NCBI GenBank assembly: GCA_965237415.1
Contig: CBDEFM010000002.1
Location: forward strand, 1,376,001-1,440,000
Length of the DNA stretch: 64,000 bases
Direction of reading: 5' to 3'
Source: Alphaproteobacteria bacterium
GTDB lineage: Bacteria > Pseudomonadota > Alphaproteobacteria > UBA828
In this document: piece by piece, positions 1 to 64,000 of the stretch
How the letters are laid out: every line of letters begins with the position of its first letter
Numbering within the stretch: position 1 is the first letter of the stretch
Position numbers and translations under genes: made by a program
The notes under the pieces: generated by a model
What the model was told of the DNA's origin: nothing
Databases searched by the model: none
The model's input: the letters and a program-made list of their open reading frames with translations, nothing else

Positions 1-1
1 C

Positions 2-646
2 ATCCGGGAGAAGGCGGGCACCGCGCCCCGCACCGTCATGGGCCTCCACCGGCGGTGCGATCTCTTCGACCGTCTGGTGCGCCACCCGCGCCTGGTCGAG
101 CCGGCGCAGCAGATCGCGGGCGACGACCTCTACATCCAGCAGGTCAAGGTCAACGTAAAAGCCGCGTTCGAGGGCGATGTCTGGCAGTGGCACTACGATT
201 TCGCGACCCATCACCGGGACGATGGCGTGCCGGCACCGCAGGCGCTCAATCTGCACATCCTGCTCGACGAGGTGAGCCACTATAACGGGCCGCTTTACTT
301 CATTCCCGGCTCCCACCGGCACGAGCCGCTGCCTACCTTCCACGACGTGACGAGCACGAGCTATCCGCTCTGGGTGGTGGATCGGGAAACGGTTACGGGC
401 CTCATCGCAGACGGTGGCATCACGCCTGCGCGCGGCCCGCCCGGCACGGCGCTCATATTCGGCGACCTGATGGTCCACGGCTCGCCCGGCAACATGTCGC
501 CCTGGGACCGCGCCATCTTCTCGCTCATCCTCAACCCGGTCGCCAACGCCCAGACCGCCTTCGCCCGGCCCGAGCACAAGCACCACACCGATTTTTCGCC
601 GGTGGTGCCGCTCGCCGACGATTGCCTGCTCGCGCCGGACGCATGA
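2..646 (+). CDS. Fe(II)/2-oxoglutarate dioxygenase, PhyH/EctD-like (proline/ectoine hydroxylase-like); 5' truncated by window edge
   Basis: WQWHYD (HxD) and distal MVHGS His of the facial triad; LYFIPGSH; frame open from position 2. Confidence 0.85.
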
Positions 647-653
647 CCGGCCC

Positions 654-1970
654 ATGAGCGATCCGCCGGCGCTCGAGCCGGGCTATTTCCTCGACAGCCT
701 GCGAACGGCCGACCCGGAGGTCCACGCGGCGCTCGCGGGCGAGCTCGAACGCCAGCAGAACGGGATCGAGCTGATCGCGTCGGAGAACCTGGTTAGCCAG
801 GCGAGCCTGGAGGCGCTGGGGTCCATCATCGTCAACAAGACCGTGGAGGGCCGGCCCGGCGGGCGCTACTACGGCGGCGCGGAGTTCGCCGACCGGATCG
901 AGACCCTCGCCATCGAGCGAGCCAAGACGCTCTTCGGCTGTGGCTTTGCCAATGTCCAACCCCATTCCGGCAGCCAGGCCAACCAGGCGGTCTTCCTCGC
1001 GTTGCTCAAGCCGGGCGACACGCTGCTCAGCATGGCGCTGGATGCCGGCGGCCATCTGAGCCACGGGGCGGCCCCGAATCTCACCGGCAAGTGGTTCAAC
1101 CCGGTTCGCTACGGCACCGATGCCTCGGGCTTCATCGACATGGATGAGGTCGAGCGTCTCGCGCACGAGCACCGGCCCAAGCTCATCATCTGCGGCGGCT
1201 CGGCCTACCCGCGCGCGATCGACTTCGCGGGCTTTCGGGCCATCGCCGATTCGGTGGATGCCATGCTGCTCGCCGACATGGCCCATTTCGCCGGGCTCGT
1301 GGCCGGCGGCGCGCACCCGAGCCCCCTCCCCCACGCCCACGTCACGACGGCAACCACCTACAAGAACCTGCGCGGCGGGCGCGGCGGGATCATACTCACC
1401 GACGATCCCACGCTCGCGCGCAAGCTCGACAGCGCGGTCTTCCCGGGCGTGCAAGGCAGCGTGATCCTCAACGCGGTCGCGGCGAAGGCGGTCTGCCTGG
1501 GCGAGGCGCTCAAGCCAGAATTCAAGACATACGCGGCGCGAGTGCTCGCCAATGCGAGAGCCCTCGCCGATACGCTGATGCAGCGCGGCATCGCCGTCGT
1601 CGCCGGCGGCACGGACACACCGCTGCTGGTGGCCGACCTGCGCCCCCTCGGGCTCACCGGCGCGGCGGCGTCCGACAGCCTGGAGGCCGCCGGCCTCACC
1701 TGCAACAAGAACGCGGTGCCGGGCGACACGCAGCCGCCCAAAGTGACGTCGGGGTTGCGCTTCGGCTCGGCAGCCGGAACCACACGGGGATTCGGCGAGG
1801 CCGAGTTCCGCCGCATCGGCGGCTGGATCGCCGACGTGCTGCACGCCATGGAAGCGTCTGGCGCGCGCGACGAGACCCTCGAACGGACCATCCGCACCGA
1901 GGTGCGGGCGCTGTGCCGCGCCTTCTCGATTTATCCCGAACTCACCACGGGCACGCCGAAGGGGCGTTAG
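654..1970 (+). CDS. glyA: Serine hydroxymethyltransferase-family PLP enzyme (divergent GlyA paralog)
   Basis: [39 protein letters not shown]; PLP-Lys motif is atypical (TTYKNLRG). Confidence 0.85.
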
Positions 1971-2006
1971 GTCAGTAACCGGCTGCCCTGGCGGTACCAA
2001 TCCGCC

Positions 2007-2272
2007 AGCCCGCAATTCTCACCAAGGTCATGGCCTGCGCGACGCTGTCCGGCCGAGAGAGCAGGAAAGGCGCGCAGCGCGATGTGGTGCATCGGGCAAG
2101 CGCCTAGACGCACTCTGTCGGCCGGACAGCGTCGCCCTTCGGGTCGCGCCCAGGCGTCCGCCCGCGGCGTCGCGGGCCTCAACCGTAGCCCCGCTACGCT
2201 TTTCGGCCCGCTCCTGGCGGATCGAACGCCTGGGCGCGACGCAGGCCGTGACCCTGGTGAGAATTGCGGGCT
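2007..2272. mobile_element. MITE-like structured repeat, copy 1 (266 bp)
   Basis: TIR AGCCCGCAATTCTCACCA...TGGTGAGAATTGCGGGCT; aligns along its length with the reverse complement of 11963-12230. Confidence 0.85.
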
Positions 2273-2310
2273 AGAGTGCGCGGCCATTTTCATCGACGCG
2301 GGAGCCGGCT

Positions 2311-3288
2311 GTGGACCTACCCCTCGAGCCGAGACTGAGCATCGGCTACCAGAATGTGCTGACGCCATCGGGATACGACGACACGGAGGGGTCGGCGGTA
2401 GGCGGCGACCTGCCCGAGACTGTCCGCCTGCTCGATGCATTGGGTTTCGATTCGATCTGGTCCGGCGATCACGTGGCCTTTGCCGGGCCGATCCTCGATC
2501 CGCTGATGCAGCTCGCGCAGGCAGCGGCGCTGAGCGACCGGCTCAAGATCGGCACGGCCGTCTACCTGCTGCCGCTCCGCCATCCCGCGCCAGTGGCGAA
2601 ACAGGTCGCGACCCTCGATACGATCTCGAACGGGCGCGTGATCTTCGGCGTCGGAGTCGGCGGCGAGTTCCCGATCGAATACGAGCTTTGCGGCGTGCCG
2701 GTGGAAGAACGCGGCGCCCGGCTCAGTGAGGGCATTCGCGTGCTGCGCGGCCTCTGGTCCGGCCGCCCGGTCGCCAACGATGGCCGCTTCTATCCATTCT
2801 CCGAGGTCGCGATTGAGCCGCCGCCCGCGCAACCGGGCGGCCCCCCGATCTGGTGCGGCGGCCGCGCCGACCCAGCGCTCCGCCGCGCAGGCCGGCTCGC
2901 CGACGGCTGGATGTCTTATGTCATCGATCCTGAGCGCTACCGCCGTTCGCTCGAGACCATCGCCGCGGCGGCAACCGCCGCCGATCGCAAGCTGGATCGC
3001 TTCGGCACATCGCATTTGCTGTTCGTGAGGCTCGACAAGGACCGCGACAGCGCCCTCGAGTTCGCGGCCAAGTTCCTGAGCGTCCGTTACGCGATGGATT
3101 TCAGCCGCGCCGCCGAGCGCTACTGCGCGCTCGGAGAGCCGGCGGCGGTGGCGGAGGCGATCCGGGCATTCCACACGGCCGGGATGCGCCATCTCGTGCT
3201 GAACATGCTTGCGCCGGAGAGCGAGAAGGCGGCGCATCTGCAACGCTTCGCGGACGACGTGATGCCGCTGCTCGCAGACCTGCGCTGA
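2311..3288 (+). CDS. LLM-class (luciferase-like) flavin/F420-dependent oxidoreductase
   Basis: GFDSIWSGDH, LRHPAPVAKQVATLD, GRVIFGVGVG, PPIWCGG, ADGW. Confidence 0.9.
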   Translation: MDLPLEPRLSIGYQNVLTPSGYDDTEGSAVGGDLPETVRLLDALGFDSIWSGDHVAFAGPILDPLMQLAQAAALSDRLKIGTAVYLLPLRHPAPVAKQVATLDTISNGRVIFGVGVGGEFPIEYELCGVPVEERGARLSEGIRVLRGLWSGRPVANDGRFYPFSEVAIEPPPAQPGGPPIWCGGRADPALRRAGRLADGWMSYVIDPERYRRSLETIAAAATAADRKLDRFGTSHLLFVRLDKDRDSALEFAAKFLSVRYAMDFSRAAERYCALGEPAAVAEAIRAFHTAGMRHLVLNMLAPESEKAAHLQRFADDVMPLLADLR

Positions 3289-3302
3289 GCCGGCGCCACG
3301 CC

Positions 3303-4499
3303 ATGACTGCCGCCTTCCTCCTCTACGTGAACCCGCGCCACGCGCCTGTGCCGGGGAGCGACGACGATGGCCACCCGGTGATCCTGCCGGAGCGCCGCGC
3401 CGCGGCCCGCTCCGCAATCACGGGCTTCGAGGGCTACCGGCCCACACCGTTGCATCGGCTGACGGGCCTCGCGGAGACGCTCGGCATCGCGGAACTGTGG
3501 CTCAAGGACGAGAGCGGGCGCTTCGGCCTCGGCAGCTTCAAGGCGCTGGGCGGTGCATACGCAGTCGTGCACTTGCTGCGCGAGCGAGTGGGAGATGACG
3601 TCTCCATCGCCGACGTCGCTGCAGGCCGCGCCGCGGCGCGCGTCAACGACATGACCGTCTGCTGCGCGACCGACGGCAACCACGGGCTCGCCGTGGCGTG
3701 GGGTGCGCGGCGCGCCGGTGCCAGGTGCAGGGTGTTCCTGCCGGGGCCGGTGAGCGAGGGCCGCGAGTGCGCCATCGCCGCCCAGGGCGCCGAGATCGTG
3801 CGCGTCTCAGGCAGCTATGACGAGGCGGTGCGCGCCTGCGCGGAGGAAGCGCACGCCAGGGGCTGGCTGCTGGTCTCCGACACGTCGCATGCCGGCGGCG
3901 ACGAGGCGCCGAGCCGGGTCATGCACGGCTACGCCATGCTGGTGGACGAGATCAGGGCGGCGCTGGCGGGGCCAACACCGACTCATCTCTTCGTCCAGGC
4001 AGGCGTCGGCGGGCTTGCCGCCGCGGCGATCGGCGCCTTCCGTCAGGACTGCGGCGACGACAGCCCGAAGGGCGTGGTGGTCGAGCCGACGAAGGCCGAC
4101 TGCCTCTATCAGAGCGCAGTCAACGGAGTGCCGAGCCCCGCCTCCGGCGATCTCGACACGGTGATGGCCTGCCTCGCCGCCGCCGAAGTCTCGCCGCTGG
4201 CCTGGCAGGTTCTGGATCGGGGCGCCTTCGCCTTCATGGCGCTCGACGATGAGGGCGCCGTCGATGCCATGCGCCGCGCCGCCACGCCGGCCGAGGGCGA
4301 CCCGCCGCTCGTGCTGGGCGAATCCGGCGCCGCCGCGCTTGGCGGGCTGATTGCCGTGGCAGGCGAGAGGGAGGCGCGGGAGGCGCTCGGGATGAACGAG
4401 GCATCGCGGGTGCTGGTGATCGGCAGCGAAGGCGCGACCGACCCCGACATCTACCGCCGGTTGGTCGGCCGCGACCCAGCCGCCGTCGCGGCCGGCTGA
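3303..4499 (+). CDS. dpaL: Diaminopropionate ammonia-lyase
   Basis: KDESGRFGLGSFKALGG, ATDGNHG, VSDTS, QAGVGG, GESGAA, EGATDP. Confidence 0.88.
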   Translation: MTAAFLLYVNPRHAPVPGSDDDGHPVILPERRAAARSAITGFEGYRPTPLHRLTGLAETLGIAELWLKDESGRFGLGSFKALGGAYAVVHLLRERVGDDVSIADVAAGRAAARVNDMTVCCATDGNHGLAVAWGARRAGARCRVFLPGPVSEGRECAIAAQGAEIVRVSGSYDEAVRACAEEAHARGWLLVSDTSHAGGDEAPSRVMHGYAMLVDEIRAALAGPTPTHLFVQAGVGGLAAAAIGAFRQDCGDDSPKGVVVEPTKADCLYQSAVNGVPSPASGDLDTVMACLAAAEVSPLAWQVLDRGAFAFMALDDEGAVDAMRRAATPAEGDPPLVLGESGAAALGGLIAVAGEREAREALGMNEASRVLVIGSEGATDPDIYRRLVGRDPAAVAAG

Positions 4500-4528
4500 G
4501 CGCCCGAAACACCGGGGCCGCGCCGACG

Positions 4529-4819
4529 ATGAGCGACAGCCTTGACGACCTCGACATCAGGCGCCGGCGGCTGCGCTATCGTTCGGCACGCACCGGCACC
4601 AAGGAGACCGACCTCCTGGTCGGCGAAGTGATTGCCCGTCTCGGCCACGAGCTCCCGCCGGAGGAAGTGGCGCAGGCGGAACGGCTGCTGACCGCGAACG
4701 ACGTCGACATCACGAACTGGATCAGCGGGCGGACGCCGGTGCCGGCGGAACACGACACGCCCTTTCTCGCACGCCTGAGGCGCGAGGCCTTGAACCGGCA
4801 TCGCGACAATCGCTGTTGA
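4529..4819 (+). CDS. sdhE: Succinate dehydrogenase assembly factor SdhE/Sdh5
   Basis: RRRRLRYRSARTGTKETDL (variant of RGxxExD); directly upstream of mfd, as usual in Alphaproteobacteria. Confidence 0.8.
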   Translation: MSDSLDDLDIRRRRLRYRSARTGTKETDLLVGEVIARLGHELPPEEVAQAERLLTANDVDITNWISGRTPVPAEHDTPFLARLRREALNRHRDNRC

Positions 4820-7800
4820 CCATGCTCGTCTCCAACCGCTGCCTAGGTGCCTTAGCCGAGCCGGGGCAGACGACCCTCGGTGGGGTTCCCGAAGGCTTCG
4901 CCGCGGCGGTTCTGCTCGGGCTCGCGGAGACGCAAGCAGCGCCGGTGCTCTACATCGCCCGCGACGACGCCAGGCTCGCGCGGCTCTCCGCGATGCTGGC
5001 CTTCTTCGATCCCGACTGCGCTCCGGTCACCATCCCGGCCTGGGATTGCCTGCCGTACGACCGGGTCTCGCCGCGCGCCGATATCGCGAGCCGGCGGCTC
5101 GCCGGTCTCGTCCGGCTGCTGGATGACGGCGCGACACGGCCCAAGATCGTGCTCACCACCGTCAACGCTGCCCTCCAACGGGTGCCGCCACGCACGATGC
5201 TGGCCGACGCGACCCTGCCGCTCGAAGCCGGCGCCTCGCTCGATACCGAGACCCTGCTCGGCTATCTGGAGCGCAACGGGTTCGTCCGCACCGGCACGGT
5301 GATGGAGGCCGGCGACTACGCCGTGCGCGGCGGCATCGTGGATATCTTCCCCCCCAACGCCGAGCGCCCGGTGCGGCTCGATTTCTTTGGCGACGTCATC
5401 GAGTCCATGCGCTGGTTCGATCCGCTGACGCAGCGGCGCGACGAGCCTGCAGGCCCCCTCGCCCTCGCGCCGGTCAGCGAGGTGCTGCTGACGCCGCAGT
5501 CGATCGCGCGCTTCCGCGCCGCGTACCGCCGCGCGTTCGGCGCCGTGACCCGGGATGACCCGCTCTACGAGTCGGTCTCCGCCGCGCGCCGCTATCCCGG
5601 TATCGAGCACTGGCTGCCGCTGTTCCACGACGGGCTGGAGACGCTCTTCGACTACGTGCCGGAGGGCCCGGTCCTGCTCGACCATCGCGGGGTGGAGGCG
5701 CGCGACGACCGCTTCGAGACGATTGCGGATTTCTTCGACGCGCGCGCCAACCCGCCGACCTCGACGATCGCGGAGGTGCCCTATCACCCGGTCGCGCCCG
5801 CGGCGCTCTTTCTCGACGCGGACGAATGGGGGCGGCTGCTTGCGGACCGCCCGGTCGTGCACTGCTCGCCGTTCGTGGAGACAGAAGGCGGAGCAGACGC
5901 CGGCGCCCGCGACGGGCGGGACTTCGTTGCCGAGCGCACGCAGCGCAGCGGGTCGCTGTTCGAGACCGTGAGCGATCACATCGACCGGCTGCAGGAGAGC
6001 GGCCTCAGGATCCTGATCGCGAGCGGCGGCGCCGGCAGCCGGGACCGTATGGTCCGTCTGCTGCGCGAGCACGGCGTGCACGGGATCGAGCCGGTGGCCG
6101 ACTGGCGGGGGGCCTCTGCACTGCCGCCGGCTATCGCAGCAGCCGCGGTGCTGCAGCTGGAGCGGGGATTCGTCGCGGCGGGGCTCGCCGTGATCGCCGA
6201 GCAGGACATCCTCGGTGCGCGCGCGAGCCGGCCGGAGCGACGGCGGCGGAAGCCTGCCGAGGAATTTCTGGTCGACGCGGCGGCGCTGGCGGATGGCGAC
6301 CTGGTCGTGCACGTCGACCACGGCATCGGCCGCTACGACGGCCTGGTCACCCTGGAAGTCGATCACGCGCCGCACGATTGCCTGCGCATCCTCTATGACG
6401 GCGACGACCGGCTGTTCCTGCCCGTCGAAAACATCGAGCTCTTGTCCCGCTACGGCTCGGCCGACCAGCCAGTCTCGCTGGACCGGCTCGGCGGCGCCGC
6501 CTGGCAGGCGCGTAAGGCAAAGCTCAAGCAGCGCATCCGCGACATGGCGATCCAGCTCATCGGGCTTGCGGCCGAGCGCGCGACGCGGCCCGCGCCGCAG
6601 CTGGCAGCGCCGGGCGCTCTCTACGACGCCTTCTGCGCGGGCTTTCCCTATGTCGAGACCGAGGATCAGGCACGCGCCATCGACGAGACGATCGGCGACC
6701 TCGATGCCGGGCGAGCGATGGACCGGTTGGTGTGCGGCGACGTCGGATTCGGCAAGACGGAGGTGGCGCTGCGCGCAGCCTTCCACGCGGTGAACGCCGG
6801 CAAGCAGGTCGCGGTGCTGACACCCACCACTCTGCTCAGCCGGCAACATCTCCAGACTTTCAAAGAGCGTTTCGCCCGGTTGCCGGTGGAGATCGCCCAG
6901 CTCTCGCGCCTGGTGCCGGCCAGGGAGCAAGCGGCGATCAAGCGCGGCATCGCAGGCGGCGCGATCGACATCGTCATCGGCACCCATGCGCTGCTCGGCC
7001 CCTCCATCGCCTTCAACGACCTCGGCCTCGTCGTCGTAGACGAGGAGCAGCATTTTGGCGTCGCCCACAAGGAGCGCCTGAAGCGCCTCAGGGCCGAGGC
7101 TCATGTGCTGACACTCACCGCAACGCCGATCCCACGCACCTTGCAAATGGCGCTGAGCGGCGTGCGCGATATGAGCGTCATCGCGACCCCGCCGGTGGAC
7201 CGGCTCGCCGTGCGCACCTTCATCCTGCCCTACGACCCGATGGTCGTGCGCGAAGCGCTGATGCGCGAGCATTTGCGGGGCGGGCAGATCTTCTATGTGT
7301 GCCCGCGCATCGCCGACCTCAACGAGGCGGCCGAGCGCGTGCGCCAGCTTGTGCCCGAGGTGAAGGTCGCCATCGCCCACGGCCGGCTCGCGGCGCGCAC
7401 CCTCGATTCGATCATGGGCGACTTCTACGACGGCAAGTTCGACGTTCTGGTCTCCACCGCGATCATCGAATCGGGGCTCGACCTGCAGCGGGTCAACACC
7501 ATGATCGTGCATCGCGCCGATCGCTTCGGGCTGGCCCAGCTCTATCAGCTACGCGGGCGGATCGGTCGGGCCAAGCTGCGCGGCTACGCCTATCTCACGC
7601 TCCCGCCCGGGCTCAGGCTTACCGACACCGCGCACAAGCGGCTCCAGGTCATTCACCGGCTCGACGGACTCGGGGCCGGCTTCAGCCTGGCGAGCCACGA
7701 CCTCGACATCAGGGGCGCGGGCAACCTGCTCGGGCCCGAGCAATCGGGCCACATCCGCGAGATCGGGATCGAGCTCTACCAGCACATGCTGGAGGAAGCC

Positions 7801-8310
7801 GTGGCCACGGCGCGGGCCGCCGCCGGTGGCGAGGCGCCGCCTGCCGAGCGCTGGTCGCCCACCATCAGCCTCGGCACCTCGGTGCTGATCCCCGAGAGCT
7901 ACGTGCGGGACCTCGACGTGCGGCTCACGCTCTATCGCCGGGTCGCGACCCTGGAAGACCAGGCCGGGATCGACGACTTCGTCGACGAGCTGACCGACCG
8001 ATTCGGCCCGCCGCCGGCGTCCGTTCACCACCTGCTGGAGATCATGGCGATCAAGCAGCTCTGCCGCCAAAGCGGCATCGAGCGTGTCGAGGCCGGGCCC
8101 AAGGGCGCGGTGCTGAGCTTCCGGGACGGCGGTGCGGTCGACCCTGCGGCCCTGGTCCGCTACGTGTCGGCGCCCGAGAACGAGGTGCGCCTCCGGCCGG
8201 ACAGCCGCCTCATCGTCACGCGCCGCTGGCCCGATACGGAGGCGCGGCTGGAGGGCGTCCAACGCATCCTGCGGGACCTCTCCGCGCTCGCCGGGGATTC
8301 CGTGCCGTAG
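4816..8310 (+). CDS. mfd: Transcription-repair coupling factor
   Basis: CarD-like [47 protein letters not shown]; TTG start overlaps sdhE stop. Confidence 0.97.
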
Positions 8311-8343
8311 GCCGCCGGCCCGCCATCCAAGACACCGGTTCCC

Positions 8344-8372
8344 TTGCCGGCAGTCTATACATATGCTATACG
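8344..8372 (+). promoter_or_regulatory. Putative sigma70 promoter/operator of the TA module
   Basis: TTGCCG-17nt-TATACG with extended TG; CTATAC direct repeat 11 bp apart. Confidence 0.5.
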
Positions 8373-8420
8373 CCCCTCTCTGACGGTCCTGAGTCCGCAA
8401 CCCGCGTGAAGGAAGCCGCA

Positions 8421-8678
8421 ATGGCCCAGGTCAACTTCCGGATATCCGAAGAGCGCCTCGCCTTCATCGACCGTGCGGCGGCGATCCGGGGCGTCACGCG
8501 GACCGAGTTCGTGCTGCGGTCGAGCGAGGCGGCGGCAATCGAGACCCTGAACGAGCGTCCGATCATCGCCCTCGACGACGAGGCCTGGGAGGCGTTCACC
8601 GCCGCGTTGGACGCGCCGGTGGATCCCGATCCCGCCGTGAAGGAGCGTTACGCGCGCCGGCCGCAGTGGGACCGGTAG
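8421..8678 (+). CDS. DUF1778 RHH antitoxin (TacA-like)
   Basis: MAQVNFRISEERLAFIDRAAAIRGVTRTEFV...LDDEAWEAFTAALDAP; directly upstream of a GNAT toxin. Confidence 0.88.
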   Translation: MAQVNFRISEERLAFIDRAAAIRGVTRTEFVLRSSEAAAIETLNERPIIALDDEAWEAFTAALDAPVDPDPAVKERYARRPQWDR

Positions 8679-9169
8679 CGGCGCCGGAGCCGCTCGGCGC
8701 CCAGCACGACGTCTCGCAATTCTCATCGGGCGTGCCTGCCCTCGACGCCTGGCTGCAGGGCAAGGCGCGCCTCAACGAAGCCAAGGGCGGCGCACGCACC
8801 TATGTCGCCTGCGACGGTGAACGCGTTGCCGGCTTCTACAGCCTGGCCGCCAGCGCCATCGAGAAGCGGCGGCTCTCATCCCGGGCCGGCCGCAACATGC
8901 CGGAGCCGGTCCCGGTCATCCTGTTGGGACAGCTTGCCGTGGACAGCGCCTACCAGGGTCGGCGGCTCGGCTCGGACCTGCTGGTCGACGCCGCGCGCCG
9001 CGCCCGGGCTGCGGCAGAGGTCATCGGCGCCCGCGCCATCGTGGTGCAGGCCATCGACGAGCGGGCCAAGGCATTTTATGGACGATTCGGTTTCCGTCCG
9101 TTCTCGGATCGCGAGCCCCTGATGCTGGTCCTGCGCATGTCCGAACTGGACGCGTTGCTGGAAGCGTGA
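8666..9169 (+). CDS. GNAT acetyltransferase toxin (TacT/AtaT-like)
   Basis: FSSGVPALDAWL, LLGQLAVDSAYQGRRLGSDLL, AKAFYGRFGF. Confidence 0.9.
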   Translation: MGPVAAPEPLGAQHDVSQFSSGVPALDAWLQGKARLNEAKGGARTYVACDGERVAGFYSLAASAIEKRRLSSRAGRNMPEPVPVILLGQLAVDSAYQGRRLGSDLLVDAARRARAAAEVIGARAIVVQAIDERAKAFYGRFGFRPFSDREPLMLVLRMSELDALLEA

Positions 9170-9229
9170 GCTGCTCAGCTCGAGGGCGTGCGGCTCGTGC
9201 TGTGGGACCTCTCAAGCCCTACCACTCAC

Positions 9230-9316
9230 CGTCATGCCCGGACTCGTTCCGGGCATCCATTTGGGGCCAGGTACAGCGAAGAGCCGTGGATGGCCGGGAC
9301 AAGCCCGGCCATGACG
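9230..9316. repeat. CGTC-type REP dimer (alphaproteobacterial palindromic repeat), copy A
   Basis: CGTCATGCCCGGACTCGTTCCGGGCATCCA...TGGATGGCCGGGACAAGCCCGGCCATGACG; second copy at 23447-23536. Confidence 0.85.
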
Positions 9317-9362
9317 AAAGGGGGATGGAGCGCCCAATAATGCGAACCCTCCGATCAGGACA

Positions 9363-9695
9363 CTACGCGCCAGCCAGCTCGTTGACCTTGGCCGCCATGA
9401 TAAAATCGTTCTCGTGCAGGCCCTTGATCTTGTGGGTGTAGAAGAGGACCGTGCAGTGGCCCCAGCCGAAAGTGATGTCGGGGTGATGGCCCTCCTCCTC
9501 CGCGAGGTCGCCGACCTTGTTCACCAGCGCCATGGACTCCGCGAAGTCGCCGAGAGAGAAGGTACGGCGGATCTTGGTGGCGTCGTCGATCAGCTCCCAT
9601 CCGGGTGTCTGATCCAGAAACGCCCGTGCTTCGGCCTCTTCGAGCGGCGGAATGCCGCCCCGGCAGGGCACGCAGGTCTTGCTCGTCAGGCTCAT
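9363..9695 (-). CDS. phhB: Pterin-4a-carbinolamine dehydratase
   Basis: CVPCRGGIPPL, EEGHHPDI, THKIKGLHENDFIMAAK. Confidence 0.92.
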   Translation of the reverse strand: MSLTSKTCVPCRGGIPPLEEAEARAFLDQTPGWELIDDATKIRRTFSLGDFAESMALVNKVGDLAEEEGHHPDITFGWGHCTVLFYTHKIKGLHENDFIMAAKVNELAGA

Positions 9696-9821
9696 ATCGT
9701 CCTCCGGCGGCGCGGGTCCCTCGCCGGGCCCCTCGGCCTTTGCTGTTGCGGTGGCGGGAGAGGGCTGGAAAGATATTCCCCATACTACGCCAACAGCCCG
9801 GCTGACGAAGGAACTTCGTGA

Positions 9822-11048
9822 ATGGCGCCGATGGACGCGGCGGTCGACGTCCGGCCTGAGCCGTATTTCCCCACCGCCGCTGAGGGGACGACGCCCCGGC
9901 GCGTCACGATCCTGGGCTCCACCGGCTCGATCGGCTGCAACACCATCGACCTGATCGCCCGCCACCCGGGCGCGTTCGAGGTCGAGGCGCTGACCGCCCA
10001 GCGCAGCGTCGAGCGGCTGGCCGAACAGGCCCGTGCGGTCGGCGCCAGGCAGGCCGTCATCGGCGATCCCGCGCTCTACGGCGCCCTCAAGGAGGCGCTC
10101 GCCGGGACCGAGACGGCGGCAGCCGCCGGCGCGCAAGCCCTGGTCGAAGCCGCCGCCGCGCCCGCCGATTTCGTGATGGCCGGCATCGTCGGCGCTGCCG
10201 GGCTCCGGCCTACGCTCGCAGCAGCCGCGCAGGGCACCATCATCGGTCTCGCCAACAAGGAGTGTCTGGTCTGCGCCGGCACGCTCATGCTGGCCGAGGT
10301 CGAGCGCGGCGGGGCGACGCTGCTTCCGGTCGATTCGGAGCACAACGCCATCTTCCAGGTGTTCGACTTCGAGCGCAGCGAGGGCGTCGAGAAGATCGTG
10401 CTCACCGCCTCGGGCGGGCCGTTCCGCGAGGCGTCGATGGAAACCATGGCCCAGGCCACGCCGGAACAGGCCGTCGCCCACCCCAACTGGGACATGGGCG
10501 CCAAGATTTCGGTGGATTCGGCAACCATGATGAACAAGGGCCTCGAGACGATCGAGGCCTTTTACCTGTTCCCGGTGGACGCGGAGCAGATCGAGGTGCT
10601 GGTGCACCCGCAATCGGTGATCCACAGCATGGTCGCCTATGCGGACGGCTCGGTGCTCGCGCAGCTCGGCACGCCCGACATGCGCACGCCGATCGCCTAT
10701 ACCCTCGCCTGGCCGGCCCGCATGGCGGCGCCCTCGCCCCGGCTCGATCTTGCGGCCCTCGGCCGCCTCACCTTCGAGCCGCCGGACCCGGTGCGCTTCC
10801 CCGCCCTTCGCCTCGCGCGCGAGGCGCTCACCCAGGGCGGCAGCGCGCCGATCGTGTTGAACGCCGCCAACGAGATCGCAGTCAGCAGCTTCCTCGAGCG
10901 CCGCATCGGCTTCCTGGAGATCGCGCGAACGGTCGAGCGCTGTCTGGAGCAGACCAACCACTGCGCCGTCACCGGGCTCGACGACGTGTACGAGATCGAC
11001 GGTGCCGCCAGGGAGCGTGCCGCGCGCTTGCTCGATGGCGCCGGCTGA
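9822..11048 (+). CDS. dxr: 1-deoxy-D-xylulose-5-phosphate reductoisomerase
   Basis: LGSTGSIG, LANKE, LPVDSEHNAIFQ, TASGGPFR, HPNWDMGAKISVDSATMMNKGLE. Confidence 0.96.
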   Translation: MAPMDAAVDVRPEPYFPTAAEGTTPRRVTILGSTGSIGCNTIDLIARHPGAFEVEALTAQRSVERLAEQARAVGARQAVIGDPALYGALKEALAGTETAAAAGAQALVEAAAAPADFVMAGIVGAAGLRPTLAAAAQGTIIGLANKECLVCAGTLMLAEVERGGATLLPVDSEHNAIFQVFDFERSEGVEKIVLTASGGPFREASMETMAQATPEQAVAHPNWDMGAKISVDSATMMNKGLETIEAFYLFPVDAEQIEVLVHPQSVIHSMVAYADGSVLAQLGTPDMRTPIAYTLAWPARMAAPSPRLDLAALGRLTFEPPDPVRFPALRLAREALTQGGSAPIVLNAANEIAVSSFLERRIGFLEIARTVERCLEQTNHCAVTGLDDVYEIDGAARERAARLLDGAG

Positions 11049-11066
11049 CGGCGCGGGGCCAAGCGG

Positions 11067-11951
11067 ATGACGACGACTGCATCTGCGGCTGTGGGGGCAC
11101 CGGGCGGCCCTGCACCGGCGGCGCGCGAGGAGAACATCGGCGCGCTGATCCGCGCGAACAGCGAGAACTTTCCCGTCGGTTCCTTCCTGATCCCGCCCGA
11201 TTGCCGGCCCCACGTGCACGCGTTCTACCTGTTCGCGCGAAAGGCCGACGACATCGCCGATTCGCCGACCATCCCGGCGGCCGAGAAAGTGGCCCGGCTT
11301 CAGGCCGCGAGCGACGCCCTCGGCAAGGACGAAGCGGCGCTGCCCGATTGGGCGGTGCCCTACCACCGGAGCCTGATCGAGACCGGCTGCGCGGCAGAGA
11401 ACGGGCGCGACCTGCTCTCCGCCTTCATCCAGGACGCGACCAAGCTGCGCTACGCCGACTGGGACGATCTGATGGACTACTGCCAGCGCTCGGCGGCCTC
11501 GGTGGGCCGGGTGATGATGGACATCCACGGGGAGAGCCGGCACGCCGACATCGAGGGCTCGGACGCTCTCTGCAATGCCCTGCAGGTGCTCAACCACCTG
11601 CAGGACTGCCGCGAGGATTACCTTGCGCTGGATCGCGTCTACCTGCCGGAACCGTGGCTCAAGGAGGCCGGCGGCGGCGTCGAGATGCTCGCCGAACGGC
11701 AGGCAGCACCGGCTGTGCGCCGCACCATCGACCGGTGCCTGGAGCACACGGCGGACCTGCTCAGGCGCGCCGAGGCGATGCCGCGCACGGTCCGCCGGCG
11801 GCGCTTTCGCTGGGAGTGCGCGGTGATCGTCAAGCTGGCCTGGGCGCTCCATCGCAGGCTCGCCAATGGCGACCCCCTCGCCGGCCGGATCAGGGTGCCG
11901 ACGCCGAGCCGCGTGGGCCTCGCGCTGAGCGGCATCGTTCAGGCATGGTGA
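11067..11951 (+). CDS. hpnC: Squalene synthase HpnC (hydroxysqualene synthase)
   Basis: ENFPVGSFL, FARKADDIAD, AFIQD, YCQRSAASVGR, LQVLNHLQD, RVYLP. Confidence 0.88.
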   Translation: MTTTASAAVGAPGGPAPAAREENIGALIRANSENFPVGSFLIPPDCRPHVHAFYLFARKADDIADSPTIPAAEKVARLQAASDALGKDEAALPDWAVPYHRSLIETGCAAENGRDLLSAFIQDATKLRYADWDDLMDYCQRSAASVGRVMMDIHGESRHADIEGSDALCNALQVLNHLQDCREDYLALDRVYLPEPWLKEAGGGVEMLAERQAAPAVRRTIDRCLEHTADLLRRAEAMPRTVRRRRFRWECAVIVKLAWALHRRLANGDPLAGRIRVPTPSRVGLALSGIVQAW

Positions 11952-11962
11952 GCACGGCGGTG

Positions 11963-12230
11963 AGCCCGCATTTCTCACCATGGTCGTGGCCTGCGTCGCG
12001 CCCAGGCGTTCGATCCGCCAGGAGTGGGCCGAAAAGCGTATCGGGGAATACGGTTGAGGCCCGCGACGCCGCGGGCGGGCGCCTGGGCGCGACCCGAAGG
12101 GCGGCGCCTTCAGGGCGACAGGGTGCGTCAAGACGCTTGCCCGATGTCCCCGCATCGCGCTGCGCGCCTTTCCTGCCCTGTCGCCCTGAAGGCGCCGCGC
12201 AGACCATGACCCTGGTGAGAAATGCGGGCT
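11963..12230. mobile_element. MITE-like structured repeat, copy 2 (268 bp, inverted relative to copy 1), inserted in the 5' end of hpnD
   Basis: TIR AGCCCGCATTTCTCACCA...TGGTGAGAAATGCGGGCT; removing it restores the frame (M)VSTAV-SLPIPEAP. Confidence 0.85.
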
Positions 12231-13091
12231 AGCCTGCCGATCCCGGAGGCCCCCGATCCGAAGCGCTATGTCGCCGAGGTGACGCGAGCGTCGAGGAGCT
12301 CGTTCTTCCTGCCGATGCTGCTGCTGCCGCGCGAGAAGCGCGAGGCGATGCTGGCGCTCTACGCCTTTTGCCGGGAGACCGACGACGTCGCCGACGAGAT
12401 CGAGGACCCGGCGCAGTCGCGCGCCTTGATCGAGGCCTGGCGCGGCGAGGTCCGGGCGCTCTACCAGGGTGCACCCCGCCACCCGGTGACCCGAGCCCTC
12501 GCCGCCCCGGTCGAACGCTTCGGGCTCGCCGAGCGGCACTTCATGGAGATACTTGAGGGCTTCGAGATGGATGGCGGCGGTGCCATGTTGCGGCCGACCC
12601 TCGCCGAGCTCGAGCGCTACTGCCACTGCGTCGCCGGTTGCGTCGGCCTGCTCTCGGTCGAGATCTTCGGGTACCGCGCGCGAACCATCCCCACCTTCGC
12701 GCGCCACCTCGGCCAGGCGTTTCAACTCACCAACATCCTCCGCGACGTGGCGGAGGACGCCAAGCGCGGCCGCATCTACCTGCCGCAGGAGCTGCTGGAG
12801 CGCCACGGCCTCGCGGACATCGGACCGGAGGCAATCGGGCGCACGCCCGGGGTCGAGAAGGTCTGCGGCGCCCTCGGCGGGATGGCGCGGCGGCGCTTCG
12901 GCGCCGCGAGCGAGGCGCTGCCACGCTCGGAGCGGCGTTCCATGCGGCCCGCCATCCTCATGCGCAGCGTCTACGAAGCCTATCTCGACCGCATCGAGCG
13001 GGCGGGCTTTCCGGTCGCAGGCCGGCGCATCAGGTTCACCGCGACGCAGAAGTTGCGCCTGGTCATGGGCGGGCTGCTGCGGACGATCTGA
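12222..13091 (+). CDS. hpnD: Presqualene diphosphate synthase HpnD (current ATG lies inside the element's right TIR)
   Basis: SSFF, ALYAFCRETDDVAD, GFEMD, YCHCVAGCVG, FQLTNILRDVAEDAKRGRIYLP. Confidence 0.88.
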   Translation: MRASLPIPEAPDPKRYVAEVTRASRSSFFLPMLLLPREKREAMLALYAFCRETDDVADEIEDPAQSRALIEAWRGEVRALYQGAPRHPVTRALAAPVERFGLAERHFMEILEGFEMDGGGAMLRPTLAELERYCHCVAGCVGLLSVEIFGYRARTIPTFARHLGQAFQLTNILRDVAEDAKRGRIYLPQELLERHGLADIGPEAIGRTPGVEKVCGALGGMARRRFGAASEALPRSERRSMRPAILMRSVYEAYLDRIERAGFPVAGRRIRFTATQKLRLVMGGLLRTI

Positions 13092-13133
13092 GCGAAGCGG
13101 CTTCCCCGGCCTCGCCTCGGCCGGCGCAGGGTG

Positions 13134-13164
13134 CTTGCGGGCGGCAAGGGCACGACCATATAAC
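13134..13164 (+). promoter_or_regulatory. Putative promoter for the lgt operon (CTTG...CCATATAAC, sigma32/sigma70-like)
   Basis: CTTGCGG-18nt-TATAAC upstream of lgt. Confidence 0.35.
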
Positions 13165-13268
13165 CAGCCCCGCCGCGCGGAACTTTATGGAGCCGTAGAT
13201 GGCGCGCTTACTGAGTGCGGGCCGCGCCGCACCCTTCACGACTATCTGAGCAGGGACGACCCCTATCG

Positions 13269-14084
13269 ATGACCTTCGCCCTCGCCTTCCCCGCCATCGA
13301 CCCGGTGGCCGTCGAGATCGGCCCCGTCGCCATACGCTGGTACGCGCTCGCCTATGTGGTCGGCCTGCTGCTCGGCTGGCAGTACGTTCGGTATCTCGCC
13401 GAGAAACGCATCGACGGACTGACCAAGCGCCACGCGGACGACCTGGTGGTGTGGTGCACCCTCGGCATCGTCGTGGGCGGCAGGCTCGGCTACGTGCTGT
13501 TCTATCAACCTGGCTATTACTTCGCCAATCCGGGAGAAATTTTGGTGGTCTGGCAGGGGGGCATGTCCTTTCACGGCGGGCTCCTTGGGGTGCTGGTTGT
13601 CGTGGTCCTCTACGCCCGCGTTATGAAAATCAGCCTGCTCTCCGTCGCCGATGCGATCGGCGCGCAGGTGCCGATCGGCCTCTTTCTGGGCCGTATCGCA
13701 AATTTCATCAACGGCGAGCTGTACGGCCGGGCCAGCGATGTTGCCTGGGCGATGGTGTTCCCGCACGGCGGGCCTGAGCCGCGCCACCCGAGCCAGCTCT
13801 ACGAGGCGGTCCTGGAAGGCCTCGTCCTGTTCGCAATCCTGGCGGTCGCTGTGCATGTGCGGCGGCTGGTCCGGCGGCCGGGCACCGTCGCCGGGCTCTT
13901 CTTCGTCGGTTACGGCGTCGCCCGGATCATCGGCGAGGTATTCCGCGAGCCCGATGCGTTCCTCGGCTTCATCGTGCCCGGCCTCACCATGGGGCAGGTG
14001 CTCTCGCTCCCGATGATCGTGATCGGGCTCTTCCTCATCCTTCGCATCCCGCCGGTGCCGCGGGCGGGCGGACAAACCGGGTGA
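13269..14084 (+). CDS. lgt: Prolipoprotein diacylglyceryl transferase
   Basis: IRWYALAY, GGRLGYVLFY, GGMSFHGG, GRIANFINGELYGR, HPSQLYE, LTMGQVLS. Confidence 0.96.
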   Translation: MTFALAFPAIDPVAVEIGPVAIRWYALAYVVGLLLGWQYVRYLAEKRIDGLTKRHADDLVVWCTLGIVVGGRLGYVLFYQPGYYFANPGEILVVWQGGMSFHGGLLGVLVVVVLYARVMKISLLSVADAIGAQVPIGLFLGRIANFINGELYGRASDVAWAMVFPHGGPEPRHPSQLYEAVLEGLVLFAILAVAVHVRRLVRRPGTVAGLFFVGYGVARIIGEVFREPDAFLGFIVPGLTMGQVLSLPMIVIGLFLILRIPPVPRAGGQTG

Positions 14085-15178
14085 TGACGGCTCTGGCGGC
14101 GGAGATCCGGGAGCGGATTCGGCGGGAGGGACCGCTCAGCGTCGCCACCTACATGGAGCTCTGCCTGTCTCACCCGACGCTCGGCTATTACCGCCGCGGC
14201 CTGCCCATCGGCGCCGCAGGCGACTTCATCACCGCGCCCGAGGTGAGCCAGATGTTCGGCGAGTTGATCGGGCTCTGGTGCGCGGCGGTATGGCAGACCA
14301 TGGGCCGGCCCCGGCGTGTGGGCGTGGTCGAGCTCGGTCCGGGCCGCGGCACGCTGCTCGCCGATGCGCTGCGTGCCGCAGGGACGGTGCCGCACTTTCG
14401 CGATGCCATCGAGGTGCACCTGGTCGAGTCGAGCGAAACCCTGCGCGCCGAGCAGGCCGCCCGGCTCGGCGACGCACAGCCGACCTGGCACGAGCGTTTC
14501 GAGACCGTACCGCCCGGCCCGGCGCTCGTCATTGCGAACGAATTCTTCGATGCCTTGCCGATCCGTCAGTTCGAGCGGATCGGCGAAACCTGGCGGGAGC
14601 GGGTCGTGATGCTCGCGCCGTCATCCGAGGCGCTCCGCTTCGCCGCCGCCGGCGCACCGTGTCCTGAGGCTTCGGACCTCGTGGTCGCGCAGGCCGGCGC
14701 AATCATCGAGCGGGCACCGGCAAGGGAAGCGCTGGCTGCGACCCTCGCCGCGCGGATCGCGACCGACGGCGGCGCGGCGCTCGTCTTCGACTATGGGCAC
14801 GAACGGCCGGGTACCGGCGATACGCTTCAGGCGATGAGAAGCCACCGCCGGCACGGCGTGCTGGACGCGCCCGGCACCGCCGACCTCACAGCCCACGTGG
14901 ATTTCTCCGCGTTGGCGGCGGCGGCGCGGCAGGCGGGAGCCAACGCGTTCGGTCCGGTGCCCCAGGGTCGCTTCTTGCGGGCCCTCGGTATCGAAGCACG
15001 GGCGGCCCGGCTGCGGCAGGATGCAAGTGCCGAGCAAGCGGTGGCCGTCGACAGCGCGCTTCGTCGCCTCATCGGCACGCACGGGATGGGCGCGCTGTTC
15101 AAGGTGCTGGCGATCGCCCACCCGGCGCTGGGCGCACCGCCCGGTTTCGAGCACCTGGGGCGAGCAGAGGCGCCATGA
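14081..15178 (+). CDS. SAM-dependent methyltransferase, MidA/NDUFAF7 family
   Basis: GDFITAPEVSQMFGE, ELGPGRGTL, ANEFFDALP, ADLTAHVDF; lgt-midA-pgeF synteny. Confidence 0.92.
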   Translation: MMTALAAEIRERIRREGPLSVATYMELCLSHPTLGYYRRGLPIGAAGDFITAPEVSQMFGELIGLWCAAVWQTMGRPRRVGVVELGPGRGTLLADALRAAGTVPHFRDAIEVHLVESSETLRAEQAARLGDAQPTWHERFETVPPGPALVIANEFFDALPIRQFERIGETWRERVVMLAPSSEALRFAAAGAPCPEASDLVVAQAGAIIERAPAREALAATLAARIATDGGAALVFDYGHERPGTGDTLQAMRSHRRHGVLDAPGTADLTAHVDFSALAAAARQAGANAFGPVPQGRFLRALGIEARAARLRQDASAEQAVAVDSALRRLIGTHGMGALFKVLAIAHPALGAPPGFEHLGRAEAP

Positions 15179-15954
15179 GCGAGCCGATCCGCCACGCTCT
15201 CCTGGACGATCCGAACGGCCGGGTCCGTCACGGCTTCTTCGGCCGCGCCGGCGGTGTCAGCGACGGGCTCTACCGCTCGCTCAATTGCGGCTACGGCTCG
15301 AGCGACGATCCCGAGGCCATCGCCGAGAACCGCGCGCGGGCGATGAGCGCCTGCGGGCTCGCGCCGGCGGCACTCTGCACCGCCTATCAGGTCCACAGCG
15401 CCGAGGCGCTCGTCGTGACCGCGCCCTGGCCGCGGGATGAGGCGCCTCGGGTCGACACCATGGCGACGGCGACGCCTGGCCTGGCGCTTGCGATCCTTAC
15501 GGCCGATTGCGTGCCGGTGTTGCTGGCGGATCGCGAGGCCGGCGTGATCGGCGCGGCCCATGCCGGCTGGCGCGGCGCGCTGAACGGGGTCGTGGAGGCT
15601 GCGGTCGAGGCCATGCTTGGCCTGGGCGCGCGGGCGAAAGACATCCGGGCGGTGATCGGCCCCGCTATCGGCCGCGCGTCCTACGAGGTCGGACCCGAGT
15701 TTCCGGCGCCGTTTCTGGCCCGCAATCCCCAGGACAAAGACCTCTTTGCACAGGCGGAACGGGAGGAGCACTTCCTCTTCGACATCACGGTCTATGTCGC
15801 GCGCCGCCTGAGCCGCCTCGGCCTTGCGGCGGTGGCTGCGACCGGCGGCGACACCTGCGCCGAGGCCGACCGATACTTCAGCTATCGCCGGAGCGTTCAC
15901 CGCAGCGAGCCCGACTACGGACGAAACATCTCCATCGTGGGGCTCGGCGAGTAA
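15175..15954 (+). CDS. pgeF: Peptidoglycan editing factor / purine nucleoside phosphorylase PgeF (YfiH)
   Basis: HGFFGRAGGVS, SLNCG, QVHS, TADCVPVL, AHAGWRG, YFSYRR. Confidence 0.93.
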   Translation: MSEPIRHALLDDPNGRVRHGFFGRAGGVSDGLYRSLNCGYGSSDDPEAIAENRARAMSACGLAPAALCTAYQVHSAEALVVTAPWPRDEAPRVDTMATATPGLALAILTADCVPVLLADREAGVIGAAHAGWRGALNGVVEAAVEAMLGLGARAKDIRAVIGPAIGRASYEVGPEFPAPFLARNPQDKDLFAQAEREEHFLFDITVYVARRLSRLGLAAVAATGGDTCAEADRYFSYRRSVHRSEPDYGRNISIVGLGE

Positions 15955-15955
15955 G

Positions 15956-16036
15956 ATGCCCTACGTGATTATCTTTGGCGTGCTCCTGTTCGTCGGGCTG
16001 GTGGCGAGCTGCGTCTTGACGGCGTCGACTCCATGA
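15956..16036 (+). CDS. Putative 26-aa hydrophobic microprotein [26 protein letters not shown]
   Basis: ATG 1 nt after pgeF stop; TGA overlaps next ATG (ATGA); single transmembrane-like segment. Confidence 0.45.
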   Translation: MPYVIIFGVLLFVGLVASCVLTASTP

Positions 16037-17250
16037 TTGAGCGGGCCGGCACGGCCGCCGCCCGCCGCCGGTGGGCGTTGGCGTGCGCGCTCGTCTTCGT
16101 CTTGTGCGGGGCGCTCGCGGCCTGCGGCGATCTGCCCAGGCCTTTCCAACCGGCCGAGAAGAGTACAAAGGCGTGGTCGGCGCCTGGAGACATCGCCTGG
16201 GGAAGCATCCTGGTGCCGCCCATCGCCGGTCTGCCCCCGCTCCAATCGGCGGCGCTGGCGGACGAGGTCGTGGAGGCGCTGCAGGTGCGCGACGTGCCGG
16301 CGAGCACCCGCGCCGGCGGCCGCGGCAGCATCGTTCTGGCGGGGCGCGTCTCAGTCGTCTCAGGCAAGTTGAGGTGGACGCTGGTCACGCCCGACGGCGA
16401 GACCGCGCTCCGTTTCGAGGAATCGCTGCTCGATGCGGCACGGCTCGACGAAACGGCACCGCATCTGGCCGCCATCGCCGCGCGGGCTGCGCGGCGAATC
16501 GCTGCGGCTCTGGAACCGCCGGCGGCCGATGATGGCGTCGCTCGATCTGCGGGTCCCGTGGTGCTCGAAGGCGTTCACGGCGCGCCGGGCGACGGCGGGA
16601 TCGCCCTTGCCCGCGCCATGCGGCATTCCCTCGCCCGCATCGGCATCGCCGTCGCCGATGACAAGGACGGGGAGGCCCGTCTGATCTCGGGCCGGGTCTC
16701 GGTGGTCCGGGACGACACCGCATCGGACGATGCCACCGTGACGATTGCCTGGGATGTGCTGCGGCCCGACGGCAAGAGGCTCGGCACCGTCACCCAGAGC
16801 AACCGCGTCTCGGTAGAGCGGTTGACCGGCCCCTGGGGTGCGTTGGCAGGGATCGTGGCGCGCGCAGGCGCGCCAGGCATCGCGCAACTGCTCGGGCAGA
16901 CCGAGGCATCACGGGTCGCCGAGGCGCCTCGACGCTGGACGCCTGCGGAGCTGCCGATCCGGACGCCGGCCGAAACGTCGCCCTCGCCGACCCAATCTCC
17001 GACCGAGGCTCGGCCCGTGCCGGCGGTCGCAACGCCCATCGAGGCGCCAATCGCGCTCGCGGTCGAAGCGCATTCCGCGCGATCCACGCCGATTACCGAA
17101 GCGCGGGCTGCGCCGCCCGAACCGCCCGCCGCGGCGCCGCCCACGCCGCTTTTCAGGCCGCTGTTCAGGCCGCTACCCACGCCGCCGTCCAAGCCGCGGC
17201 CCGAGGCGCCGATCGCGGTCTCGATCGTGGTCTCCGTAGCGGCTCAGTAA
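16033..17250 (+). CDS. Hypothetical lipoprotein with Pro/Ala-rich C-terminal tail
   Basis: Lipobox LAA-C ([11 protein letters not shown]); GAPGDG...LARAM and GTVTQSN segments; lies upstream of prs. Confidence 0.7.
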
Positions 17251-17357
17251 CGTCGTTTACAGGGCAGGGTCAGATTGATACAGTTCGCGCGCCTTCGGGG
17301 CCTGTGGCACGGCCCGGCAGGTTTCATCCCGTCCTACACTCCAGGGAACCGTCATCG

Positions 17358-18290
17358 ATGAAGCTCGTTGCCGGGAACAGCAACCGGCCGCTGGCGGAGG
17401 CGATCGCGGCGGCGCTCGGCACCGAGCTGACGCGCATCTCGATCCGCCGCTTCGCCGATTCCGAGATCTTTATCGAGATCCTCGACAATGTGCGCGGCGA
17501 GGATGTCTTCCTGATCCAATCGACATCGACGCCGACCAACGACAACCTGATGGAGTTGCTGGTCTGCCTCGATGCCCTGAAGCGCGCCTCGGCCCGGCGG
17601 GTGACGGCGGTCATGCCCTATTACGGCTACGCGCGACAGGACCGGAAGTCGGCGCCGCGAACGCCGATTTCCGCCAAGCTCGTCGCCAACCTGATCGAGG
17701 CGGGCGGCGCCAACCGGGTTCTCACCCTCGACCTGCATGCGGGTCAGATCCAGGGCTTCTTCGACATTCCGGTGGACAATCTCTACGCGGCGCCGGTCAT
17801 GGTCGAACACATCAAGCAGAACTACAACAACGAGACGCTGATGTTCGTCTCGCCCGATGTGGGCGGCGTGCTGCGCGCGCGGGCCATGGCCAAACGCTTC
17901 AACGCCGACCTCTCGATCGTCGACAAGAGGCGTGAGCAGGCGGGCCAGTCGGAAGTCATGAACATCATCGGCGATGTCGAGGGCCGCCACTGCATCATCG
18001 TGGACGATATCGTCGATTCGGCAGGCACGCTCTGCAACGCGGCCGCCGCTCTCAAGGAAGCGGGCGCGAAGGCCGTCCACGCCTACGTCTCGCACGCGGT
18101 GCTTTCGGGCGACGCGACGGCGCGGGTCTCGTCATCGGCGCTCGAATCGCTGGTGGTGACCGACAGCATTCAGATCACCGAAGCCGTAGAGAGCGCGGCG
18201 AATATCCGCGTGCTCTCCATCGCGCAGTTGATGGCGGAATCGATCCTCCGCATCAGCTCAGAGACCTCCGTCTCGAGCCTCTTCGACTGA
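17358..18290 (+). CDS. prs: Ribose-phosphate pyrophosphokinase
   Basis: [40 protein letters not shown]. Confidence 0.97.
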
Positions 18291-18321
18291 CACGCGGCAA
18301 GCATCCTGGGGAAATACGATC

Positions 18322-19005
18322 ATGAGTGACGAAGCAACAATCGAGGCACTGCCGCGCGAGCCGCGCGGCAAGGGGGGCGCGCGGGCGCTCAGGCGCGAAG
18401 GCCGCACGCCCGCCATCGTCTACGGCGGCGGCGGCGAGCCGCTCTCCGTTTCGCTCGACTACAACGTGCTGGAACGCGAGCTCGGACAGCGTGGCTTCTT
18501 CGCCCGCCTCTACGACCTCAAGGTCAATGGCGACGTCATTCGGGTTCTGCCCCGCGACGTTCAGCTCGATCCGGTCACCGATGCGCCGATCCACATCGAC
18601 TTCGTCCGCTACGTCGCAGGCGCGACGCTCGCGGTTTCGGTCGAGGTCCGCTTCGAGGGTCAGGAGGAAAGCGAGGGCCTGAAGCGCGGCGGCGTGCTCA
18701 ATATCGTCCGCCACGAGGTCGAGCTCCTGTGCCCGCTGGAGGCGATCCCAGAATTTCTTGTGGCAGACGTGGCCGGACGCGAGATCGGCGACAGCATCCA
18801 CATCAGCGACATCGCCCTGCCGGAGGGCGTCACGCCCACCATCACCGACCGGGATTTCACCGTCGCCACCATCGCCGCGCCCACGGTCATCGTCGAACCG
18901 GAGGACGAGGAGGAAGGCGAAGAGGGCGACGAATTGGAAGCTGGCGAGGAGGCAGCGGAGGGGGACGACGAAGCCGCTCCGTCGGGCGACGGCGAGGACT
19001 CCTAA
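18322..19005 (+). CDS. rplY: 50S ribosomal protein L25/Ctc
   Basis: GKGGARALRREGRTPAIVYGGG, DVQLDPVTDAPIHIDF, IGDSIHISD, acidic tail. Confidence 0.96.
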   Translation: MSDEATIEALPREPRGKGGARALRREGRTPAIVYGGGGEPLSVSLDYNVLERELGQRGFFARLYDLKVNGDVIRVLPRDVQLDPVTDAPIHIDFVRYVAGATLAVSVEVRFEGQEESEGLKRGGVLNIVRHEVELLCPLEAIPEFLVADVAGREIGDSIHISDIALPEGVTPTITDRDFTVATIAAPTVIVEPEDEEEGEEGDELEAGEEAAEGDDEAAPSGDGEDS

Positions 19006-19006
19006 C

Positions 19007-19675
19007 ACGGCCTTTTTCCGCCGCTCCCGCGAAGGCCCGGCGGGCGCCCCTGCCCGCCTGCTGGTCGGCCTCGGCAACCCCGGCGCCGATGCAGCCCGGC
19101 ATCGGCACAATGTCGGGTTCATGGCCCTCGATGCGTTGGCATCGGCGCATGGCTTCGGTGCGTTCAAGCGGCGCACGCGCTTCCACGGCGAGATCGCCGA
19201 GGGCCGCGTGGGCGACGAGGCGGTGCTCGCGCTCAAGCCGCAAACTTACATGAACGAATCGGGCCGCGCCGTCGGCGCCGCCATGCGCTTCCACCGCCTT
19301 GCGCCGGAATCCGTTATCGTCCTGCATGACGAAGTCGATCTCGCCGCCGGCAAGGTGCGCGCAAAATGCGGCGGCGGGGTCGCCGGCCACAACGGGCTGA
19401 GGAGCATCCGCGCCCATATCGGCGTCGATTTCTGGCGGGTGCGGATCGGAATCGGGCATCCCGGCGATCGCGACCGGATGACCGGCCACGTGCTCTCCAG
19501 CTTCGGTACGTCGGACCGGGCCTGGCTGACCTCGACCCTCGACGCCATCGTCGACGCCTTCCCGCTGATCATGGCCGGCGACGCCAGCGCCTTCATGAGC
19601 CGGGTTGCGCTCCTCGCCCCGCCGCCCGGAACGGAGCGGGCGCAGGCAGGCGGCGGGCAACCGCAAGAGCGGTAG
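19007..19675 (+). CDS. pth: Peptidyl-tRNA hydrolase (no ATG/GTG/TTG start; probable ACG or CTG start)
   Basis: LLVGLGNPG, RHNVGF, KPQTYMNESG, HDEVDL, GHNGLRSI, RVRIGIGHP. Confidence 0.93.
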   Translation, partial: TAFFRRSREGPAGAPARLLVGLGNPGADAARHRHNVGFMALDALASAHGFGAFKRRTRFHGEIAEGRVGDEAVLALKPQTYMNESGRAVGAAMRFHRLAPESVIVLHDEVDLAAGKVRAKCGGGVAGHNGLRSIRAHIGVDFWRVRIGIGHPGDRDRMTGHVLSSFGTSDRAWLTSTLDAIVDAFPLIMAGDASAFMSRVALLAPPPGTERAQAGGGQPQER

Positions 19676-19676
19676 G

Positions 19677-20780
19677 ATGGGCTTCAGGTGCGGCATCGTG
19701 GGCCTGCCCAATGTGGGCAAGTCCACGCTGTTCAACGCGCTGGTCGCAAGCGGCGCGGCCGAGGTCGGCAACTACCCCTTCTGCACCGTCGAGCCCAACG
19801 TCGGGCGCGCGCCGGTGCCGGACGCAGCGCTCGGGGAGGTCGCGCGCCTCGCCGGCTCGCGCAAGGTCGTGCCGAGCGTGCTGGACGTGGTGGACATCGC
19901 CGGCCTCGTCGCCGGTGCCAGCAAGGGCGAAGGGCTCGGCAACCGCTTCCTGGGCCACGTGCGCGAGGCCGATGCGCTGCTCCACCTGGTCCGCTGTTTC
20001 GAGGACGATCAGGTCGCGCACGGCTCCGGCGCGGTCGAACCCCTGCGCGACATCGAGCTTATCGAGACCGAGCTCATGCTGGCCGACCTCGAAAGTCTGG
20101 AGCGCCAGCGCGAGGGAGCGGTCAAACGTGCCCGCGGTGGGGACGGCGAAGCGAAGGAGCGTCTCGCGGCGATCGAGCCCGCGCTCGCCCTTCTCGAGAG
20201 CGGCCGCCCCGCGCGTCTGTTGGATCTGCCCGACCCGAAGGCCGGGAGCGGCCTCGCGGCGCTCAACCTGCTCAGCGCGAAGCCGGTGCTCTATGTCGGC
20301 AACGTCGATGAAGCGAGCGCGGCGACGGGCAACGAGATGAGCCGGGCCGTCGCCGCCCATGCCACAGCGGCAGGCGCCGAGCAGGTCGTGATCTCGGCTG
20401 CGATCGAGGCGGAGATCGCGCTGCTCGATGAGCCGGCGGAGAAGACCGAATTCCTCGAAACGCTCGGGCTTGAGGCGCCCGGCCTCGCCCGCGTGATCCA
20501 CGCCGGCCATCGCCTCCTCGGCCTGATCCGCTTCCTCACGGCCACCGAGACCGAAGCGCGCGCCTGGCCCATTCGCGCGGGCAGCACGGCGGTCGAGGCA
20601 GCCGGGCGCATCCACACCGATTTTGCGCGCGGTTTCATCTGCGCGGAGACCATCGCGGCGGACGAGCTGATCGCGCTGGGCGGCGAGCAGGCCGCCCGCA
20701 GCGCTGGCCGCATGCGTCAGGAGGGTCGCTCCTACGTCGTCCAGGACGGCGATGTCATGCTGTTCCGCTTCAATGTGTAG
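19677..20780 (+). CDS. ychF: Obg-family ATPase YchF
   Basis: GIVGLPNVGKSTLFNAL, NYPFCTVEPN, DIAGLV, GEGLGNRFL, IHTDFARGFI, FRFNV. Confidence 0.97.
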   Translation: MGFRCGIVGLPNVGKSTLFNALVASGAAEVGNYPFCTVEPNVGRAPVPDAALGEVARLAGSRKVVPSVLDVVDIAGLVAGASKGEGLGNRFLGHVREADALLHLVRCFEDDQVAHGSGAVEPLRDIELIETELMLADLESLERQREGAVKRARGGDGEAKERLAAIEPALALLESGRPARLLDLPDPKAGSGLAALNLLSAKPVLYVGNVDEASAATGNEMSRAVAAHATAAGAEQVVISAAIEAEIALLDEPAEKTEFLETLGLEAPGLARVIHAGHRLLGLIRFLTATETEARAWPIRAGSTAVEAAGRIHTDFARGFICAETIAADELIALGGEQAARSAGRMRQEGRSYVVQDGDVMLFRFNV

Positions 20781-20886
20781 CGTGGCAATGAGCGGCTACG
20801 AGTAGCGCCGCTATGCCCCTTCTGCTATGTGAAGTTCCGGCGCGTGGATAGGCGCCAGACAACGGAGTATCAGGGAGGCTTCCACG

Positions 20887-21555
20887 ATGGGCGCAGCTGT
20901 CCGGCTGACCGCGGACGATGGTCACGTTCTCAACGCATATCGCGCTGCGCCCGATGGCGAGCCGCGCGCGGGCCTCGTGCTCGTGCAGGAGATTTTCGGG
21001 GTCAACGACCACGTCAGAAGCGTGTGCGACGACTACGCGGCCCAGGGCTACCTCGTGCTGGCGCCCTGCCTGTTCGACCGCAAGGAGCCGGGGATCGAGC
21101 GGGGCTACACCGCCGAGACGGTCGACGAGGGCCGCGGGCTCAAGGCCGATATCGGCTGGGAAGGCCCGGTCATGGACATCAAGGCCGGCGTCGACGCGCT
21201 CGAAGGCGCGCCCAAGGTGGGGGTCGTGGGCTATTGCTGGGGCGGATCGCTCGCCTGGCTTGCCGCTTGCCGTTTGGAGTTCGACGTGGCGGTCGGCTAT
21301 TACGGCGGCCAGATCGTCGAGTTCGTCGGCGAGACGCCCGACTGCCCGACGATGCTCCACTTCGGCACCGAGGACGCGGGCATCCCGATGGCCGACGTGG
21401 ACGAGATCAAGACCACCCATCCCGACGTCGCGGTCCACGTCTATCAGGGCGCCGGCCACGGCTTCAACTGCGACCACCGCGCCGACTACCACGCGGACGC
21501 CGCCGCACTGGCCCGCGACCGCTCACTCGCGCACCTCGCACGCCATCTCGGCTAG
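20887..21555 (+). CDS. Dienelactone hydrolase family protein
   Basis: QEIFGVN, GYCWGG, HFGTED, GHGFNCD. Confidence 0.92.
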   Translation: MGAAVRLTADDGHVLNAYRAAPDGEPRAGLVLVQEIFGVNDHVRSVCDDYAAQGYLVLAPCLFDRKEPGIERGYTAETVDEGRGLKADIGWEGPVMDIKAGVDALEGAPKVGVVGYCWGGSLAWLAACRLEFDVAVGYYGGQIVEFVGETPDCPTMLHFGTEDAGIPMADVDEIKTTHPDVAVHVYQGAGHGFNCDHRADYHADAAALARDRSLAHLARHLG

Positions 21556-21564
21556 CGAGCGTCT

Positions 21565-22449
<885 letters not shown>

Positions 22450-22476
22450 CTCGGATCTCAACTTAATCACTTCCCT

Positions 22477-22570
22477 CAGGCGCCGGGCGCTCGCTCCGCT
22501 CGCTTGGCTACGCGCCATTCGGCGCGCGGCGCAGTCGCGCCGTCCGGTCTGCTTCGCAGCCCGGTCCCTG
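22477..22570. other. Non-coding multi-hairpin (cloverleaf-like) element
   Basis: Four adjacent hairpins: CCGGGCG/CGCTTGG, CGCGCC-ATTC-GGCGCG, CGGCGC-AGTC-GCGCCG, CCGGTCTGC-TTC-GCAGCCCGG; closed by CAGG/CCTG. Confidence 0.5.
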
Positions 22571-22659
22571 TCATGGTCGTCGTCTTGCCGGTTGCCGACC
22601 GTGTGACCCCGCACCATGGTGCGGTGGAGGGCGGGGGCTCGGCGCGCCAGCATCGCGCC

Positions 22660-23361
22660 ATGCAAAACGAAACCCCAAAGACATCGACAGCCGCGGCGTT
22701 CGGACGCTCCTCCGTCGCGCGGCTGCCGCCAGAGCTGCGCGAGGCCGTCGATGCGGCCATCGCAGACGGCGCCACCATCGACGAGATCACGGCCCGCATC
22801 CGGGCGGAGGGCGGCGCGTGCTCGCGCTCGGCCGTCGGCCGCTACACCAAGAACGTGCGCGACCTGATCCTCCGACAGCAGGAGGCCGACCGCGCCAACG
22901 AGGCGTGGGTGCGTGCGCTCGGCGAGCGCGTGCAAGGCCGCGCGGGGCTCATCCTGATCGAGACCCTGCGGACGCTGACGCTCTCCGCCATGGCCGATCT
23001 CAGCCGGCGCGAGGAGCCCGTGTCGACGGAAGAGCTCGCCCGCCTGGCGCTGGTTCTCAGGCGCATCGAAGGCACCGACAAGCTCCGTCTCGAGCGGGAG
23101 CGGGCGGCGGCGAAGGCAGCCAGGGCCGCGCCCGGCGCGGGCCAGGCGCCGGTCAGGAAGGGCCTCTCGCCCGAGGCCGTCGCCGCCATCCGCGAGGTCG
23201 TCGAGGGGAGGCCCCGCCCGCCCGAGCGCGCCGTCACATCGGCGCCGGTCGACCCGTGGAATCCCGCGGAATCCCACTTATCCCACTTAATCCCACTTAA
23301 TCCCGGACAAGAAAACGGTGCTTTGTCCGGGACGGACGGCGGAAGCGGATCGCGACGGTGA
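22660..23361 (+). CDS. Phage Mu Gp27/DUF3486-like protein (small terminase-like), solitary
   Basis: GRSSVARLPPELREAVD...SRSAVGRY N-terminal HTH pattern and C-terminal KGLSPEAVAAIRE, both typical of the family. Confidence 0.75.
   Translation: MQNETPKTSTAAAFGRSSVARLPPELREAVDAAIADGATIDEITARIRAEGGACSRSAVGRYTKNVRDLILRQQEADRANEAWVRALGERVQGRAGLILIETLRTLTLSAMADLSRREEPVSTEELARLALVLRRIEGTDKLRLERERAAAKAARAAPGAGQAPVRKGLSPEAVAAIREVVEGRPRPPERAVTSAPVDPWNPAESHLSHLIPLNPGQENGALSGTDGGSGSRR
23259..23332. repeat. Phased ~10-bp tandem repeats (ATCCCACTTA) plus 10-bp inverted repeat
   Basis: ATCCC at 23261, 23271, 23280, 23290, 23300; TCCCGGACAA-12nt-TTGTCCGGGA. Confidence 0.8.
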
Positions 23362-23446
23362 TGGGATATGGGGGCTCACGCCAGATTGCGACGGTTCTAC
23401 GCTCTTGCCCCCGTGAGTGTTCTCTTGCACCTCAAGTTTCTCACTC

Positions 23447-23536
23447 CGTCATGCCCGGACTTGATCCGGGCATCCAGTCGCTTTGAGCCAGACCTGGGTG
23501 CCCTCGTGGATGGCCGGGACAAGCCCGGCCATGACG
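23447..23536. repeat. CGTC-type REP dimer, copy B
   Basis: CGTCATGCCCGGACTTGATCCGGGCATCCA...TGGATGGCCGGGACAAGCCCGGCCATGACG. Confidence 0.85.
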
Positions 23537-23581
23537 CGACGTGGGAACACGCAGTCAGATACGAACTCCGGCAACACGGGG

Positions 23582-23992
23582 CTAGCGGCTCTGTTCGACC
23601 TCGACGCCGACGCCTGCGGTATCCGGGAAGAGGTCGAGCTTCTCGACCCGCACCCACACGCCCTGCACGCGCTGGTTGGCAAGGCAGAGCTCGACGATGC
23701 GGTCGGCCAACGTCTCCACCAGATTGATGTGGCCGGATCGGGCGATGGCACGAATGCCGTCGACGATGGCCTCGTACGAGACGACGTTGGCGATGCTGTC
23801 CTCGATCGGCTGCTCGTCGTCAGCGACTTGCACGCGGACGTTGATCCGCACCCGTTGCGTGGCGTGGTGCTCGTGCTCGTGAACGCCGATCGAGCAGGGC
23901 AGGACCAGATCGTGGATCAGCAGGCAGCGCCGCCCCACCCCGGCCTGCGCCGCCGCGCCGGAGCTATCCGGCGCTGGGGCTCTGGTGGTCAT
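23582..23992 (-). CDS. folB: Dihydroneopterin aldolase
   Basis: IGVHEHE...QRVRINV, VVSYE, HINLVETLADRI, VRVEKLD, GVGVEVE. Confidence 0.88.
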   Translation of the reverse strand: MTTRAPAPDSSGAAAQAGVGRRCLLIHDLVLPCSIGVHEHEHHATQRVRINVRVQVADDEQPIEDSIANVVSYEAIVDGIRAIARSGHINLVETLADRIVELCLANQRVQGVWVRVEKLDLFPDTAGVGVEVEQSR

Positions 23993-24762
23993 TCCAGGAT
24001 CCGTTCGCCCTGCGGCATCGCCCAGCCGAGATGCTGACCGCTGTCCAGGGCGATCATCTGCCCGGTGAGCGCGCGCGCCGCAAGGATGAAGCGTATGCCG
24101 TCGGCGATGTCGGCGGGCGCCACGCCGCGCTTCAACGGCGTGGCTTCGCATTGCGCGGCGAAGTGCTCGGGGCTCTGGCGGGAGCTCGGCAGGGTCGGGC
24201 CGGGGCCGATGCCGTTGACCCGGATGCGGGGCGCAAGCGCGAGCGCCGCCGTTTGCGTGAGAGTCCAGAGCCCCGACTTGCTGAGCGTGTAAGACATGAA
24301 GTGCGGCGTGAGGCTCCAGACGCGCTGGTCGAGCATGTTGACGATGCAGCCCTCCGCCTCCCCCGGCAATACCGCCGCGAACCTCTGCATCAGCACGAAC
24401 GGCGCACGCAGGTTGACCGCCATGTGGCGATCCCAGCTCGCGCGGTCCGCGCTTTGCAGGTCGTCGTAGTCGAAGGGGGAGGCGTTGTTGACGAGGCAGC
24501 CGAGGGGCCCGAGGGCATCCGTCGCGCGCGCCACCAGGGTCTCCACCTCGGCCTCCTCGGCGAGATCGGCCCTGAGTGCCACGGCGCGGCCGCCGGCGCT
24601 CTCGATGCCGGCGACGACGTCCCCCGCGGCGTCCCCCGACTCGCGATGATGCACCGCGACCGCCCAGCCGTCGTGCACCAGCGCCTCGGCGATGGTGCGG
24701 CCGATTCGCGTCGCGGCGCCGGTGACCAGAGCCGCCCGCGGCATTGCGCCCGTTGTCTGCAT
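23989..24762 (-). CDS. SDR oxidoreductase, pteridine reductase/FolM-like
   Basis: TGAATRIG, LVNNAS, NMLDQRV, YTLSK, RVNGIGPG; coupled to folB. Confidence 0.85.
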   Translation of the reverse strand: MQTTGAMPRAALVTGAATRIGRTIAEALVHDGWAVAVHHRESGDAAGDVVAGIESAGGRAVALRADLAEEAEVETLVARATDALGPLGCLVNNASPFDYDDLQSADRASWDRHMAVNLRAPFVLMQRFAAVLPGEAEGCIVNMLDQRVWSLTPHFMSYTLSKSGLWTLTQTAALALAPRIRVNGIGPGPTLPSSRQSPEHFAAQCEATPLKRGVAPADIADGIRFILAARALTGQMIALDSGQHLGWAMPQGERILE

Positions 24763-24803
24763 AGCGCCTGATCGTGTGTCCGATGCAGCCATCGATGACC
24801 GGG

Positions 24804-25265
24804 CTAGCTGCCCGCCTCCTGCCGCCTTTCTTCCTGTTCGTAGAAGCGGAAGACCATGTCCGTCAGAGTGACGAAGCCCACCGCCTCGTTCCCGTCGACC
24901 ACCACGCCGCGCGACAGGCCGAATCGGCCGAGGAGCCGGATCGCGTACTTGATCTCCATGTCTGCGTTCACGGTGAGCACCGGCTTCGACATGATCTCAT
25001 AGACGTTCACGCGGTCGGGCGAGCGGTTGTGCGCGATCACCTTGTTGGCGATGTCGGAGTCCACGACGATGCCGTACTCGTCGCCGGGCCGCCGGCGCTC
25101 GACCACGAGGGAGCGCACCTGGTTCTCGCGCATCCGCTCGAGGGCCTCGTGAACCGTGGCCATGCCGTCGATCGGCGCCGGCATGGGCGACATCACGGCG
25201 CGCACCGTATTGAACCGAGTGTCCCTGCTCGGGGCCGCCATGCCCGTGCTCGCCTTCATGCTCAT
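24804..25265 (-). CDS. CBS-domain protein
   Basis: Tandem CBS pair: DEYGIVVDSDIANKVIA, NVYEIMSKPV. Confidence 0.85.
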   Translation of the reverse strand: MSMKASTGMAAPSRDTRFNTVRAVMSPMPAPIDGMATVHEALERMRENQVRSLVVERRRPGDEYGIVVDSDIANKVIAHNRSPDRVNVYEIMSKPVLTVNADMEIKYAIRLLGRFGLSRGVVVDGNEAVGFVTLTDMVFRFYEQEERRQEAGS

Positions 25266-25612
25266 ATCTGGTCCTCGATTTCGTGCTTGATCTCCGGAAT
25301 TTGGCTGGAGAGGCCGATGGCGTCCTCGATTGCGATCTGGAAGGCGATCCCCGTCCCCGACTTTTCCTCGAAGGCCCCTTCCGTTGCGATCTCCTCGAGG
25401 ACGGCACGGCTCATATGCTCTTCGACGAGGAACATCACAATGTCCCGCTGGCCGCTCAGCCTCAAGCCGAGAAAGGTCTTCTCCGGCTCCAGCCCCTCGC
25501 CGCGGCATCCCGTGATGATGGTAGCCCCGGTCGCACCGCTGCGGCGACCGGCGTCGAGGACGGCTTCCGTCTCGCCTGCATCCACGAGCGCCATGATGAG
25601 CTTGAAACGCAT
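25262..25612 (-). CDS. PII-like signal transduction protein
   Basis: SGATGATII...RGEG, KTFLGL, GTGIAFQ...DAIG. Confidence 0.85.
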   Translation of the reverse strand: MRFKLIMALVDAGETEAVLDAGRRSGATGATIITGCRGEGLEPEKTFLGLRLSGQRDIVMFLVEEHMSRAVLEEIATEGAFEEKSGTGIAFQIAIEDAIGLSSQIPEIKHEIEDQI

Positions 25613-25615
25613 TGT

Positions 25616-26401
25616 CTAAGCTCCTTTCCCGGATGATCGGCGCTTGCGCGCGGCTTGGAGCGCCGATGAGAGCTGGGCATAACCCAGCACCGCGATGACG
25701 GCAAAGACGCAGGCAAACGCGATGAGGCCGAAGCCGTCGAGCATCGGGCTGCGGCCGGGCACGTTGGCGGCAAGGCCGAGGCCGAGTGCTGCGACCAGCG
25801 GCACGGTCACGGTCGACGACGTGACGCCGCCGGAATCGTAGGCGAGCGCGATGATGCTGCGTGAGGCGAAGATCGTCAGCACGATGACGATCGCGTAGGC
25901 GGACATGAACAGATAGTGGAGCGGCAGCCCGGTGACGATGCGGACGGCCCCGAGCCCGACGCCGACCGCGACGCCGATGGCGACCGCGATGCGCAGGCCC
26001 CAGGGCCTGATCGTCCCGCCCGAGACGGCGGCGGCCTTGTGGGCGACGGCCATGAGCGAGGGCTCCGCGATGGTCGTGCCGAAGCCGATGGCGGCCGCAA
26101 ACGCGTAGATCCAGCCATAGTCGAGCCAGTGCGCGGAGGCACCCGCCGCGAGGCCGAGGAAGGCCGGGTCCGTCAGCTGCGCCGCCATCGTCTTGCCGAG
26201 AGGGAAGAGCGCCTCCTCCAGCCCGATGAGGAAGAGCACGAGCCCGATCACGACATAGAGGAAGCCGACGGTGATCCGACCGAGATTCGCCGGGCGCCGG
26301 CGCAAGACGACGATCTGGAAGAAGAGCACGAGGCCGATCAGCGGTGCGACGTCCAGCACCGTATCCATGCCGGCCGACAATATGAGGGCAATCAGCTCCA
26401 A
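25616..26401 (-). CDS. DUF1538 membrane protein
   Basis: [43 protein letters not shown]. Confidence 0.85.
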   Translation of the reverse strand: MELIALILSAGMDTVLDVAPLIGLVLFFQIVVLRRRPANLGRITVGFLYVVIGLVLFLIGLEEALFPLGKTMAAQLTDPAFLGLAAGASAHWLDYGWIYAFAAAIGFGTTIAEPSLMAVAHKAAAVSGGTIRPWGLRIAVAIGVAVGVGLGAVRIVTGLPLHYLFMSAYAIVIVLTIFASRSIIALAYDSGGVTSSTVTVPLVAALGLGLAANVPGRSPMLDGFGLIAFACVFAVIAVLGYAQLSSALQAARKRRSSGKGA

Positions 26402-26412
26402 TGCGCCGCCCT

Positions 26413-27225
26413 TTAGAACACCATGCCGAAGACGAGCACGAAGATGATGGGCGTGAGGCTCGCGTAGGCGATGAGGCCGAAGCCGTCGATCAGCGGGTTG
26501 CGCCCCCGGATCGCCGTGGCGAGGCCGACGCCAAGCGCCGTCACCATCGGCACGGTGATGGTGGACGTCGTAACCCCGCCGGAATCGTAGGCGATGCCGA
26601 CGATCTCGTCCGGCGCGAGGAAGGTGAGGCCCACCGCGACGACGTAGCCGCCGATGATCCAGTAGTGGAGCGGCCAGCCCTTGATGATGCGGAGCACGCC
26701 GAGCGTGATGCCGACGCCGACCGAGAGCGCGACCGTGTAGCGCAGCCCGAGCGCATAGGCATCCATGGCGTCGGGGTCGGCGGCGACGACGCCGGCGTCG
26801 GCGGCGACCCGGGCGGCCTCCGCCGTGACGGCGATCAGCGCGGGCTCCGCGACGGTAGTCCCGAAGCCGAGCGCGAAGGCGAAGATGAGAAGCCAGATCA
26901 GGCTGCCCTTGTGCGCAAACCCCTGGGCCAGGCCCTCGCCCAGCGGGAAGAGGCCCATCTCCAGCCCCTTGATGAAGAGCGCGAGCCCCAGCATCACGAG
27001 CACGAGCCCGCCGATCATACCGCCGAGATCGGGAAACGGTTGGCGCAGGATGGCAACCTGAAAGACGGCAACCACGACGACGATCGGGGCGAGATCGCGA
27101 AGCGTGCCGAGCACGAGGCCGGCAATGGAGAGAAGGCCCGCCGCCGTCCGATTCTTCTTCAGACGGGCAAGTACGCGCCGCGCTTGACGACCGGGCTTGG
27201 TGTCGGCGTCGGCGGGCGCATTCAT
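26413..27225 (-). CDS. DUF1538 membrane protein (paralog)
   Basis: [43 protein letters not shown]. Confidence 0.85.
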
Positions 27226-27422
27226 AGCGACTCGGGCTCCGATTCCTTCCTCATATAACTACATGGTCTCAGCACGAAAAATCACCAGGCCCACGCAGGA
27301 GCGGACAAGGTCGCGGGCGACGGAATCGAGATTGCAGCGTATTCCTGCTACGGTTGAATGACGGTGCTCGTCGCGCCGGCAGAATCTATTGGCCGATAAT
27401 CGACGGAACGGCGGGGGAGACC

Positions 27423-28157
27423 ATGAGGATCGACATCAACTGCGACATGGGCGAGGCCTACAGCATCTATACCTGCGGCGACGACGCGGCGATCATGCCC
27501 TACATCACCTCGGCCAACGTCGCCTGCGGTTTTCATGCCTCGGACCCGGGGGTCATGCATGCCACCGTCGTGCTCGCCAAGGAGCACGGCGTGAAGGTGG
27601 GGGCTCATCCGTCGTTCCCCGATCGCGACGGCTTCGGCCGGCGCTACATGAAGATGGACCGCAAGGAGCTGCGCGACGCCATCATCTATCAGTGCGGCGC
27701 GCTGAAGGGCTTTCTCGATATGGAGGGGATGACCCTCAACCACCTGAAGCCGCACGGTGCGCTCTACGGCGCCGCCTGGATCGACGAAGACGTGGCAACC
27801 GCCTGCGCCGAGGCGGCACAGGTCTTCGGCGTGCCCATGTACGGCACGACCGGCACCATGCACGAGACGATCTGGCCCAACTACACCGATGTCGTGTGGG
27901 AAATCTTCGCCGACCTGGACTATGACGACGAGGGCCGCTGCATCATCACCCGCGAGCACAAGTCGGTGGCGCCCGAACAGGCGGTCGAGCAGATCATGCG
28001 CGTGGTCAACGACGGCGTGATCCGCTCGGTCAACGGCAAGGACGTGCCGACGAAGGCGGAGACGATCTGCGTTCACTCGGACACGCCGAGCGCGGTCGCC
28101 GTCGCCAAGGCTGTGCGCCAGGCGGTCGACCCCTACATCGAACGGAACGGAGGATGA
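27423..28157 (+). CDS. pxpA: LamB/YcsF family protein, 5-oxoprolinase subunit A-like
   Basis: DINCDMGE, SANVACGFHA, GAHPSFPD, GFGRR, HLKPHGALY, TICVHSDTP. Confidence 0.85.
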   Translation: MRIDINCDMGEAYSIYTCGDDAAIMPYITSANVACGFHASDPGVMHATVVLAKEHGVKVGAHPSFPDRDGFGRRYMKMDRKELRDAIIYQCGALKGFLDMEGMTLNHLKPHGALYGAAWIDEDVATACAEAAQVFGVPMYGTTGTMHETIWPNYTDVVWEIFADLDYDDEGRCIITREHKSVAPEQAVEQIMRVVNDGVIRSVNGKDVPTKAETICVHSDTPSAVAVAKAVRQAVDPYIERNGG

Positions 28158-29566
28158 GCACGGTGGCAACGCAGGCGGGCGCCGGGGCGAGCGCCGATAT
28201 CCGCGCTTCGAATTCCGGCATCATCCAGGCTTACCGGGCGAAGACTCCGGGCTCGGCGGCGCTCGCGGCCGAGGCCAGGGAGCTCCTTCCTTCCGGCATC
28301 GTCCACGATGCACGCCATCTGGAGCCTTACGGCATCTACGTCACGCGGGCCGAGGGTTCGCGCAAGTGGGACCGGGACGGCAACGAGTATGTCGATTACG
28401 CCGGCGGCCATGGCGCTCTGCTGCTTGGCCACGGCCGGCCGGAGGTCCTTGCCGCCATTCAGGACGCATTGCCGGACGGCACACACCCGGGCGCCAACCA
28501 CGAGCGCGAAGTCCGCTGGGCGCAGATCGTGGGCGAGCTTGTGCCGTGCGCGGAGCGGGTGCGCTTCACCTCCTCCGGCACCGAGGCGACCCACATGGCG
28601 CTCCGCCTCGCCCGCGCCCATACCGGCAAGAACAAGATCGTGCGCTTCAAGGGTCACTTCCACGGCTGGCACGATCACATGACCTCCGGCTATACCTCGC
28701 ACTTCGACGGGGCGCCGACGGCGGGCGTGCTGCCCGACCTCGCAGCCCAGGTGATCCTGCTGCCGCCCGGCGATCGGGAAGCCACGCGCGCCGCCTTCGA
28801 GGGCGACGACGATATCGCGGCGGCGATCCTGGAGCCGACCGGTGGCTCCTTCGGCCTCGTGCCCCATGTGCCGGAGTTTCTCGGCTTCCTGCGGGAGCTG
28901 ACGGCGAAGCACGGCGCGGTGCTGATCTTCGACGAGGTGGTCACCGGGTTCCGCGTCGCCCCCGGCGGCGCGCAGGGGCATTTCGGCGTCACCCCCGACA
29001 TGAGCACCCACGCCAAGATCATCGCCGGCGGCCTGCCGGGCGGCGCCGTGGCCGGGCGCAGGGAATTTCTCGACGACCTGGATTTCTATGCGACCAGGGA
29101 AAGCGGGCGCGAGAAGATCTTCCATCCCGGCACCTTCAATGCAAACCCCGTCTCCGCCGCCGCCGGCACGGCCGCGCTCACTATCGTGCGGGATTCGGAC
29201 GCCTGCGAGCGGGCATCGGCCTTCGGCGCGGAGCTCAGGGCCGCGCTCAACGACGTGTTGGAAGCGGAAGGCGTGCCCTGGTCGGTTTACGGCACCTTCT
29301 CCTCCTTCCACTTCTTCATGAACCCGCGCGGGCGCGCGATCCGGCCGGCTTCCTTCGATCCCCTCGACATCGACTATGCGGAGCTCAAGGATCGCCCGCC
29401 GGAGCTCGTGAACAAGATACGCCTCGGCCTGCTGGTGAACGGCGTGGACATCCAGGGCTGGCCCGGCGGCGTGACGTCGGCTGCCAACACGGCGGACGAC
29501 ATTTCGGTCACCGCCGACGCCTTGCGCGAGACGATCCGCATGTTGCGCCGCGAGGGGGAGCTCTAG
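28154..29566 (+). CDS. Class III PLP aminotransferase (glutamate-1-semialdehyde aminomutase-like)
   Basis: DGNEYVDY, RFTSSGTEAT, GHFHGWHD, LIFDEVVTGFR, AKIIAGGLP, HPGTFNANP. Confidence 0.88.
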   Translation: MSTVATQAGAGASADIRASNSGIIQAYRAKTPGSAALAAEARELLPSGIVHDARHLEPYGIYVTRAEGSRKWDRDGNEYVDYAGGHGALLLGHGRPEVLAAIQDALPDGTHPGANHEREVRWAQIVGELVPCAERVRFTSSGTEATHMALRLARAHTGKNKIVRFKGHFHGWHDHMTSGYTSHFDGAPTAGVLPDLAAQVILLPPGDREATRAAFEGDDDIAAAILEPTGGSFGLVPHVPEFLGFLRELTAKHGAVLIFDEVVTGFRVAPGGAQGHFGVTPDMSTHAKIIAGGLPGGAVAGRREFLDDLDFYATRESGREKIFHPGTFNANPVSAAAGTAALTIVRDSDACERASAFGAELRAALNDVLEAEGVPWSVYGTFSSFHFFMNPRGRAIRPASFDPLDIDYAELKDRPPELVNKIRLGLLVNGVDIQGWPGGVTSAANTADDISVTADALRETIRMLRREGEL

Positions 29567-29637
29567 CCGGAACGCCCAGGCGCCCTGCGGCTCCGGCCAG
29601 CGCGGCCTCGGCGGCGGCCCTCGGCGCGGGAGCACGA

Positions 29638-30801
29638 ATGGACACGCTCGAACGTTTCGCCGAAGCGAAGCTGGCTGCGCTCTCGGAGCAGCAGCTGCGC
29701 CGCACCCTCCACGAGACCGCGCCCTGCGGACCCGTCCGGGTCAAGCGGAACGGACGACCGCTGATTTCGTTCTGCAGCAACGACTACCTCAACCTGTCGC
29801 AGCACCCGGCGGTCAAGCGGGCGGCGGTCGAGGCCACCGAGCGCTGGGGCGCCGGAGCCGGCTCGTCGCGGTTGGTAACGGGCAACCATCCCCTCTTCGC
29901 GGAGCTGGAGCGCCGCCTGGCCCGGCTCAAGGGCACGGACGACGCCTGCGTCTTCGGCTCAGGCTACCTCGCCAACCTCGGCATCGTTCCGACCCTTGTC
30001 GGCGCCCGCGACCTGATCGTCGCGGACGAATTGAGCCACGCGTGCCTGCGCGCGGGCGCGGCGCTTTCGAGGTCGCACGTGGAGATCTTCCGTCACAACG
30101 ACCTCGACCATGTGGAGGACCTGTTGGCGACCCACCGCGCCAGCCACGAGCGCGCGTTGCTGCTGACTGACGGCGTGTTCAGCATGGATGGCGACCTCGC
30201 ACCGGTCGCGGCGCTCGCCGAGATCGCGGCGGCCCACGACGCATGGTTGATGACGGATGATGCCCACGGAATCGGCGTGGTCGGCGGCGGGCGCGGCTCG
30301 AGTTTTTGCGGCGGCGCCAAGGCGGACGTCCAGTTGCAGATGGGCACGCTGTCGAAGGCGGTCGGCGGCTATGGCGGCTATCTCTGCGCGTCGCAGGCGG
30401 TGATCGACCTGATCCGCACCCGGGCGCGGCCCTTCATTTACTCCACCGGCCTGCCGCCAGGCGTGGTTGCGGCAGGCATCGCGGCCCTCGACCTGATCGC
30501 GAACGATCCCGACCTGGTCGCGGCGCCGCTGCGCAAGGCGGCCTTTTTCTGCGCCCGCCTCAACCTCCCGGCGCCGGAGAGTTGCATCGTGCCGATCCTG
30601 CTCGGTGCGCCGGAGCGCGCGCTCACCGCATCGCGGCTGCTGGAGGAAGAAGGCTTCCTCGTCACCGCAATCAGGCCGCCGACGGTGCCGGAAGGCACGG
30701 CGCGGCTCCGCCTCACCTTCAGCGCGGGCCATGACGATGCCGACATCGAGTGGCTGGCCGACATCGTGCGCGAACGCATCCTCGATCATGACGAGCGATG
30801 A
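29638..30801 (+). CDS. bioF: 8-amino-7-oxononanoate synthase
   Basis: FCSNDYL, GAGSSRLVTG, VFSMDGD, DDAHG, GTLSKA, AIRPPTVP. Confidence 0.93.
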   Translation: MDTLERFAEAKLAALSEQQLRRTLHETAPCGPVRVKRNGRPLISFCSNDYLNLSQHPAVKRAAVEATERWGAGAGSSRLVTGNHPLFAELERRLARLKGTDDACVFGSGYLANLGIVPTLVGARDLIVADELSHACLRAGAALSRSHVEIFRHNDLDHVEDLLATHRASHERALLLTDGVFSMDGDLAPVAALAEIAAAHDAWLMTDDAHGIGVVGGGRGSSFCGGAKADVQLQMGTLSKAVGGYGGYLCASQAVIDLIRTRARPFIYSTGLPPGVVAAGIAALDLIANDPDLVAAPLRKAAFFCARLNLPAPESCIVPILLGAPERALTASRLLEEEGFLVTAIRPPTVPEGTARLRLTFSAGHDDADIEWLADIVRERILDHDER

Positions 30802-31481
30802 GCACGCTCTTCGTCACCGCCACGGGCACCGAGATCGGCAAGACCCTCGTCACCGCGGCGCTCTGCCATCAGCTTCGCGCGGCCGGCCAGCCGGTGCGCG
30901 CGCTCAAGCCGGTGCTGAGCGGCTACGATCCGGCGACACTCGCAGACAGCGACCCCGGCGTCCTCCTCGCGAGTCTCGGCGAAGCGGTGAGCGAGGAGGC
31001 TGTCGCCAGCATCGCGCCCTGGCGCTTCAGTGCGCCCCTCTCGCCCGACATGGCGGCAGCCCGCGAGGGTCGCCGCCTCGACCTCGCGGAAATCGTCGCC
31101 TTCTGTCGTGCCGCCGCCGGCGACCCGCTCCTGATCGAGGGCATCGGCGGGGCCATGGTGCCGCTCAACGAGCGACACACCGTGCTCGACTGGATCGCGG
31201 AACTCGGCGCGCCTGCGTTGGTGGTGACGGGCAGCTACCTCGGCACCATCAGCCACACGCTCACGACGCTCGCAGCCATACGCGGGCGAGGCGTCCCCAT
31301 CGCCGGGCTGGTCATCAGCGAATCTGCGGAAAGCCCGGTGGCCCTGGCCGAGACGGCGGAGACCATCAACCGCCACGCGGGGCCGCTGCCCACCGTTCTG
31401 GTCCCGCGCCTCCCCAATGGCCCCGCCCCCTGGCGCAAGGCCCCGCCAATCGCCCGTGCACTGGGCCTCCTGGACGCCTGA
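30798..31481 (+). CDS. bioD: Dethiobiotin synthase
   Basis: TATGTEIGKT, LKPVLSG, PLSPDMAA, IEGIGG, YLGTISH. Confidence 0.93.
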   Translation: MSTLFVTATGTEIGKTLVTAALCHQLRAAGQPVRALKPVLSGYDPATLADSDPGVLLASLGEAVSEEAVASIAPWRFSAPLSPDMAAAREGRRLDLAEIVAFCRAAAGDPLLIEGIGGAMVPLNERHTVLDWIAELGAPALVVTGSYLGTISHTLTTLAAIRGRGVPIAGLVISESAESPVALAETAETINRHAGPLPTVLVPRLPNGPAPWRKAPPIARALGLLDA

Positions 31482-31835
31482 AGAGACCGTCAGAGGACGC
31501 GCCTTCTCCCCACCCGTCAGGAAACCCCGGTCTCGAAGGGGATTACATCGTGATCCGGTGCAAGGAGCGCCGAACGGATCACCACGGTATGACTTGCAAC
31601 GCATATGAATCCATCTGTGCGTCATATGATATGCCGGCATATCGACAGTGATTGACTGTCAGTGCCGGGAGTGCGAGCCTTGCGGATCGACGCTCGGTCA
31701 CTCGATCGACAGCGCGCTTCCCGACTCTCCACCGGTCGCTCGTTGCCTAGTTTGGCCGCCGATTGGGAAGTGCAGTGAGGAATATGAAGCTCTTGCAACT
31801 GCTCTCGCTCTAGCCCGCATTGAGAGCCGGCTTTT

Positions 31836-32075
31836 ATGGAACGTCGCCAAACGGGGCACCTGCGAGACCGGCAGAGGAGCGGTATCGCAAACGGAACCCG
31901 TGCGGAACCCACGGAGACCGATCCGAACAGCGTCCAAAGAAGCCGGCACGCAATTCGCTACGGCCTCGGGCTCTTGCTTGTTGCGTTGTGCGTCGGTCTT
32001 GCGGCAGCGCTCTTCCTGACGATCGGGAAGGCGCATGCCGAGGTCTTCCTGCTAGGCGCCTACGCGGCGTTTTGA
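31836..32075 (+). CDS. Small hypothetical membrane/secreted peptide (79 aa)
   Basis: Basic N-region, hydrophobic helix, AHA motif; sits in an otherwise empty intergenic region. Confidence 0.35.
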   Translation: MERRQTGHLRDRQRSGIANGTRAEPTETDPNSVQRSRHAIRYGLGLLLVALCVGLAAALFLTIGKAHAEVFLLGAYAAF

Positions 32076-32106
32076 CACGTCGGCATAACGGCCCGCTTCT
32101 CAATCG

Positions 32107-34341
32107 TCAGAGAAACCGGTTGGCGGCAGGGAACCCACGCGGCGCCGCACGCCCGGCCTGACCGCGCTTGCCGCGCCATTGGTCGAGCTGGATCTCCGTG
32201 CGGACGCCGGCGCCGGAGCGCCAGCGCAGCCCCTCGGCACCGTCGAAGACCTGCACGTCCGAGAGCCCGGCATCGCGATAGCGTTGCAAGATCACGCCCC
32301 GGCCGCGCGCCATTGTCGGCACCTCGGCGGCAGGGAAGAGCAGCAGGCGCCGGTTGGTGCCGACGACCGCGACCGTATCGCCGGCCGCCTCGACACAGAC
32401 CGCGGCCTCCGCTCCCTGCGCCACGTTGAGCACCTGCCGCCCGGTGCGGGTCTGGGCGACGGCATCGTCCTCGGAGACGAAGAAGCCGCGCCCGTCGCTC
32501 GCCGCCACCAGCAACAGCCGGCCGGGCCGGTGAACGAAGAGCGCGACCGGCTCGTGGTCGTTGCCGAGGTCCACCATGAGGCGCACGGGCTCGCCGAAGC
32601 CGCGCCCGCCGGGGAGGCGATCCGCCGCGAGCGTGTAAAAGCGCCCGTTGGTGGCGAAGAGCAGCAGCTTGTCGGTGGTCTCGGCATGAAAGCGGAAGCG
32701 CTCGCGGTCGCCATCCTTGTAGCGCACCGCCGTCACGTCTTCGACATGGCCCTTGACCGCGCGAATCCATCCCTTGGCCGAGCAGGTCACCGTGACCGGC
32801 TCGCGATCAACCAGGGCCTCCACGGGCACCGTCTGCGGCGGGGGCGTCCCGCCAACAGCGGTGCGGCGTGCGCCGAGCACAGTCTCCTGCCCGAAGCGCT
32901 CGTTGATTTCCGCGATCTCGGCGAGCAGCACGGACTTCTGCCGGCGTGCGCTCTTCTCGAGTTTTTCGAGCTGGGTGCGCTCCGCCTCCAGCGCCTCGTG
33001 CTCGCGCCCGATCGCCGCCTCCTCGAGCCTGCGCAGCGCGCGCAGGCGCATGTTGAGGATCGCTTCCGCCTGCACGTCGCTGATCCCGAACGCGGCCACC
33101 AGCGCCGCCTTGGGCTCGTCCTCCTCGCGGACGATGCGGATCACCTCGTCGAGGTTGAGGTACGCGACCAGATAGCCGCCGAGCACATCGAGCCGGTGGG
33201 CGATCGCCGCCAGCCGATGGGCGGTACGTCGCAACAGGACCGTGCGCCGATGGTCGAGAAACGCCTGAAGCACCTGCTTCAGCGTCATCACGCGGGGAAC
33301 GCCCGCCGCATCCAACATGTTCATGTTGAGCCCGATGCGGTTCTCCAGCTCGGTCTGGCGGAACAGCATCTCCATCAAGAGCCCCGCCTCGACGGTGCGG
33401 CTCTTGGGCTCGAGCACGATCCGCACGTCCTCGGCCGATTCGTCGCGCACGTCGGCGAGCAGGGCGAGCTTGCGGGCCTGGAGAAGCTCGGCGATGCGCT
33501 CGATGAGGCGCGCCTTCTGCACCTGGTAGGGAATCTCGGTGACCACGATCTGGTACTGGCCGCGGCCGATGTTCTCCTTCTCCCAGCGAGCACGGACGCG
33601 GAAGCCGCCGCGCCCCGTGGCATAGGCGTCTGCGATCTGCGCGCGGGCTTCCACCAGCACGCCACCCGTGGGGAAGTCCGGTCCCGGCACGAGCGTCACC
33701 AGCGCCTCGTCGGAGAGCCTTGGGTCCTTCAGCAACGCAGTGAGCGCGTCGCAAAGCTCGCCCGCATTGTGGGGCGGGATACTGGTGGCGAGGCCGACGG
33801 CGATTCCCGCAGCCCCGTTGGCGAGCAGGTTGGGGAAGGCTGCCGGCAGCACCACCGGCTCGCTGTCGCCGCCGTCGTAGGTCTCGCGGAAATCGACGGC
33901 GTCCTCGTCGAGGCCGTTGAGCAGGGACTGCGCAACCTCTGTGAGGCGCGCCTCGGTGTAGCGCATCGCCGCGGCGTTATCGCCATCGACGTTACCGAAA
34001 TTGCCTTGCCCCTCGACCAGCGCGTAGCGCGCGGCGAAGGTCTGGGCGAGCCGCACGAGGGCGTCGTACACCGCGGCATCGCCGTGGGGGTGGTACTTGC
34101 CGATCACGTCGCCCACCACGCGCGCGCACTTCTTGAAACCCGCATCCGGGTCGAGCTTCAGCGCCCGCATGGCATAGAGAAGGCGTCGCTGGACCGGCTT
34201 GAGCCCGTCACGCACATCGGGCAGCGAGCGTGCGGTGATGGTGGAGAGCGCGTAGGCAAGATAGCGCTCGCTCAGCGCATCGCCGAACGGCACTGGAAGG
34301 ACCGCGCCTTCCGTCGCGATGTCGTCTGCGATTCGCGCCAT
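32107..34341 (-). CDS. parC: DNA topoisomerase IV subunit A
   Basis: [34 protein letters not shown]-terminal RGRGVILQ and RGQAGR. Confidence 0.96.
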
Positions 34342-34372
34342 AGCCAGCGCTATAGCACAGGCAGCATGCCGT

Positions 34373-35143
34373 TTATGATTCTTGCCTCACCTGCGTAGCC
34401 GGCGACGAGGTCGCGCCAGTCTGCAGGCGATCGATGAAGCGCTCCCTGGCGGGCGGCATGCGGCCGCCCTGGCCTCCGAACACGTGTTTCTCCAGGAACC
34501 AGCCGGTCAGCCTGAGGCCCGCGACGATGTCGGCGGCGGTGGCAGAGCCGGTGTCGCCCTCCGACAGTGCAAGGAAAGGCGGCAGCGGGAGCAACTTCTC
34601 CGCATAGGGCGCGCCGGCCTCACGCGAGACCGCCCGACCGCTGCGCGGCGACACATACGCCAGCCCCTCGACCGCGCCGGTCGCCGCGCAGGCCGAGAGG
34701 TCGAGGCCGAAACCGAGCTCGCCGAGCAGCGCGAGTTCCCAGCGGACCACGGTCTCGGCCCAACGCTCATTCGCTTCGAGGGCGTCGAGCAGATGCCCGA
34801 GGGCGCGGTAAACCTGCGGATAGGGATGCCTCTCCGCCAACGTCGCCTCTGTCAGCGCGCAGACGGCGGCGAGCGCGGCAAGACGGGGCGGATCGTCCAG
34901 CAGCACGCTTGATTGTGCGCGCACGAGCTCGCACGTGTAGCGCCCGAGATGCTCGGCGAGGCGCGCCTGCCAGCGTGCCGCGAGCGTGTTGCCCGGCTGG
35001 TAGAGCCCGCGCCCCCGGCGGCCGCGCGCGCCCTGCACGAGGCCGGCATGGCGGCCGTGATGCTCGGTGAGCAACGAGACGACGGCGGCGCTCTCGCCAT
35101 GGCGGCGGGCAGAGAGGACGATCCCCGTATCGCTCCATTCCAT
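34373..35143 (-). CDS. recO: DNA repair protein RecO
   Basis: [43 protein letters not shown]; recO-parC synteny. Confidence 0.94.
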
Positions 35144-35243
35144 GCCGCCTGCCCCCGAATCGGTGCCGGTGACGCGCCCGGGCCGAAACACTGCCGCGCG
35201 CCCGGCGCGCTTGCAACGCATCCGTCCCTCCGCCAATATCGTC

Positions 35244-35338
35244 GCCGCTCTGGGGGAGCCGTGCGCGGCTGAGAGGTCGGACCCACTCCGACGACCCCTT
35301 GAACCTGATCCGGTTAGGACCGGCGTAGGAAACGAGAC
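35244..35338 (+). ncRNA. TPP (THI-box) riboswitch
   Basis: GGGGAGCC...GGCTGAGA...ACCC..GAACCTGATCCGGTTAGGACCGGCGTAGGA directly upstream of a NMT1/THI5 ABC operon. Confidence 0.93.
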
Positions 35339-36106
35339 ATGACCTCACCAGAACACCCACACTCCGAGTCGGACCACGCTGTCCGCGTTGAAGGCGCACG
35401 ATTTGGGTTCGAGGGCACGCTCCTCTTCGACGGTCTGGAGCTCGCTCTGGAGCAGGGCCGGTGGACCTGTCTGCTGGGGCCTAGCGGCGTCGGCAAGTCG
35501 AGCCTGTTACGGGTCATCGCGGGCCTGGAGCGGCTGGAAGCCGGCAGCCTGGGCATCCCGAGCGGTGCGTCGGTCGCCTACATGGCGCAACAGGACCTGC
35601 TGATGCCGTGGCTGAGCGCGCTCGGCAACGTCTCCCTCGGCGCGCGCTTGCGCGGCGAGAAGCCCGACCGCGCGCACGCGCTCGCCATGCTGGATCGCGT
35701 GGGCCTCGGCGCCGAGGCCGACGCGCTCCCGCATACGCTCTCTGGCGGCATGCGCCAGCGGGTGGCGCTTGCCCGCACCTTGATGGAAGACCGGCCCGTC
35801 GTCCTCATGGACGAGCCGTTCTCGGCCCTCGACGCGATCACGCGGATGCGGCTGCAGGAGCTTGCCGCCAGCCTGCTCGCCGGGCGCACGGTGCTGCTGG
35901 TGACCCACGACCCGCTGGAGGCGCTCCGGCTGGGGGATCGCATCTACGTCATGGCGGGGCGCCCGGCCTCGCTGCAGAGCGCGCCCGTGCCCGACGGTCC
36001 CCCGCCCCGGAAGCCCCGCGACCGGTCCTTGCAGGCGATGCATGCAGAGCTGCTGGAACGGCTCACGGCGGCCGACGATGCCGGGGCCGACCGGCGGCCC
36101 ACGTGA
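35339..36106 (+). CDS. ABC transporter ATP-binding subunit (ThiZ-like, hydroxymethylpyrimidine uptake)
   Basis: GPSGVGKS, LSGGMRQR, LMDEPFSALD, VTHD. Confidence 0.9.
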   Translation: MTSPEHPHSESDHAVRVEGARFGFEGTLLFDGLELALEQGRWTCLLGPSGVGKSSLLRVIAGLERLEAGSLGIPSGASVAYMAQQDLLMPWLSALGNVSLGARLRGEKPDRAHALAMLDRVGLGAEADALPHTLSGGMRQRVALARTLMEDRPVVLMDEPFSALDAITRMRLQELAASLLAGRTVLLVTHDPLEALRLGDRIYVMAGRPASLQSAPVPDGPPPRKPRDRSLQAMHAELLERLTAADDAGADRRPT

Positions 36107-36121
36107 TGGCGGCGGCCCGGA

Positions 36122-36862
36122 ATGCACGCCCTCAGGCTAACGACGGTCTGCGGCCTTCTGGTCCTGGTCTGGCAGGCGGTCGTCTGGCTCGCCGAGACTC
36201 CCCACTACATTTTGCCAGGGCCGGCGCGGGTGGGTGCGACCTGGTGGCACCATGCCGGGCTGATCCTGAGCCATGCCCAGACGACGGTGCTGGAAATCGT
36301 CTTGGGCCTCGTCCTCGGCACGCTGCTGGGCGTCGTCAGCGCCCTGGTGCTCACCTATGTCCGGCCGGCGCGGCTCTGGCTCCTGCCGGTGCTGGTCGCG
36401 TCCCAGGCGGTGCCCGTCTTCGCGCTGGCGCCGATCCTCGTGCTTTGGCTCGGCTACGGGATCGCGTCGAAGGTCGCGATGGCGACGCTCATCATCTACT
36501 TCCCGGTGGCCGCCAACTTCTTCGATGGCCTCCGGCGGACCGAGCCGGGCTGGCTCGACCTCGCCCGTGCCATGGGCGCGAGCCCGTGGCGGACGCTCTG
36601 GCGCATCCGCGTGCCGGCGGCCTTGCCCGCATTGGCCTCCGGCGTCCGCGTCGCCGCGGCGGTGGCACCCATCGGCGCCGTGGTGGGCGAATGGGTAGGC
36701 TCGAGCGCCGGCCTCGGCTTCCTCATGCTGCACGCCAACGGGCGCATGCAGATCGACCTGATGTTCGCCGCACTGCTCACCCTCGCGGCCTTTGCGGTGG
36801 CGATCTACTTCATCATCGACCACGTGCTGCGCCGGGCCCTTCATTGGCAACCGGACACGTAA
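36122..36862 (+). CDS. ABC transporter permease (ThiX-like)
   Basis: QAVPVFALAPILVLWLGYG, EAA-like LARAMGAS, GAVVGEWVG. Confidence 0.9.
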   Translation: MHALRLTTVCGLLVLVWQAVVWLAETPHYILPGPARVGATWWHHAGLILSHAQTTVLEIVLGLVLGTLLGVVSALVLTYVRPARLWLLPVLVASQAVPVFALAPILVLWLGYGIASKVAMATLIIYFPVAANFFDGLRRTEPGWLDLARAMGASPWRTLWRIRVPAALPALASGVRVAAAVAPIGAVVGEWVGSSAGLGFLMLHANGRMQIDLMFAALLTLAAFAVAIYFIIDHVLRRALHWQPDT

Positions 36863-36885
36863 GTTATCAACAGGGAGAATGACCC

Positions 36886-37845
36886 ATGCGAAGAATTGCC
36901 AAGACACTGCTGGTGGCGGCGGCCCTGTGCCTGGCTGCGGCCGTGTTCGCCCCCAAACCCTCTGGTGCCACCGACAAGCTGACCCTGATTCTCGACTGGT
37001 TCATCAACCCCGACCACGCGCCCCTCTTCGTCGCGCTGGAGAAGGGCTACTTCGCGGATGAGGGGATCGAGGTCGAGCTCATCGCGCCGGCCGACCCCAA
37101 CGACCCGCCCAAGCTGGTCGCCGCCGGCAAGGCTGATCTCGCAGTCTCCTACCAGCCGCAGCTTCACCTGCAGGTGGCCGAAGGACTGCCCCTGGTGCGG
37201 ATCGCGACGCTGGTGGCGACCCCGCTGAACACGCTGCTGGTGCTCGCCGACGGGCCGGTCCAGTCGATCGCCGATCTCAAGGGCCGCACGGTCGGCTACT
37301 CGGTCGGCGGCTTCGAGGACGCGCTGCTCGGCGCCATGCTCGAGCGCCACGGCCTCGGGATCGAGGACGTGACGCTGGTCAACGTCAACTTCTCGCTCTC
37401 GCCGTCGCTGCTCTCGGGCCAGGTCGATGCCGTGATCGGCGCCTACCGCAACTTCGAGCTCAACCAGATGGAGATCGAAGGGCACGCCGGCCGCGCCTTC
37501 TACATCGAGGAGGAGGGCGTGCCACCCTACGATGAGCTCATCGTCGTCGCCCATACCGAGCGGCAGGGCGACCCGGCGATGCGGCGCTTCGTCGATGCCC
37601 TGGAGCGCGGCGTCCAGTTCCTCATCAACCACCCGGACGAGTCCTGGCAGCTCTTCCTGCGCGGCCGCGAGGAGCTCGACGACGAGCTCAACAAGCGCGC
37701 CTGGCGCGACACGCTGCCGCGCTTCGCGCTGAGGCCCGCGGCGCTCGATACCGCGCGCTACGAGCGCTTCGCGGCCTTTCTCCAGGCCCAGGGGCTGATC
37801 CCTGAGGCGCTCCCCGCCTCGGCCTACGCGGTGGAGCTGGATTAG
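36886..37845 (+). CDS. ABC substrate-binding protein, NMT1/THI5 (ThiY-like)
   Basis: LDWFINPDHAP, SYQPQL, GAYRNFE, PYDEL. Confidence 0.9.
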   Translation: MRRIAKTLLVAAALCLAAAVFAPKPSGATDKLTLILDWFINPDHAPLFVALEKGYFADEGIEVELIAPADPNDPPKLVAAGKADLAVSYQPQLHLQVAEGLPLVRIATLVATPLNTLLVLADGPVQSIADLKGRTVGYSVGGFEDALLGAMLERHGLGIEDVTLVNVNFSLSPSLLSGQVDAVIGAYRNFELNQMEIEGHAGRAFYIEEEGVPPYDELIVVAHTERQGDPAMRRFVDALERGVQFLINHPDESWQLFLRGREELDDELNKRAWRDTLPRFALRPAALDTARYERFAAFLQAQGLIPEALPASAYAVELD

Positions 37846-38801
37846 CCCTCCACGCCGATTCGCGCGGCAAACGCGAGCACGGCGCGGGCGAGAGCCTGCT
37901 TCTCCGTGCGCGCGGTCATCATCGTGGCCGTGACCTCGACCGCAACGCCGGATGCAGCGATCCCGGCCGCCTCGGCGCGGTCGGCCTCGTCGAGCACGAA
38001 GCCGTCGATCAGCCCGGCATAGTGGCGGGCGACGGCGGTTGCGCTCGGCGCGATGCCGCGCTCCGCCATCATCTTGGCCGTCGGCCCCTTGACCGCCTGC
38101 CCACCGATAATCGGGGAGACCGCGATCACTGGCGCCCGGCAGTCCGAGAGTGCCGCGCGCACGCCGGGGACCGCGAGGATCGGGTCGATGCTGATGTAGG
38201 GGTTGGACGGGCAGATGATGACCGCGCCGAGATCGGGCGCCGCGAGCGCCTCGAGGAAAGCGGCCGAGGGCCGTGCCTGCTCCGCCCCCTCGTGGCGGAA
38301 GTCCAGCACCTTCGGCCGGCAGCGCTCGCGGACGAAATAGTGCTGGAAGGCGAGCGGGCCTTCCGGCGTCTCGACGACGGTCGGCACCGGATCGTCGCTC
38401 ATGGGCAGGATGCGCGCCTGGATGCCGAGCCTCGCGCACAGTGCAGCCGTGACCGCGCTCAGGCTCTCGCCGGCCCGCAGTCGCCGGGTCCGCTCGACAT
38501 GGATGGCGAGGTCCTTGTCGCCGAGGAAGAACCAGGTTTCGCCGCCGAGCGCGCCGAGCGCCGCCATGAAGGCGCCGTTCTCCCCTGCCCGCCCCCAGCC
38601 GGTCTCCGGGTTCGCGAGCCCCGCGAGGGTGTAGGTGAGCGTGTCGAGATCGGGGCAGACCTTGAGGCCGAGATGCTCGAAGTCGTCGCCGGTGTTGGCG
38701 ACGATGGTGAGCCGGGCGGGGTCGTCAAGCACGTCGCAGAGCCCGAGGGCGAGCTTGGCGCCGCCGACACCCCCGGAGAGCGCCACGTAGCTGGCGCTCA
38801 T
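37842..38801 (-). CDS. cofD: 2-phospho-L-lactate transferase
   Basis: LSGGVGGAKL, NTGDD, CPDLDT, WFFLGDKD, PSNPYISIDPIL, VKGPTAKMM. Confidence 0.94.
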   Translation of the reverse strand: MSASYVALSGGVGGAKLALGLCDVLDDPARLTIVANTGDDFEHLGLKVCPDLDTLTYTLAGLANPETGWGRAGENGAFMAALGALGGETWFFLGDKDLAIHVERTRRLRAGESLSAVTAALCARLGIQARILPMSDDPVPTVVETPEGPLAFQHYFVRERCRPKVLDFRHEGAEQARPSAAFLEALAAPDLGAVIICPSNPYISIDPILAVPGVRAALSDCRAPVIAVSPIIGGQAVKGPTAKMMAERGIAPSATAVARHYAGLIDGFVLDEADRAEAAGIAASGVAVEVTATMMTARTEKQALARAVLAFAARIGVEG

Positions 38802-38831
38802 GACGGAGCCCGAGCGTAAGCGCCGCGTACC

Positions 38832-39617
38832 CTAGCGGAAGAGGTCATCGGCCTCGTCGCGGATGAGGGCGGCGCCGGCGTTCCCCGGCCCTGCGGCGGC
38901 TAGACCGCGCACCACCACCACCGGCATGCCCTCGTCGGCCTCGCCCTGGACCAGCGAGGCGGCGGCGGCGAGCTCGTCAGCGAGCCCCACCTGGGTGACC
39001 TCGAGCGGGCGGCCGAAGAGGTCGTCGCGCCCCCTCAAGTCCAGCAGGGAGGGCAGCCCGGCAGCGCCGAGCGCGAGGCCCACGGTGCCCACCCGCCAGG
39101 CGCGGCCGACGCTGTCGTTGACGATGACGGCGCAATCCGCGCCGAGCCGCTCACGCAGCCCCTCCCTGATACGCCGCGCGCTGCCGTCGGGGTCGCGGGG
39201 AAGCAGCAGCACCCGCTCGTCGGTGCCCGCCGGCTCCACGTTGGAATTGTCGATGCCGGCGTTCGCCATGACGAAGCCCAGCCGATGCTCGACGATGATG
39301 ACCCCGGGGCGATGACGGACCACCCGCCGCGATTCGCTCAGGATGAGCTCAACCATGCGCGGGTCCTTGGCCGTGCGCGCGGCAAGCTCGCGCGCCTCGG
39401 CACCGGGCTCGACCGTGGCGAGGTCGGCGTAGCGCCCCTCGCTCTTGGAGACGATCTTCTGCGCGACCACGAGGACATCGCCTTCGGCAACGGCCTCGCC
39501 GGCGCGCGCTAAGCCGTCCGCGATCAGAGCCGGAAGGTCGTCGCCGGGCTGGACCATGGGGATGCCCGGCAACGCGAAGAGCGAGAGCGCACGAGGGCGT
39601 GCGGACCGCGCGGTCAT
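38832..39617 (-). CDS. cofE: Coenzyme F420-0:L-glutamate ligase
   Basis: QKIVSKSEG, ANAGIDNSN, LLPRDPD, DSVGRAWRVG, ADELAAAA. Confidence 0.94.
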   Translation of the reverse strand: MTARSARPRALSLFALPGIPMVQPGDDLPALIADGLARAGEAVAEGDVLVVAQKIVSKSEGRYADLATVEPGAEARELAARTAKDPRMVELILSESRRVVRHRPGVIIVEHRLGFVMANAGIDNSNVEPAGTDERVLLLPRDPDGSARRIREGLRERLGADCAVIVNDSVGRAWRVGTVGLALGAAGLPSLLDLRGRDDLFGRPLEVTQVGLADELAAAASLVQGEADEGMPVVVVRGLAAAGPGNAGAALIRDEADDLFR

Positions 39618-40072
39618 CGCTGCGCGCCGCCTCCGCCGGCCCCGCTCCAGCTCGTGACCCGCTCGATCCTGATCGCGATCACGGGGAGCGGCGCCAGGTC
39701 CATCGCGCGATACTGCTGATACTTGGCGCGGAGGAGCCGCTGTGCGTCGTCGTGCTCGGCGCCCTCCTCCAGCAACGCCGCCCGGCCACGCACCATGACC
39801 CAGCGAAGCTTCGTCCAGTCTTCATCGTCATAGTGATCGGCGGTGAGCGTGACGTGCGGGTTTTCGGCGATGTTGCGCAGGCGCTTCAGCCGTTTGCCGC
39901 TCTTTGGCTTGCGGTCGATCGCGATATAGACGGAATCGCCACCCACGGCGAAGCAGACCGGCACGACGTGGGGAACGCTGGCGGCATCGGCCGTCGCAAG
40001 GTGGGCGACTCGCCGGCTTTCCAGAAAGGCGCGCTCGGCCGCCCCGAGGACGGCCGCCCTGCCCTCGCCCAT
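39614..40072 (-). CDS. PPOX-class F420-dependent oxidoreductase
   Basis: RVAHLAT, PHVVPVCF, IDRKPK, LKRLRNIAENP, DHYDDEDW. Confidence 0.88.
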   Translation of the reverse strand: MGEGRAAVLGAAERAFLESRRVAHLATADAASVPHVVPVCFAVGGDSVYIAIDRKPKSGKRLKRLRNIAENPHVTLTADHYDDEDWTKLRWVMVRGRAALLEEGAEHDDAQRLLRAKYQQYRAMDLAPLPVIAIRIERVTSWSGAGGGGAQR

Positions 40073-40090
40073 GGTGCCCCGCCGCCGGGC

Positions 40091-40957
40091 TCAGATGTCC
40101 GCGAGCGCCTCCTTGATCCGCCCGATGGCCTCGATGTGGGCGCCCGGTGAGGCGAGGCCCGAGTTCATCGTGTTGATCGAGAAGTGGGTGGCGCCGAGCG
40201 CCTTCCAGCCCTCCGCCTCGGCACGCCACTGCTCGGGCGTCTTATCCTGCACGTCGAGCCAGGTCTCGATCCCGACCTCGGCGGGGTCGCGGCCGGCCTC
40301 GCGGATATAGCCCCGGAACTTCTCGACCTCGGCCGCGCCTTCGTCGTCCGGCGCGAAGAGCGGGAACCACCCGTCGCCCAGCCGCGCGGTCCGCCGGAGG
40401 ACGGAGTCGGCATGACCCCCGAACCAGATCGGGATAGGGCGCTGGACCGGGAGCGGGTTCAGCCCGGCATCGGTGATGCGGTGGTCCTGCCCCTCGAAGG
40501 TTATGAGCTCGTTGGTCCAGAGCAGCCGCATGACCTCGATCTGCTCCTCGATGCGCCGCGCGCGGTCCCCGAAATCCATGCCGAGCGCTTCGTATTCCAC
40601 GTGGTTCCAGCCGATCGCCACGCCGAGCCGGAGCCGGCCGCCGCAGAGCACGTCGAGCGCCGCCGCCTGCTTCGCCACCAGCGCGGTCTGCCGCTGCGGC
40701 AGGATGATGATGCCGGTGACGAATTCCATCTGCTGGGTGACGGCGGCGAGAAAGCCGAACAGCACGAACGGCTCGTGAAACGCGTCGGTGTGCTTGTAAG
40801 GCCCCCGGAGCTCGTGCGTCGCGGCATTGCCGCCCAGCACGTGGTCGAAGGCGAGCACGTGTTCGTAACCCAACGCTTCGGCCGCCTGTCCATAATCGCG
40901 CACGACCGCGGGATCGTTGCCGATCTCGGTCTGTGGAAAAACGACACCAAGCTTCAT
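40091..40957 (-). CDS. LLM-class F420-dependent oxidoreductase
   Basis: MKLGVVFPQTEIG, FDHVLG, HEPFVLFG, LPQRQTALVAKQAA, PIPIWFGG. Confidence 0.9.
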   Translation of the reverse strand: MKLGVVFPQTEIGNDPAVVRDYGQAAEALGYEHVLAFDHVLGGNAATHELRGPYKHTDAFHEPFVLFGFLAAVTQQMEFVTGIIILPQRQTALVAKQAAALDVLCGGRLRLGVAIGWNHVEYEALGMDFGDRARRIEEQIEVMRLLWTNELITFEGQDHRITDAGLNPLPVQRPIPIWFGGHADSVLRRTARLGDGWFPLFAPDDEGAAEVEKFRGYIREAGRDPAEVGIETWLDVQDKTPEQWRAEAEGWKALGATHFSINTMNSGLASPGAHIEAIGRIKEALADI

Positions 40958-41090
40958 TCGGAGCCTCCATCGATCGCGGTTGTGCGCAGCCGGCGCGGCC
41001 ACGGCGCGGCATGCTATCATGCATCGTCAGCGCGGCATCCTCGGACCTCGGCGGAGTGGCCGCGCACCGGCAGGGCAAAGGAGAGACGGA

Positions 41091-41573
41091 ATGGCGGATA
41101 GCGACACGTGGCGCGGCAAGGTCGGCGGCATGACCGACGAAGAGGTCGATGAATTCCTCAAGGGGCCCCACCTCTGCCGGCTTGCCTGCCTCGACGAGGA
41201 GGGTTGGCCCTATATCGTGCCGCTCTGGTATCAGTATCGCGACGGCGGCTATTACGTCATTCCGCGCGCGCTCTCCGTCTGGGCCAAGCACATCCAGCGG
41301 GATCCTCGGATCCACATCTGTGTCGACATCTGGCAGTCGATGCAGAAGGTGATGGCCAGGGGGAAGGCCGAGATCGTCGAGGAGCCCAATACCGGCGGCA
41401 AGTGGGTCGAGATCGCGACCGAGATGTCGCTGCGCTATCTCGGCGAGAACGGCCCGAAGTACCTGGAGCCGACGCTGGTAGAGCCCCGCTGGCTCATCTT
41501 CATGCGGCCCGATTCGCAGATGACCTGGCAGGGCGTGGATTGGGCCAACCGCTACAAGCACACGGCGTGGTAG
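41091..41573 (+). CDS. Pyridoxamine 5'-phosphate oxidase-like (split beta-barrel) protein
   Basis: EVDEFL, RLACLDEEGWPYIVPLWY, IQRDPRI. Confidence 0.8.
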   Translation: MADSDTWRGKVGGMTDEEVDEFLKGPHLCRLACLDEEGWPYIVPLWYQYRDGGYYVIPRALSVWAKHIQRDPRIHICVDIWQSMQKVMARGKAEIVEEPNTGGKWVEIATEMSLRYLGENGPKYLEPTLVEPRWLIFMRPDSQMTWQGVDWANRYKHTAW

Positions 41574-41661
41574 CCGCGGCCAACGGCACGCACCGGCCGG
41601 AGCCAGCGGCTGGTCCTTAGCGCACCGCAGCGCACCGGTATCCAAGTAGACAAAAGGGCCG

Positions 41662-42603
41662 ATGACCGGCGACGCCGAAAGCCGGGCGCACGCCGCCGCG
41701 GGAGCCGCCCCGAAGATCGGCGCGCGCGCGGTCGCCTACCTGCTGTTCGCGGGCGCGCTCTACGGCTTGCTCTTCTCGATCAACAAGGTCGCGACGACCA
41801 ATGGAGTGCCGGGCCTCGCCTACGTCTTCTGGCACACGCTGGGGGCGGGGCTGATCCTGTGGCTCGGCTGTCTCGCGACCCGCACGCCGGTCCGCTTCGA
41901 CCGCGCGCATCTGCGCCTCTATTTCGTCGCCGGCGCGCTCGGCATCTCGATCCCGGTATCCCTGCTCGCCCATGTGGCGCCCAATCTGCCGGCGAGCCTC
42001 GTGGTCATGGTCACCTGCCTCTCGCCCACCTGTACCTATCTGATGGCGATGGCGCTCCGCATGGAGCGGTTCCGGCTGCTCAGTACCGGCGGGGTGGCGC
42101 TCGGCCTCGCCGGGATCCTGATTCTGGTGGTGCCGGGCATCACGTTGCCGAGCTTCGCCGAGGTGAGCTGGCTGCTGCTGGCGCTGCTGGCGCCGGTCTG
42201 CTTCGCCGCGTTCAACATCGCAGGCGCGATCCTGTGGCCGCCCAAGGCGCATTCGTTGGGGCTCGCGTGCGGCATCCAGCTCGGCGGCGCGGTCGTGCTC
42301 GTGCCCGTGATGCTCGGCACGGGCGAGACTTACCTCTTCCCCGGCCCCTTGCTCGCCGGCGACCTCGCAATCCTGGGTGCGACCGGGGTCACCGCACTGG
42401 TCTGGTACCTCATCTTCGAGATCCTCAGGCTTGGCGGCCCGCTCTTCCTCTCCCAATTCGGCTATATCATCGTGCTGACAGGGTTCGGCTGGGGGGCGGT
42501 GATCTTCGGCGAGCGCCTGAGCAGCTCGGCCTGGATTGCGGCCGCCCTGTTGCTGGCGGGCCTCGCGGTGCTCACCTGGTCCAAGCGCCGCAGGAGGGCC
42601 TAG
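41662..42603 (+). CDS. DMT/EamA family transporter
   Basis: About 10 hydrophobic segments, LRMER, WGAVIFGERL. Confidence 0.85.
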   Translation: MTGDAESRAHAAAGAAPKIGARAVAYLLFAGALYGLLFSINKVATTNGVPGLAYVFWHTLGAGLILWLGCLATRTPVRFDRAHLRLYFVAGALGISIPVSLLAHVAPNLPASLVVMVTCLSPTCTYLMAMALRMERFRLLSTGGVALGLAGILILVVPGITLPSFAEVSWLLLALLAPVCFAAFNIAGAILWPPKAHSLGLACGIQLGGAVVLVPVMLGTGETYLFPGPLLAGDLAILGATGVTALVWYLIFEILRLGGPLFLSQFGYIIVLTGFGWGAVIFGERLSSSAWIAAALLLAGLAVLTWSKRRRRA

Positions 42604-42623
42604 CGGGTGTGGAAGGAAAGTGG

Positions 42624-43415
42624 ATGACGATCAGACTGCTTCAGATCGACACCTTCACCGACCGGGTGCTGGGCGGCAATCCGGCTGCGGTCTGCCCCCT
42701 CGACGCCTGGCTGGACGAGGCGACGATGCAGGCCATCGCGGCCGAGAACAATCTGTCGGAGACCGCGTTCATGGTGCCGGAGGGCGAGGGCTATCGCTTG
42801 CGCTGGTTCACGCCCAATGCCGAGGTCGACCTCTGCGGCCATGCCACGCTCGCCGCCGCCTTCGTCGTGTTCGAGGAGCTGAGGCCAGGCACCGAGAGCG
42901 TCGCGTTCGAGACGCTGAGCGGCCGGCTCACGGTCACCCGCGACGGCGAGGCGCTGGTCATGAATTTTCCGGCCCAGCCGGCCAAGCCGACGCCGGCACC
43001 GGCGGTGCTCGCGCAAGCGCTCGGCGCGGCGCCGGCCGAGGTGCTTGCCGGCGCCGACTGGATCGCGGTGTTCGAGAGGGCGACGCAGGTTTCGGGCCTC
43101 AGTCCCGACCAAACGCTGCTGACGACCCTCGCCCGGCGCGGCGTGGTGGCGACCGCGCCGGGCGACGAGGGCGACGCGGACTATGTGCTGCGCTTCTTCG
43201 CGCCTAAGAATGCCGTACCCGAGGACCCGGTTACCGGCAATGTGCAGACCGCGCTGGTACCTTACTGGGCTGGCCGGCTCGGCAAGCGACGGCTCGCCGT
43301 GCACCAGCTTTCGGCGCGTGGCGGGCGGATGGTGTGCGAAGATCGCGGCGAGCGGGTGTCGATTGCAGGCCGCGCGGTGCGCTACATGGACGCGACCATC
43401 TCGGTCGGCAGCTAA
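42624..43415 (+). CDS. PhzF family isomerase
   Basis: GNPAAV, ENNLSETAF, LRWFTP, EVDLCGHATLA, EDPVTG. Confidence 0.9.
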   Translation: MTIRLLQIDTFTDRVLGGNPAAVCPLDAWLDEATMQAIAAENNLSETAFMVPEGEGYRLRWFTPNAEVDLCGHATLAAAFVVFEELRPGTESVAFETLSGRLTVTRDGEALVMNFPAQPAKPTPAPAVLAQALGAAPAEVLAGADWIAVFERATQVSGLSPDQTLLTTLARRGVVATAPGDEGDADYVLRFFAPKNAVPEDPVTGNVQTALVPYWAGRLGKRRLAVHQLSARGGRMVCEDRGERVSIAGRAVRYMDATISVGS

Positions 43416-43437
43416 CGCTGAGCCGCGCCCCCGGTCG

Positions 43438-43782
43438 TCAACCGGCGCAGTCCATGCAGCGGGCGATGGTCGGGTCGATGGCGAGGCGCTTGGCCGGAAT
43501 CCGCTCTCCGCAGTCGACGCAGTAGCCGTAGTCGCCCGTATCGAGGCGGCGCAGCGCTGCATCGATGAGCGGCAGGCGCGCGCGGCGGCGCGCCTCCACC
43601 GTTTGCGCCATCGCCTGCACCTGCATGGCGTCCATGCGCGACACGCGGCCGACGCTCTGCTGATCGAGCGCGACCGGGCGCCGCTCGTCTGCCGCTGCGT
43701 CGCTCAGCGCAAGAAGATCGGCACGCTCCCGTTCGAGGCTCTCCCGAATCTTTTTCGGATCGCGCGTGGGGCGGGCGGTCAT
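43438..43782 (-). CDS. TraR/DksA C4-type zinc finger protein
   Basis: LDQQSVGRVSRMDAMQ, YGYCVDCGERI...RL...CMDC. Confidence 0.88.
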   Translation of the reverse strand: MTARPTRDPKKIRESLERERADLLALSDAAADERRPVALDQQSVGRVSRMDAMQVQAMAQTVEARRRARLPLIDAALRRLDTGDYGYCVDCGERIPAKRLAIDPTIARCMDCAG

Positions 43783-43946
43783 GGGCGGCGTCGGCGCATC
43801 ACGGGGAGGATTGTAGACGATCGAGCGGAGCAATCGAAGGCGGCATACAAAGGCACGCATTTCAAGCGACGTCCGGGCGGCGCGCTTGACGCGCTCGCCT
43901 GCCCCGCCGCACCCTGCAAGGCGAGAGGAATAGAAGGGGGAAACCG

Positions 43947-44867
43947 ATGGCGACCGGCGCAATCGTGGTCACCGGATCGGCGGGGCTGATCGGATTCGGC
44001 GTCGCGTCCCGGCTTGCGCGGGAAGGGCGCACCGTGATCGGCACCGATCGTATCCAGCCGCGGGAGGACGGCGGGTTCCCCTCGACGGATGCGGAGCTTA
44101 CCGACGTCCACAAGCTGCACGCGATCTGCAGCGGCGATATCGCCGCGATCGTCCATTGCGGGGCGGTCTCTGGCCCCATGTTGGGCCGCGACAATCCGCG
44201 TGCGGTGATCGAGACCAACGTCGCGGGCACCGCCAATCTGCTCGAGATCGCCCGTCAGCGCGGCGTCCGCCTGGTGTTCTGCTCTTCGACATCGGCCTAC
44301 GGCAACACGGCCGCCGGCCTCGATCCGGTGCCCGAGGATGCGCCGCTCGCGGCCAACGACATCTACGGCGCCACCAAGGCTTCCGGAGACATCCTCACAC
44401 GCGCCTACGTGGCGCAGACCGGCCTCGACGCCGTCGTGCTGCGCTTCTCCTGGGTCTACGGGCCGCGCCGGCGTACCACCTGCGTCGTGCGCGAGATTAT
44501 TCAGGACGCGCAGGCCGGGCGGGCCACCGCGCTCCCCTATGGCAGCGGCTTCACGCGCCAATATGTTTATATCGACGATGTCGTGGGCGCTGTGGTCGCG
44601 GCGCTCGGCACAGGCGAGTTCGGGTCGCAGCGCGCGTTCAACATCACCGGCGGCCAGCGCCTAGAGTTCGGGGAGATCGCGGACGCCGTCAGGCGCGCGC
44701 TGCCGGAGGCGCAGATCTCGCTCGGCGAGGGCGACGACCCCGAGGACCAGAGCCACGGTCGGTTCGATATCTCGGCCGCCGCCCGCGTCCTCAACTGGCA
44801 GCCGAAGGTCGCGTTCGAAGACGGCGTGCGCGACTACGCAGCCTGGCTCGCCGAGAACCCGGTGTAG
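43947..44867 (+). CDS. NAD-dependent epimerase/dehydratase (extended SDR)
   Basis: TGSAGLIG, SSTSAYG, YGATK, RFSWVYGP, YIDDV. Confidence 0.9.
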   Translation: MATGAIVVTGSAGLIGFGVASRLAREGRTVIGTDRIQPREDGGFPSTDAELTDVHKLHAICSGDIAAIVHCGAVSGPMLGRDNPRAVIETNVAGTANLLEIARQRGVRLVFCSSTSAYGNTAAGLDPVPEDAPLAANDIYGATKASGDILTRAYVAQTGLDAVVLRFSWVYGPRRRTTCVVREIIQDAQAGRATALPYGSGFTRQYVYIDDVVGAVVAALGTGEFGSQRAFNITGGQRLEFGEIADAVRRALPEAQISLGEGDDPEDQSHGRFDISAAARVLNWQPKVAFEDGVRDYAAWLAENPV

Positions 44868-44932
44868 GGCGGACGCAGGCTCTGGGAGCCGTCGGCAACA
44901 ACGAAACGACAAGAATCAGAGGGAGGATCGCC

Positions 44933-45727
44933 ATGCCACGCGCAGCGGTCATCGTGCCGTTTCCCTTCGACGAGGAAGGCCTCGACTACAGGCGTGCCGA
45001 AATGGAGCAGGTCGAGCTCTCGGGCCAGGTCACCTTCGACTACAAGCCGCTCAAGGCAGGCCCGAAGCATTTTATCGGCCGCCATGACGAGATGCTGGTG
45101 GAATTCGCCATCTTCGAGGCGGGCATCGCACTCGCCGAGGAAGGCTATGACGCCATCACGGTCAACACGCTGAGCGATTCCGGCGTCCCCGAGCTGCGCG
45201 CGGTGCTGGACATCCCCGTGGTCTCGAACGGCAAGTCGTCGCTTCTCTACGCGCTCACCCTCGGCACCCGATTTTGCGTGATCGCGCAGACCGACCCGGC
45301 CTATTCGCAGTACACCGACGCCTGGCTCGCCTTTTACAAGAACCTGATGAAGAAGTTCGAGATCGCGCATTTCTGCAGCTCGATCGAGCTGTTCGAGGCG
45401 CAATCGGACATGAAGGCACTGTTCGCCGGCCGAGAGGCCGAGGTCTTCCCCAAGATGAAGGAGGCCTGCGAGAGAGGCCTCGCCAAGGGGGCGGACGTGA
45501 TCGTTCTCGGCTCCACGACTCTCTCTCAGGCGGGGCCCTACCTCTCGGAGAACCTGCCTGTCCCGGTGGTCAATCCGGGACCGCTCTCGCTGAAGATGGT
45601 GGAGATGGTGCTCGGCCTCGGCCACTGCCACAGCCCGGTGGCGCATCCCAAGCCCGCCGTGCCCCGGCCGAAAATGATCCGCGCCATGCTGGACGCCGCC
45701 CGCGCTCATCAGGATGCGGACGACTAG
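44933..45727 (+). CDS. Asp/Glu/hydantoin racemase-family protein (non-Cys variant)
   Basis: EEGYDAITVNTLSDSG, LDIPVV, GADVIVLGSTT, PVPVVNPG. Confidence 0.75.
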   Translation: MPRAAVIVPFPFDEEGLDYRRAEMEQVELSGQVTFDYKPLKAGPKHFIGRHDEMLVEFAIFEAGIALAEEGYDAITVNTLSDSGVPELRAVLDIPVVSNGKSSLLYALTLGTRFCVIAQTDPAYSQYTDAWLAFYKNLMKKFEIAHFCSSIELFEAQSDMKALFAGREAEVFPKMKEACERGLAKGADVIVLGSTTLSQAGPYLSENLPVPVVNPGPLSLKMVEMVLGLGHCHSPVAHPKPAVPRPKMIRAMLDAARAHQDADD

Positions 45728-45751
45728 CCGGCGCCGGGTCGCGGGGGGCGC

Positions 45752-46582
45752 ATGAGCGAACCCTTGGCCAAGGGCGAACCGGCGGGCGCCGGTGGGCCGG
45801 CGGCCTGGGATGCCGGCCTTTACGACCGCTCGTTCGGCTTCGTCTCGGCCTTTGCCACGGACATGGTCGAACTGCTCGCGCCCGAGCCGGGCGAGCGGAT
45901 CGTCGATCTCGGCTGCGGTACCGGGACGCTGACCGCGGCCATCGCCGCACGTGGCGCCGATGTGATCGGCATCGACGGCGATAAGGCGATGGTCGAGCGT
46001 GCGCGTGCGCTTCACCCGACGCTGACGTTCGAGCATGCCGACGGGCGCGACTTCGCCATTGAGGGGCACGCCGACGCGGTCTTCTCCAACGCCGCGCTCC
46101 ACTGGATGACGGAGGCGCCGCCGCAGGTCATCGCCTGCGTGGCGCGGGCGCTCAAGCCCGGCGGCCGGTTCGTCGCCGAGATGGGCGCTCACCGCAACGT
46201 TCGGATCATCACCGACGCGCTTTACCAGGCGCTCGCCGAGGAAGGCGTCCCGGCCGAGGCGGTGGACTTCCCCTGGTATTTTCCGCGCACGAGCCACTAT
46301 GTCGGCTTGCTGGAGGATGGCGGCTTCGACGTGACGCAGCTCTACTATTTCGCCCGCCCGACACCGCTCGACGACTGCCCGAACGGCCTCGCCGACTGGA
46401 TCGTCATGTTCGGCCGGAATTTTACCGACGCGGCACCGCCCGGGCGTGCGCCGGCGGTCATAGACCGCACGATTGAGCTCACCCGCGACCGGCTTCGCCC
46501 GGATGGCCGCTGGATCACCGACTACACGCGCCTTCGCTTCGTTGCCGTGAAGGCGGTCGGCGATAGCCAATTTGATGCTTGA
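45752..46582 (+). CDS. Class I SAM-dependent methyltransferase (Tam-like)
   Basis: DLGCGTG, DAVFSNAALHW, LKPGGRFVAE, DYTRLRF. Confidence 0.9.
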   Translation: MSEPLAKGEPAGAGGPAAWDAGLYDRSFGFVSAFATDMVELLAPEPGERIVDLGCGTGTLTAAIAARGADVIGIDGDKAMVERARALHPTLTFEHADGRDFAIEGHADAVFSNAALHWMTEAPPQVIACVARALKPGGRFVAEMGAHRNVRIITDALYQALAEEGVPAEAVDFPWYFPRTSHYVGLLEDGGFDVTQLYYFARPTPLDDCPNGLADWIVMFGRNFTDAAPPGRAPAVIDRTIELTRDRLRPDGRWITDYTRLRFVAVKAVGDSQFDA

Positions 46583-46600
46583 TGCGTGATGCGGTAGCGT
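46572..46600 (+). promoter_or_regulatory. Putative vapBC promoter/operator with (TGATGC)x3
   Basis: TGATGC at 46573, 46580, 46587; TTGATG-17nt-TAGCGT. Confidence 0.55.
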
Positions 46601-46631
46601 CACTATCCCCGTCTCGATCCGGAATCTTGCG

Positions 46632-46883
46632 ATGCGAACCACACTGAACATCGACGACGATCTGCTCTTCACCGTGAAGGAACTCGCACGGGTCGAGTCG
46701 ACATCTGCAGGCGAGGTGGTGTCGAACCTCTTGCGGCAATCCCTGGCGCGCGATGACTCGGACGGTGCGGGAGATCGCGAGCAGGACAGCCGCGCCGAGT
46801 TCGGCTTTCGTCCGTTTCCCAACCGCGGCGGCGTGGTCACCAACGAACTGCTCAACCGGCTGCGCGAAGAAATCGGCGACTGA
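46632..46883 (+). CDS. RHH antitoxin (VapB/CopG-like)
   Basis: MRTTLNIDDDLL...GEVVSNLLRQSL...GGVVTNELLNRLRE. Confidence 0.88.
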   Translation: MRTTLNIDDDLLFTVKELARVESTSAGEVVSNLLRQSLARDDSDGAGDREQDSRAEFGFRPFPNRGGVVTNELLNRLREEIGD

Positions 46884-47311
46884 TGCGGGCTTTGCCGGAC
46901 GTGAACGTCCTGATCGCCCTGCTTGACGCCGACCACCTGCATCACGAGGCCGCCCGACGCTGGCTGCGGGACAATATCCGAGAGGGGTGGGCAACCTGTC
47001 CCCTTACGGAAAACGGATGCGTACGGATCATGGCGCAACCCGCCTATCCCAACCGGCTGCAGGCCTCTCAGGTCGCTGAGCGTCTCCGCACGGCAAGCGC
47101 TACCGACCATCACCATTTCTGGCCCGACGAAGTAAGCCTTCTGAATTCGGGTGTTGTCGATTGGCGCCGGGTGGTCGGCCCGAGACAGATATCCGATGTT
47201 TATCTGCTAGCGCTTGCTGTCGCGCGGCGAGGGCGATTTGTGACGTTCGACGCCCGTATCAATCCCGACGCCGTCACCGGGGCGGGAGTCGAGAGCTATC
47301 AGGTGATCTGA
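46883..47311 (+). CDS. vapC: PIN-domain VapC toxin
   Basis: DVNVLIAL...HHEAA, CPLTENG, QISDVYLLALA, FVTFD. Confidence 0.9.
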   Translation: MRALPDVNVLIALLDADHLHHEAARRWLRDNIREGWATCPLTENGCVRIMAQPAYPNRLQASQVAERLRTASATDHHHFWPDEVSLLNSGVVDWRRVVGPRQISDVYLLALAVARRGRFVTFDARINPDAVTGAGVESYQVI

Positions 47312-47459
47312 CTGACGGGGCAGCGGCCGCTGCCGGGGAGAGCCGCTCTCGACCGGACGCCGCAATCTCGCCACATTGACCGCCTACGCGGGGCAGTGAC
47401 AGACTTTAGGTCGATTCGCGGCACCCGCCCGAGTCTCCCCGAGCGATTGAGTAGAGCCC

Positions 47460-48212
47460 ATGGCCGGTCATTCCAAATGGGCCAACATCATGTACCGCAA
47501 GGGCGCGCAAGACGCCCGGCGGGCCAAGCGGTTCACGAAGCTGATCCGCGAAGTCTACGTCGCGGCCAGAGAAGGCGCGCCCGACCCCGACCACAATTCC
47601 AGGTTGCGCACGGCCATCGCGGCGGCAAAGTCGCATAGCGTGCCCAAGGACAATATCGAGCGCGCGCTGAAGAAGGCGGCGGGCGGGGACGGCGGCCAGG
47701 AGCGCTTCGACACCTTGAGCTACGAAGGATTCGGGCCCGGCGGTGTCGCCGTCATCGTCGATGCGATCACCGACAACCGCAACCGGACCGCAGCCGAGAT
47801 CCGCTCGATCTTCAGCCGGCACGGCGGCACGCTCGGCGAGACAGGCTCTGTGAACTATCTGTTCCAACGTGTTGGGATTATTCGTTTTCCCGCGGACGCG
47901 GCGAGCGACGACGACATCTTCGAAGCCGCGCTCGAGGTCGGCGCCGACGAGTGCGAGAGCGAGGCGGACGGGCACGAGATGATTTGCGCGCCCGAATCCC
48001 TGAGCGAGACCAACGAGGCGCTGACCGCGCGCTTCGGTGCGCCGGAGCGGGTCGAGATTGCCTGGCGCCCGCAGACGACAGTGCCGATCGACGAAGACAA
48101 GGCGGCGGCCGTCTTCAAGCTGCTGGAAGCGCTCGACGACAGCGACGACGTTCAGCAGGTATCGGCGAACTACGACGTGACCGACGATGTCCTGCACAAG
48201 CTCTCGGCCTGA
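47460..48212 (+). CDS. yebC: YebC/PmpR family protein
   Basis: MAGHSKWANI, YEGFGPGG, TDNRNRT, DDVQQV. Confidence 0.96.
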   Translation: MAGHSKWANIMYRKGAQDARRAKRFTKLIREVYVAAREGAPDPDHNSRLRTAIAAAKSHSVPKDNIERALKKAAGGDGGQERFDTLSYEGFGPGGVAVIVDAITDNRNRTAAEIRSIFSRHGGTLGETGSVNYLFQRVGIIRFPADAASDDDIFEAALEVGADECESEADGHEMICAPESLSETNEALTARFGAPERVEIAWRPQTTVPIDEDKAAAVFKLLEALDDSDDVQQVSANYDVTDDVLHKLSA

Positions 48213-48227
48213 GTGGAGGTGAGCAAC

Positions 48228-48752
48228 GTGGCACGCGTCCTCGGTATCGATCCCGGTCTCCGCCGTATGGGCTGGGGCGTGATCGAAACCGTTGGCAACC
48301 GGCTGCGCCATATCGACCACGGCGTGGTCGATACCGATGCCAAGGCGAGCGTGCCGGAGCGTCTCTGCGCCCTGCACGAAGGGCTCGCGCAGATCGTTGC
48401 GCGCCACGCGCCGGACGAAGCGGCGGTCGAGGAGAGCTTCGTCAACCGGAACGCCGAGTCGACCCTCAAGCTCGGTCTGGCGCGGGGCGTTGCCCTGCTC
48501 GTGCCGGCGCTCGCCGGTCTTCCCGTCCACGAATACGCCGCGAACCGGATCAAGAAGGCGCTGGTCGGTGCCGGACATGCCGACAAGGAGCAGGTCGCCC
48601 TGATGGTCCGCCACCTGTTGCCCGGCCTCGGCGATGCACCTGCGGATGCCACGGACGCGCTCGCCGCGGCAATCTGTCACGCGCACGCCGCCGGCACCCA
48701 CGCCCGCTGGCAGCCGGCCTCGGAGCCGGCAGCGGCGAAGCCCGGCCGATGA
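48228..48752 (+). CDS. ruvC: Holliday junction resolvase
   Basis: [40 protein letters not shown]; GGAGGT RBS. Confidence 0.95.
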
Positions 48753-49342
48753 TCGCAAAGCTGCGCGGGGCTCTCGACAGCGTGGGCGACGGCTGGGCTG
48801 TCGTCGATGTGGGCGGCGTCGGCTATCTGACCTATTGCTCCGCCGGCACGCTGGCTTCGATGCCCGCGCGGGGGCAGGAGGTGAGTCTCACCGTCGAGAC
48901 CGTGGTGCGTGAAGATCACATCCATCTCTACGGTTTCGCGAGCGAGCAGGAGCGAGACTGGTTCCGTCTGCTGCAAACAGTGCAGAGCGTCGGCGCGCGT
49001 CTGGCGCTCGCGATTCTGGGCGCCTTGCCCGCGGCGGAGCTCGCTGCCTGCATCGCGGCCCAGGATAGAGCTGGGCTCACGCGCGCGCCCGGGGTGGGGC
49101 CTAAGCTCGCGGCGCGCATCCTGAGCGAGCTCGCGGACAAGGCACCGGCCCTGCCGGGTGCGGCTCCCTCGCCCACGACCGCCGGCGGCACGGTAAACGG
49201 CGATGCGATCGCAGCTCTCGTCAACCTGGGCTACCGCCCGACGGAGGCCCACGGTGCCATCTCAGGCGCAGCGCTCACGCTCGGCGATGAGGCCTCCGTC
49301 GAGGCATTGATCCGCGCCGGGCTGAGGGAACTCGCGCAGTGA
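48749..49342 (+). CDS. ruvA: Holliday junction branch migration protein
   Basis: [37 protein letters not shown]. Confidence 0.95.
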
Positions 49343-50385
49343 GCGAGGCCCGAATTGTCGCCGGTGCGGCGGAGCCCGAGGACAGGCTCGACAGCGGGCT
49401 CAGACCCCGCAAGCTCGACGACTTCGTCGGCCAGCGTGCAATACGAGAAAACCTGCGGGTTTTCATCACCGCCGCGGCCGAACGAGGCGAGGCCCTCGAC
49501 CACGTGCTGTTCTACGGCCCGCCGGGCCTCGGCAAGACGACCCTGGCGCAGATCGTCGCCCGCGAGCTCGGCGTCGGCATCCGCACGACCTCGGGCCCGG
49601 TCATCGCGCGCGCCGGCGACCTGGCGGCGATCCTGACGAACCTCAACGAACGCGACGTGCTGTTCATCGACGAGATCCACCGGCTCAACCCGGCGGTGGA
49701 AGAGATCCTCTACCCGGCGATGGAGGATTCGCAGCTCGACCTGATTATCGGCGAGGGGCCGGGCGCGCGTTCGGTACGCATCGATCTGCCGCCCTTCACC
49801 CTGGTTGGCGCCACGACGCGCACCGGCCTCATCACGAATCCCTTGCGCGAGCGCTTCGGCATTCCGCTCAGGCTCGACTTTTACGAAGTCCCGGAGCTGG
49901 TCGAGATCGTGACCCGCAATGCGGTGCTTCTCGACGTGACGCTCAGCGCCGATGGGGCGGCGGAGATTGCCGCCCGCTCCCGCGGCACGCCGCGCATCGC
50001 CGGCCGCTTGCTGCGCCGGGTGCGCGACTTTGCGGCGGTGGCCGATGTCGAGTTGATCGATGCCGGCATCGCAGACCGGGCGCTCAACCGGCTCGAGGTG
50101 GACCAGCGCGGCCTCGATTCGATGGATCGGCGCTATCTCGCCTGCATCGCCGAGAACTATGACGGTGGCCCCGTGGGGATCGAGACCATTGCGGCGGCGC
50201 TCTCCGAACAGCGCGACGGGTTGGAGGAGGTGATCGAGCCCTTCCTGATCCAGCAAGGCTTCGTGCAACGGACACCGCGTGGCCGGATGCTGACCCGGCA
50301 CGGCTTCGGTCACCTGGGTCTGGCGCAGCCTGAGGAGGCACCGCGCCAACTCGCCCTGCTCGACGAAGGCCATGGCAACCGTTGA
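49339..50385 (+). CDS. ruvB: Holliday junction helicase
   Basis: [46 protein letters not shown]. Confidence 0.97.
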
Positions 50386-50842
50386 ACCGGACACACCGGC
50401 GGCACCCCTCGGCGGCCGCTTCGAGGACGCGGAGCATGTCTATCCGCTCCGCGTCTACCATGAGGACACCGACGCCAGCGGCATCGTCTATTACGCCAAC
50501 TACCTCAAGTTCGCCGAACGGGCGCGGACCGAGTTGATGCGCGGCGCCGGCATCACGCACGTCACGCTGCTGGGGGACCACGATGCGGCGTTTGTCGTCA
50601 GGCGCTGCGTGGTGGACTACCGCCAGCCGGCGCGGCTCGACGACGCAATCGAGGTGCGCACGAGCATCGGCAGGGTGGCGGGTGCGCATATCGACGCGGA
50701 GCAGCGCGTCGTGCGCGAAGGAGCTCTGCTGGCCACGGTCGGCCTCAGGCTCGGCTGCGTCGGCCGCAACGGCCGCGCGGTACGCCTGCCAACGCCCTTG
50801 CGCCATGCGCTCTCTGGACTGGTGTCGGCGGATCAGCGGTAA
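50372..50842 (+). CDS. ybgC: Tol-Pal-associated acyl-CoA thioesterase
   Basis: [27 protein letters not shown]. Confidence 0.93.
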
Positions 50843-50853
50843 CGGGAGTAGCC

Positions 50854-51588
50854 ATGGATTCCGACCTTGTTCGCGCCGTTGAGATCGGCGCCAGTGCGGT
50901 GGCCGAGGACTTCTCCCTCTGGGGCCTGTTTTTGCAGGCCGACGTCATCGTCAAGGCCGTTATCGTGGTCCTTCTGATCGCGTCGCTCTGGAGCTGGGCG
51001 ATCATCTTCGACAAAAGCCTCCGCTACGCCCGCGCCCGCCGCCTCGCCGTCGAGTTCGAGCAGGCCTTCTGGTCCGGCGGCTCCCTCGATCAGCTCTACG
51101 ACGATCTCTCCACGAAGCGCAGCCACCCGATGACCGTGCTGTTCGCCTCGGCGATGGACGAATGGCGCCGCTTCGCGAACCGCGGAACTCACCTCTCGGC
51201 GGACCGGCTCGAAGGCCTTCAGCGCCGTATCGCCTACGCCATGGATGCCGCGCTCAATCGCGAGCTGGATCAGCTCGAGCGCTACCTCGGTTTCTTGGCC
51301 ACGGTGGGGGCAACCGCGCCGTTCGTCGGCCTGTTCGGCACCGTCTGGGGCATCATGAACAGCTTTCAGTCGATCGCGGCGAGCAAGGACACCTCGCTCG
51401 CCGTGGTTGCGCCGGGCATCGCCGAGGCGCTGTTCGCGACCGCACTCGGCCTGGTCGCCGCCATCCCGGCGGTGGTGGCCTACAACAAGCTCAGCAGCGA
51501 CCTCGACCGCTATGCCGGCCGACTGGAGGCCTTCGGCACCGAGTTCCGCGCCCTTCTTGGCCGTCAGCTTGAGGAGCGCGCCGTCTGA
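50854..51588 (+). CDS. tolQ: TolQ
   Basis: [31 protein letters not shown]. Confidence 0.95.
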
Positions 51589-52049
51589 TGGCGGCCGAAT
51601 GGGACGGGCCGTTGAACGGCCTGAGCCGAGGCGGGCGCGGGCGCCGCCGCCGCGCGCCCATGAGCCAGATCAACGTGACTCCGTTCGTCGATGTCATGCT
51701 CGTACTCCTGGTGATCTTCATGATCACGGCGCCGCTGCTCACTGTGGGGGTCGAGGTCGATCTGCCCGAGGCCGACACGCCGCCGCTCGCTGGAGACGAC
51801 GAGCCGCTCTCGATCACCATCACCCGCGACGGCACGACCTATCTCCAGGAAACCGAGGTTGCGCTGGAGGCGCTGATCCCCAAGCTCAGGGCGATCACCG
51901 AACGCCGCCCCGACGTGCGCATCTTCATCCGCGGCGACCGCGACATCGCCTACGGGCGGGTGATGGAGGTCATGGGCGTTCTCAACGCCGCGGGCTTCAA
52001 CAACGTTGCGCTGGTGACCGAGCCGCGCAGGTCGGTGAGCGATGAGTAA
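51588..52049 (+). CDS. tolR: TolR
   Basis: [25 protein letters not shown]...YG.VM. Confidence 0.95.
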
Positions 52050-53019
52050 GCGCGGCTGGCTCTTCTCCGCCATCCTCCACGTCGGCGTGATCGTCGCCGT
52101 GGTGCTGGGCTTGCCGGAAATGTTCGAAAGCGACGCGCTCGACCCCAGCGACCGGCCGATCGTAGTCAGCCTGGTCGAGATCGCCGATGAGGCGAGCGCG
52201 CCTGCGGCCACGCCCGAGCCTGAACCGGTTGTCGAGCCCGAGCCGGAGCCCATCGCCGAGCCGGAACCGGAACCCGAGCCCGAGCCGGAGCCGGAGGTCA
52301 TCGCCGCACCGGAGCCGGAGCCGGCCCCCGAACCGGAGCCGATTCCCGAGCCGGAGATCGTCGCCGCGTTGGACCCCGAGCCCGTCATCGAACCGGAGCC
52401 CGCGCCGGAGCCGGAGCCGCCTCCCCCGCCCGAGCCGGTGGCGGAGCCGGAACCCGAGCCGGCCCCGAAAGCGCCCGAAGCCGAGCCCGAACCTGCACCC
52501 GAGCCGGAGGCGCCGCCGCCGGTGCCGCTGGCCAAGCCGCCTCCGAAGAAGCCGAGCTTCGACAAGCTGCTGAAGGACCTCGCCCAAGAAGAGACCCCGG
52601 AGCCGCCCCAGGCGACACCGCCGGACGAAGAAGAGTCTTTCGAGGACCTGCTGGCCAGCATCGCAGGCGCCGAGGAGGAGCCGCCCACCGAGGCCGCAAC
52701 GCGCGTGCCTCTGACAGGCCCCCTGCGGCAGACCATCACCGACGCCATCAAGCGGAAGGTCGAGAGGAACTGGAGCGTTCCGGCCGGTGTTCTCGATGCC
52801 GACGAGTTGGTGGTGACGCTCAGGATCCAACTGGCGCCGGACGGTTCCGTTAGACGGGTCGAAATCGTTGACGCCGGCAGCGGCGCCAACTACCGGACCA
52901 TGGCCGAAAGCGGACGCCGCGCCGTGCTGACGGCCAGCCCCTTCGATGCCTTGACGCGCTACGTCGACAAGTATGAAGGTTGGCGCGATATCACAATGAC
53001 GTTCAGTCCGCCGGTGTAA
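52042..53019 (+). CDS. tolA: TolA-like protein with long (EP)n linker
   Basis: N-terminal SxxLH TM anchor, Glu-Pro repeats, C-terminal TonB_C-like domain; synteny. Confidence 0.85.
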
Positions 53020-53071
53020 GGTGTGAACCGCGCTTGGACCCGATCAAATTAGAGGAAGCGATGGTGCCACG

Positions 53072-54436
53072 ATGAGACGATTGCTGACACTGAGTGGACA
53101 CGTTACGCGCAAGGCTCCCTTCGCCCTGCCCCTCCCGGCCGCCATCGTCCTCTTCCTGGCGATCCTCTTGGCCGCCGCCGGCGCCAGGGCCGAGCTCCGC
53201 GTGGATATCACGCGCGGCCACGTGGAGCCTCTCCCCATCGCGCTCATCGATCTCGCTGGCGCGAATGAGGCGGACGCCACGCTCGGCCGCCAGATCACCG
53301 GGGTGATTACTCGCAATCTGGAGCGCTCGGGCCTGTTCCGCCCCATCGATTCCGCCGCCTTCATCATCGAACCCGGCGGCATGACGGTGCGGCCGCGCTT
53401 CCAAGACTGGCGCATCATCAATGCGCAGGCGCTGGTCACCGGCCGCGTTGTGCCCGGCGACCCGGGCCGGCTCGTGGTCGAGTTTCGCCTTTGGGACGTG
53501 TTCGCCGAGCAGGATCTGGTGGGCCTGAAGTTGAGCGGCGCGAGAGAGGCGTGGCGCTCGATCGCCCACACCATGTCCGACAAGATCTACGAGCGGCTGA
53601 CCGGAGAGAGCGGGTATTTCCACACCCGGATCGTCTATATCGCCGAGACCGGGCCGCCTGATTTGCGAATCAAACGGCTCGCGATCATGGACCAGGACGG
53701 CCACAACCTGCGCTACCTGTCGGACGGCAGGCACCTGGTGCTCACGCCGCGTTTTTCGCCGACAGCTCAAGAGATTACCTATCTCTCTTACGAGCGCGGC
53801 GTGCCCAGGGTCTACCTGCGCCATATCGACACCGGCCAACAGGAGCTGCTCGGAGACTTTCCCGGCATGACCTTCGCGCCACGCTTCTCGCCGGACGGCA
53901 ATCAGGTGGCTATGACGCTGGCGCAGAGGGGCAATTCGGACATCTACGAGATGGATCTGCGCTCGCGCCAAGTCAGGCAGCTCACCAACAACCCGGCAAT
54001 CGAGACGGCGCCCTGCTACTCTCCGGACGGCGCCTTCATCGCCTTCGAATCCGACCGGGGCGGCAGCCAGCAGATTTATGTCATGCGCCGCGACGGGAGC
54101 GATGTGCACCGCATCACATTCGGCAAGGGTCGCTACGGAACCCCGGTATGGTCTCCGCGCGGCGACCTGATCGCCTTCACCAACAGCTATCGTGGCCAGT
54201 TTTCCATCGGCGTCATGAGGCCCGACGGGAGCGGCGAGCGAATTCTGGCGCAAGACTACTTGGTCGAAGGGCCGACCTGGGCGCCGAACGGACGCGTGAT
54301 CATGTTCTTCCGGTCGAGTTCGCGAGATCCCGACAGCGCCGAATTAGTCTCCATCGATCTGACAGGGCGCAACGAGCGCATCCTGTTCACGAGCACGGCG
54401 GCGTCCGATCCGGCCTGGTCGCCGTTGATCCAGTAA
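53072..54436 (+). CDS. tolB: TolB
   Basis: IMDQDG, repeated P.FSPDG PD40 motifs, SDPAWSP. Confidence 0.95.
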
Positions 54437-54620
54437 TGACGCAAAGCTATAGTCGCACGGCCAGCCGACGAAACCGCCGTCTCGGCGGCGGCTCAGCTTC
54501 ACGGCACGCAAGAACGCGCCGCGCCGTGCTTTGGCGCTTGACGATCGGTGGAATGTTTGCCGGTCATGGGCGGGATTCCGACGGTCCCGTCACCACTCAC
54601 TGATGAAGGGGAGCGTGTTA

Positions 54621-55172
54621 ATGCGACTGAGACTGATCTTGCCGTTGGTGATAGCGCTCGGCGTGGCGGCCTGCGAAAGCACGCCCCAGGACACCGGATC
54701 CAGCAGCGGCGCAGGAGTCGACGAGACGATTTCATCGGGCACGGATGTGACCTCCACCGACGTCATGATCGAGGAGGAGACAACCGTGGCAGCCCTCGAC
54801 CCGAGCCAGCCGCTCCCGGGATCGCAGGAGGAGCTGGTTCAGAACGTCGGCGACCGCGCCTTCTTCGAGTTTGACAGTTCGGTCCTCAGCGCAGAGGCGC
54901 GCCGGACGCTGGACCGGCAGGCCGAATGGCTAAGGCTGTTCCCCGAGATCGCGCTGGTCCTCGAGGGCCATGCCGACGAACGCGGCACGCGCGAATACAA
55001 CCTCGCGCTTGGCGAGCGCCGCGCTAACGCCGTCCGCGAATACCTGATCACTCAAGGCATCGCACCATCGCGGCTGAGAACGATCTCGTACGGTAAGGAG
55101 CGCCCTTACGCGCTCGGTCATAACGAAGAAGCGTGGGCGCTCAACCGGCGCTCCGTCTCCGTCATCGACTAG
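54621..55172 (+). CDS. pal: Peptidoglycan-associated lipoprotein
   Basis: Lipobox VAA-C, EGHADERGTREYNLALGERRA, SYGKERP. Confidence 0.96.
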   Translation: MRLRLILPLVIALGVAACESTPQDTGSSSGAGVDETISSGTDVTSTDVMIEEETTVAALDPSQPLPGSQEELVQNVGDRAFFEFDSSVLSAEARRTLDRQAEWLRLFPEIALVLEGHADERGTREYNLALGERRANAVREYLITQGIAPSRLRTISYGKERPYALGHNEEAWALNRRSVSVID

Positions 55173-55195
55173 CAGGGCGAGGAACCCGAAAAGCG

Positions 55196-56233
55196 ATGCG
55201 CGGCGGAGCATCCGCCCCGCGGAAGGGCAGCGTTCACCGTAAGCGGCGGTGGACGGCGGCGGTGCCGGCGTCCGCGCTGGCGGTGCTCGTGGCAGCGGCG
55301 GTCCTGCTGACGGCAACCGCTGTCGGCGCCCAGACCGGCGTGGATCTCAGGCCCCAGATTCGTAACCTGACCAATCAGATCGCGAGCCTTCGCGATCAGC
55401 TCGCCGACTTGGAGCGGGTGGTCCATGCCGGCGCCGCGCCGCGTGGTGCGGCAGCCGACGCGGGTTCGGACGCTGGAGCTTCTGAGCGAAACAGCCAGCG
55501 CTTGGCGGAACTCGAGACTGACATCGACGAAGCCAGAGAATGGCGACGGCGAGTCACCGGCCGTTTCGAGGAGTTCGACAACATTCTCCGCCGGCTCGAA
55601 GGGCGTATCGAACGGCTGGTCGCCGATGTGGACTTCAGGCTCTCCGCCCTCGAGCAAGGGCGAACCACCCCCCCGGGCGGCTCAGCTGCCGCTGCCGCCG
55701 GTGAGGTGCCCCTGGTGGCACCTTCGGACCAGCGCCAGGCCGGCATCGCAGATCGACAGGGCGATGTCTACGAGCCTTCCACCGCGCCTCGCTCCCTCGG
55801 CACCATACCGGCGGATGAGCCGGGCGATGGGGTGCCGCTCGCGGCGCTGACGCCCGAGGAGCAGTACAAGACGGCGTTCGGCCTGCTCGAAGAGGCGCGG
55901 CACGAAGAGGCGCACGACGTGTTCTCACGCTTCATCGACGCGAACCCCGAGCACGAGCTCGCGCAGAACGCCGCCTATTGGCGCGCAGAGAGCCTTTACG
56001 CCAGGCAGATGTATCCCGAGGCTGCGAAATCCTACGCGCTCAACCTTCGGCAGTACCCGGACGGCCGCAAGGCGCCGGACAACATGGTCAAACTCGGCAT
56101 GGCGCTGCTCAAGCTCAGGCGCACCGAGGAGGCGTGCCGGACTTTCGCACAGCTCGATCGAAACTTTCCCGACCCGCCGCTCAACATCCGCCGGGCGGCG
56201 CAACAGGGGCAGCGCCAAGCGAACTGCCCCTGA
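55196..56233 (+). CDS. cpoB: Tol-Pal protein YbgF/CpoB
   Basis: Coiled-coil N-terminus plus TPR (NAAYW, KAPDNMVKLG, EACRTF); synteny. Confidence 0.88.
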   Translation: MRGGASAPRKGSVHRKRRWTAAVPASALAVLVAAAVLLTATAVGAQTGVDLRPQIRNLTNQIASLRDQLADLERVVHAGAAPRGAAADAGSDAGASERNSQRLAELETDIDEAREWRRRVTGRFEEFDNILRRLEGRIERLVADVDFRLSALEQGRTTPPGGSAAAAAGEVPLVAPSDQRQAGIADRQGDVYEPSTAPRSLGTIPADEPGDGVPLAALTPEEQYKTAFGLLEEARHEEAHDVFSRFIDANPEHELAQNAAYWRAESLYARQMYPEAAKSYALNLRQYPDGRKAPDNMVKLGMALLKLRRTEEACRTFAQLDRNFPDPPLNIRRAAQQGQRQANCP

Positions 56234-56256
56234 GCGCAACCGGGGTCTTTCCGCGC

Positions 56257-57720
56257 GTGGCCGCACCCCGCATCGTCTCACCCACGACCGCCGATCCTGG
56301 CGCGGCGCCCATCGACGCGAACGCCTTCGAGGCGCTCATGGCGCCGCTTGGCCCATTCGAACCCGCGCCGCGCGTTGCCGTGGCGGTTTCCGGCGGCTCG
56401 GACAGCCTTGCACTATGCCTGCTCGCCGATCGCTGGGCGCGGGCGCAGGGCGGCACGGTCTTCGGGCTCACCGTCGACCACCGTTTGCGCGCTGAATCGG
56501 GGGCCGAAGCCGCCCAGGTGCGGCGCTGGCTCGCCGCCCGGGCCATGTCCCACCGAACTCTGCGCTGGACGGGCATCCGCCCTGTCTCCGGGATTCAGGA
56601 GGAAGCGCGGGCTGCGCGACTCGCGCTGCTTGGCGGCTGGTGCCGGCAGGCTCACGTCCTCCACCTGTTGCTGGGACACCAGCGGGAGGATCAGGCCGAG
56701 ACCGCGCTTCAACGACTCGTTCACGGAAGCGGCATTGACGGGCTTGCCGCCATGGCGCCGGTTCGCCTCGCGATGGAACCCGACGGCGGCGGCGTGCGTC
56801 TGTTGCGCCCTCTCCTTTCCGTGTCCCGGGACGCGCTGACCGCGACCCTGGCCCTTTGGGACCAACCCTGGATTGACGACCCGACCAACCGCGACATGCG
56901 CTATGCCCGCCCGCGGCTGGCAGCAGCGCTGGCGGAGCTCGGGCCGGAAGGGCTGAGCGCCGCGCGGCTGGCCAAGGTTGCCGAGCGCGCCGCAGAGGAT
57001 CGCGCCGCGCTGGACGGGCTCTGCTCCGACCTGCTGGCCCGCAGCGCGCACCCCGCGCCCGGCGGCTTTGTGACGCTGGACCGATGCATCTTGCGTCATG
57101 CACCGCCGGCGCTGGCGCTGCGCGCACTGAGCCGCGCCGTCACCACGGTCTCCGGCGCTCCTCATCCTCCGCGGATTGAGCGCCTGGAACGGCTGGCGCA
57201 ACGGCTGCGCGGCGATAACGTTAGGGCGGCAACGCTCGGCGGCTGTCGTGTGGTCCCGCAAAGGGATGGACGACTCGTCGTTTGCAGGGAGCCTGCGGCA
57301 GCCTCGGAGGTCCTTTCGCTCAAGGCGGGCGACAGTGCGCTCTGGGACCGCCGATTCGTCGTCTCACTCGGCTCGTCCGCCGGGTCGGGGCCATTCCTCG
57401 TGCGCCGGCTCGGCACGGACGGTCTGGCTCGGGCCCGCGCGATGGCGCGCGCCGCAGGCACGCCGCTCGGAACCGATTGCATTCCGCCGCCCGCGCGTCC
57501 TGCGTTGCCCGCGCTATTCGACCTTGACGGGCCGCTCGCCGCTCCCCACGTAGACTTCAGGCGAACATCGCACCGGAACGAGGCCGCGGCCGTAGCATTT
57601 GAGGCATCGTTCAGGCCGGCGCGTCCGTTGGCTCCGGGACATCCGGCAACGCTTGGCGTGTTGCCACTGCAGGACAAGACTGTTGACGAACGCGTTGAAG
57701 AGACTATTGATCGCCCGTGA
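56257..57720 (+). CDS. tilS: tRNA(Ile)-lysidine synthetase (start uncertain)
   Basis: VAVSGGSDS, TVDHRLR, GHQREDQAET, RPLL, DDPTN. Confidence 0.92.
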   Translation: MAAPRIVSPTTADPGAAPIDANAFEALMAPLGPFEPAPRVAVAVSGGSDSLALCLLADRWARAQGGTVFGLTVDHRLRAESGAEAAQVRRWLAARAMSHRTLRWTGIRPVSGIQEEARAARLALLGGWCRQAHVLHLLLGHQREDQAETALQRLVHGSGIDGLAAMAPVRLAMEPDGGGVRLLRPLLSVSRDALTATLALWDQPWIDDPTNRDMRYARPRLAAALAELGPEGLSAARLAKVAERAAEDRAALDGLCSDLLARSAHPAPGGFVTLDRCILRHAPPALALRALSRAVTTVSGAPHPPRIERLERLAQRLRGDNVRAATLGGCRVVPQRDGRLVVCREPAAASEVLSLKAGDSALWDRRFVVSLGSSAGSGPFLVRRLGTDGLARARAMARAAGTPLGTDCIPPPARPALPALFDLDGPLAAPHVDFRRTSHRNEAAAVAFEASFRPARPLAPGHPATLGVLPLQDKTVDERVEETIDRP

Positions 57721-57842
57721 GATGATTGTCGTGTACACTGCAACAGGCGCACGAGCGGGCAGGGTGCGTGGGTCGGTCGTGAGCACGCAATTGGCGTCGG
57801 CGCAGATCGGGCGCGAACGCAGGAACAACCGGAGGCCGAACC

Positions 57843-59771
57843 GTGGGTAGCTTCGGCAAGAATCTGGCGCTTTGGATCATCATCGGCCTGGTCCTGGTCG
57901 CGCTGTTCCAAGTCTTTCAGGGGTCGTCGTCGCGGCAGACCTCTACCGATCTCGCGTTCTCGCAGTTCCTGGCCGAGGTCGAAGGCGGCCAAGTTCAGGA
58001 TGTGACGATCCAGGGCAACACGATCACCGGCCACTACACCAACGGCACCGCCTTCAACACCTACGCGCCTTACGACCCCGAACTGGTCAAGACACTCCGC
58101 ACCCACGACGTGCAGATTGCCGCCGTTCCAATCGACGAGGGCGGCCTCAGCATCGTCGGCATCCTGATTTCTTGGTTCCCGCTGCTCCTCTTCATCGGCG
58201 TCTGGATCTTCATGATGCGCCAGATGCAGTCGGGCGGCGGCAAGGCAATGGGCTTCGGCAAGTCGCGCGCGCGCCTGCTGACGGAGCGCCAGGGCCGGGT
58301 GACCTTCGACGACGTGGCCGGCATCGACGAGGCCAAGCAAGAACTCGAAGAGATCGTCGAGTACCTGCGTGATCCGCAAAAGTTCCAGCGGCTCGGCGGC
58401 AGGATCCCGAAGGGTGTGCTGCTGCTCGGCCCGCCCGGTACCGGCAAGACGCTGCTCGCGCGCGCCATCGCGGGCGAAGCCAACGTACCCTTCTTCACCA
58501 TCTCCGGCTCCGATTTCGTGGAGATGTTCGTGGGCGTCGGCGCGAGCCGCGTGCGCGACATGTTCGAGCAGGGCAAGAAGAACGCGCCGTGCCTGATCTT
58601 CATCGACGAGATTGACGCGGTTGGCCGGCACCGGGGTGCCGGGCTCGGCGGCGGCAATGACGAGCGCGAGCAGACCCTCAATCAGCTCCTCGTCGAGATG
58701 GACGGATTCGAGGCCAATGAAGGCGTGATCCTGATCTCGGCGACCAACCGGCCGGATGTGCTGGATCCGGCCCTGCTCAGGCCGGGCCGCTTCGACCGCC
58801 AGGTCGTGGTGCCGAATCCGGACGTGCTCGGGCGCGAGAAGATCCTCAAGGTGCACATGCGCAAGGTGCCGCTCGCACCGGACGTGAAGCCCCGCACGAT
58901 CGCGCGCGGCACGCCCGGCTTCTCGGGCGCGGACCTCGCCAATTTGGTCAATGAGGCGGCGTTGCTCGCGGCACGGCGCGGTAAGCGCGTCGTGACGATG
59001 GTCGAGTTCGAAGACGCCAAGGACAAGGTCATGATGGGGGCCGAGCGACGCTCCATGGTGATGACCGACGAGGAGAAGCGGCTCACCGCTTATCATGAGG
59101 GCGGCCACGCGGTGGTGGCGGCTCACCTCGAAGCCTCCGACCCGATCCACAAGGCCACGATCATCCCGCGCGGCCGCGCGCTCGGTATGGTCGTCCGGCT
59201 GCCGGAGGGCGATCGCATCTCGGTCAGCCGCGAGAAGCTGGAAGCCGACATCACCGTCGCCATGGGCGGGCGCATCGCCGAGGAGATGGTCTTCGGTTAC
59301 GAGAAGGTGACCAGCGGGGCGTCGTCCGATCTCAAGATGGCGACCCAGATCGCGCGCAGCATGGTGACCCAGTTCGGCATGTCCGACGAGCTCGGGCCCC
59401 TCAGCTACACCGAGAACGAGCAGGAAGTCTTCCTCGGCCACTCGATCACGCAGCAGAAGAACGTCTCCGAGCAGACCGCACACAGGATCGACCTCGAAGT
59501 GCGCAAGATCGTCGACAAGGCCTACGGCCGGGCCCGGGCAATTCTCTCCGACAACCTGGAGTCGCTGCATCTGATCGCGACCGCACTGCTCGAATACGAG
59601 TCGCTCAACGGCGAGGAAATCACGGCAATCCTCAAGGGCGAATCGATCGTGCGGGCGGACGACGACGAGCCGGTGGTCACGCAGGGGCGGCGCGGGACGG
59701 TGCCCTCCTCCAGCCGGCGCAAGGGCAAGACACCGCCCGATCTTGAGCCCCATCCGCAGCCGGGCTCCTAG
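57843..59771 (+). CDS. ftsH: ATP-dependent zinc metalloprotease
   Basis: [38 protein letters not shown]. Confidence 0.98.
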
Positions 59772-59787
59772 CGGCACCTGAGCCGCC

Positions 59788-60903
59788 ATGCCGGCGGTAC
59801 CTCTGACACGACCGGCGGCCGAAGACGCCGAAGGTGCCCCGCCGGAGCCCCTTGCCGACGGCGTCTATCTCAGGCCCTGCAATCCAATCCCCGGTGCCGC
59901 ACTCACCTTCGACCTGGTGGACGTGCTGTTCCGCGGCATGCCGGCACGCCGGCGCGTGCAGCTGCAGCACGCCGTGCTCCTCCGCTGGGCCGAGAAGAAC
60001 GCGCCGGGCGCGGCCGACGAAATCGCGGCGCTGAGCGCCCGCTTGAGCGCGCCCCGCGGGCCGGTGTGCGGGCTTGCGCTCGACCGGCCGCGTCTGATGG
60101 GCGTCCTCAACGTGACCCCGGACAGCTTCTCCGACGGCGGCGATTTCGCCGATGAGGACGACGCCGCGGCGCACGGACTTGCCATGGCCGAAGCCGGCGC
60201 CGACATCATCGATGTCGGCGGTGAATCGACCCGGCCCGGCTCGCAGGCGCCGAGCGAGGCGGAGGAGATGCGCCGGGTGGTTCCCGTGATTCGTGCGCTG
60301 GCCGATGACGGGCTTCTGGTCTCGGTCGATACCCGCCGTGCTGCGGTGATGGACGCCGCGCTCGAAGCGGGCGCGCGGATCGTGAACGATATCAGCGCAC
60401 TCTCCCACGATTCGCAGGCGCGCGCGGTCGTTGCCCGGCAGGGCGCGTGGGTCGTCCTGAGCCACATGCAGGGCACGCCGGAGACGATGCAGCATAAGGC
60501 CCGCTACGACGACGCGAGCCTCGACGTGTTCGACGCGCTGGACGTCCAGGTCAATGCAGCCGAAGCGGCAGGAATCTCTCGCAGCCGGATCATCGTCGAC
60601 CCCGGCATCGGCTTCGGCAAGACCGCCCGCCACAATCTCGAAATCCTGCGCGACCTCGCGCTGTTCCACGGGCTCGGCTGCCCATTGCTCGTCGGCGCGT
60701 CGCGCAAGAGCTTCATCGGGCGGCTCAGCGCGGGCGAAGCGCCCAAGGCGCGGCTGGCGGGCTCGCTTGCGGCAGGGCTGCACGCGCTTGGCGAGGGCGC
60801 CCATATGCTGCGGGTGCACGATGTGGCCGAGACGCGCCAGGCGCTCGCGATCTGGCGCGGCATTCGCGATCCGGAAGCATCCACCTTGGAGGTGCGCCGT
60901 TGA
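59788..60903 (+). CDS. folP: Dihydropteroate synthase with N-terminal extension
   Basis: [43 protein letters not shown]. Confidence 0.95.
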
Positions 60904-62309
60904 GCCGCGCGACCGGCGATGGCGCCAGCAAAACGCCGCGCACCCTGTTCGGGACCGACGGCATTCGCGGCGTCGCGAACCAGGAGCCGATGACCGCCGA
61001 AACCGTGATGAAGGTCGGCGCGGCCGCAGGCAGCATCTTCGTGCGCGGCGACCACCGGCACCGCGTCGTCATCGGCAAGGATACGCGGCTGTCTGGCTAC
61101 GTGTTCGAGCCGGCGCTGACGGCGGGCTTCGTCTCGATGGGCATGGACGTGATCCTGGTGGGTCCCATGCCGACGCCGGCGGTGGCGATGCTGACCTGCG
61201 CGCTCCGAGCCGATCTCGGCGTGATGATCTCCGCCTCCCACAACATGTTTGCCGACAACGGCATCAAGCTGTTCGGGCCGGACGGCTACAAGCTCTCAGA
61301 CGAGACTGAGGCGCGAATCGAAGTCGCAGTGGACTCGGGCGTGAACGGACTGGCGGCGCCGGACGCGCTCGGGCGGGCGCGGCGCCTCGACGACGCCGAG
61401 GGCCGCTACATCGAGTTCGTCAAGAACAGCTTTCCGCAGCCGCTCGGGCTCGAGGGGACCCGCATCGTGATCGACTGCGCTCACGGCGCCGCCTACAAGG
61501 TGGCACCCACGGTGCTGTGGGAACTCGGCGCCGAAGTCATCACGATCGGTGCGGAGCCCGATGGGTTCAACATCAACCGAGGCTGCGGCTCGACCGATGT
61601 GGCGGCGCTTGCAGAGACGGTGGTGGAGCGCGGCGCCGATATCGGGATCGCTCTCGACGGCGATGCCGACCGCGTCGTGATCTGCGACGAGAACGGCGCG
61701 GTCATCGACGGCGATCACATCATGGCGCTGATCGCGTCCAGCTGGGCCGCCACGGGGCGGCTCAAGGGCGGCGGCGTGGTCGCGACCGTCATGTCCAATC
61801 TCGGCCTGGAACGTTATCTCGATGGGATCGGCCTCGCCCTGGAGCGCACCCGGGTCGGCGACCGCTACGTCGTCGAGCATATGCGGAAGCACGGGTTCAA
61901 CCTGGGTGGCGAGCAATCGGGCCACATCGTCATGAGCGACTACGCGACGACCGGCGACGGCCTGATCGCCGCACTCCAGACCATGGCGGCGCTCGCGGCG
62001 ACGGGGCGCCGGGCGAGCGACGTGACCGGCTTGTTCGACCCCCTGCCCCAAGTGCTCCGCAACGTCCGTGTGGCGGGCACCGACGCGCTCCAGACCGCCG
62101 GGGCAAAAGCGGCGATTGCCGAAGGCCACGCGCGGCTGGGCGAGCGCGGCCGCCTGGTCATCCGCCGCTCCGGCACCGAGTCGGTGATCCGCGTCATGGC
62201 CGAAGGCGACGATGAGGCCCTGGTCTCGGCGGTGGTCGACGACATCGCGGCGGCGGTCGCGAAGGCGGCCAAAGCAACGAGCGAGCACACTGGCGCCGCA
62301 GCGCCATGA
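60900..62309 (+). CDS. glmM: Phosphoglucosamine mutase
   Basis: [27 protein letters not shown]. Confidence 0.96.
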
Positions 62310-63106
62310 AGGGCCGCGTGCTCATCGCCGCCGGCTCCGATTCGGGCGGCGGCGCCGGTATCCAGGCCGACATCAAGACCGTAACGGCGCTCGGAGGCTA
62401 TGCCGCGACCGCCGTCACCGCACTCACCGCCCAGGACACGCGCACGGTGCACCGCGTTCATGCCGTGCCGGCGGACTTCGTCGCCGAGCAGATGCGCGTG
62501 GTCCTCGCCGATATCGGTGCCGATTGCATCAAGACCGGCATGATTCACAGCGTGCCGATCATCGAGGCGATTGCCGAGACAGCGGCACGGTATGGCGCAG
62601 GCGTGCCGCTTGTGGTCGATCCCGTCCTCGTGGCCAAGGGCGGGGCTTCGCTGCTGGAACCTTCGGCCATGCGTGCACTCGCAACCAAGCTCATCGGCCA
62701 GGCCGATCTCGTGACCCCCAACGTTCCGGAAGCGGAGCGCTTGACCGGGCTGACCATTTCCACCGTCGACGACATGGCCTGCGCCGCCGAGCAGATTCAC
62801 CGGCTCGGCCCGCCGGCGGTTCTGGTGAAGGGCGGTCACCTGGACTCGGACGAGATCACCGACCTGCTGAGTCATCCCGGGGGAATCGAACGCTTCCACG
62901 CCCCCCGAATCGAGAGCCGTCACACCCACGGCACCGGCTGCACCCTGGCCTCGGCCATCGCCACCGGCATCGCGCAGGGAATGAGCCTTGTCGATGCCGT
63001 GGTGCGGGCGCGGCGGTACCTCAGGGCGGCGATCGAGGCGGCACCCGGCTATGGCGCGGGCCACGGGCCGGTCAATCACGGCGTGACGGTGACGCCCACG
63101 GTGTAG
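62306..63106 (+). CDS. thiD: Hydroxymethylpyrimidine/phosphomethylpyrimidine kinase
   Basis: [29 protein letters not shown]. Confidence 0.95.
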
Positions 63107-63185
63107 GCGCGGCATTCGCCGGCAACGAGTATTCCGCTCGCCGGCCCGCCGTTGTCGTTCGACGCGATGCCGCGTGCGGTAGCGA

Positions 63186-63443
63186 TCACGTGGTGCCGTG
63201 CTTCTGAATCCAATCGCGAAGCGCCTCGTCGATTCGCGTCTGCCATCCTCGGCCGCCCGCCCTGAAGTGATCGATGACATCCGGTGAGAGACGGATTGTG
63301 GTTGATACCTTCGGCTTGGCCACCGGCGGCCGACCCCGGCGAACCGTCGCCTTGGCGAACTTCTCGGGCCAACCCTCCCCGGAAAGGTCCGGCGCGTCGT
63401 CGGGGTCAGAATCGCGGGCCGTAGAGTGCTCGTTCTCGTTCAT
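63186..63443 (-). CDS. BrnA antitoxin (DUF4415)
   Basis: DPDDAPDL, RGRPP...KVSTTIRLSPDVIDHFRAGGRGWQTRIDEAL. Confidence 0.92.
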   Translation of the reverse strand: MNENEHSTARDSDPDDAPDLSGEGWPEKFAKATVRRGRPPVAKPKVSTTIRLSPDVIDHFRAGGRGWQTRIDEALRDWIQKHGTT

Positions 63444-63675
63444 TGGCTTTCCTCATGCTGATGATCCGGTGCGCGCCATCGCGTGGTGTCCAGACCAGAA
63501 CTACCATCGCGCCGTCGAGGAACCCGATGGTGATGAAGCGATCCTCGCCGTAGCCTCGCCGGTCGTCCTCTACGGTCAGCGTGGCGCCCGCGAACACTTC
63601 CCCGGCCCGTGCCATGTCCAGGCCCCTGGCGCTGAGGGTGGCCGCGCGCTTCGCTGCGTCGAACTCGATCAGCAT
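63406..63675 (-). CDS. BrnT ribonuclease toxin (DUF497)
   Basis: EFDAAKR, DDRRGYGEDRFITIG, RIISMRKANERE. Confidence 0.92.
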   Translation of the reverse strand: MLIEFDAAKRAATLSARGLDMARAGEVFAGATLTVEDDRRGYGEDRFITIGFLDGAMVVLVWTPRDGAHRIISMRKANERERALYGPRF

Positions 63676-63862
63676 AATTTATGTTACTACATTTATCCAG
63701 CTCGATCCCATAGCCACCCGAGCGCGACGGTGTTCCCGATACGGCACGGGGATCGGCTCGAAAGCGCGCGTGAGGGTCGGTCTCGGGCGTCACGGACGGG
63801 CGCAACTATCGGGTGGCCGGGCGCCAGCACGCCCCATAAGGTGGCGGCTCGGGAGGGCCGCC

Positions 63863-64000
63863 ATGACATCCACAGTCTCGGACACCTCACAGAACGCGCG
63901 CGACTACGCCCGTATCGAAGCCGCGATCCTCTATCTGGAAGAACACTTCCGCGATCAACCGGAGCTGGGCGAGGTGGCGGAGGCGGCCGGCCTCGGCCCG
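63863..64000 (+). CDS. Ada-like AraC-HTH / O6-methylguanine methyltransferase, 3' truncated by window edge
   Basis: GGAGG RBS; DYARIEAAILYLEEHFRDQPELGEVAEAAGL. Confidence 0.7.
   Translation, partial: MTSTVSDTSQNARDYARIEAAILYLEEHFRDQPELGEVAEAAGLGP

Follow-up and report, generated by a model that had tools for sequence, protein, structure and literature searches.

The two dispersed repeats in the window (the whole stretch analysed, C2:1376001-1440000, 64,000 nt) are very probably copies of a non-coding MITE of about 266 bp with the ends of IS1380-family insertion sequences, as judged from sequence comparison. The best explanation as a whole, to which we assign a probability of about 0.5, is a structured MITE with IS1380 ends whose fold aids its mobilisation. 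The family is apparently undescribed, and it is widespread in uncultured Alphaproteobacteria. The host genome (G000) comprises 4.75 Mb in two contigs, with 66.7% G+C and a completeness of 96%.

The two copies lie in opposite orientation, at 2007-2272 on the + strand and at 11963-12230 on the - strand, in agreement with the initial annotation. They aligned end to end, with 89% identity over the whole query. Their features are as follows.

2006-2273, + strand: copy 1 with its flanking dinucleotides (element proper, 2008-2271)
2006-2007 and 2272-2273, + strand: flanks of copy 1, CA (left duplicate, decayed) and TA (right duplicate)
2008-2024, + strand: left terminal inverted repeat (TIR) of copy 1, GCCCGCAATTCTCACCA, pairing with 2255-2271
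2025-2038, + strand: 5' arm of the outer-stem extension, pairing with 2241-2254; variable in sequence across the family, pairing retained
2039-2135, + strand: domain 1, with the 23-bp stem 2039-2061/2113-2135, inner helices and the hairpin CGATG/CATCG at 2080-2084/2090-2094
2136-2142, + strand: mini-hairpin CC-TTC-GG at the junction of domains 1 and 2 (helix 7: 98.8% paired, no covariation)
2143-2240, + strand: domain 2, with the closing stem 2143-2156/2227-2240
2177-2206, + strand: invariant hairpin module CCTCAACCGTAG-loop-CTACGCTTTTCGG, within domain 2
2241-2254, + strand: 3' arm of the outer-stem extension (from the fold and the covariation count)
2255-2271, + strand: right TIR of copy 1, TGGTGAGAATTGCGGGC
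11962-12231, - strand: copy 2 with its flanking dinucleotides (element proper, 11964-12229)
12230-12231 and 11962-11963: flanks of copy 2, TA and the other duplicate, decayed to TC (- strand reading)
12213-12229, - strand: left TIR of copy 2 in element orientation; the + strand reads ...GGTGAGAAATGCGGGC
11964-11980, - strand: right TIR of copy 2 in element orientation
12222-13091, + strand: squalene/phytoene-synthase-family gene (PF00494 at E 5e-75; ORF list and translation)

The interior of about 230 nt consists of an outer stem, two stem-closed domains and the tiny junction hairpin. Direct reading confirmed the 23-nt arms of domain 1 (2039-2061/2113-2135 in copy 1 and 12101-12123/12176-12198 in copy 2) and the six arm pairs reported to differ on both sides between the copies. 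A seventh difference in these arms is one-sided and mends a G-G mismatch of copy 1. The remaining differences that had been listed were also found: one A-T pair of the TIR became T-A (GCAATT/AATTGC versus GCATTT/AAATGC), the arms of a small hairpin are CGTAG/CTACG versus CGTAT/ATACG, and the CGATG/CATCG hairpin has constant arms and a variable loop. The closing stem of domain 2 is GTCGCGCCCAGGCG/CGCCTGGGCGCGAC, as described. The hairpin module consists of an internal loop, UCAAC / CUUUUC, around a 5-bp hairpin.

Copies of the family end in GCCCGCATTTCTCACCA and its complement, with a TIR of 17 nt and flanks of the form YTA...TAR. A search for a transposase gene bounded by the same ends, as the initial annotation had proposed, found such genes outside this genome, in three elements of the IS1380 family. 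Two of them are in sister genomes, G006 (L201:1343-2990, 1648 bp) and G014 (L193). These elements are about 1.65 kb long, their transposases scored 401 (L201) and 398 (L193) bits against NF033539 (cut-off, 180), and their ends, CCCGCATTTCTCACG...CGTGAGAAATGCGGG, are those of the MITE. The third (L272) is a 2.6-kb IS1380-family element in a distant MAG (Ca. Versatilivorator), with the same ends and CTAG on both sides. The shared ends suggest that a transposase of this kind may move the MITE in trans.

The matching autonomous partner was not found in the host genome itself, where the three IS1380-family genes have other ends; one of the three (L177) has a related end, CCCGCTTTATTC. The IS1380 model gave nine matches in the genome, three of them above the family cut-off, and DDE_3 gave 11. 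Neither model had a match in C2:1376001-1440000, and the earlier statement that the window contains no transposase thus holds for these two families, to which the check was confined. An HUH enzyme had also been considered as a possible partner; PF01797 (Y1/HUH transposase) had no match in the genome (completeness, 96%), and this candidate was dropped.

An IS630 partner, first suggested by the TA flanks, was rejected: the resident 379-aa IS630-family element ends in GTCACCTGGCAC, and the TIR flanked none of the seven DDE_3 loci examined. An IS1595 partner was also rejected. The transposase gene beside a solo TIR at C2:2418366 belongs to a separate IS1595-type element with its own inverted repeats, which is inserted in another repeat family sharing the TIR. 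Eight TIR pairs lie 0.45-5 kb apart in the genome, and none encloses a plausible autonomous element.

The insertion target is YTAR, of which TA is the part consistently present on both sides. Among 99 copies with exact tips, the flanking 4-mers were identical and palindromic in 25, identical and non-palindromic in three, different with complementary inner bases in 19, otherwise different in three and decayed in 49. The 25 palindromic cases are uninformative on the length of the duplication. A TA duplication next to the element's own terminal G..C fits 19 informative cases, and a 4-bp duplication fits three. The flanks of the insertion sequences are TTAG/TTAG (L201), CTAG/CTAG (L272) and CTAA/CTAG (L193). 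IS1380-family elements are reported to duplicate 4-5 bp of their target. IS1247, a member of this family with 1672 bp and IR 16/13, is listed with a DR of 5 bp (PMC3281130, Table 2).

The interiors of the insertion sequences and the MITE were compared by right-end alignment, which showed no homology past the TIR. The autonomous elements L201, L193 and L272 have neither the fold nor the hairpin module; two of the three carry only a 9-nt string, CCTCAACCG, 115-125 nt from the right end. Therefore, the transposase can do without the fold on its own element.

A search of the host genome returned 65 matches. Twenty-two are uninterrupted full-length copies (264-350 bp), two are interrupted by another small element, and the remainder are partial or TIR-only; the TIR occurs 154 times with up to three mismatches. 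Differences in copy length are indels that are not multiples of three, and no copy has a gene of its own. Many copies were found in 18 of the 20 other genomes of the genus, and two complete genomes of the genus had none; other genera of the family and class gave only two weak matches. When 185,579 species, each represented by one genome, were scanned with a pattern of 24 bases taken from domain 2, at least 109 stretches matched. Most of the matches listed come from MAG records with the title Alphaproteobacteria or Rhodospirillales bacterium, and others from MAGs of Hyphomicrobiaceae, Kiloniellaceae, Pelagibius, Defluviicoccus and Parvularculaceae. Searching the fetched loci with a profile yielded 100 full-length copies (90 distinct), nine of which are strongly divergent with unchanged architecture.

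All 28 occurrences of the hairpin module in the host genome are within the MITE family. Two further MAGs, one of Terriglobia and one of Ca. Versatilivorator, have a MITE that shares the module and the ends but is otherwise different; this MITE is less G+C-rich and folds too (z -7.8). Rfam 15 gave no match at E up to 1 for window positions 1-14000, which include both copies, and blastn against PLSDB plasmids gave none. Three strings of the element did not occur in the full text of the literature searched.

The element moved after the split of the closest species. Only eight of 30 loci of this genome are shared with the sister species G004, in which the flanks are about 96% alike, and most insertions are species-specific. 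The neighbours of copy 1 are a serine hydroxymethyltransferase gene and a luciferase-like monooxygenase gene. This site is filled only in G000 and G004; it is empty, with the same flanks joined, in the seven other genomes of the genus with a printed junction. In most of these seven the empty site reads ...ATCCG(T/C)TAGAGTGCGC, with one YTAG present.

Copy 2 lies between two squalene/phytoene-synthase-family genes. Its site is empty in 15 genomes of the genus, where the two genes overlap at the stop of one and the start of the next (gcATGGTGAgc...); G004 keeps no more than a remnant of the element. The junctions of both copies in relatives speak against the alternative that the empty sites arose by exact excision of a sequence that all outgroups once had. 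In G000 the insertion fell seven codons into the second synthase gene, and the synthase frame now opens at an ATG within the TIR of copy 2 (12222). In G004 the last ~20 nt of the element remain, and the gene still starts at the element's ATG; the loss looks like a deletion between TGGTGAG of the native junction and the identical string in the right end. Since the open frame from the TIR ATG has been kept in both genomes, the end GGTGAGAAATG serves as a donated start, and we infer that it may also act as a ribosome-binding site. Among diverse copies only about half have the ATG (19 of 42 with C-G at columns 15/460), which indicates an opportunistic feature of a subfamily rather than a trait built into the family as a whole. 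Of 26 outward-facing neighbour ORFs, 11 start at the TIR ATG according to a naive first-start caller, not clearly more than the one-third expected.

Copy 1 folded at -205.7 kcal/mol on the + strand (z -15.8) and at -212.6 kcal/mol on the - strand (z -17.2); none of 200 shuffles folded as well as the real sequence. The initial annotation had claimed that the fold is preserved by compensatory changes and had called for a larger alignment. We aligned 42 copies with a mutual identity below 88% using MAFFT, which is blind to structure, and RNAalifold gave a consensus of 107 pairs. In this alignment 93.9% of cells were paired, compared with 84.1% in shuffled alignments and 35-41.5% in those with slid partners. 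Sixty-five of the 107 pairs were altered on both sides (35.5 +/- 3.1 in shuffles), and cells changed on both sides numbered 373, against 90.9 in shuffled and 48-85 in slid alignments. None of 500 shuffles matched any of these measures; relatedness among copies inflates the shuffle tests, and the slid controls, which retain that relatedness, still scored far lower. The covariation is thus strong and well beyond chance, which bears out the claim.

Every long helix takes part in the covariation. Both sides changed in 19 of 32 pairs of the outer stem (helix 1, in which 92.7% of cells pair), in 17 of 23 pairs of the domain 1 stem (helix 2) and in nine of 14 pairs of the domain 2 stem (helix 8). When the consensus of the main group was compared with that of seven divergent copies, 29% of the stem columns differed, as did 19% of the unpaired and 15% of the TIR columns. 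Unpaired motifs are conserved at least as well as stems. CCTCAACCGTAG-loop-CTACGCTTTTCGG is the most striking invariant, and the top pair of this module (columns 378/386) is G-C in 18 and U-A in 14 of the 42 copies. AGGA and GACG, in the internal loops of domain 1, are near-invariant in the conservation line of the alignment. A loop-loop pairing between CAGGA of domain 1 and UCCUG of domain 2 was rejected; inspected by eye, it has one variable pair without consistent covariation.

We then examined singleton changes in 102 copies of the main group. Stem columns average 0.44 of them and unpaired columns 0.38. Of the 78 one-sided singletons, 47 break a pair and 31 preserve it, close to the yield expected from transitions alone. 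Compensatory doubles among the singletons number eight, against 0.14 expected, and they include transversion pairs such as C-G to G-C; a singleton is defined here within a sample of about five copies per genome, and some doubles may recur in unsampled copies. Five orthologous copies of G000 and G004 were also compared. Three of them have 3 substitutions in 266 nt (1.1%), 2 in 267 (0.7%) and 2 in 292 (0.7%); a fourth has 8 substitutions (~2.5%) and a 27-nt indel, and the fifth, with 25 in 268 (9.3%), looks like a replaced copy. The sum is 40 substituted positions in 1415 nt, with flanks about 4% different. The divergence among these loci is too uneven for any claim of constraint on resident copies. 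Because singletons strike stems and loops alike, the constraint probably acts on the transposing lineages and not on the residents. The simplest reading is that resident copies decay, and that pairing and loop motifs are filtered in the lineages that still produce copies.

Each of the 22 full-length copies in this genome occupies a gap between called ORFs; four directly adjoin a stop codon to which the TA contributes. In other genomes 41 copies are in tandem, 21 in convergent and six in divergent contexts. Relative to neighbouring tandem genes, opposite and same orientations numbered 10:2 here and 24:17 elsewhere, a weak bias among relatives that are not independent. Folding energy showed no strand preference in 112 copies: the + strand was favoured in 62 and the - strand in 50, with a mean difference of -1.1 +/- 8.1 kcal/mol. 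These copies have 748 G-U and 282 A-C cells. After removal of six fixed or half-fixed wobble positions the counts are about 289 and 270, and sporadic mismatches of the two kinds are then about equal, favouring neither strand. Nothing resembling a promoter or terminator appeared in a scan of 1800-2500. In four RNA libraries (three studies), contigs join pieces of the element to many different flanks and carry no strand information; one of them (X15 record 2, 1974-2131) spans the left junction of copy 1. These contigs are compatible with co-transcription, but they may also stem from DNA carry-over. Uncovered stretches of the window flanks and summed depths of these contigs are uninformative on expression.

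Why the fold is kept was weighed among several explanations. The one we tentatively prefer, at somewhat less than even odds, is that it helps mobilisation. By folding on itself, whether as a cruciform or as a single strand (of either polarity), the interior would bring its two short ends close to each other. It would also display one conserved hairpin for the transposase, or for a host protein, so that an enzyme produced elsewhere could mobilise the MITE efficiently. As a by-product, an inserted copy would be transcribed as a closed hairpin in either orientation, and insertions at gene ends and within operons would become survivable. The entry junction often reads TAG, and at the exit end roughly half of the copies have a Shine-Dalgarno-like GGTGA and an ATG. 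The same module accompanies the same TIR in an unlike MITE of other phyla, which ties the module to the ends, and hence to a travelling transposase clade; we therefore lean towards a role in mobilisation in trans. The main objection to this preference is that the autonomous elements, as read from their sequences, have neither fold nor module. A more specific version, which we consider rather unlikely, makes the fold and module a cis-acting structure, single-stranded or cruciform, that the IS1380 DDE transposase would require for short elements in trans. The module would then have travelled with the ends between phyla, with an RNA stop-start device as an alternative or concurrent function, a point on which we are equally doubtful. 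The IS1380 family is not known to read anything but double-stranded ends.

Selection of the fold as RNA is possible, if doubtful. The element would be co-transcribed with its neighbours, and the closed hairpin would act as a processing site, stabiliser, insulator or stop-start spacer that limits the harm of insertion or serves the host, the ends alone sufficing for mobilisation. The position of copies at gene ends and operon junctions is in keeping with this, as are the RNA-library contigs, if they do not stem from DNA, and the equal fold of both strands, which insertion in either orientation would need. bcr1 has been described in the same terms (PMC3184786), and stable stem-loop transcripts are stated to be a general feature of MITEs (PMC10969869). 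However, such selection on inserted copies should deplete singletons from stems, which was not seen in resident copies; these copies are not long-lived, their orientation to neighbours is only weakly biased, and motifs that are invariant across phyla are easier to tie to a travelling transposase than to host RNA factors. It is improbable that the pairing reflects a mutational process instead of selection, in which one arm templates the other by template switching or repair of hairpin heteroduplexes, so that changes are erased or copied. The excess of singleton doubles with its transversion pairs points in that direction, with the sampling caveat given above, and by eye 13 of the ~28 differences between copies 2 and 1 fall within 46 nt of one stem. 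Lasting asymmetries between the arms argue against it: two outer-stem positions are U-G in 95 and 78 of 112 copies, and a C-A pair persists at one position in 31 of 112. So do the 47 pair-breaking singletons, which remain uncorrected. It also leaves the conservation of the unpaired motifs unexplained. Finally, the interior could be a free-standing ncRNA gene (a regulatory RNA, a ribozyme or a guide for a mobile enzyme) between borrowed transposon ends. Covarying helices with invariant internal loops are the usual signature of a functional RNA, and the module is conserved across phyla. We regard this as very improbable, given the lack of an Rfam match, of promoter- or terminator-like sites and of strand preference in energy and wobble pairs, the occurrence of both orientations relative to neighbouring genes, and dozens of freely decaying copies. 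The proposal of a structured mobile ncRNA family is thus retained as far as a dispersed, mobile element with a preserved fold is concerned, and not as a free-standing RNA gene.

The findings link a MITE to the IS1380 family; no IS1380-derived MITE of this kind was found in the literature searched. To our knowledge, why MITEs keep hairpins has been an open question since they were first described, and this family offers a clean natural data set for it: its copies number in the hundreds, 65 pairs covary and loop motifs are shared across phyla. It also matters for annotation. The element falls on stop codons and inside gene starts. Because it can donate a start codon, for which the synthase gene (12222) is an example, gene callers will misplace starts beside it. 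If the fold is necessary for mobilisation, a structural requirement would be added to a cut-and-paste transposase family related to piggyBac, and a cis-acting structure, if real, would mean a structure-dependent step in the IS1380 family. If the element is an RNA stop-start device, insertions within operons would stay translationally silent.

Among known systems, IS1380 insertion sequences are closest at the ends: the terminal 15-17 nt of the 1.65-kb elements of the sister genomes are identical to those of the MITE, the ends begin with CC(C), and the target is TA-centred within YTAR. The MITE differs from them in having no transposase gene, an unrelated interior and flanks that fit a TA duplication better than one of 4-5 bp. 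RUP (Streptococcus pneumoniae, IS630-derived), Correia and ERIC elements share the TA insertion site, the potential to form a long hairpin and the location at gene ends, but the ends of the MITE match those of IS1380-family elements and not those of the IS630-family elements examined in this genome. RAYT mobilises REPINs and REP sequences, and IS200/IS605-type elements move in the form of a folded single strand; both lack TIRs and target duplications. In these systems hairpin structure is conserved rather than sequence, the logic proposed here for the interior of the MITE. Unlike them, the MITE has TIRs and flanking duplications, and the host genome has no Y1/HUH transposase.

IS1380 transposases have served as the prokaryotic outgroup of the piggyBac superfamily of eukaryotic transposons (PMC10813416), and piggyBac targets TTAA (PMC7351741). 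Both piggyBac and the MITE have a TA-centred tetranucleotide target (TTAA there, YTAR here) and ends that begin with CCC; the kinship of the transposases is taken from this literature. MITEs that fold into long hairpins are described as common (PMC10969869). In the Bacillus cereus group, bcr1 is described as a mobile repeat that is transcribed and shows compensatory changes (PMC3184786). As described there, bcr1 and the Group A repeats resemble the MITE in being small and mobile, with target duplications, a non-conserved genomic distribution and a compensated, cruciform-like fold. The initial annotation had taken conserved internal folding to be foreign to MITEs; the selection-like pattern stands, and the bcr1 precedent makes that premise too strong. 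bcr1 differs in its host phylum, in its length of ~155 bp and in its 5-bp duplications, and that description reports no IS1380-type ends, the likeness being one of description. The MITE is larger, has two domains and carries loop motifs conserved across phyla; transcription is described for bcr1 (PMC3184786). On its sequence, the element is a structured MITE with IS1380-type ends, and structured mobile repeats as a kind are already known, bcr1 being an example.

Searching the genome under study with the ~27-nt mini-insert TCGTGCGCTCCGCGCGCGTCCCGCGCG, which is nested in copies of the 266-bp MITE at three different places and in both orientations, returned 15 matches with at most four mismatches. 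Four of these lay outside any recognisable MITE piece, and two more adjoined fragments of the MITE right end. One MITE copy carries the mini-insert in this genome and its orthologous copy in the sister species G004 lacks it, the difference being a clean 27-nt indel. The mini-insert may represent a very small mobile hairpin, or it may have arisen by templated insertion. In the divergent MITE copies of Hyphomicrobiaceae MAGs, several loops hold different ~29-nt hairpin inserts (for example CACGCCGAAGGCGTG plus a tail), a parallel to the mini-insert of the main group.

C2:1201851-1201877 and C2:1201951-1201977 (L023:1689-1715 and 1789-1815), mini-insert
Loci L016-L019 and L022, further mini-inserts
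Loci L101, L164, L166 and L173 (Hyphomicrobiaceae MAG copies), ~29-nt hairpin inserts

At the locus shared by L007 (G000, the genome under study) and L059 (G004), the MITE copies differ at 25 of 268 positions, against 4.1% divergence in the flanks. In one of the two species, another subfamily seems to have replaced or converted the copy.

Copy 2 of the MITE in the window lies at two overlapping genes of the squalene/phytoene-synthase family, having inserted seven codons inside the second gene. This gene has survived, and its start codon is now supplied by the MITE end. In G004, the MITE was later lost, apparently by deletion between 7-nt microhomologies, and the remaining scar of ~20 nt is still the source of the start codon.

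Window 11949-12231, insertion region of MITE copy 2 (minus strand); L251 is its G004 counterpart

Window 2192-2265, the right part of copy 1, had a summed contig depth several-fold above that of domain 1 in each of the four RNA libraries (X15-X18); because these depths are sums over all MITE copies and over other elements sharing the right part, they are no measure of expression.

A distinct 133-bp MITE, with ends (TA|GTCACCTG...) that match those of the resident 379-aa IS630-family element, is present in ~45 copies, of which many are identical. It lies directly next to the 266-bp element at one place and interrupts copies of that element at two places on contig C1. A second repeat family begins with the same 17-nt end as the 266-bp MITE and then differs (...GTTCGCGGTCCGATTCCGCGTCCCACC..., with GGGATTAAGTGGGAT repeats); one of its copies is interrupted by a 1.8-kb element with an IS1595-like transposase gene.

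C2:2072361-2072493 and ~45 other places; C1:409235-410423, 133-bp MITE
C2:330743-331150, C1:95389, C2:3245351, C2:2418366 and ~50 further places, repeat family sharing the 17-nt end
C2:2315041-2317261 (L176), IS1380-family gene

The L176 gene has ends other than those of the MITE, and inverted copies of one sequence, >300 nt long and nearly identical, lie on both sides of it. At L177, the left end of a resident IS1380-family element is similar to the repeat family sharing the 17-nt end.

Follow-up and report, generated by a model that had tools for sequence, protein, structure and literature searches.

Possible translation restart of hpnD at the tip of an inserted MITE

The hpnC-hpnD junction and its insertion

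In the window (the whole 64,000-nucleotide stretch of DNA analysed here, from the genome designated G000), a mobile element is inserted after codon 6 of hpnD. This raises the question of how, if at all, the severed gene is still translated. Ancestrally the two genes of this junction were joined tightly, the hpnC stop codon TGA (11949-11951) overlapping the hpnD start. A preliminary description of the locus had read the hpnC terminus as ATGGTGA (11945-11951) and had named the genes hpnC and hpnD; the motif is present, and the matches to TIGR03464 and TIGR03465 each exceed the respective cut-off (Table 1). The description had also given the element as 268 nt. The insertion in hpnD is real, and we refined the element proper to 266 nt (11964-12229), with a degenerate copy of the target duplication on its left and the right-hand TA at 12230-12231. 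As had been claimed, the ancestral frame from the ATG at 11945 is open for 95 codons to the TAG at 12230-12232, and the ATG at 12222-12224, 8 nt ahead of this stop, is in frame with HpnD and opens a 289-codon ORF (12222-13091). The N-terminus of HpnD predicted from this tip ATG is (M)RASLPIPEAPDPK, and the HpnD protein of G000 is identical in the sister genome G004.

The terminal inverted repeats of the preliminary description were confirmed as arms of 40 nt (11963-12002 and 12191-12230) that are 88% complementary. The predicted RNA fold of the MITE has a free energy of -219.6 kcal/mol, compared to -150.6 +/- 6.3 kcal/mol for shuffled sequences (z = -11), and the Shine-Dalgarno-like sequence and the tip ATG are wholly paired in it. 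The 16S 3' end of G000 contains UCACC, the complement of GGTGA. A scan of 11700-12400 for promoters and terminators found none. Over 11000-13500 no Rfam family was matched, the only hit being a sub-threshold radC match outside the element, and the three ORFs within the MITE (95, 61, and 105 aa) had no Pfam match at E <= 0.01.

Table 1. Features of the hpnC-hpnD junction and a second copy of the element (positions in the window)
Feature	Positions	Strand	Remarks
hpnC (squalene synthase HpnC), ORF	11067..11951	+	TIGR03464, 251.5 bits (cut-off 250.45)
Ancestral hpnD ATG and first six codons (MVSTAV), now severed from the remainder of the gene	11945..11962	+	
95-codon leader ORF that begins at the ancestral ATG and crosses the whole element to TAG	11945..12232	+	
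TGGTGAG, left microhomology partner of the 267-nt deletion allele	11946..11952	+	joint 11945->12213, 7 shared letters
Left copy of the target duplication, degenerate (GA in place of TA)	11962..11963		from the ends of 21 copies
MITE of 266 nt, IS1380-family-like ends, 'forward' orientation	11964..12229	+	
Right terminal inverted repeat	12191..12229	+	RNA fold partner 11964-12002
TGGTGAG, right microhomology partner of the 267-nt deletion allele	12213..12219	+	repeat spacing 267
Shine-Dalgarno-like GGTGAG	12214..12219	+	GGTGA ends 3 nt upstream of the ATG
Present hpnD ORF, 289 codons, start ATG inside the right MITE end (MRASLP...)	12222..13091	+	TIGR03465, 304.1 bits (cut-off 278.6)
TAG from the right TA duplication and the G next to it; terminates the leader ORF 8 nt beyond the ATG	12230..12232	+	
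Second full-length MITE of the same family, tips TTG and not ATG	2007..2272	-	G000:C2:1378007-1378272

The element family and its copies at gene starts

G000 contains 21 full-length copies of the MITE. The end sequence is GGTGAGAA-ATG-CGGGC, followed by TA and then by a flanking purine. When up to 3 mismatches were allowed, TA followed 118 of the 208 end-motif matches in the genome. The insertion target deduced from the full-length copies is YTAR, with a duplication of TA: the dinucleotide was found on the left in 15 copies, on the right in 17, and on both sides in 12 of the 21. The flanks outside the TA vary independently among these copies, fitting a 2-bp TA within YTAR. The tip pattern occurs in 21 of 21 genomes of the genus, 59 times in G000 and 1 to 58 times in the other 20. 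The same ends flank IS1380-family transposase genes (NF033539, 455-475 aa) in the genomes L096 and L107, which belong to other phyla (E values 6e-124 and 2e-116); the L096 element with its transposase is about 1.7 kb, whereas the hpnD MITE has no transposase. The element is a non-autonomous transposon (MITE) whose ends match an IS1380-family insertion sequence. The target duplication of IS1380-family elements is 4-5 bp, whereas that of the hpnD MITE appears as TA within YTAR; the L096 element has CTAG on both sides, fitting either 2 or 4-5 bp. A parent element was looked for in G000 as two of these ends separated by over 450 nt, and none was found; the three IS1380-type genes of G000 have different ends, and their products are 38% identical to the L096 protein.

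Two other classes were considered for the element. The TA duplication suggested a MITE of IS630/Tc1 type, which was rejected because the ends flank an IS1380-family transposase and not an IS630 one. An in-frame coding repeat resembling the Rickettsia palindromic elements (RPEs) did not fit either: element and TA together amount to 268 nt at hpnD, and the 267-nt copies have two in-frame TGA codons before the ATG. A search of a plasmid collection gave one partial match of 68 nt, which was uninformative.

The preliminary description had pointed to the overlap of ATG and TAG in the right end and to an AGC codon at both junctions. The overlap exists but is not peculiar to the hpnD copy, because it follows from the end sequence, the TA and the flanking purine. 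AGC is likewise seen on both sides, its A belonging simply to the TA duplication, and its GC to the element end at the left junction and to the flank at the right one.

The preliminary description had raised the question whether other copies prefer gene starts with the ATG in frame. Including that of hpnD, 7 of the 21 full-length copies in G000 lie 2-6 codons past a native start and have their tip ATG in the frame of the gene. The other six are 2-5 codons into tpiA, ispE, lptD, a urtB/livH-like permease gene, a metE-like gene and an amidase gene. When the proteins starting at the tip were aligned to their family profiles, IspE residues 1-263 matched profile positions 1-265, residues 6-92 of the MetE-like protein matched 7-92, and the TpiA alignment began at residue 11 with profile position 1. 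The ispE, tpiA and lptD genes are single-copy in G000; their insertions are common to G000 and G004 (about 96% DNA identity), and relatives are empty at these sites. Three truncated tips also supply starts, to an araG-like gene, a potB-like gene and a histidine kinase gene, and in relatives the potB-like gene has an ancestral GTGA overlap start. Start donors made up 10 of the 15 ATG-type tips with an open in-frame gene, versus 0 of the 8 tips with TTC, ATC or CTC (Fisher p = 0.003). Insertions within gene 5' ends in frame 1 or 2 were looked for and none was found. This in-frame placement is partly forced, since YTAR in high-GC3 genes mostly falls as xxT ARx, a phase in which the tip ATG is bound to be in frame. 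GC3/ORF heuristics and profiles, rather than a gene finder, were the basis for calling genes and native starts.

Donors also occur in other species, at aroA in G018 and at an amidohydrolase gene in G002, where they are few of 20 ends each. Among 93 tips listed from many phyla, an ORF of at least 100 codons followed in frame 0 in 13 cases and in frame 1 in 17, and about two tips were donor-like; there is no general frame-0 excess outside the genus. Several copies in G000 have an open frame 0 next to a native start that lies downstream or adjacent, and these were counted as non-donors (a GT4 glycosyltransferase gene, a GFA-family gene, C2:3897556 and C2:2861809). At ctaA (C2:588864-589128) the tip ATG is in frame and excision in silico leaves no upstream native start; this copy was left uncounted, and the ctaA profile suggests that about 8 residues are missing.

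All 9 full-length donors, i.e. the seven of G000, aroA of G018 and the amidohydrolase gene of G002, have the element in one orientation (binomial p = 0.004). In 21 of 21 G000 copies, a frame that enters the element in this orientation meets no stop until the last 23 nt before the far end; with the opposite orientation, 16 of the 21 have a stop within the element. Relative to the ATG, four leader stops are at -15, two at +8, and one each at -6, +16 and +124 nt, so that 8 of the 9 donors terminate within -15 to +16 nt, the exception being lptD at +124 nt. The layout of termination-reinitiation is found at hpnD, with the stop 8 nt past the ATG, a Shine-Dalgarno-like sequence before it and the anti-Shine-Dalgarno sequence present. 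The forward frame is open in all 21 copies, intergenic ones included, and it may be an inherited property of a sequence with 70% G+C rather than a selected one.

Alleles of hpnD and explanations for its expression

The empty site that had been predicted by removal of 11963-12230 was seen in 15 of 15 other same-genus genomes in which the junction was recovered (L033-L047). ATGGTGA continues directly into hpnD in 13 of them, and L046 and L047 have CGGTGA. The sister genome G004 carries a third form, a 267-nt deletion allele in which the element tip alone is left, directly after the ATGGTGA of hpnC. The old ATG in G004 opens a frame of 6 codons ending at TAG, which leaves the tip ATG as the earliest start in frame with hpnD. 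A 267-nt joint identical to that of G004 was found in 4 of 4 environmental runs (X1, X2, X13 and X14), which are RNA libraries and two runs of unknown kind, the contigs being metagenomic and not from this strain. In one run a 416-nt contig from an RNA library spans hpnC, the tip and hpnD in the tip-only form. No contig in the four runs bridged the junction of the filled allele. Read depth inside the element reflects a repeat family of many organisms and says nothing on expression in this strain. The deletion allele in all four runs may mean that the full insertion is costly. The tip-only state descends from the filled one, which means that hpnD survived with the full element.

Between G000 and G004, hpnD has 21 synonymous and 0 non-synonymous codon differences, and the identity of the flanking DNA is about 96-98%. 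When 12 outgroups were used to assign changes by parsimony, the G000 branch received 4 synonymous and 0 non-synonymous ones, a number that is thin evidence for selection. As judged from these codon comparisons, hpnD is shown to be under purifying selection.

On balance we favour the explanation that the MITE tip restarts hpnD by termination-reinitiation coupled to the leader. Each tip, read outward, is GGTGAG-AA-ATG-CGGGC-TA; it combines a Shine-Dalgarno-like sequence with a start codon and, after addition of the target duplication, with a TAR stop in a different frame. With the tip ATG at 12222 as its start, HpnD would now begin MRASLP... and have exchanged its six original residues for three new ones. 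The tip of the full-length allele would pair with the left end and be trapped in a highly stable hairpin. Ribosomes finishing hpnC would restart at the old ATG within the ATGGTGA overlap and translate the 95-codon leader ORF through the element, thereby melting the hairpin; they would then terminate at TAG 12230-12232, 8 nt past the tip ATG, and restart there. In later decay the hairpin would be deleted and the tip would stay as a permanent gene start, as in G004. That the tip ATG is the working hpnD start in this strain is very probable from the comparison of genomes, and if so, it is likely that its use depends on translation of the leader. Several essential genes appear to be restarted likewise by elements of this family. 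The preliminary description had proposed such read-through and restart as a way for the insertion to be non-disruptive or regulatory, and the non-disruptive reading has gained comparative support from the tip-only allele, the synonymous-only change in hpnD, the recurrence at other genes and the orientation of the donors.

It is also conceivable, though unlikely, that the tip ATG is used independently of the leader, by ribosomes that load co-transcriptionally before the hairpin closes or after it has been cut or opened. The tip-only alleles (hpnD in G004, the potB-like gene in G000 and G004) need no long leader, the lptD gene is intact although its leader ends 124 nt beyond the ATG, and the open frame is common to intergenic copies, as this idea would allow. 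However, the two tips are alike, so initiation independent of the leader should show no preferred orientation, whereas 9 of 9 donors are in the open-frame orientation and 8 of 9 leaders finish no more than 16 nt from the ATG; the complete pairing of Shine-Dalgarno sequence and ATG in the -219.6 kcal/mol fold also speaks against it. The same buried start region could instead mean that the full insertion silences or strongly lowers hpnD here, as a recent and undecayed knock-down, and that only the tip-only allele is functional. The hpnD gene is non-essential, and the deletion allele is in 4 of 4 runs with the filled form bridged in none. We consider a knock-down improbable, since the ORF is intact and encodes the G004 protein unchanged despite the 21 synonymous differences (4 synonymous and 0 non-synonymous on the G000 branch), since the filled state preceded the tip-only state and hpnD survived it, and since full copies are arranged likewise at the single-copy ispE, tpiA and lptD genes of G000 as well as of G004.

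Two further ways of making HpnD would leave the tip ATG unused. Initiation at an internal start past the element (a GTG at about codon 20) would agree with a profile alignment that begins only at residue 21, and the shortened protein might fold and be active. This is very improbable: judged by eye, the first 10 codons after the junction vary mainly at third positions across the genus, which argues that they are translated, and ispE, tpiA and the metE-like gene have no alternative start ahead of conserved N-terminal residues. The preliminary description had raised the other one, removal of the element at the RNA level or its bypass by the ribosome to restore MVSTAV-SLPIP, because the terminal stem juxtaposes both junctions. 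We give it almost no weight. The sole joint in RNA-library contigs is the 267-nt microhomology deletion between the TGGTGAG repeats and not a removal of 11963-12230, and it occurs as DNA in G004 and also in the two runs of unknown kind. Given the open leader frame, the would-be take-off codon is followed by no stop; moreover, no Rfam family was matched, and at other genes the 265-nt copies require nothing of the kind.

Relation to known elements and possible significance

Outward start codons in MITE ends are already known. In MITEAba12 of Acinetobacter, an element end supplies the first four residues (MQQS) of a neighbouring gene in three records, mentioned in passing as 'data not shown' in the portion of the paper drawn on here (PMC6382973). 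MITEAba12 is like the hpnD MITE a bacterial MITE with outward start codons in its ends, but its parent insertion sequence differs, and the same portion of the paper contains no insertions in the first codons of housekeeping genes, leader ORF, stop/start coupling, orientation bias or tip-only remnants (PMC6382973). The Neisseria REP2 and Borrelia IR repeats, as they appear in excerpts of another source, lack terminal inverted repeats and do not count as MITEs; they bear promoters and lie upstream of genes, whereas the hpnD MITE is inside one (PMC3184786). Neither 'start codon' nor 'ribosome', the only two terms searched, occurs in the available text of a 2024 review on MITEs of prokaryotes (PMC10969869). 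According to passages of that review, Rickettsia palindromic elements are hairpin repeats that lie non-destructively within coding genes, metabolic ones included, as does the hpnD MITE, but they are translated in frame within the host protein, whereas an hpnD-type MITE is parted from it by stops, either TGA..TGA or the TAR that the duplication forms, so that the tip would be where the protein restarts (PMC10969869). The stop/start overlaps of operons that undergo termination-reinitiation, in the extract used here, likewise have an upstream stop a few nucleotides from the next start and a Shine-Dalgarno sequence just upstream (PMC6728339). Unlike those overlaps, the junction at hpnD is borne by a mobile element and its upstream 'gene' is a leader made by the insertion.

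A broader reading is that the IS1380-type tip is a portable translation-restart module, by which insertion in the first codons of genes, even essential ones, or in operon stop/start overlaps becomes cheap and gene starts are rewritten across the genus, possibly across phyla. We put this forward as a tentative and rather doubtful generalization. The parts of the module may be its stop codons, the Shine-Dalgarno sequence, the ATG, the stop made by the duplication and the leader frame that is open in one orientation, and such a module would be a translation-level counterpart of an intron. If restart at the tip is true, a transposon that lands in the first codons does not necessarily knock the gene out; this would apply to ispE, tpiA, lptD and aroA as well, and despite a hairpin of about -220 kcal/mol. 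Such restart would also give a concrete mechanism for the persistence of MITEs at operon junctions and a route by which mobile DNA replaces gene starts, from full copy to tip-only remnant, and these loci would be a natural test bed for termination-reinitiation with long leaders. For annotation, genes split by a MITE are easily called pseudogenes or given wrong starts.

The MITE copy in hpnD and its alleles

Re-reading of 11945-12240 bore out what had been described there. The 3' end of hpnC is ATGGTGA; starting at ATG 11945, the reading frame gives MVSTAV and then stays open, for 95 codons in all, to the TAG at 12230-12232, and an ATG in frame with HpnD sits 8 nt ahead of this stop. The inverted ends of the element are 40 nt long. 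Its RNA folds with -219.6 kcal/mol (shuffled controls, -150.6 +/- 6.3), and the right end, including the ATG, is completely paired with the left end. We call such an outward-reading end, with its SD-like GGTGA and ATG, the tip.

Features at hpnC-hpnD, the second copy in the window and three other genes with MITE copies
Feature	Position	Strand	Remarks
dxr			upstream of hpnC
hpnC	11067-11951	+	ATGGTGA at 3' end; NCBIfam HpnC above curated cut-off
MITE copy in hpnD	11964-12229 (266 nt)		left TA duplication is GA
hpnD	tip ATG 12222 (289-codon ORF)	+	NCBIfam HpnD above curated cut-off
Second full-length MITE copy	2007-2272 (C2:1378007-1378272)	-	tips TTG, not ATG; frame-2 gene after right end, past TAG
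ispE			single copy in 21/21 genomes; filled in G000, G004; no element at site in 18; separate insertion in G018 ~20 nt upstream
tpiA			single copy in 3 genomes searched; filled in G000, G004; no element at site in G032
lptD			single copy in 21/21 genomes; full in G000, internally deleted in G004; no element in 12 others with anchor

The preliminary description had proposed comparing the 5' ends of hpnD in relatives, and the site proved empty in 15/15 other genomes of the genus with the junction recovered. In the sister genome G004, ~96-98% identical to the source genome (G000) in DNA around the locus, hpnC-ATGGTGAG abuts the final 10 nt of the tip, with TAG and hpnD next. This tip-only allele corresponds to a deletion between the TGGTGAG repeats at 11946-11952 and 12213-12219, spaced 267 nt apart. 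Because the old ATG there opens a 6-codon frame that closes at the TAG, HpnD has no in-frame start ahead of the tip ATG. Native codons 3-6 of hpnD survive in the filled form and are absent from the tip-only form, thus the filled form is ancestral. The same 267-nt deletion joint, with 7 shared letters, occurred in 4/4 environmental sequencing runs, two of them RNA libraries, and in one RNA library a 416-nt contig spans hpnC, tip and hpnD. Excision of 11963-12230 from the RNA, or its bypass by ribosomes, had been offered as an alternative. The only joint seen was this DNA allele, which differs from that excision, so it lends the alternative no support.

hpnD differs between G000 and G004 by 21 synonymous and 0 non-synonymous codons (synonymous changes by branch: G000 4, G004 11, ambiguous 5); the comparison gene hpnC has 9 residue differences. 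Together with the alleles and the relatives, these counts make a simple knockout of hpnD by the insertion, which had been named as the outcome speaking against rescue, unlikely. The relatives, the selection on hpnD and the other copies of the element support the earlier reading that the insertion is non-disruptive and that hpnD is rescued by a start at the tip ATG. For hpnD taken alone, it is possible that HpnD is made from an internal start, since its profile begins only at residue 21.

Probable start donors at other genes

We extracted 21 full-length copies from G000, the others being 69-91% identical to the hpnD copy. Their flanks set the element ends as GCCCGCATTTCTCACC ... GGTGAGAAATGCGGGC and the target as YTAR with TA duplication. 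The end motif had 208 matches in G000 at <=3 mismatches, with TA next in 118; at the ATG position, 133 retained ends carry ATG (52), GTG/TTG (17) or other triplets (64). The tip pattern was found in 21/21 genomes of the genus (1-59 per genome) and the reversed control pattern in 0. Two 450-nt elements with ends of this family (C1:14891-15340 and C1:257961-258410, on the smaller contig of G000) match each other exactly in end motifs and flanks; they point in opposite directions ~243 kb apart and may belong to a large inverted duplication.

Each full copy was excised in silico and an in-frame native start was searched for. Seven of the 21 copies lie 2-6 codons past such a start, and their tip ATG is in frame with the gene; they are in hpnD, tpiA, ispE, lptD, a urtB/livH-like permease, a metE-like gene and an amidase. 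Other copies thus also favour gene starts with the ATG in frame, a check that the preliminary description had suggested. The amidase is only a probable case because it has an internal ATG, and the ctaA copy was left out of the seven. Under uniform insertion, seven of 21 gives p ~1e-7, by a crude expectation that assumes 4500 genes and takes first seven codons as 2% of the genome; in-frame placement is partly forced by the possible YTAR positions in high-GC3 genes. Genes and starts were called from ORFs, GC3 and profiles, and family profiles align right from the N-termini of the tip-start proteins.

Three truncated tips also supply starts in G000. At the potB-like permease the remnant is common to G000 and G004, and in relatives this gene begins at a GTGA overlap. 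Where frame 0 of a tip opens into a gene, 10/15 tips of ATG type were start donors vs 0/8 with TTC/ATC/CTC (p = 0.003); every gene in frame 1 or 2 retains its own start 10-60 nt downstream. In G018 and G002 we found only a few donors among 20 of 28 listed ends in each.

The junction upstream of ispE was struck twice by the MITE within one genus; in G018 (L200) an independent copy lies in the short spacer that separates the stop of the preceding gene from the start of ispE. The empty tpiA site of G032 (L230), with one TGA flagged inside the match, carries a 1-nt indel relative to G000 that puts G000's in-frame ATG out of frame. The lptD copy common to G000 and G004 has lost an internal part and kept its right end in G004 (L273), and looks like an intermediate between full copy and tip-only remnant.

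Orientation and a putatively translated leader

The nine full-length donors, the seven of G000 plus aroA (G018) and an amidohydrolase (G002), all lie in one orientation (9/9, p = 0.004), although both tips are alike. In donor orientation the frame entering from the native start is open to <=23 nt from the far end in 21/21 copies; for the opposite orientation, 16/21 copies close this frame within the element. This leader ends 15 nt before the tip ATG in four donors and 6 nt before it in one; it ends 8 nt after it in two, 16 nt in one and 124 nt in lptD. The leader of the G004 tpiA copy likewise ends 8 nt past the ATG. GGTGA, 3 nt ahead of the tip ATG, complements UCACC in the 16S 3' end of G000. 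Taken with the paired start region, these features suggest a model in which ribosomes would translate the leader through the element, open the hairpin and restart at the tip ATG. Of the run-through and restart proposed earlier, the rescue is thus supported by sequence comparison, and we infer the route through the leader. The open frame may be inherited composition, not a selected feature.

Known systems and IS1380 relatives

The outward start codons in an end of MITEAba12 were noted to give four residues to the neighbouring gene (PMC6382973). REP2 and the Borrelia IR resemble the hpnD element as repeats that carry an RBS and ATG ahead of genes (PMC3184786). RPEs also reside within genes, but they differ in being translated in frame (PMC10969869); the terms 'start codon' and 'ribosome' are absent from that review. 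Outward starts in MITE ends and RBS/ATG repeats are already known; in the literature searched we found no description of a MITE lodged within the opening codons of essential genes and having, as appears here, a leader ORF coupled to the tip start.

No autonomous element matching the MITE ends was found in G000, whose three IS1380-type genes have other ends and 38% identity to the transposase enclosed by such ends in stretch L096. One IS1380-family transposase gene of G000 (L231:1000-3244; C2:2315040-2317284) lies between two 341-nt arms, 99% complementary and far longer than ordinary IS ends. Among the matches listed, MITE-type ends ~1.7 kb apart enclose a 455-475-aa IS1380-family transposase in two stretches. 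At least 114 stretches, drawn from many phyla, contain the exact 18-nt tip, which suggests wide horizontal spread of the tip-bearing IS1380 clade and its MITEs. Among the matches listed, the identical tip (L073-L152) was seen in MAGs labelled Gammaproteobacteria, Planctomycetota, Acidobacteriota, Verrucomicrobiota, Gemmatimonadetes, Nitrospirota and others. Across phyla, frame-0 and frame-1 openings numbered 13 vs 17 among 93 tips, with no general frame-0 excess, and only ~2 of these tips were convincing start donors. Apparent start donors in the L073-L152 set are at a response regulator (L090) and a permease (L128).
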